This document shows, piece after piece, positions 1 to 64,000 of a stretch of DNA of 64,000 nucleotides. Position 1 is the stretch's first letter, and each line of letters opens with the position of its first letter. Position numbers and translations under genes: made by a program. The stretch lies in the NCBI GenBank assembly GCA_033442325.1, contig JAWQFM010000033.1, positions 475,029 through 539,028 on the forward strand, given 5' to 3'. The notes under the pieces are model-generated. The model ran no database searches and had not been told where the DNA came from. It was given only the letters and a program-made list of their open reading frames with translations. This DNA comes from Salpingoeca rosetta. Taxonomy: Eukaryota; Protista; Choanoflagellata.

Positions 1-150
1 ACCGAGGGAACCGCAACGTGGCTGCAGCAGCTGCTGCTGCTCACAAGGCGCCACCACCACAGTCGTCATCATCATCGTCATCATCGCGACCAACAGCATC
101 GGCGCCCCCACGCCCGCCAGTGGCAGAAGAGGAGGTGTGCCTTGTGTGTC

Positions 151-200
<50 letters not shown>

Positions 201-558
201 GTGTGTGCGTGTGCGTGTGTGTGTTTGAGCCTGTACAGTGTGTGTTGACACACACCCCTCTTCATCCTACTTCTGCAACCCACTTCTCCTGCCCCTCACT
301 TCTTCACCTCCCTTCTTCGACACGTTCTGTTGTTGAAGCCGGATGCGTACGTGGACATGATGAACGTTGCCGAGGTGAAACTGGAGGCATGCGAGATTGT
401 GCAACAGCACCAAGAGACAAAACAACATCAAGTGAGTAATGATATGATTCACGCAGAAAAGGTCAATCATGCCGCCGTGTATGTTTCGTGTCCTGTCATG
501 CATTCTCTGACATAACTGCCCGTGTGTGTGTGTGTGTGTGTGTGTGCGTGCGTGTGCG

Positions 559-589
<31 letters not shown>

Positions 590-1424
590 TGCTCTGTTTC
601 GCAGAGTGCACCAACGCAACAGCGAGTGGAGCGGATCGACGAAGAAAAGAATGAGGTGTGCAAGCCTTGACCATGCACAACGCATCACTAATCCCGGCAC
701 TGTTAATGCTTGAGTAGTTGTGGGCAATCTCCCTCACCATTTCCGTCATTGTCGCCATCAACGTGTTGTTACTGCTCTGAACTGAATGGCAGCAGGAGTA
801 CATGGACTTGACGGGTTTCATTGAAGTACCGCTGGAGACAGTGAAGGAACCAACGACCACAGAAACGAAGGTGAGGCTTCTCACATGAACTTGTTGCAGG
901 GATTGACTTGATGTGCATCATCATTGCTTGCTTTTGCTTACTTGTGCTTGCTTTTGCTTACTTGTGCTTGCTTGTTGTTACCTTGCATGTTGTTACCTTG
1001 CTTGTTGTTACCTTGCTTGCTTTTGCTTGCTTGGGGGTGGCGTGTCGTCACTGATTCGCCCTCTGCTATCGCCTGTTGTTGTCCGCATCTGCCTTGTAGG
1101 TTGTTGCCGTTGAAGGGCACACTGCATCTTCGCAACGCTCGGCACAAGCAAGCACACCAGACCAGGTACGTCGCCAACACAGCGAAGAGGTCACGGTGGT
1201 AGGGAGGGTGAACCGTGCAGGAGGTGTTCAGGTGCGACGCTTCCCCCCGTTTGTAACCGGCGTCGGCATCCGCACAACTTCACACCACACGTGGCACGTT
1301 GGCTTTGGGTGTGGCATTGCTGCAGGGCTCTGGGAGGATTGCAAAAGAGGAGGACGAGGAGGAAGGCGTGCCTGCTGAGGAACGCACATACCTTGAACCC
1401 ATCGCACAGCTCATTTCAATGTGA
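1..1424 (+). CDS. 3' end of a spliced gene (partial); acidic low-complexity C-terminus with three tyrosine motifs, probably a pTyr-signalling receptor tail or adaptor
   Basis: Phase-0 GT-AG exons <1-134, 339-431, 605-655, 793-870, 1100-1165 and 1326-1424 join in frame: ...EEEPDAYVDMM...EKNEQEYMDLT...EERTYLEPIAQLISM*. Confidence 0.6.
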
Positions 1425-2073
1425 TGATCATCTACAATGTATGTGTGTGTTGCATGTATGCATGTGTGTGTTTGCGTGTGCATGTGTGGGAGTGTGTGTG
1501 TCACGGGGTGGCCCGTGGAACGGAGTCAACACACACAGCAAGACGTGCTTTTCATGTCGTGTGCTTTTGAGGCATGTTGATGAAGAAGTAAAGGCACACC
1601 GTTGGCACGCGCCAGTCAGATTGAAGGATTGAAAGACAAGCAACACGGCAACGTTCACAATATCCAAACGTCTCCTCTCCTCACAGGCTCACAAGCACAA
1701 AAGCACACACACACACACGCATGTGCACACACACATACACACACACACATGTGCACACACATGCACACATGTGCACACACACACACACACACATGTGCAC
1801 ACACACACACATACACACATGTCATACACATTCCCCACCAACTCGAGTTGTTGGCGGCGCGGCTGGCCTTGGAAAGATTTTCGGTACAACAACACCACGC
1901 CCATTCACAAAGAACCTAAGAACCACGCTCTTTCCAAGAAGCAAGAAAGCGTGGAAATTCACGGTTGTGCCAGCAGCTACAGCAATCAACAGGAATCACG
2001 CCACGAAACCTGCCCCAGTTCAAGCAGCATGTTGACCGAGCCATACCTCAACACGCCATTTTCCTCCTCTTTA

Positions 2074-3040
2074 TCACCCCTCCTCCCTGGCTAAGCGAAT
2101 GAGCATGTTCGCGTGCCCTTTCTTCGCACCAGCTGCAATGAGGTCCTTCTTCGTTAAGTCCCCGTCAATCACAAGCTCCACAAGATCTTGCAGCGTGGAA
2201 ATGCCGTGGTCGATCAACACACTCTTCACGTGTACAAGGAGACCGTGTCGCTGTAGCCAGTTCGCAAGGTCGGAATTGAAGAGGTCTTCATCCATTACAC
2301 TGGCATCTGGAGTTGGAGTTGATGTCGGCAAGTGTGGAAAGAACGCAGCAAACTTTTCAGCCAAACACCGAGACGTTACGCGGTGGCGATCAACCCATAT
2401 GCCAGCGCTGTACTGTTGCTGGACTGAGTCAAAGTGCAACAGCGTGTCTTCGTCGTATGGAAGAAACAACTGCACGTGCAAGTCACCATATCGACGTGCC
2501 ATGGCCTGGTTGATGGTTTCATGAAGTTGATCCAAGAACATGCGTGGTTCAGGACCATCAATCCAAACTTTGATGCCGCCAACAGCAGGAACAAGCCGCA
2601 GCTCCACTCTCGAATCTGCTGCGAAGATAACGACATGGGTACGGCTGAGCTTTGGCTCTCGCGTAGCTGTTGGTTGCGTGCGCTGCAGCACGTGTGCGAG
2701 CAACATGGTGAAGATGCCTTCAGGCAGGAAGGTTGTGCGCTGAAGGGCATCTATGCTCACGTCGGCATTTGCACTCGGCTGTGCAGGTCCAGCGATGAAG
2801 CTGATGTACGCCGTGTTCGGCTCATGTCCGAGATACGAGTGAAATCGCTGGGCCACAGTTGTGCTCAATACCACAGAAGATGACATCGACGACGCCTCAT
2901 CAGCACTTGTCGGAGAGGCTGGAGCTGTTGATGATGTCGGTGAAGTCAGTGGAGTTGGTGATGGGTCAAGGGTCATGGGCAGGATCGCCGGCACGAGGTA
3001 GCATTCCTCCTCCTCCTGCTCCTGCTTCTGCTCCTGCTCC

Positions 3041-3115
<75 letters not shown>

Positions 3116-4069
3116 GCCAGGACATGCTTTGGAGCACCCCCGTTTCGTGCCACCCTTGGGAGTGTGTATTGCACACACAATCCATATTCCATCATCAAGC
3201 GCAAGAACGGCTCAACCAGGTCACATTGCATATCCCTCCACAGCACCTCCAGCACTTGGCGGTGCAGGATGCCACGAAGGACCAGATCGTCCCATAAGTG
3301 GGCACCCAGCCTAATTGCTTCTTGGTCGTGAACATCGCTGTGGAGGTCGAAGTTGCGGATGACACTTGTCATCGTGTCTACCGCCCACTGGGGGCTCAAG
3401 ATGACGAAGGCATCCATACCGTCGATGTCATCATAGTACAGCACCATAGAATACAGGTGCAGATACTTCAGACACATCCTCGTGTCCATCTTGTTTTGCA
3501 GGCCAAACTTTTTGCGACCAATATCTGTGGCTTCTGCGAGTGTAACAAAGGGCCTGTGAGATGCTCTGTGCATGCTCATCAACTCGTCGTAGAGGCGAAT
3601 GTACGACACAGCTATTTCTCGGCTCACAAACGGCTGCGCCAGTGCTGTGAAGGAGATGGTCTGGCGCAGGTCCTGGATCATGGGGTCATCGATGGACTTG
3701 GTGTTGTCAATGGGCCAAAACCATAGGCCGTGCTTGTCGTTGTGGATGACAGAAGGGAAGGCCGGGTTGTACCGGAATCGCTTGAAGAGTTGTTCAGACA
3801 CCTGGTGATGTTGTCTTGGGGATGCCACCACGTCAGCAAATGTGCCAATGATGAGGACGGGTGCGCCCTTGGCGTGGAGGTGGAGGGAGGAAAGCCAATA
3901 CTCAATAAACTCCCAGGTAGCCTCGCGTTTCTCGTCATCTGGGTGCAACAAGCTCTCCATGGAGAATACCAGGAGGTACACCGCATACCTGTTGTGGGGG
4001 CGAACGTGGGAAGTAGTGGGGTGAGGGGTGTGTGGAGTAGGTTGAAACAGAATGAGGTGGACAGCACGC

Positions 4070-4124
<55 letters not shown>

Positions 4125-5171
4125 GCACAGACACACAGACACACACAGACACACACAGACACACACAGAAGCACAGACACACACACACACCAAAAGGAAT
4201 CTAATGGCTCACTCTGTGAGGAAGAAAGGGTGGAAGATGTAGAAGGTGGACTGGCCACCCAGGTCAAAGACCTTGAACGTGACCCGCGCTTTGCCTTGAG
4301 CAATTGTCATGTCAAGGTTCACATCTTTGATGGCCCGTTCAAGATCCTCTCGACTTGTTGAAGTCGTGGCAGCCTCATTGACCACGCCATCTGGGTCTGG
4401 AACTGGGTCTGTCTCGTCATGCAAGGGTGGGTCTGTGGGTTGAGCTATCGTGGAACCGGTTTGTGGCGCTAGCTTGCTTGCAGGATTTGTAGGTGGAACC
4501 GGAAGTCTTCGATGCCGTCTTGAAGTTGTTGGACCTGGTTTTTGCCGTTGTTGTTGCAACCGTGACCGCTGCTGCCGCTCTTGGGTTGCTTTCATCATCT
4601 CTTTCTTCAGTGTTGCCGCAATACCCGAAGTCCTTGCCAGTGCCGTATCTCGTAGGGTGCGCATGTACTCGGACGTGCCTGGCTCGACACTCTGTGGCGC
4701 GATGTTCAAGATGGAGGTGGAGCGGAACATGCAGAACGAGGGTCAAGGGACCAAACAGCGGTGTGAGGATAAGCAAACAAACACCGGCACTTATCCACAT
4801 GCGCACAGCCTCCCCGATGTCCTTGCATGCACGCAAGCACCGCAGAGGAAGCACACAGTTGCTTGCGCGTATTTGCACCAGGCTATCACTATCACGACCA
4901 CACCTGCCAATCACAGACGTCCATTGTTTCGACCGTGACATCCAAGTTCACACCATCCGCACCACGCGTGGAGTTGTGAACTGGATTAAACGTCTCGGCC
5001 ATCAACGAGCGCAGCGTCGTTGTTTTGCCTGCACCTCCTTCTCCGACAATCATGAGCTTCGCACGTGCTGCCATCTGCGTTTGGGACTGTGCAGAAATCT
5101 CGAGCATGTGCCGAATGACTTCATTTTGGTATTTGAGCCGGGCCTGTTGGGTTTGAGGACATGTTACACAC

Positions 5172-5207
<36 letters not shown>

Positions 5208-6085
5208 GGAGAGGAAAGCAACAGAATCGATCAACATTGCCCTTTTCGACACCCACTCACAGGGATGCACTGTCACACTTTTCCTCATTGGAAACCCACA
5301 TCATTGCTGTTCGCTGGGCGCAAGTCCTCGAGACTAATAATGTCGATGTGGCCCCGGATTGCAGCTTCATCATAAGCGGTCTCCTCCTGCAAATTTGAGA
5401 GAGGATGCGACCACGCATACGGACGGTCACTGGATGAAACCATTCACATGGTAAGGGGCAGTACAATGATGTTGCATGGAATGAGAGCACATCGCATGTA
5501 TACAGTCTCTTGGAAGAATCAACTCACATTTGCGTTAGTAGCAGTGATATCTGCGCCATTTTCAAGCAACAGCGAAACAATGGCCACTTGATTGTGCTTG
5601 CAAGCAAAATGAAGCGGTGTGTCGTCCTGAGCGTGCACGGTGAGTGTGGTTGACAATGAAATGGCGTTGGTTAAGCCAAGAGGGCCGCAGACAATCTTGC
5701 ACAATGTAAAGAAAGCAACGGCTACGCAGTTACACACACACACACACGCACAACGCCGACACATACTTGTTCGTTCTGTTCATTGATGACAGTGTTGTTT
5801 TGCTTGATTAGGGTGCTTGCGGCCTCAAGGTTGCCATGCTTGCACGCGGAGAAAAACTCTTGTTGTTGTCGCCTCTTCTCGTCTCGTCCTTGGTTGAAGG
5901 CTACCCGTTCCTCAGACGTCCTGATGGAATAAAAGGAGACGAGGCAAAGTTGTACAAAATGTACGCGCACGAAGTAATGTGAGCATCCAGTCGCATACAC
6001 CATGACCACGCCCGAGCAGGCATAGTGAACGGCGACCACACGCACACGCACACGCACACGCACACGCACACACACACACACACAT

Positions 6086-6118
<33 letters not shown>

Positions 6119-8022
6119 TGCATGCATGAGCAGGAGCACGCGCACCCAACCTCAGACGCTGAGCTTGGTGCAGACTCACCAATTACCCGTGTCGATGCGT
6201 CGGTTCACTGGCAGTGCCGCCCCAAAGGCACGAGCGGCCTGGGAAGAGTTGTGGTGGATGCTGCATGTTGGTGGTGTGCAGGCATTCACGTTAAATCAGA
6301 ACTCCCATTTCAGACATGCACCATGACTCTCGTGTGTCCAGACATTACGGGGATAAAGGAGGAGAGGACGGAAGTTGTGTCACATGTACGCACAGAAGTC
6401 CTTCAAGGGTGCGATTCTTGCGCAATGCTCCTCCAAAGGCAGCTCCACCACTTGTACCAATGTCATTGTTGGACAAACTGCATGACGGCAAAGATGTATA
6501 TGATATGTAAATGAAGAAGAGGCACGGCAAGGAAGTGACCATGACACGACGTGAGCCAGACTCACCTCAATCTTGACAGCCATGAATTGTGTCGCAACAT
6601 TTCCGCCAATGCTCCCGCCGCAGCGGGGCCGAGGTCATTTTCCCAAACCCTTCGGGTCAAACGATTGGTGTGGTGTGACGTGTAAGCAAGCATGTGTGTG
6701 TGTGTGTGTGATTTCAGCGCAATTGAAATCGAGTTCGCACAGCATTGGTTGCAGGTTGCAGTTTGTGTCTTGCATCTTCAGTCCCGAGGTGAGTCTTTCC
6801 AACGTTCCGAGCAAGCTATGACCAGGGTGTCGTGCACTTACCATATTCTGTTCAGAGTGGTGTTGTCATGCGCAAGCGCGGCTGCGAGAGAACGGACGCC
6901 TTCATCACCCATGCGGTTCTTCCCAAGACTGATGCATCGTTTGGGCGAAAAGACGGAAAACACATGAGCAACCCGCGACAACACCATACAGTGCCTCATT
7001 TTCATGGCAATGTAGCAGGGACCGCGTGACAAAACCAGCGGTTACACTGTTGTGTTACACACGGTTGCATAGGAAGACGTGCACCAAATCGTGGCCAGAC
7101 CATGAACAAACTCACTTCAGGTCCACAATGCAGGTGTTGTGTCTTAACATGTCTGCCAAGGCTGCAGCGCCGTCAGGCCCAATAGCGTTGCGAGACAGCC
7201 TGGGTAGCAGGGCAGACAAGCGGATCAAGGACCAATGAGGTAGTTGTTGCTCAGTGTATCCACGAGTGGCACAGGGACTGGTTACATCAGCACATGCAAC
7301 TGCTAGCACATCGTCTTTGTCTCAACCAACGCACCAGAGAACCTTCACGCTGTTGTTGCGCTTGAGCATATCTGCCAAGGCCACTGTGCCCTCAGGGCCA
7401 ATGGAGTTGTCATCCAACCTGGTGTCAGCCGCAAGACCACGCGCCATCAGCGGCAACGATACACAGAGACTCAAGGTTAAGCGCGGATGAGGGTTGCCCA
7501 AAAAGCTGTGTGAATGCCAAGCAATCAAGCGAGCCAGCTTGTGAACCAAACAGAAGTTAACAAAGCAAGGCCCTTTGTGCTTGTGAGCTCACACCTCACC
7601 AAAGTTGCTTCACCGTCTTGTTGTTTTCCAGTACATCTGCCAAGGCGGCCGCACCGACAGCGCCAATTGAATTGCGTTGCAAACTGTGACATGAACGCAG
7701 CGTAGTACCAGTTACAGAGTCATCACAGATCACAATCCGATGCGGTGAGTGCAAGATGATGAGCAGCGGAGATAACCATGCTGGCTAGCACCTGAGGAGG
7801 TGTGAAACGACCACCGCATGCTTCACGAACACCAACGATCCCTTCAACTGACTGTAGCTCTTGAAGTGAGGTGTTGCCTCTCAATGCCTCGGCAAGCGCA
7901 CTCGCTCCATTATCGTCGAGTCCAGCATCTCCCATTCTTTATTAGAGCGGGGGGGGGGGGGGAGAGTGTGTGTGTTGTGAGCGAGCGAGCGTGTGTGTGT
8001 GTGTGTGTATGTGTGTGTGTGT

Positions 8023-8096
<74 letters not shown>

Positions 8097-8519
8097 CGCA
8101 AGACTGCATGGTGGACGCACATACAGAATTCAGTTGCACACCGACACACCTACACACCTACAGACAAACACACCCCGACTCGACACAGACAAACACACAC
8201 ACACACACAAACCTATGCATACACACACACACACATACACACACATACATACAAACACACACGCATACACACACACACACACGCTCGCGCGCGTGAAAGC
8301 ACATGGTTGTTTGGCACCTTTTCAGCATTCCAAACAGAAACACCTCTACACCTGCAACACTTCTTTGCAACAGTAACAGTAGGGTACTCACCTCACAAAC
8401 TCTCCATAGGTGTTGGTGGCGATGTGTCTGATTTTTCGTTTCACCGAATCCTCCAACCTCGTCTTTGCTAAGAACGCTTCCACCTTCTCGAGCACTGTTG
8501 GCGTCGACGTTGTCGTCAT
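2074..8519 (-). CDS. ROCO family protein: RNI-like LRRs + ankyrin repeats + ROC GTPase + COR + C-terminal SAM-like domain, no kinase
   Basis: Exons 8519-8392, 7936-7853, 7683-7600, 7418-7335, 7199-7116, 6928-6842, 6649-6566, 6477-6394, 6260-6180, 5920-5767, 5626-5528, 5386-5300, 5143-4904, 4691-4213 and 3988-2074 splice in frame. LRR consensus LxxNxIGxxGAxALAxxLxxNxxLxxL. Ankyrin DTPLHFACKHNQVAIVSLLLENGAD. ROC motifs G1 GEGGAGKTT, G2 STRG, G3 VFDLGGQ, G4 IIGTFAD. COR-like ILSPQW and YLVPAILP. SAM-like LANWLQRHGL...AGAKKGHANML. Confidence 0.9.
3041..3115 (-). repeat. (CAA)n coding polyglutamine tract inside the COR region
   Basis: (TTG)n on the + strand, read as poly-Q in ORF 2074..4188. Confidence 0.9.
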
Positions 8520-8903
8520 CGTGACGCAGTTGGTGCCCCCTGCACACACACAGCACCGCAGCACTACAGCAGCTATGCAGCTTGCTTGTTGTCCGTGGTC
8601 CTGCGTTGTTTTCTGTTTTGATGGTGGTCCTGTGGCGGTGTATTGCGGAAAATTGAACGCCCTCACGAAAGCTATTCGGCTGGTTTTGTTTGTGTTTTTG
8701 TTTATTGCCACGCGATCATGGAACCCCATGATGCGTGAACCGCACTCAGACTCAAGGCATCAATGAATACGTGCATGACTCCGCATGTGTGTGTATGTGT
8801 GTGTATGTATATGTGTGTATGTGTACATGCGTGCACCCGGGTTCTCTCCTCACTCCGCCCCCAACTGGTAAGTGACACTCAAGTAAGCAAGTCAGTAAGT
8901 ACA

Positions 8904-8961
<58 letters not shown>

Positions 8962-9179
8962 AGCAACGCAAGCAAGCAGTGAAACACAAATTGTGCACGG
9001 GTGAGCGGAATGTCTGAACCCTTGAACCAGTCACAGGTGCACTTGCACGCATGCGCGTCCTTCTAAAGTTCTTGCTACAGCGTGTCACAGACACCGCCAC
9101 AACCACCGCAGCACCACAACTTGCTCCTCTAGTTCGTCCGCTCATTCGCTCACTCGCTACGCTTCTGAGTTACGGGCGA

Positions 9180-11542
9180 TCAACGCCCATGTGACGTCTG
9201 CAGCCCATTCACAAAGCAAACGGAACACGATGTGAATGTGAGCCGAGTGATACCATGGAACGCATGGCGCGCACACATGATGGCGAAATCAACGCTCACA
9301 GCATCAACACGCACGAGCCCCCCACACCCACACCCACACTCACACACGCACACACACGCACACACACACACCCACCCACACGCACGCACGCACGCACGCA
9401 CACACACACGCACGCAGCACGCACACACACGCACACACACACACACACACGCACACACACACACACGCACACACACACGCACGCACGCACACACACACAC
9501 ACACACGCACGCCCAGTCCCATCCACCACAAAACAGCTCACCCTGCGTCTGCCGAAAAACACGCCAGTAAACCTGCGGCGTCGTCGTGGTGATTGCCCTT
9601 CCTCCTCCTGCTCCTGCACTTGTTGTTGGTGTTGGGTCTGTTTTGGCGACTTCGGAGCGCTTTCTTCAGCCACCGGCACTGGTGTTGTCATCATGGCCAT
9701 GGCCGCTGAATCCACATCCACATCACCACCACCACCACGACGTGGCTGCATGTTAACAGCAGCTGTTGCACGACGCCGCCGACCACCATCACTACCCGTA
9801 CCATCAGTGGCCACGTGCAGGCGCGGCTGGCGGTATCTGCGATGATCATCATCGTCTTCGAGGTCGCGACCGCAAACACCAGCATCACCAGCATCTACAC
9901 TGCCAGCACGGCGGCGGAGGCGGCCACGACGACCAGACGCATCCACGTCTCTTGTTGCTGCTGCTGTTGTTGCTGTTGTTGCCGTTGTGACACAGCCACG
10001 TGCAGCATGCCTGCCCCTGTCTTCCTCACTGTGCATCTGCTTGTTGTTGTCGTCGTTCTCGTCACTGGCACTGCTACTGCTGCCGCTGCCCCGCTTGCGC
10101 ACAACAGCACCATCGCGATCACCACCACCACCATCAACAACCGCAGTATCAACAGCGGCACAGTCAGCGTTCATCCCAACGACACCCTCCTGTCTCTCCT
10201 GTCTCTCCTCCACTTCCTCCTCGTCCTCCTCCTCGTCGAACACGAGTGCAAACGCGTCGCTGCTCATATGCGTGTGCGTGGACGTGGCACTTGATCTGCG
10301 CACCGCTTCCTGCAGATCTGTCGCGTTCTTAAACACGGACTGCCGGCGCAACCGACCGGTAATTGGGTGCGACGACGACGATGACGACGACAACGACGAT
10401 GACGGGCCCCTGTGCCGTGTGCCTTGATCCAACGACAATGCACGCCTTCGCCCACCACCACCACCACTGCTGTCGGTCATGCCAAAGCTGGTGTGGACAG
10501 CACCGTCTGGGTGTGGCTGTGATCCGCAGGCGTCAAGGTGGTGCTGATGCAAGGCATCGCGGGCGAAGGCGATGGACGGTTCATGACCAGCGGCTGTTGC
10601 TCGCCGTTGCTTCTTCTTCTTCTTCTTCACCATCATCTGCTGTTGTTTCCGTTGCTTCTTCTCTTCCTTCTTTGCTTGCTTTGCCTGTTTCTTGCTCACC
10701 TCCCGTGCACTGTCGGTACCAGTACCACTGCTGCCAGCGCTGCTGTTCCTGCTGCCTTCCAATGGGCTCATGCTCGTTGTGTTTTGCCTGCCCTTCCTTC
10801 CCTTATTCTTCTTGTTCTTCTTCCACACGCGGTTTCGCCAGAACGCACCCAGCGATCCGCGTCGGCGTCCAGGCGTCGCCTCACCACCATCATCTTCGCC
10901 AACATCATCATCATCATCATCGTCGTCAACCTCATCGTCAACCTCATTGGCGTGTCCAGCAGCATTGGCAGCTAGTGTCGTTGTAGCTGTTGTTGTCGCT
11001 GCCACTGCTGTTACCGCTGCCGTGGTTGTCGTTTCATGCTGTGTGCTTGCATCGCCTGCTTCTCTTCCCATTCCTCTGGCACGCCCAGCTTCAACATGTT
11101 TGCGTGATTGCACCACATCTTCTGCCTCAGTGTCTGTCATCGTTTCCACCAGCTGCACACGCACGACAACACCGGCGTTCTCAGCACCTCCGCTGCCCTT
11201 CTGCTGCTGCTGATGCTGTTGCTGATGCTGTCGTTGTTGTTGTTGAAAGTCTTTGCTGCCTTCGCGGCTGCTCTGTGCCTCCTCCGTGTCCACATCCGGA
11301 ATGTCTGCCAGCTGTGTTCGGTTTCGCCACTCGCGCTGTCGCTGTTCGTTGCGGGGGCGTGACACCTGCTCAAACACGTCGCGCGGAGACTCTGGCGTGC
11401 GAACACCGTGGCGGCGGTGGCGGCGATGTGGACTCAGCTTCCGCCCGCGTCGCGCTGATGGCGACGACGACGACGACGCTGTTGGCGAGAATGACGGCGA
11501 CGGGGAGGGTGATGTGGATGCAGAGCCGGGTTGCATATGTGC

Positions 11543-11603
<61 letters not shown>

Positions 11604-13183
11604 CCTGTTGTGGCTGATGCTAGTTGCGATGACGATGATCTTGGTGTTGCTGTTGTTGTTGCTGTTGCTGGGATTGCGATGGTCAAGCCACTTCCTCCAT
11701 GTGCTGCAGAAGGTGCTGCTGTGATTGCAGCGACGTCATCATCAGCGTCGTATGCACCGCCATCGTTACCACCAGCAGTCAAGGCAGTGGTGCTTGCATT
11801 GCGGGAGTTCCCACCGCCAAACGTTGCGCTGGTCACAGTGGTGTCGTGCACATCCTCAACACTGTCATCGCCATCATCACGATCATTCCCATCACCGCGA
11901 ATGCCGTCACTGCTATCATAGTCGTCGTCGTCGCCGTAGTCATAGCAGTCATCATCGGTGGTGGAGATGCCGCCAGCGGTGCTGTCGCTCGCTGGATATG
12001 AGGCAGCAGATGACAGCGACGTGAAACTGTCCTGCCGCACACCAGATGGTGAATGCTGCTGCTGCTGCTGCTGCGACGACTGGTGGCGATGGTGACGGTG
12101 ACGGCGGGCATCGGTGTTGAAGTCAGCACCAAAGAATGCGCGCGAGGGCAGCGATGCTGATGGTGATGCATCACTGTGGGACTGGCGATGGCGGCGGCGA
12201 CGGCGGCTGCCTGGCGAGGAACCACGACGAACGTCGAGCGACACGGCGGATGAAGCAGCCGATGCGGAGCCTGGCGTCGTTTCAAAGTCGGAGGACACCA
12301 ACGATGTCCGTCGCGAGTCAGACTGCGTTTCAGATGCAAACATGTTGCTGCTGGCCCGCGAACCCCGCAGACGAAAGTCAACGCCGCACGAGCTAGCCCA
12401 GCTCTGCATGGAGTCTGTTGATGGCTGCTGCTCCAGCATTTGCCCATCATCACCATCGTCATCACCATCCTCACCATGGCTGGCACTGTCTTGGTCATGC
12501 CTGTGGCGGTGCGGGTGGTGTCGCACGGTGCTGTCAGCGTTGTCGTTGGTCGTGCTGTCAGTGTGGTGGGTGTGTTCCGCGAGTGCGGGTGTTGGTGTAG
12601 CGGAGCCACGGTCATCAGCAGCCGACGTGGGCCGTGAGGGCTGTAGCGTTGGCGATGGCGAAACCGCCTCCACAGTGATGTTGAACGATCCCCGATCCGT
12701 CTGCACAGACATGCGCGTGTTCTGCAGCAAGTCGACCGCTGCGAGCGGCTCCGTTCTGCTTCGGTGATGGGAAGCTGAAATGTGTTGGAAGGGGTGATGG
12801 GGATATGCGTTGGAAGGGGGTGATGGGGATGTGTTGGACAGGTGTAAGTACACGTGAGCACGGGTAGGTGAGTGATGTGATATGTGTGTGCGTGCGCGTG
12901 TGTTTATGTGCATGTGCATGTATGTGTATGTGTGCAAATGTGTCACGCGTGCATCAGGCATATTCACATGCGCGTGAACATTCGAGACAAACACAGTTGA
13001 GTGGTATGACTCACCCAATGGCTCTGCCATTTCGTACACGTCCTCCTGGTCGCTACTGCAGCAGCGAGAGACATGCGACAACAGGGCAAAAGATGTGCAC
13101 AGTCAACAAGGGATGGAACGTGTACGCTCATGGCAGGTAAGAGGCAAAGTGTCGCGTCGCACACACACACACACACGCACACA

Positions 13184-13233
<50 letters not shown>

Positions 13234-13738
13234 CGCACACAAACTCGCACACACACACACACAAACTCGCACACAGTGCACACAGTGCACACACACACGC
13301 ACACATAATGAACGTACTCGACGGCGAGGAGGTGCTGGGAGGAGGATTCCCGCGACGAGGACGGACCATACCCACCATGGTGCTGCTGATGGTGGTGGTG
13401 GTGGTGGTGGTATTCCGTCATAGACCGTGGGAAGGACAGGTGGGAGGACTGCCGGCCGGATGGGCGCCGTGTCGAGGCAGTTCGTGACGCGCGAAGACGG
13501 GAAGACCCACGCACGACCGGACGCAGGCGCCTGCTGCTGCGTCGCCTGCTGCTGCGTCGTCGCGAGCGCGAGCGCGATGAACGGCGGGATGGCGGTGTCG
13601 GTACAGCGGTGTGCAGAGACAGCTCACCCGCAACCGCGCGGCGACACAAGTGCTTGAACTCCGCCTGGGTCGGTGATGCGAAGAAGGGAGGGGGTGTGCG
13701 TGTGCAAATACAAGTGAGGAAGAACGAAGGCGCGTTGC

Positions 13739-13822
<84 letters not shown>

Positions 13823-13848
13823 AGTTGTTGTTGTTGTAGTTGTTGTAG

Positions 13849-13881
<33 letters not shown>

Positions 13882-14341
13882 GCGCACGCGCCCGTATGTG
13901 TGTGCTTGTGTGTTTGGATAGCAATGTGTGCAACGAGAAGCAATTGGAGTAAGACTGTGTCACACAGCCAACATCACTGGAGTTGTGCAACCCGCCTCCC
14001 GCTCGCAAAGGGTAACAGTACGCATGCATGGACAAGTGTTCGCACCAGGTTGATGCTCCTCACGCCGTGGGAGTTGGTATGCGTCTTCACCTCCATCATG
14101 ATCTTGCTCGCCTAATTGAAAATCCACAACCAAGTGACGGCGTGCAAACACACGTGGCGGTTAAAATTGGATCACAGCACGGGGCAGCCGCAACACACAT
14201 GAACATGCGCCATAAGGAGCAAGCATACCACATACGATGCAAGATATGTACCAACAATAACGTGGCACACACACACACACACACGCACGCACTGATACTC
14301 ACACACACACATACTCACACTGATACTCACACACACTGATA

Positions 14342-14389
<48 letters not shown>

Positions 14390-15060
14390 ATCACACACAC
14401 ACACACACGCAAACGCACTGATACATACCCCCTCCCCCTCACACGCACACACCTCGAATGCGCGCATGCCAAAGTAGACCATACTGGCAAGCGCGTCTGC
14501 AACGGTGACCCAGCCATCATCGTCCACATCCAGCGCTCGAAACGCAGTCTGACAGGGAGTGCACAGTGGAACGTGGTGAGCTGTGCGTGGAAGTCACTTG
14601 GAGGTGTTGTTCGCTCGCGCATGTGCACGTGTTTATGCACGCACGCACACACACACATACACACCAGCATACACAAACACATATGCACAAACAAACACAC
14701 CCACACACAAGCACACACCTCCAGTTCGCTGTCGTCGATTGGATCGAGTTCCAGCAGTTGCATCACGTGGAGTTGCGCACAATCCACTTCGGTCTGAACA
14801 TCCGCCAGGGAGGTGTTCTTGAAGGATGGCAAAACGGTGTGGCGAGGCGATCGCGGGTTGAGATGAGGGATTTGAAGCGGCGAAGACACGTTCATCGCCA
14901 TCCCAACAACAGCATTTGCAGGCACACAGAAGGTGTACACATGAAAGCAGACACACACACGCACACACACAACACGAAACACGCACACGCACACACACAC
15001 ACACACACACACAACACGAAACACACACGAAACACACACACAAACACAAACACAAACACG

Positions 15061-15094
<34 letters not shown>

Positions 15095-17979
15095 ATGTAC
15101 ACACCACGCAGTCGACGTCCTCCAGTTGCGTGACGACGCTTTCAAGTTGACGGGTCCACTCCTCGCTGATGGACGACCGACCGTCATGTTCGTCACCATC
15201 ACCATCACCGTCATTGTCGTTGTCATCGTCATTGCTGTGGTGATGAAAGCCATTACGCCCACGGGCGGGCTCAAACGATGACGACGATGATGATGGTGAT
15301 GGTGGCCGGCGATGCCTGGAAACACCACGACCACGCCCGTAAGCAATCGCAGCATCAATGTCATCAATGCCATCGGTGTTGTCGTCGTCATCGTCAGTGA
15401 ACTGAATGCTGTCGCGCTGATCAGCGCCACCAACACCGCGGTCGAAGCCACCAGCTTGGTGCATGCCATCGTCATCATGTTCGCCATCATCGACATCAGT
15501 GTCGCGTTCGTGCTGCCCACGCGCCGCGGCTTGCACTGCTGTTCGCAGCAGTTCTCGCTCACCACGACCACCTCTCTCACTGCCATGGCGATCACGCTCG
15601 CGCCCGCGTCCGCGCTCTCGATGGCGCCGCCCTCGTTGCTGCCGCTTGTTCTGATGCGATGACTGCACTGCGTCTGCATGCCCTTCCTCTCCCTGTTCCT
15701 TCCGCTGTTCTTGTTCTTCGTTCCCGTGCATCTCATCAGTATGGTCATCTCCTTCCTCGTCGGCAGCGTCATATGACGTGGTTGTGCTTGACAGTGCTGC
15801 CTCTGTCCACGACGACACGTCTTCACTCGACACTGCTACTGTTGGCCCAGGGTCTGAAAGTGGTGCGTGTGCACTGTGGTGTGCGCTTGGCGTGCTCGCT
15901 GCGCCGCGTGCTGTGTCAGCCTGTATCCCCTCGACGTGGTGCAGGGAACTTGGCGGCAGCGTCGCGGTTGTGTGCACGGTGACAGATGGCCGCGGCGAGC
16001 TTGCAGGCGAGCTGTCAAACAAGGGATGAAGAGCAAGGGAGAGGACGATTTTGTGTGAGCGGATGTGTGTGTGTGAGTGTTTGCGTGTTTGCGTATTTGC
16101 GTGCGTGTGTGTGTGTGTGTGTGTGCATGCGTGTATGTGTGTGTGTGTGTGTATGTGTGTGTGTGTGTGCGCGTGCGTGCAAGCACAAAGTAAGAAATGG
16201 CACGGGCGAGTGAGGACAACCGTATGGTCACACATCCAAGCACGCCTCCGTCAGCACAACTCACCTGTGGGCACTGAGCTGTATGAGGTCATCTCTGGAA
16301 ATGTTGCGTTGCACCTGACGAAGCGGCATTCACGATGACAGATGCCAATGAGTCCAAGCAAAGCAAAGCAAGGCAAAGCAACGCAAAGCAAAGCAAGGCA
16401 CAGCAACGCAAAGCAAAGCAAAGCAACGCACAGCAAAGCAAAGCAAGAAGAGAAGATGTGTTCAGAGTGGCACTGAATGCTTTGCCGACAACTGGTAGCA
16501 CAATGCACTTTGTGTGCAAACTCACCATCTGCCTGACTTGCTCAAACCCAGCGTCATCACCTGGGCGAAGAAACATCCCTTCAAAGATCTGTTCAAGGAA
16601 AGGTGACGAGGACATGGATGAGGACAGCTTGTGTACTCGCACATTCACACATCCAAGCCCGCACACACAAATACAAACAAGATCACACACACACACACAC
16701 AGAAGTGTTGACGTACGCTTGCGCTATGTTGCCGCGTCATGCCGGCGCCTTCGCGGTGAGCACGAGAGCGCCGAACACCTGAACAGTACCGAGCAAGGCC
16801 CGCAGATGGTGTGAGCGAAGGTGATGCATGTAACCACGGTTCACTTAACATGCACACACACACGTACACGTGCACACAAGCACACAAGCATACACGTATG
16901 CTTGCACGTGCATTAAACTAAGCATGCACGCACTTGTTCTGAAATGAGTTGGGCGCATGCGAAGCCGTCCAGCACGGGATGTGGGCGACGTGAAGTGCTG
17001 TGAAGGAAAAGCAGAAGCAAGTATTGACGGAGGTGACGATGTGAGGAACATCACAAATTAGCACTTAGCACACACACACACATACACACACGTGTACACA
17101 CACACATACACACACGTGTACACATACACACACATACACACGTACACACACACACACACACACGCACGCACAGAGTCATTGTACCATGACAGAGTGTTGG
17201 CGGCGAGCCGCTGACAGCGGCATTGATGACGCCGAGAGGGACGCGTGGGAGAGCGTTCGTCCTTGTACTCCTGTCGACGCGAACATCACCGCCGGGTTCT
17301 TCGCACCACCTGCACTGCGCTGCGCTGCTGTTGTTGCTGTCGTCGTTGTCCGGCTTGTTGCTGCTGCTGTGCCAGCTGCTGATTGTGCTGCGGATGACAA
17401 TGCACGCGTGCTGGCAACAGAGGATACTGAGATGGCGCGTGACGTTGGACTGCGACGAACAGAACCGGTCGATGCCACACGGCCTCGCACGCTGCGCAGC
17501 TGTCGCTGGTGGCGCTGTCTGTGCTGCTGCTGGCGGTGGCTGCTGCTGCTCGTGCTGCGGCGGAAGTTGCGTCCAACCACAGCGGCGCCCAGGCTTTCGA
17601 AAAAGGAAGGTGAGGGCGGGGCAGACGTGAGCGGTGTGGGCGACCGGCGAAAGGACCGCGGTGACGACGAGGTACGAGGGGACACGTGCGTTGACACGTG
17701 CGTTGAGGCAGGCGACGCGCCTTTGCTTCGCCGTGTCGAACGCTTTCGCGGTGATGTGCGCCGGCTGAAGTGGAGTTGAGGTGATCGTGTTGTGGGAGGG
17801 GGGTCGGGGTGGGAGCATGTGGAGTAGTGAGATGATCGCCGGGACATGTGACAGCGCACTCATTGAGTAGAGTGAAGGAAAGCAAGAAGAATGGTCACGA
17901 AGCGTGACACAAACTCGGTGTTCACAGGCACGCAGACGCAGACGCACACGCACGCACACACGCGCACATACACACACGC

Positions 17980-18029
<50 letters not shown>

Positions 18030-18502
18030 GTACAACGGCTTGGCTTACACGACGGTGTCGACGACGAGGGGTTTCTCCACATCCCCGCTCTCCCGCACAA
18101 CGAACATCGTCTTCGTTCGCGAGAACGTGGGGCGGGTACGCCTGTGTACATGCAAGCAAGCAAGTGAGTGAGAAAATGTGGGTGAGTGCGTGAGCGCATG
18201 TGAGTGCGCGCGCGCATGTGTTGATTGGTGCTAGGGACCAGTTGCAACAGCAATGGCAATATACAGCCGGTGCGCGGGTGCGAACATTTGCAACATACGC
18301 TTGGCGGTCCGGGACATGGCCAAGGGCACGGTGGATCTCATTCACACGCGCCTGTGGGGGCCAATGGACAGATGGATGGGTGAATGAATGGATGGATGGA
18401 TGGATGGACACATGTGTGTGTGTGTGAGTGTGTGTGTTAGACAGGGAAGTGGCACGCAGACACTTGGAATAGACACGCAAGCAATCGATTGGTGGCGCCA
18501 CA

Positions 18503-18591
<89 letters not shown>

Positions 18592-19588
18592 GCACGCATT
18601 CAAACCACACGTACGCGGCCAAATTCAGCTGATGGGCGGGCGGGACGTCGTGCCTCCGCAGCCTGGTGGACGCGGAACCATGAAGAAATGGTGAGACCCT
18701 GACTTGACATGATCAACAATCAAACGTGCTCTGGCGCATTCACACACATGCACAGGCATGCACAGGCACGCGCGCACACACACAGACATAGACACAGATA
18801 CAGACATGAACACACAGACGCACCAAGCTTGTTGCCGAGTTGACGTGTGTGCTGAGGGCGGAGCGGACGCGTGGGGGACGGGAGGACGTGCCCACGTGAC
18901 CTGCAAGGCATCATTGATTCGTCCCAACGGTCAAAGATGGCGGCTGTTGCTTCACACATGGCACACCATCGAGATAACTACACATATGTGCACACACACA
19001 CACACACAAGTTACGCACATTCGAGGGCCTTGCGACAGGTGGGCGAGTAGCATGCTGCCCATCCCTCGGACCGAGCGATGCACAGGCACGAATAACAGCG
19101 GTTGCCTGTAAGGAGATGCAGGGGCGTAGCGTGAGGAAGTTATTCAAACTCTCATCAAACAAAGAGTACAGAAACGACCGCACCCAATCAACACACACAC
19201 ACACACACATACACACACAAAGCACTGACCACCAAAGAGGGCGTGGTTTGAGCTTGTGCGAGTGGAGGCTGGCGAGCTCTGGTGGACGTCTTCGGACGGG
19301 CGACGCGACGACCACGCGCTTGTATCGGAAATATCCTCCCATTCGCTCTCCGACGCCCCTCCTCCTCGCATGCCGCCTGCTTGTGTGTGTGCGTGCGTGC
19401 GTGTGTGTGTGTATCAGTACATCAGGTGACAACAGGGATGCCACTTCACAAGCAACGAGCAAACAGTGAATGTAGCGGACAAGTTGCATGTGTTCACCTC
19501 GAAACGCAAACAGCGAGTTATTGACCGTCCGTTGCCCTGTATGCACGCATCCCATCCCAACATGCCAGGAAATGCCACGTGAGTGCTC

Positions 19589-19638
<50 letters not shown>

Positions 19639-21063
19639 GCGCGCTTCAACGCACATGATGCTGCTTGTTTGCTCTGCCGACGTGGGCGCGAGCGCTGGTG
19701 GTGGTGTTGCGGCGGCTCATAACGCCGCTGTGCTGCCATGCCGGTCTTGCGAAGCGACGTCGCCGACGAGGACGCGGATGACGACGACGATGACAACGCA
19801 GTAGCATGTGGTTGTCCGGGCTTTGCTGTTCCTGCAGCAACAGCACCACCGTGCAAGCAAGCGCCATGGCGTCAGGGTATCAGGCATGCGCACGAACCAT
19901 CTCACACGACCCAACAACAGATGGCACGAGGCAAAAGAGCCACAAAAAGTCATCCCAAAATTCAAATCAACCGCCACAGCCTTGAAGGGGTTTCCGATGC
20001 GTCTCACTTCGCGAAACCGACCCCAAGCAGTCGCGAAACCGACAGCGAGCACACGCATTCACCAGCACCACCGCCATCCATCTCCCCCTGCTTGTCAACA
20101 CAACACCGCCACCACCACCACCACCACCACCACCATCGACCATGCACGCCTTACCTTTGTTTGCTTCGCGTTCACGCAGGTCTCGAAGCGCCTCCTCGGC
20201 CGTGGATGAGGTGGATAGCGTCGTGCTTGCATGCACGCGTGGCGAGCTCACAACCCGCCCACGTACACGAGGTACGACTGCACTGCTGCCGTCACCAACA
20301 CCAGCACCAGGAGCACCACTGCTGGCGCTGGTGCTGCCGCTCTGGGACAAGTTGCCTGCAGGCAAGTTCTGGCTTTCGAGATTGCGACTGAGAGCGGCGC
20401 TGACGCTGCTGTTGCTGCTGGCACTGCTGCGGGAGCTGGCCGAGCCTTGCCGCACGGCAGCGGCAAGCCACGACAGGTGCGGGTGCTGACTGAAGAGTTC
20501 TTGGACGGAGCTTTGGCTCTCCCGCCCGCTGCTGTCCTGCGTGGTGATGCTGCAGACGCTCGAGCGACACCGCACTGTCTCATCTGCTGTGGATGCAGCT
20601 GAGGACGGCACAGCATGCTCGTCATCGGTCTCTGCGATGGAGTCAACGGACACACGCTTGCTTGCAAGCATCGTCTGAAGCAGGTGCACTTGTGTGGTGT
20701 TGCGCGACGCGCTTGTGCTGGGTGTTGTTGTTGATGGTGCTGTTGCGGTTGTGGATGACGACGCGGTTGCAATGTTGTCGTGTACCATCACCACCTCTTC
20801 AGCCCGCTGCCTCGTGGCGTGCTGCCGTTGTTGATGCTGTTGGCGTTGGTGGTGTTGCTGCGGTTGTTGATGGCGGCGCTGTTGCCGCTGGTGGCGATTC
20901 CAGTCTGCTTGCTCGGTGTCTGTATCTGTGTCCGTGCCATCGCCGTACAGGTGATGGCGATGCAGCTTCGCTCTGCGAGCGCGCCGTCGTCGCCGCCGCT
21001 CAGGTGAGCTCGTTGACCTGGGCTTGTAACCGCCATTGCCATTGTCGCCACGGCCACCATCGC

Positions 21064-21101
<38 letters not shown>

Positions 21102-22285
21102 CCAAGCGTGTCTTCACCGTCATCATCACCGTTGTTCATGAACACAAAGGAGGACGCTGTCTCGGTGTCATGGCGGGGCGCATGTGCATCTGTGATGGTT
21201 GATTCCTCCTCTTCCTCCTCATCCTCATCAGCAGCATCATCGTCGTCACCATCGCCATGCATGCATGCAGGCGGCTCACTGGCATCAAAGGCGGCTTCCT
21301 CAAGAAGCGCGTCAAAGTGGCTCGGGCGATGTTGCTTGCATGCATGCATGGACGGACGCCGCATATCGGGCGGAGAGGCAGCAGACGTGCCGGTGGACAA
21401 GCTGCTGCGCTTGCGCTGGCGCTGATACGCTGAATCGTGGCTTGCACGCGGGCTGCTGGCTGTGCTTGACGCAGGAAAGGCGCTGGAGCGGGCAGAGAAC
21501 ACACCGCTGCTTGCGCTGCTGCGTGTGCTGCCGACGTGATCGTACACACCCTCTGCATGGGTCACGCGGCGCTCACGTGCACCCGCGCTCACGTGGTAAT
21601 AGTCGTCGTCGCCGCTGCTGTCGTCATCTCTGTCACGATCGTCGTTGTCGTCGTTGTCGTGCCCGGCAAACGTGTATCGACGGTGCGGGGTGCCGCCGAT
21701 GGAGCTTGCGCGACGTCGCGCACGCTGCTGCTGCTGCTGCAGGTGCGTCTTGTTTCCTTTGCTGCTGGTGCTGCTGGTGCTGGTGGTGATGGTGGTGGTA
21801 TGTTGGTGGTGCCGGGTGACGTGCGTGTTGCCCCCAAACGAGCGCATGAGCAGTTCTGCATTGGGGAGTGGCGGTGATGGGCGGTCGCCGGCGTGGGTTG
21901 GCGATGCAGGGTCATATGCGAGGTTCTTTCCCGTGGGGCTGTTGGGAAGGCTGTTGGCATCCTCGTTGCCGGTGCGAGCGGTGTGGCCGCGCGTGTCGTC
22001 GTTTTCATCGGCGTCGGCGTCGTCGTCGTCGCACACGTTGCCTTCGTCGAGGGAAGGCGCAGGGGACTTGGCTCGAACAATGGCTTCTGTTCGCGGTGAG
22101 AGTGCTGGTTGTGCTGGAGTTGTGGCGGTGACGTCTTGTGTGCGCACGTCGTGCTCAGCACGCGACGTGTCGTGTTCGTCTGCCGGCGCACTGTCACTCA
22201 TTGTGCTTGTTGTGAACAATGGGGCTGTGTGCCGCGAGGCGTCGGTAGTTTGTGTTGCTCCGCCTCGGGGGGTTTTGTCTGTCAT
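9180..22285 (-). CDS. Very large (~2,800 aa, ~21 exons) low-complexity/disordered protein with a central EF-hand pair
   Basis: The long ORFs 19967..22285, 17176..17859, 14892..16235 and 9296..13081 can be joined by a phase-consistent chain of small GT-AG exons. Exons near 14820-14719, 14548-14453, ~14110-14047 and 13664 onward give [64 protein letters not shown], with a near-canonical loop [12 protein letters not shown]. It could be two genes, with an alternative stop at 17176. Confidence 0.6.
13737..13880. repeat. Intronic (TTG/CAA)n trinucleotide microsatellite
   Basis: About 140 bp of TTG with TAG interruptions in an intron of the EF-hand gene. Confidence 0.9.
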
Positions 22286-22585
22286 TCATTCACATGCAGC
22301 AGCACAATAGCGCATTCACAGCAACACGGGCCAGGAACAGAGAAAAAACGACCAACGTTGCGCAGCACGAGGTCAAAATCGCGTAAGGATGATGACGGTT
22401 GGTGGGGATGGAGTGAGCTGGCGAGCCAGGTTGGGAAAGGGGTTGGAAACGCAACCCAACGAAACACAACAGTTGGGGGGGGGGGGGGGGGGAGGGAGGG
22501 TAGGGGCAGGGAGAGCACACACGCATGTGCTCGTGTATGTGTGCTTGTGTGTGTGCTTGTGTTTGTGTATGTGTGCTTGTGCTTT

Positions 22586-22622
<37 letters not shown>

Positions 22623-23205
22623 AAGAGCAATGGTAGGCGACACCAACTAGCGTCCACATAGCCGCCCACGTACACGCACATAGACACGCACACACACGCA
22701 CACACACACGTACATAGACGCGCAACGGCTTCACACACTCCAACCAACCAGGATAGGACGGAGGTTTGAACAGCCAGGAACTGAGGAGCGGCGTGAATGG
22801 GCTGGGAGCTGTCGCCACAAGGATGTATGGCCGTCAGCGCGCCCACACACGGCTGGCTTGGTGCTGCAAGTAAGCGCCTTGAGTGTGTTTAACAAGTGTT
22901 GGGGTTGAAAGCTGCGTTCGCTGCGGTGTTTGCTCTGGTTCGCGGCAGTGTGTCATGCGTGCAGGCAGAGGAGATGTGGGGGCGGTGAGTGGCGGCACGA
23001 AATGGGAGAGAGCGAGGCAGCGTGATGTTTAGGATTCGAGAAGCAGAGGGCGCGTGCATGTGTTATTTGTGTGTTGTGTGAGAGGTGGGTGTGTTTATGC
23101 GCCGTTGGTGCACAGATACACAGAAGCGGGGCAGGAGGGCGGGGAACAGGGAGGAGAGAAAAGGAGGGGGAGGGCCGGCAATGTTGCACTGTGTTCGTTG
23201 ATGGT

Positions 23206-23251
<46 letters not shown>

Positions 23252-24503
23252 ACCAACACACACTTACCAACACACCAACGAACGTGCTCACCTTGTTTGT
23301 GTATTGTCGTTGTGTTTGAAACTCGTCTCTGTCAGAAGCTGCGAGTCTCGTCAAGCGAGTGTGAGTGCAGAGAACAGAGACAAAGAGACAGAGAGACAGG
23401 GAGAGAACAGAGAGGTGGAGAAAGGAGGACGGGAACAAGAACACACCGACACGCGGCAGAGAATAAATGACAAGCAGCACAGCTGCCGTCCTCAACGACT
23501 GATGGCGTGTTGGTTGATGGGCGAGAGTAAGAAAGGATAGCGTCGTTTGGGATGGTTGGTGGGTGGGTTGGTTCAGGTTCGGCTTGGTTGGTTGGTTGGT
23601 GGGTTCAGGTTGACGGGTTTCAATATGCGTGAAGGAGGAGGGGAAGTGAGCCTCCCCCCACTCCACGTCTTGTCACGTCTTGATGATGTTGTCGCGTGTC
23701 GTGCTGCTTGGGTGTGGTGTGTGTGTTTTTCGTGTTTTCGTTGTGCTCTGTGTTGTGGGCGAGGGGGCGGATTGCAAGGGCTTCTTGGCGGTGGTGGACG
23801 TGGTGGTGGTGTTTGTGATGGCAACAACCAAACTTTGGCCACTGCCAGAGGTAATCAATCGTCTTCGGTCAGGCTCGGTCAGCAATGGTGGGCGCTGTTG
23901 CTTTTTCGGCCGGCACCAACACCGCCACGAACCGGCCAGCGGAGGGAACGGTCGTTGCTTGTTGTTGGGGTTGTGTGCTGGGGAAGTCAAGGTACGAAGG
24001 CGTTTGCTGCGTGCAAAAGCAGGCGTTTGCGTCATGCGTTGTTGTGGGTTGTGTCTCGTTGCCGTGGCTGTGCGCGCGTATTGGTTGACGTGGTAAGGTG
24101 AGTGTTGGGTGGTCGCAACCGACGCTTTGCCCCGATAGTCGTTGGGAGGTTGCACCGCCATGTCCCAAACCAACGAAAAACAAGCCAAAACCTGCAGTTA
24201 GCGGCTTGCTGCCTGTGATTGTGCTGTGGGAAAGGAAGAGGGGTGATCGAAACGGTGGTGCGAACCTGTGCGAACAACACGCACGCGCAGTCAGCAATGT
24301 TCAGCCTGGCAGCTTTGCTTGCAGGCAGATGGGTAAAATTTTTGTTCGAGGCACTTAAGCGTCTTGAGTCATTTGAAAAACCTGACAAACTTGCCAAAAT
24401 GTGTCCGCAAAATGGCAAAACGGATACGGCTGTTTGTGTTCGGTTGTGTCTGTTTACGTGTGTGTGCATGTGTGTGTGTGTGTGTGCATGTGTGTGCGTG
24501 TTT

Positions 24504-24544
<41 letters not shown>

Positions 24545-25233
24545 GTGTGTGCGCGCGCGTTTGTTTGCGCGTTATGTGTGTGTGTGTGTGTGTGTCTGGT
24601 GTGTGTGCACCTCTGCGGTTTCGCTTCTGTTCAGCGTTGCGTCTCTTCATGTCTCCGCCATTCCTTCATTCTACCATACCTTCATTCAATGTAATCAAAT
24701 GCCATAAGCGGCAGAACAGCTATCATTCACAAAGCCTCGTGACGCCGCGGACCACACTCAAAGCAAGGGGGAGCATGGCCGGGGCGCACATGGGCCAACA
24801 CACAAAACGAAACAAGGAGACTTCGAAAGAACACAAGACAACAAACAGCAGGAGCAAAGTAAAGAAACAACACCAACCATACATACGGGTCAACCATACA
24901 TACGGGCGAGCGTGCATGTGCACATGCACGTCACCATACGATACTGATAGCACACACGGGTTAAGGAGAAGGAGAGGAGAGGGAGGGGGTTACAATAACC
25001 AAAATATGCAGCAGCAGCTGATATGTCCAGGGGCTCGAGAACGAGAGAAAGCACCAATGGGTTCTGCCAACTCAAAACACACACGAAGCCAATGCACACA
25101 GACACACACACACACACACACACAGACACAGAGACACACACAGACACACACAGACACAGACACACACACACACACACACGAAGCCAATACACACAGACGC
25201 ACAGACAGCCACACGAGTGCGTGTAGGATAGGT

Positions 25234-25710
25234 TCACTCGTGGAAGCGCGTGAAGCAGCGACTGTCGGGGTGCACCTTCATCTCATGCTGCTTGAAGGAG
25301 TTCAGCTCCCGCTTGATAAACACCTGAAGTGACGTGTTGACGGGTGACGTGGCAATGTGAGCATGTGAAGTGTAGCAACGTTGTGTAATGTAACGACTGT
25401 GCAGGGGAGGAGATGCGATTGGAAGAACACTGCAAGCAAAACCCACAACAGCAGCATCAAAGTTCAAACACACACACACACAAACACACACACACGCAAA
25501 CACACACACCTTGTCTGCGGTGGTGAGGTAGAGCCAGGGTGCGGGACCGCTGCGGTCGTACTGGTCGTCATTCCACGTGTTGGCAACCTCAACAAACTCG
25601 TAGAAGCTGTACACGAAATCGAAAAGGGAGGAATCGTGAGCGACAAGCATCACCTGCAAACCTTCAGTGGCACCACACCCACACACCACACACCACATCA
25701 CACCACACAC

Positions 25711-25753
<43 letters not shown>

Positions 25754-26297
25754 ACACACACCCTCCCAGCACTTACTGGATGGATGGTTTGGGGGCAGAG
25801 GAGCCCATGCGCGTCAGCTTGCGAAGTGTCGTGAGCATGCGACCAGCACTGCTGTCGTCATCAGAGGAAGGTGCCCCATGTCCCATGTTGTTGTTTGGAT
25901 TGTGACGCAGAATGGACTTGGCAGGTGCCATGCGCAGAGCCTTCACGTGCGCCTCGTGGTAGCGGCTGCGGCGGGAGTGCAGGTTGCGGTAGCGTGGGTC
26001 ACTTTGCCCTACACCATCACCATCCCCATCACCATCACCATGGCGGGAATGGTGGCGCTGCGCGTGGTGGCGTGCGTGGTGCTGTGTGCTCTGCCGATGC
26101 AGCCGCTTGGAGCCGCTCCTTGCTGCTGATGGTGATGGCAGGGCGAAGAACAAGCAGGAAGAGCGGAAAGCAAACGTCAGCGAGTGAAGTGAGCGAACAA
26201 ACGAAAAATAAAGGCAACATGCCTCACACACTGCACTGGAAGCAACACATGGCATGCAACGCATCCTGCTGCAACCACCCACACACATATCTGCCCC

Positions 26298-26365
<68 letters not shown>

Positions 26366-26960
26366 TTCTGTACCTGCGTGCTGTGCGTGCCTGGCTGTCA
26401 GCTCGCGAACACTGGCAGTGCGCCTATTCCGGTGACCACCAGTGGCAGTCGTGGTGGCAGTGGTGGTGATCACATCACCATCATGGTTGTCATCGTTGCT
26501 GTCGGTGCGAGCGCTTGCACGCTGCTGCTGCTGCTGCTGCTGCTGCTCGAGGAAGCGGTGAAGACCGGCTGCCGTCGCAGCAGCATCGTCATCATTATCA
26601 CCATCACCATGATGATGATTGCCATCGTCATTGGCATTGCCACTGCCGTGGTCGTCGTCATCGTCGTCGTGGGTGGTGGCGGCATTGTTGAACCCGTCAC
26701 TGCCATCACGGCGAGCAGCTGCCGTGGCGACATTGGCAACGGCACATGCGCGCTGTTCCTCGTCGCTGTCAACGACACTGCAGTGTTGAAGCGCCTGCAG
26801 TGATGCAGCCTGCACTTCCTTGCTTGCACCTGCAGGTACGCGCACACACAGCGGACAAAGGTGAGCACGCAGTGCAGTGCAGGAACACCCACGCAAAACA
26901 CGCATGTCACGCACGTATGAGGGGTTCATCAAACCCAACACACACTCACCCACACACACG

Positions 26961-27021
<61 letters not shown>

Positions 27022-30000
27022 GCGGTTGTTTCTGCCGCGGCAAGCTGCTGCTGGCGCTGCTGCTGGTGCTGTGTTGCAGTTGCTGTCCGCTGTTGTGGGC
27101 GCAGTCCCCGCAATGCACGCCCAAGACTCTGCAACGCCTTCTTGTGGCCACGAGGCCGCCGCTTCCTGGCACCACCATCCACGGCCGTGGTCGTCGTGTT
27201 GTAGCCCGTGTCTGCATGCACACCTGCGCGTGCTGCCTTGCCTGCGCCCACCAAAGCAGCACCATCGTTATCATCATCACCATCGTCGCTGCTGCTGGGC
27301 GCGTCGCTCACCGTCACACCGCTGCTGTCGCTGTTGGCATCGCACACGGACACACCACCACTAACAATGGACGAGGATGGCAGTGTTTTGCTTCGCGCAC
27401 CAAGCCTGTCGGTCCTCTCATCCTCCTCATCGCTGCTGCTGCTGCTGTCACTGCTGCTTGCGCACGTGACATGGCCGCTGTCAATCGATTGCGTCATGGA
27501 GCGCCTGTCCTTGTGCTTGGCGACCGCGGCGGTGGCGCTGTTTGCATTCGTGGTGGCCACCGTGCCACCGCTACCGCTGCTGTTGGGCATGGGTGGTGCT
27601 GTCTTGGTGACACCAGCCTCTGCCATCACACCGCCTTGCCGCGCTGGTGACGATGTTGTTGTTGATGATGATGATGATGTTGTTGTTGTTGAGGTTGGCG
27701 TGCGCCTGAACGGGTTGACGAGAAGGCGAAGGCCAAATGACGCCCGCAACTTCAGCTTCCTCGTCATGCCACCACCACCACCGCCATTGCCACGGCTGTC
27801 ACGATCGCCATGATCATTGCTGCTGTTGCTGCTACAAACAGCAGCAACAGCAGCAGCAGCATCGCCAGAGTGACGGGAGTGCTGATGGTTGCTTGCATGC
27901 ATGTTTGTGGAGCTGCGTGAGCGTTTGGTCAAGCCACCAAACGATGCACGTGCCCGCCTGCGCTCGCCAGGCTGCTTCGCCTGGGTGCTGTTGCTGGGCT
28001 TGGGCTGCTGTGTCGCCGCAATCTGCAAGTAGTTGCCGCTTTGCTGCTGCTGCTGCTGCTTCTGGCGCTGGTAATCCTGCTGCAACATGGCCAGGAACGT
28101 CATTGCCCCCTCCGTCTGCTCAGCGGCGCTGGCGCCCTTCTTGCGCGATTGCATCATGATGGCGGGCGTGTCCAGCCCAATCTCGGAGTCATCGTCCACC
28201 ACCTCCTCCGCGACTGTCACGTGCACCGACGACCACCCGCTACCGCTCATCATGGCGTGAGCAGCGCCCTTGCTGTTGCGGCTGCTGCCTGTGCTGCTGT
28301 TGGTGCTGTCGCTGGCGAAGAACGTGCTTTGGTCGCTAGCGGCGGCGTGTGTGGAGGGGGAAGGGAGTGCAGAGTCGAAGAAGGAAAACACGTTGGCGCG
28401 TGGGCTGGCCTTCCTCTCCTTCACCACCTTCGTGCTGCTGGCACGGCTGGTCGTGTTGCTTGCAGGCAGCGCTTCTGCGCCACTGCGGGAGCTCCTGTCC
28501 GTGCCTGCCCTGCTGCTGGCGTTGCTGATGTCTGTGATGGTGGTGGTTGGCGAAGGTGCTGCCATGCGCGTGTGCGACAGCCACGACGATGCATTCGACC
28601 CGCACCGTGCACCCTCTTCTGTGCCAGTCACCGTCTCCTCCTCCTGCTGCTGTTGCTGCTGTAGCTGTTGCTGCTGTGAGCTCGCAGCAACAACAACTGC
28701 CTCTGTCGTCGTTGCCACTGGCGGTGGTGATGATGGCGCCGAAGTTGAAGACTGCGATGACGGTGACGATACTGCCGAGGACGCTGAGGAGGAGGAAGAG
28801 GATGCAAGGGAGTAGCAGCCGGATGAAAAGGACAGGCAGGAGGACTCGGAGGACACGGACTCCGGTCGCCGTTTAAACGCGCTAATCGCCTCCATCAGCG
28901 AAGGCGAGATTGGAGGCGGTGGCGATGACGATGATGATGACGATGACGATGATGTGGATGAGGATGAGGAAGTTGAGGCGGCGTGTGGCTGCTTCTTGCT
29001 CTCGCTGGTGGAGACGCCGAGCGTGAGGTTGAGCTTGTTGCGGTGCCTGTCCTTGTTGGATGCAGCGGCAGACGCCTTGCCGCCTTGCGTGGATTTGCGT
29101 GCTTGCAGGCACAGCTGCGCCACAGCATCCACCCACAGGCCGCTGCCACCACTGACACCACCACCACCACTGCTGCTGCTGCTGTTGTGCGTCTTCTTTG
29201 CCTTTTGGCTTGCCAAGTCACCTGCCGCTGCCGCTGTCGTTGTCGCAGCTGGGTTCGTGATGGCAGACACAGATGCAACGGTGACATGTGAGTCTGTCAT
29301 CATCGCCCTGCCCTTGTCACTGCCGCTGTGCAGTGCCTCTGTGATGTGCACTGCGTGTTGTTGCTTGCCGTGGTGGCTGCGGCGAGCGCGCCCACACAGC
29401 GATGCATGGCGCGTCAGGCGCAGCGAAACGGCACGACCAACACCGCCGCCACCTGTGCCTGCAGGCACGTTCTTGGGCCGCGTCGGGGACGACGACGATG
29501 ACGATGGGCATGACATTGTCACACACGGTGACGACGACGGCGAAGAAGCAGAAGAACCAGAAGAAGACAAAGTGGTGCTGCTGCTGCTGGTGCTGGTGGT
29601 AAACATGCTTGTGATGTTCGCGTCACTGTTGGCGTCGCTGCGAGCATGTGCCGCCTGCTTTGTCGTGCGGGAGGGAGAGCGACGTAGGCTGATCCTGTTG
29701 TAGCTGCCGCCACGCTGCCGCCGCTTCACAGACTTGCGTGCAGGCAAGACAACCGGGAAACCCGCAGTGGTGGCGGCGTTGTTGCTGCTGTTGCCGTTGC
29801 TGTTGCTGCTGCTGCTGCTGCTGCTGCTGTGGTTGTTGTTGTTGTTGTTGTTCCGGCTGCACGCGTGATCACCAGCTTCGCTGTCAGTCTCATCATCATC
29901 ATCATCATCATCCTCACTGCTGCTGCTGAGGGTTGCAGTGCGCGGGTTTGGGAGCGGGGGCGAGTCTGAATGGCTGAAGGTTGCGTTGCTCGAGGACGCC

Positions 30001-30908
30001 AGCGACGATGGGGATGGGGATGCGGACGTTGTTGGTTGTGGGGCCGTTGACGGTGCTGCTGATTGAGCCGTTGGTTGTGCTTGGGGTGGTGGTGGTGTCG
30101 CTAGGCTGTCATTGGTCTGCCAGAGTCGAACCAAGTCGGCAACGCTCGCCTTCTGCTGATCATCCTCACACCCGCCCTTGACCACGCCATTGCTCTCGCC
30201 ACAGCCACGCCCCGTGTCACGCCTCTCATCATGGATGTCATCATCATCATCATCATCACCATCATCATCTTCAGCGGTTATGCCGTCGTTGTGAATACGC
30301 CTGCCACTGCCGCTGGTGTTGCCGCTGTCTTGGTCTGCGACGACGGCGCTCATGATGGTGAAGAGCGATTGGCCGCGGCGGCGACGGCGAGATGCGCTCA
30401 ACGCTGATCGCAACACGGGCACATCACTGCCATGGTCGTCATGGTCGCTGTTGTCGCCGGCACCGCCATCAGCATGGCTCCCTGCCTTGCGGCTGCCATT
30501 GTCGCTGACACTAATGTGGGCGTCATGTGCGCGCGAGACCGCTGACAGCTGCATGGCCGGTGTGCTGGAGGAGTGAGGGAGGCGTGGCGCGGTGTTGGTG
30601 CGTGCCTCCATACCCATTGACCCAGCACGAGTTGAGGTTGAGGTCGAGGTGGCTGATAGTTGTGACGCGGGTGCGCCAGGCTGCACCCTCAGCCCTGCGC
30701 GTGGGTGGCTCCTGCTGGCCGACACGAAAGGCGAGGACGACGATGATGAGGATGATGGTGAGCCATGCGCAGGTGTCGAGCTCGTTGCCCTGGCTGTTGT
30801 GGATGTCGTAGGCGTTGCGGTGTCGGTGGCGTGTCTTGGTTGTCCCTTGGGCGCAGGCACGGTGGCGCCCGTCGCATCTGGGCCCTGGCGTCCCTTTGTG
30901 GCAAGCAT
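25234..30908 (-). CDS. Phactr/Bni4-like protein phosphatase 1 regulatory protein: long disordered N-terminus plus C-terminal PP1-binding domain
   Basis: Exons ~30908-27019, 26829-26374, ~26125-25777, 25606-25510 and 25323-25234 join in frame. The C-terminus KSILR...[66 protein letters not shown] closely parallels the Phactr C-terminus (LIRF..VEV..YDRR.DKPW..LT.ADK..IRKELN.FK..EM.VH..SR..TRFH). The true start may lie upstream. Confidence 0.85.
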
Positions 30909-33070
30909 GCTGTGGTTGCTGCTGCTGTTGTTGCTGTTGTTGCTGCTGCTGCGGCTGTTGCTGTGCTGGTGTTGGAAGAAGAACCGCAGACACGCTTACT
31001 CACAGCTGCCTCGGGGCGACTGGGAGGTGTGTGTGTGTGGTGGGGGGGGGGGGGGAGGCTGTGTGTGTATGGGGGAGGGAGTATGTGTGTAGTGCTGTGT
31101 CTCGCTGGTCACGGCTGCTCGTGCAGTCGTGCGTGTGCGTGTGTGTGATATGGGTTGGTAGGTGAATGAGGACCTGTGGTTGTTGGTGTTGTCTGCTGTG
31201 TCTTCTGCTGCTGCTGTTGTGACAAACAAGACGCAACCAACTCTGCGCACCAGACAAACAAACACACACTCGGCACACATACGCACAAACACACACGACA
31301 CACACACACTCACAAACACAGCCACTGTGGTGGTGTTGTTGGTGAGGAATGCAGCCGGCAAGGCAATCGGGGAGCCAGCACAGCAACGCTGGCCTGGTGT
31401 CGCATGCCAGTTTCACATCATGTTCCTCGTGTCACATCAGGGCTCGACGCATTGCATACTTGCACCAATGAACGTGGCCACTCTCTCGTCACCCACTTGG
31501 CTGGCCCACAGCCTTTTCAACAACAACACCCCAGCAGCAAAGGATGCCCGCCACATCTCCTCACTCCGCGCGACCAAGCATGTGCATTTGGGCAAGACGA
31601 GTGCCATTTGCGAGCCATGACTGTGCCACCATGCCAGTGACCGGCGCCCCTGCCAGGCAACCACGCACGACAACACATCCATGCAGTGCATGCCAATCAC
31701 TGACAGCCGCATTCCGCCTGGCTTGCTTGCTCGCACACTTCAGTTTTATGCTGTTGTGTACAGGGGACGACAGTACGTTTGCAAATTGCACGCTAAAGCC
31801 AGTTGGGCGTGGTTGCGTTGCTCTTCCTCTGCTGCTTCTGTGGTGCGTGGGTGGCTCGGCTTTGCAATTTGCAGCTGGGGAGATGCCCTTTTTTTGCGCC
31901 CACACACGCCAAGTTTCCATTGAAGGGGGCGGAGAAGGGGATGTTGTGTGAGCGCGCGTTTTGTCGGGCATCTTCCACAACTTGTCTGCAAAATAAGAAA
32001 AATGGAGTGCGGAAGCCGCACAAAACACAGCACACCAACAAAACAACGCCAACAAAGCGTGAACTCTCTCATCGAAGGTTGGTTGGTTGGTTGGTTGCTT
32101 GTTGTTGGCTGCGTGGGAGGAACGAGAGAGGCACGAGAGAGAGAGCAAGAACCACCCCCCCCCCTCCTGTTGTTGTTCGTGTGTTGTGGTGGGTGCAGCA
32201 CTCCTCTTTCCTTTGCTTGGTTCGTTGAGTGTGTTTGCGTGTGTGTGTGTGCGTGTGTATGTGCGTGTGTGTGCGTGTGTGTGTGCGTGTGTATGTGTTT
32301 GTGAGTGAGTGCGCGCGTGTGTGTATGTGTGGTTTTTGCAACCACCGCCCCCCTTTTTCGCGGTCGTGTGGGGTTGATTGGTTTCGCTGGTTGGTTCGAG
32401 AACGGCATCCGTCCGCAAGAGCACACAGCCACACACGCGCGCATACACACGCGCGCCACACCCGCACACACACACACACACACGCACACACATCCTTGTT
32501 GGTGTGTCCCGTGATCCCTTTTCGTGGTGTCCGCTGAAGCCAACCCAATTGTGTGTGTGCGTGTTACTCACACACACACACACACACACACACGCAAACA
32601 CACACAAACACACACACACACACACACACAACTCTCTCGATTGCTCTTCGTGCGCACCCATGCCACCGCTATTGGTTGTCGCAGGTGCATTGTGTTTCCC
32701 ACACGGACGCGCCTCTGTTGGCTTTGCGTGTTCCCGCCCACCGCGTTGTTTCAGGTGAGAAGACCGTTCCGTGTGCCATGGCAGTGGCTGGGCATCTGCT
32801 GTGTCGATGCCCCAGAAGGACAGTGTCCCAACGTTGCGTGGCTTGATGGTGGTGGTTGGTGATCTCGTCTCAGTGTGCTGTCCGTTTCAGGTGCCGGTGG
32901 TGATTCCTTGTTGTTCCTTGTGGTTGTTGTTATGACACGCAAGCGGACACCCAGAACACAAGCATACGACAAGATGGGATTGAATCACTCCACTCATCAC
33001 CACCATGTCACTGTGCTATTACCGACTTTGCTTGTCCGCCATCTCTCCTCTCATCACCATCGTCACGCGC

Positions 33071-33167
<97 letters not shown>

Positions 33168-33356
33168 GCGCGCAATCTCTCTCTGCAACCCTTTTCTATC
33201 TTGTTCAGGTGTTGGTGCAACTGCAAGCGGTCCGGTCTCCCTTTGAGTGCTGATCGACGTCTTCGCACAGCACACGTTCGAGCGGCCCTCCCTTCCCCGT
33301 CTCTTCTGTTCATCGCGCACCACCCCCTCCCTCACACACAAAGGACATCACCGACC

Positions 33357-37556
<4,200 letters not shown>

Positions 37557-38751
37557 CCGCATGCCACAGCCGTTGTCGTCGTTGTCGTTTGTTGTCGTTG
37601 TCGTCGCTGTTCCTTCTTCTTCTTCCGTCTCACTGTTGGGGTTGGTCTGGGCTGGCTGCCCAATGTTGTCGTCCTTTGAACCCTGAACTCGCTGCCGCCT
37701 CCTAGCCTTCCTCCGTCCCTCCCCAGTTTCTTCTCCCTTCTCCCTACCCTCACACAATTGGTTGTTGCACACTATTTGCCGGCACCCGCCCCCCCCCCTT
37801 CTCTCTCTCTCCCTCTCCCGGCCCTTTCCTTCACCACTGGTTTGCTTTGACGGGCTTGCCTTGTCTTTTTTTTTTTCTTTCTTCCTTTTCTTGTTCTGCT
37901 TGCCTGTTCATTTTGCGCGTGCGATTGCACCTGCAGCTCAGCTTTTTCGTCCAGTGTGTTCTTGGTTGTTCTCATTTTTGTGTCTCCCTTCCTTCCATTC
38001 ACGTGCCCACTGCTGCTTATCGCGGTCCTGTTGTGTAGCTTTGTTCATTTGTTATACGTGTGTGCTTTGCTTGTCTGCACGTATGTTTGTGCACGTGTCA
38101 AGCTTCATGATGCATCTTTGCTTAACGTCTTGTCACTCGTGCATGCTTGTTTCCGCATGGAATTGTGTTCCCCCCCCCCCCGCCTGCCACCATAGCGGCC
38201 ACCACCGAACACGTGTGAATGTGTGTGATTTGTCTGACTGCACACTCGATTTGTCGTGTCCCCACGCCTTCCACCCTCACTTGTTGGCTGGTTCCCTGCA
38301 CAGGGGGGGGGGGGTATGAGAAGTGCAACCGATGCGTGTGTGCTGTGTGTGCTGTGTGTGCGTGTGTGTGTGTTGACTTGAGCCGCTTTCGCGTGGCCTT
38401 GCATGTGTCTCTGTTGGTGGCTGCATGTGGAGCGGTGGTGTGGTGGTGACATCACCATGTGCGTGGTTGTGGTCGTGGTTTGCTTGTATGTGTGTGTGTG
38501 TGTGTGCGTGTGCGTGTGTAAGAAGACTTGTTTGTTCTCCACAGCAATACACGCCCAACGAAAAAAAAAAACGCAAAGGCAAATCAACAAGGCCATGGGA
38601 GAGAAGCAACATGGAAGGAAGTGAAACACAACCAAAGACATGTCTACGTCAGATTAGGCAGGACAAAACCATCAACCAGTCTCACATCACTCCTGAAACG
38701 TCACACAAGAATACAACAAGAAGGGCGAGGGAAGACAACAATGGTGCACGC

Positions 38752-61559
<22,808 letters not shown>

Positions 61560-61781
61560 GCGTGCGTACGTGTTGGGCGTGGGGTGTTGGGTGTGTCCTT
61601 TGCTCCTCGTGCGTGGGTGAGTGCGTGGGTGGGTGGATGCACACTGTCGTCCGGGCTGCCTGCTGTTGGCTCATTTACAAGCAAGACCTTTTCCTTCTTT
61701 CCGGTCCTGTGCTGTTGTGAAGAATGGCCATAACTTCATGTAATTTTCCGCACTGAAGCAGAACAGGAAGAACCAAGCGAT
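61560..61781. promoter_or_regulatory. Probable compact bidirectional promoter between the receptor gene and PAN2
   Basis: The two divergent predicted start codons (61559 minus, 61782 plus) are only ~220 bp apart. Confidence 0.45.
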
Positions 61782-64000
61782 ATGGCGGTTGTGCCGCAGC
61801 AAATCAACTTGGTGGGTTGGTTGGTGCGGCTGCACTGGCCCGTGTTTGTGTTCGTGGTCATGACCGTGGCTGCGGGTGTGGCTGCGGTTGTGATCCTGGC
61901 TGTGGTTGAAGGCACAGACAGACACACGGACGCACAATGTTGCTGCTTGTCTTGTTTGTTTGTTTGTTTGTTTGTTTGTTTGTTTGCTTTTGTTGTCAGC
62001 AGAGTTTGTGGATGTTGTCCATCACCCTCACAGCACCCATTCGCAAACGCGCATCCCACACCCCATACTGAAGCTGGCGCATTCGCCTCGGACCCTGCCC
62101 ATTGTGGCTGCGGCCTTTGATGAAGCCTCCACACTGTATTGGGTCGTGTCCAGGGAGGTACGAAGGCGTAGGCGAGCAGACGAGCGTGTCATCTTCGTCA
62201 CAGCTGAGATGGCGCCTGTTGCGTGACTTTTCCTGCAACCGTCGACATGGGCCTGCGTGTGCTGGCAGTGTGATCCTCGTTGTATTCGTTCGACTGATCG
62301 AGACGGGCATCCCTCACATGCATGGTCTCTGTGCTTTTCAGGGATACATCGCATCGTATGAGCTGCCCTACGGGCTCAAGTTTTCTGCGTGGCACCTCTC
62401 CGTCGAGGATGAGATTGTGGACGTGAGTTGTGGCGCTGGCGTTGGCGTTGGCGTTAGCGGTGGTATTGGTGTTGGCGTTGGCGGTGTCTTGTAACCGCCT
62501 GCATTCTACCTGCACTGCATACCTTGGAGGTGTGAACGGCATTCATTGTGTGAGTGTTCACGCTTCTTACACGCACGTTATCTACAACCCTGCGTGCTTG
62601 CATGTCCATGTTGATGACAACACCAACAACCGCAGCTGGTGCCCAAAGGAAGCGTGGTGTGTGTAGTTCGCACATCCGCGATTGACGTGCACCAACAAGG
62701 CAGCCTTCTTCTCCAGTCCATCTCGTACGTTGAGAATGCGGTGTGTATGTGTGTGTGTGTGTGCGTGTGCGTGTGTGTGTGCGTGTTTGGGAGGGAAAAC
62801 GGGGATTGGATGAAATTCGTAGGAGCGGTGCACTTGGCTGTCTTTGTCTCACACACATTCACACTCTCCCACACATGCTGACACGCACACACATTTACCC
62901 ATACGCACACGCCATACTACCATGCCCTCTCTTAAAGGAGCTCCATGCTGCGAAACATCACGTGTGCAACCGATGCCCCACGAACGGTGAGAGAAATGGC
63001 GGCTGTCAGAAATCACATGCAAGATCTGCATGCATACACGCACGCACGCACACGCATTGCTTCTCCTGACCTACTCGTTGCGTGCATGCATTCACATTTC
63101 ACATTCACCACTGTTGCACCCACCAATACCACTACCACTACCACCACTGTGACTGCCACTGTCAACACTACGTCTACGATTGCGTGTGCGTACTGTCGCT
63201 GTTACCACCATTGTTTGTGCGGCTGGCAGCTGAACATGTTCGTCGGCACGGAGGGCGGGACAGTGGTGAAGGTTGACGCGGCACAGGGCACCGTCTCCAT
63301 GCAGGTTGAGCTCGATTACGGCGCTGTCAACTGCCTCAGGTATGAGAGGGTGTGTGTGTGTGTGTGAATGTGTGTGAATGTGAATGTGATGTGTGATGTG
63401 TGATGTGTGATGTGATGTGATGTGAGATGTGATGTGATGTGATGTGTGTGTGAGTGTATGTGTCAGTGTGTACTTTCGTACGTGGTGCTCCTGTGTGTGC
63501 CCCGCCACCCACTCTCTCACACCTGAATGCAACCCCCCCCCCCCGGGCGCGCGCGATGCAGGTGTGCCAACCGGTTTGTAGCGGCGGGCACGCGGGCGGG
63601 CAAAGTTGTGCTGCTCGACCGCCGGCTGCTGGTGGAGGTATGCGTGTTTGACGCGTTTAAGGGCGGTGTGGAATCCCTGGCGTCCGCAGGCAACATCCTC
63701 CTCGCCATTGGCAGAGATAAAGACGGGTGCGTGCACACCTGTTTGTGTGGTTGTTTGTTTGTTTGTTTGTTTGTTTGTTTGTTTGTTTGTTTGTTTGTTT
63801 GTTTGTTTGTTTGTTTGTTTGTTTGTTTGTTTGTTTGTTTGTTTGTTCGTGTATCTGTTTGCGTGCGGGCAAGTGTTGACTGCATGCCACGGCCGTTGTG
63901 TTGCTTGCAGGCAAATCGACCCCATTGTCCGCGTGTACGACGTGAAGCACAAACACGCCAGGCACCCAATGATTGTACGTATTTGTGTGTGTGTGTGTGT
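61782..64000 (+). CDS. PAN2: PAN2 poly(A) deadenylase subunit, N-terminal WD40 domain (partial, continues beyond the window)
   Basis: Spliced exons (~62000-62157, 62342-62422, ~62636-62740, 62939-62987, 63230-63339, 63562-63727, 63911-~63975) give AAAFDEASTLYWVVSREGYIASY...MFVGTEGGTVVKVD...AVNCLRCANRFVAAGTRAGKVVLLDRR...FDAFKGGVESLASAGNILLAIG...IDPIVRVYDVK. This parallels PAN2 (FD..EE.LW.G...G.ATS; NRFFFCGHTSGKVSLRD; FDAFSGSLSDFDVHGNLL.ACG; D.FLKVYDLR). Start codon tentative. Confidence 0.75.

What the first reader, a model, noticed from the sequence alone, without database searches (positions are those of the whole stretch)
6180..7936. ROCO GTPase whose LRR sensor is built one repeat per symmetric exon: candidate shufflable or alternatively spliced receptor
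Seen: eight consecutive exons of 84, 84, 84, 84, 87, 84, 84 and 81 nt. Each encodes one RNI-type LRR (the last is degenerate), and all are flanked by phase-2 introns at the same position in the repeat, so any subset can be skipped, duplicated or swapped without a frameshift. One ankyrin repeat is likewise a single 99-nt phase-0 exon (5626-5528). Established: exon-per-LRR architecture with exon shuffling was described for brown-algal (Ectocarpus) LRR-ROCO genes proposed as pathogen receptors, and RNI/NLRC3-type LRRs in animals show similar exon modularity. Inference: this may be a diversifying innate-immune or bacteria-sensing receptor system in a bacterivorous unicellular holozoan.
Basis: partly seen in the sequence, partly recalled or inferred. 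Interest (0 to 1): 0.75.

Follow-up and report, generated by a model that had tools for sequence, protein, structure and literature searches.

The report
Old one-repeat-per-exon LRR array, choanoflagellate ROCO
The eight 81-87-base exons are real and each codes one leucine-rich repeat of a Salpingoeca rosetta LRR-ankyrin-Roc-COR-SAM GTPase, but in this gene the array is old and shows no sign of recent exon duplication; the fast-changing cassettes are in its paralogues.

Summary
Observation confirmed exactly. A minus-strand gene (window 8519-2074, 15 GT-AG exons, 1257-aa model) has eight consecutive exons of 84, 84, 84, 84, 87, 84, 84 and 81 nt. Each is one RI-like LRR, and all are flanked by phase-2 introns at the same repeat position. 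The 99-nt phase-0 ankyrin exon is also real.

The genome is Salpingoeca rosetta. The protein is LRR-Ank-Roc-COR-SAM, with no kinase, no TIR and no NACHT.

The "diversifying, shufflable receptor" reading is not supported for this gene:
- Its LRR exons are only 45-65% identical in DNA and its introns are unrelated.
- There are no stray LRR copies and no close paralogue.
- It pairs with PTSG_05682 outside the young expansion of the family, and the two arrays are colinear.

The same tests on paralogue PTSG_10661 give 79-96% identical exons and near-identical introns, so cassette duplication is detectable where it exists. Exon skipping would keep the frame: none of 45 forward joins makes a stop. 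I could reach no transcript data.

The scan has already reported this exon-cassette ROCO family on other DNA of this genome. The design is known from brown-algal ROCO genes and from NLRC5, an animal NLRC gene. Verdict: an ordinary, stable member of an interesting family.

The parts
8392..8519 (-). Exon 0: start codon and a conserved N-terminal segment of about 42 residues, ending in a phase-2 intron
   Evidence: The N-terminus aligns with those of paralogues PTSG_10661 and PTSG_05682.
7853..7936 (-). LRR exon 1 (84 nt), the N-terminal cap-type repeat
   Evidence: Pfam LRR_6 E 0.098 for the exon alone.
7600..7683 (-). LRR exon 2 (84 nt)
7335..7418 (-). LRR exon 3 (84 nt)
7116..7199 (-). LRR exon 4 (84 nt)
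   Evidence: Pfam LRR_6 E 0.0066.
6842..6928 (-). LRR exon 5 (87 nt, 29-residue repeat). This length variant is shared with PTSG_05682 and PTSG_11903.
   Evidence: Pfam LRR_6 E 0.016.
6566..6649 (-). LRR exon 6 (84 nt)
6394..6477 (-). LRR exon 7 (84 nt), the family's penultimate-type repeat
   Evidence: Pfam LRR_6 E 0.091.
6180..6260 (-). LRR exon 8 (81 nt), the conserved terminal unit of the family, not a decayed repeat
   Evidence: It is 61% identical to the terminal units of P0030 and P0007.
5767..5920 (-). Exon 9: linker and first ankyrin-like repeat. It enters in phase 2 and leaves in phase 0.
   Evidence: Pfam Ank_4 E 0.024.
5528..5626 (-). Exon 10: one ankyrin repeat, 99 nt, phase 0 at both ends
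   Evidence: Pfam Ank E 5.3e-10, 39.4 bits.
5300..5386 (-). Exon 11 (87 nt, phase 0 at both ends), the tail of the ankyrin region
   Evidence: No Pfam hit on its own.
4904..5143 (-). Exon 12: start of the Roc GTPase domain, with the P-loop GEGGAGKT
   Evidence: Pfam Roc E 2.6e-7, 31.3 bits against a cut-off of 27.
4213..4691 (-). Exon 13: low-complexity insert of about 130 residues in Roc, then the G3 motif DLGGQ
   Evidence: Pfam Roc E 0.012 for positions 44-78 of the model.
2074..3988 (-). Exon 14: end of Roc, COR-A, a poly-Q linker, COR-B, a C-terminal SAM domain and the stop codon
   Evidence: COR-A E 1.3e-11, COR-B E 5.2e-5 and SAM_2 E 4.8e-4. The reading frame is open over 708 residues.

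Best explanation
This is an intact gene of the choanoflagellate Salpingoeca rosetta for a cytosolic ROCO GTPase with the layout N-terminal segment, eight RI-like LRRs, ankyrin repeats, Roc, COR-A/B and SAM.

The one-repeat-per-exon layout is a trait of the whole S. rosetta LRR-Ank-Roc-COR family. Each exon is 84 nt, and a phase-2 intron splits the x5 codon of the LxxLxLxxN strand. This gene inherited that layout. The layout is not a sign of current diversification here.

The gene and its sister PTSG_05682 form an old lineage without a TIR domain. It lies outside the young expansion, which contains the TIR-bearing members examined. The LRR array of this lineage has a fixed order: cap, inner repeats, one 87-nt repeat, a penultimate repeat and a conserved 81-nt terminal unit.

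Inferred mechanism, from what is known of ROCO proteins: the LRR solenoid binds a fixed partner or holds the protein autoinhibited. Roc-COR works as a nucleotide-dependent dimerisation switch. The SAM domain links the protein to partners, possibly to TIR-bearing paralogues that carry the same SAM.

The gene anatomy, domains, family placement and age of the array are shown. Ligand binding, GTPase cycling and SAM-mediated assembly are inferred.
For: - Exon anatomy and phases.
- Domains.
- Organism: S. rosetta PTSG proteins match other loci of the same assembly at 99-100%, and family hits are 41-50% identical to this gene.
- Family size: at least 38 Roc-COR loci in the assembly.
- Old array: exon-exon DNA identity is 45-65%. 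The seven introns (169, 181, 135, 187, 192, 88, 133 nt) show at most weak similarity to each other (z -1.4 to 4.8). There are no extra or reversed LRR copies. The only DNA-level matches elsewhere are 79-86% over 42-68 nt.
- Positive control: in PTSG_10661 the inner exons are 79-96% identical and introns 2-5 align with z 59-97.
- Tree: this gene pairs with PTSG_05682 (SH-aLRT 100), outside a short-branched clade of 27.
- Colinearity with the sister: both share the 87-nt unit and the terminal unit, and the sister has one more inner repeat.
- Repeat variability: young-clade cassettes vary almost only at x2, x3, x5, x7 and x8 (2.2-3.5 bits against 1.45 or less elsewhere). This gene varies at nearly all non-structural positions.
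- Position: 477-483 kb from the start of contig C33 and at least 56 kb from its end.
Against: - I saw no transcript evidence for this gene. No protein identical to its big exon was returned at 389-2051 aa, so expression and the exact splicing are predicted, not observed.
- The pairing with PTSG_05682 joins two long branches and could be partly an attraction artefact.
- With only seven comparable repeats, the entropy comparison is coarse.
- An old array does not exclude regulated exon skipping.
- The SAM match barely passes Pfam's cut-off (20.7 against 20.5 bits). COR-B is below its cut-off.
Confidence: 0.75

Rival explanations
1. The LRR exons of this gene are alternatively spliced cassettes. 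Skipping subsets gives receptor isoforms with different solenoid lengths and new residues at the split x5 codon, as reported for Ectocarpus ROCO genes.
For: All nine junctions from exon 0 to exon 9 are phase 2. All 45 forward joins, 36 of them skips, keep the frame and create no stop, and many change the junction residue. There is a precedent in brown algae (PMC11378527).
Against: There is no transcript evidence either way. All exons have ordinary GT-AG sites. The two paralogues with annotated 'variant' isoforms differ by N-terminal truncation, not by internal cassette skipping. The conserved order of specialised cap, 87-nt, penultimate and terminal units in the sister gene argues for a constitutive array.
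Confidence: 0.15
2. This gene is itself an actively diversifying pathogen or bacteria receptor that evolves by exon shuffling.
For: It belongs to a family whose young members show duplicated cassettes, near-identical introns and variability at the ligand face. LRR number differs among paralogues in steps of 28 residues. An S. rosetta TIR domain produced cADPR when expressed in bacteria (bioRxiv 10.64898/2026.04.20.719644). This fits an immune-like role for TIR-bearing S. rosetta proteins; which protein was tested was not checked.
Against: Its own exons and introns are diverged. It has no stray cassettes and no close paralogue. It has a long private branch and sits outside the young clade. It has no TIR effector. 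It lies inside the contig rather than near its start, whereas many paralogues are within 100 kb of a contig start.
Confidence: 0.07
3. The locus is a silent or decaying family member, an unexpressed relic.
For: No matching protein was found in the protein collection at 389-2051 aa. Long microsatellites fill several introns.
Against: The 1257-codon frame is open across 15 exons with 14 canonical GT-AG introns. The P-loop and DxxG motifs are intact. The family-specific N-terminal and terminal LRR units are conserved.
Confidence: 0.05

Closest known systems
Brown-algal (Ectocarpus, Saccharina) LRR-ROCO genes with exon shuffling (Zambounis 2012, PMC3341825; Teng 2024, PMC11378527)
   Same: LRR in front of Roc-COR, one LRR per exon, all introns phase 2 so exons are symmetric, and a large lineage-specific family.
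   Different: Exons there are 72 nt (24-residue 'type I' LRR). Here they are 84 nt (28-residue RI-like LRR). Brown-algal genes lack the ankyrin and SAM parts. Brown-algal arrays carry noncoding LRR copies in introns and show recent shuffling and alternative splicing. This gene shows none of the first two, and the third is untested.
Animal NLRC-type LRR domains, e.g. human NLRC5 (PMC3848420)
   Same: RI-like 28-29-residue repeats, mostly one per exon. Exons begin at position 6 of the repeat consensus, the same register as here (split x5 codon, first full codon L6).
   Different: The central NTPase is NACHT, not Roc-COR. The intron phase in NLRC5 was not checked here. Common descent of the cassette is not shown.
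S. rosetta PTSG_05682 (P0030), sister paralogue
   Same: Same LRR-Ank-Roc-COR-SAM layout without TIR. Its array is colinear and includes the 87-nt exon and the terminal 81-nt unit. Its exons are diverged and its introns unrelated.
   Different: 45-49% protein identity, and nine LRR units instead of eight (one more inner repeat).
S. rosetta PTSG_10661 (P0007) and other young-clade paralogues
   Same: Same N-terminal segment, cap, penultimate and terminal LRR units, ankyrin, Roc-COR and SAM, with the same 84-nt phase-2 exons.
   Different: They carry a TIR between COR and SAM. In PTSG_10661 the inner cassettes are 79-96% identical in DNA with near-identical introns. Across the young clade, inner-cassette variation is confined to the ligand-face positions.
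Human ROCO proteins MFHAS1/MASL1 (LRR-Roc-COR), LRRK2 and DAPK1 (from my own knowledge and PMC4104024)
   Same: A Roc-COR tandem preceded by repeat domains (LRR, ankyrin).
   Different: This gene has no kinase or death domain. Its LRR precedes its ankyrin repeats, the reverse of LRRK2. It ends in SAM.

Membership tests
ROCO proteins | Roc (Ras-like) GTPase domain with a P-loop | tested here: met
   Pfam Roc 31.3 bits against a cut-off of 27 on exon 12 alone. GEGGAGKT and DLGGQ are present in the model.
ROCO proteins | COR domain directly C-terminal to Roc | tested here: met
   COR-A 45 bits against a cut-off of 35.3. COR-B 23.5 bits, below its cut-off of 27.
ROCO proteins | GTP binding, and hydrolysis that depends on dimerisation | not testable with these tools
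   Needs biochemistry.
RI-like (RNI-type) LRR class | Repeats of 28-29 residues with LxxLxLxxNxIGxxGAxxLAxxLxxN | tested here: met
   Alignment A1; unit steps of 28, 28, 28, 28, 29, 28, 28 residues.
RI-like (RNI-type) LRR class | Pfam LRR_6 above its gathering score | tested here: inconclusive
   Single exons score 13-17 bits against 23.4, because each exon holds only profile positions 10-24. The joined array was not submitted. The colinear sister P0030 scores 83.9 bits.
Exon-shuffling LRR-ROCO receptors (brown-algal type) | One LRR per exon, with symmetric same-phase introns | tested here: met
Exon-shuffling LRR-ROCO receptors (brown-algal type) | 72-nt exon coding a 24-residue type I LRR | tested here: not met
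   Exons are 81-87 nt and code RI-like repeats.
Exon-shuffling LRR-ROCO receptors (brown-algal type) | Recent exon duplication or exchange: near-identical exons or introns, or noncoding LRR copies in introns | tested here: not met
   Exons 45-65% identical with unrelated introns. No stray copies. No close paralogue. The same test is positive in PTSG_10661.
Exon-shuffling LRR-ROCO receptors (brown-algal type) | LRR exon number varies among paralogues | tested here: met
   At family level only. DNA-checked arrays have 8 (this gene), 9 (PTSG_05682, two of the nine from the annotated protein) and 8 (PTSG_10661) units. Annotated proteins have 4-9 units, and some are truncated models.
Exon-shuffling LRR-ROCO receptors (brown-algal type) | Diversifying selection on the concave face | tested here: inconclusive
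   Only column entropies could be computed. They are focused on x2, x3, x5, x7 and x8 in young-clade cassettes and diffuse in this gene. No dN/dS was possible because no close homologue exists.
Exon-shuffling LRR-ROCO receptors (brown-algal type) | Alternative splicing of LRR exons | not testable with these tools
   No transcript data were reachable. Annotated variants of two paralogues are N-terminal truncations.
NLR (NACHT or NB-ARC plus LRR) receptors | Central STAND NTPase (NACHT or NB-ARC) | tested here: not met
   Only sub-threshold P-loop matches to nSTAND or AAA models. The best family is Roc.

The most novel reading that the evidence does not exclude
This gene and PTSG_05682 may be the conserved, TIR-less 'helper' or ancestral members of a choanoflagellate ROCO receptor family. 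They could pair through the shared SAM domain with the fast-evolving TIR-bearing paralogues, like sensor/helper NLR pairs. The 84-nt RI-like LRR cassette has its intron in the same repeat register as animal NLRC5. It may therefore be one ancient holozoan exon module that was moved between Roc-COR and NACHT scaffolds.
Probability: 0.12. Interest if true: 0.7.

Novelty: new member of a known kind. Interest (0 to 1): 0.33.

Why it matters
On its own, this gene is a stable member of the family and adds little. Its value is as a reference point. It and its sister show what the S. rosetta LRR-Roc-COR array looks like when it is not being reshuffled. That gives an internal control for claims of cassette diversification in the younger paralogues, at least some of which carry TIR domains.

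The family-level picture is of interest for the origin of animal innate immune receptors. It comprises one RI-like repeat per 84-nt phase-2 exon, the same register as NLRC5, and variability at the ligand face in the young clade. I found no paper describing this in a choanoflagellate. The scan has, however, already reported the family several times on other DNA of this genome.

Tried and rejected
I used annotated paralogue proteins and two loci from the public assembly instead.
- I looked for this gene's own annotated or transcript-derived protein. Nothing identical was returned at 389-1239 aa or 645-2051 aa. The model is 1257 aa, so the first search could not have seen it. The second could have.
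- Related contigs from other organisms (L037 from a Logan run, L038 from a TARA metagenome) start at Roc or later and carry no LRR region. The exon layout could not be compared across species.
- A telomere-repeat scan, meant to place the gene relative to the chromosome end, listed only the first contigs and never reached C33.
- The pseudogene reading is unlikely because the frame is open and all splice sites are canonical.
- NLR membership is rejected because there is no NACHT or NB-ARC.
- The joined spliced protein was not sent to Pfam, the homologue searches or structure prediction. Exons were searched one by one by reference. The joined translation was built only inside scripts, for local comparison with fetched proteins.

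Full report
**Anatomy**

The finding lies in a minus-strand gene. An enumeration of open AG...GT segments and a complete model give 15 exons from the ATG at 8519 to the stop at 2074. There are 14 GT-AG introns and 3774 coding bases, which translate to 1257 residues. Exons 1-8 are 7936-7853, 7683-7600, 7418-7335, 7199-7116, 6928-6842, 6649-6566, 6477-6394 and 6260-6180.

Every one of these exons, and the exons on either side of them, is joined through a phase-2 intron. In the repeat, the intron always splits the codon of x5 in LxxLxLxxN. Each exon is therefore a circularly permuted repeat: it ends with L1-x2-x3-L4 of the next strand and begins with L6-x7-x8-N9.

The scans are more than a chance pattern. 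A six-frame HMM scan of window 1-12000 finds these eight units and nothing else on either strand. A splice-bounded scan of the whole window finds no further LRR exon.

The ankyrin exon 5626-5528 is 99 nt, phase 0, with Pfam Ank E 5.3e-10.

**Domains**

The exons were searched one by one by reference. The joined protein was not submitted to any database tool or to structure prediction. It was assembled only inside scripts for local comparisons.

- Single LRR exons give weak LRR_6 matches (E 0.0066-0.098), because each exon holds only profile positions 10-24.
- Roc passes its cut-off on exon 12 alone (31.3 bits).
- COR-A passes on the last exon (45 bits).
- COR-B is sub-threshold (23.5 bits), and a C-terminal SAM_2 just passes (20.7 against 20.5 bits).
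- There is no kinase, TIR, NACHT or death domain.

The layout is N-terminal segment, 8 LRR, ankyrin, Roc (with a low-complexity insert of about 130 residues in exon 13), COR-A, poly-Q, COR-B, SAM.

**Organism and family**

The big exon finds Salpingoeca rosetta PTSG proteins at 41-50% identity. A profile search returns about 30 S. rosetta paralogues. Those annotated proteins match other loci of the window's assembly at 99-100%, so the genome is S. rosetta. The window is contig C33:475029-539028.

The Roc-end/COR exon has at least 38 paralogous loci in the assembly. No protein identical to this gene was returned at 389-2051 aa, so I have no annotation or transcript for it.

**Is this array being reshuffled?**

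Within the gene, the LRR exons are 45-65% identical in DNA. The seven introns (169, 181, 135, 187, 192, 88, 133 nt) show at most weak similarity to each other (z -1.4 to 4.8 against shuffles). The whole LRR region has no close copy elsewhere in the genome. The only matches are 79-86% over 42-68 nt, to another family member on C34.

As a positive control I ran the same tests on paralogue PTSG_10661 (locus L036). Its inner exons are 79-96% identical, and introns 2-5 align with z 59-97. The sister gene PTSG_05682 (L035) behaves like the present gene. The test therefore detects recent cassette duplication where it exists, and it is absent here.

**Placement**

A maximum-likelihood tree of the Roc-end/COR exon pairs this gene with PTSG_05682 (SH-aLRT 100; both branches are long, 0.66 and 0.99). 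The pair sits outside a clade of 27 short-branched paralogues.

The two proteins are colinear from the N-terminus to the SAM domain, and both lack the roughly 280-residue stretch, with a weak Pfam TIR_2 match in PTSG_10661, that some other paralogues carry between COR and SAM. Their LRR arrays have the same order:

- a cap unit;
- inner units;
- one 87-nt unit with the same one-residue insertion;
- one further unit;
- the penultimate unit;
- the 81-nt terminal unit.

PTSG_05682 has one more inner unit, nine against eight. The terminal unit is 61% identical to those of PTSG_05682 and PTSG_10661, so it is a conserved capping unit rather than a degenerate repeat.

**Where the variation sits**

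In 41 inner cassettes of young-clade paralogues, column entropy is 2.2-3.5 bits at x2, x3, x5, x7 and x8 and at most 1.45 bits elsewhere. That is the expected picture for a hypervariable concave face. In this gene's seven canonical repeats, variation is spread over nearly all non-structural positions. With seven repeats this is a coarse measure. No dN/dS was possible because no close homologue exists.

**Splicing**

All 45 forward joins among exons 0-9 keep the frame and create no stop. Only joins back onto exon 1 would give TGA.

I could not reach transcript data. In two paralogues that have annotated 'variant' isoforms, the variants are N-terminal truncations and not internal cassette skips.

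**Comparison with what is known**

Brown-algal ROCO genes have one 24-residue LRR per 72-nt phase-2 exon, with shuffling, positive selection on the concave face and alternative splicing (PMC3341825; PMC11378527). Human NLRC5 has RI-like repeats whose exons start at position 6 of the repeat consensus (PMC3848420), the same register as here. I found no paper describing this layout in a choanoflagellate. A 2026 preprint reports a cADPR-producing TIR from S. rosetta. That may bear on the TIR-bearing paralogues, although I did not check which protein was tested, and it does not bear on this TIR-less gene.

Earlier notes of this scan describe the same family on other DNA of this genome, with both hypervariable and old, stable arrays. 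My own tests agree with that division and place this gene in the stable group.

**Verdict**

The gene is a new, stable member of a known kind. The diversifying-receptor interpretation applies to its paralogues, not to it. Alternative splicing remains open.

Noticed in passing
window 7945-8100, 6020-6120, 5170-5210, 4000-4190: Long (GT)n/(CA)n microsatellites fill parts of several introns of this gene. The largest lies in the 455-nt first intron, just upstream of LRR exon 1.
   Followed up: no
window about 3037-3114 (minus strand): A run of about 26 glutamine codons, followed by an acidic stretch, lies between COR-A and COR-B in the last exon. Paralogues have a shorter Q run at the same place (consensus).
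   Followed up: no
window 4213-4691 (minus strand): The Roc domain is interrupted between the P-loop/switch I part and the DLGGQ motif by a low-complexity insert of about 130 residues, coded in exon 13. The family consensus shows a comparable insert.
   Followed up: partly
window 2074-8519: No protein identical to this gene's 637-residue last exon was returned by two homologue searches that together covered 389-2051 aa. The gene may be unannotated, split or missing in the public S. rosetta annotation.
   Followed up: partly
L002-L004 (G000:C34:402157-405680): This is another family member, with an N-terminal segment, at least eight 84-nt LRR exons, an 81-nt terminal exon and then ankyrin. A run of N (assembly gap or withheld stretch) lies inside its LRR array. 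It did not appear among the scored Roc-COR hits, so the family is larger than 38 loci.
   Followed up: partly
G000 contigs C30:18-82 kb, C4:36-77 kb, C26:19 kb, C35:39 kb, C36:40 kb, C12:4 kb: Many paralogues lie within 100 kb of a contig start, and three sit together on C30. Telomere repeats occur at C5:4.2 kb and C23:2 kb, so at least some contig starts are chromosome ends. This gene (C33:477-483 kb) and its sister (C13:1.247 Mb) are far from a contig start.
   Followed up: partly
L014:3446-3529 (G000:C30, about 82.0 kb): An 84-nt LRR exon lies downstream of a COR exon. Its translation is identical to an internal unit of PTSG_13066 (P0003), whose annotated protein ends in that unit. It is either a stray cassette or a merged gene model.
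   Followed up: no
proteins P0007-P0032: UniRef names most family members 'non-specific serine/threonine protein kinase'. No kinase domain appears in their Pfam lists or in my scans of P0007 and P0030. This is probably a name carried over from LRRK-type ROCO proteins.
   Followed up: partly
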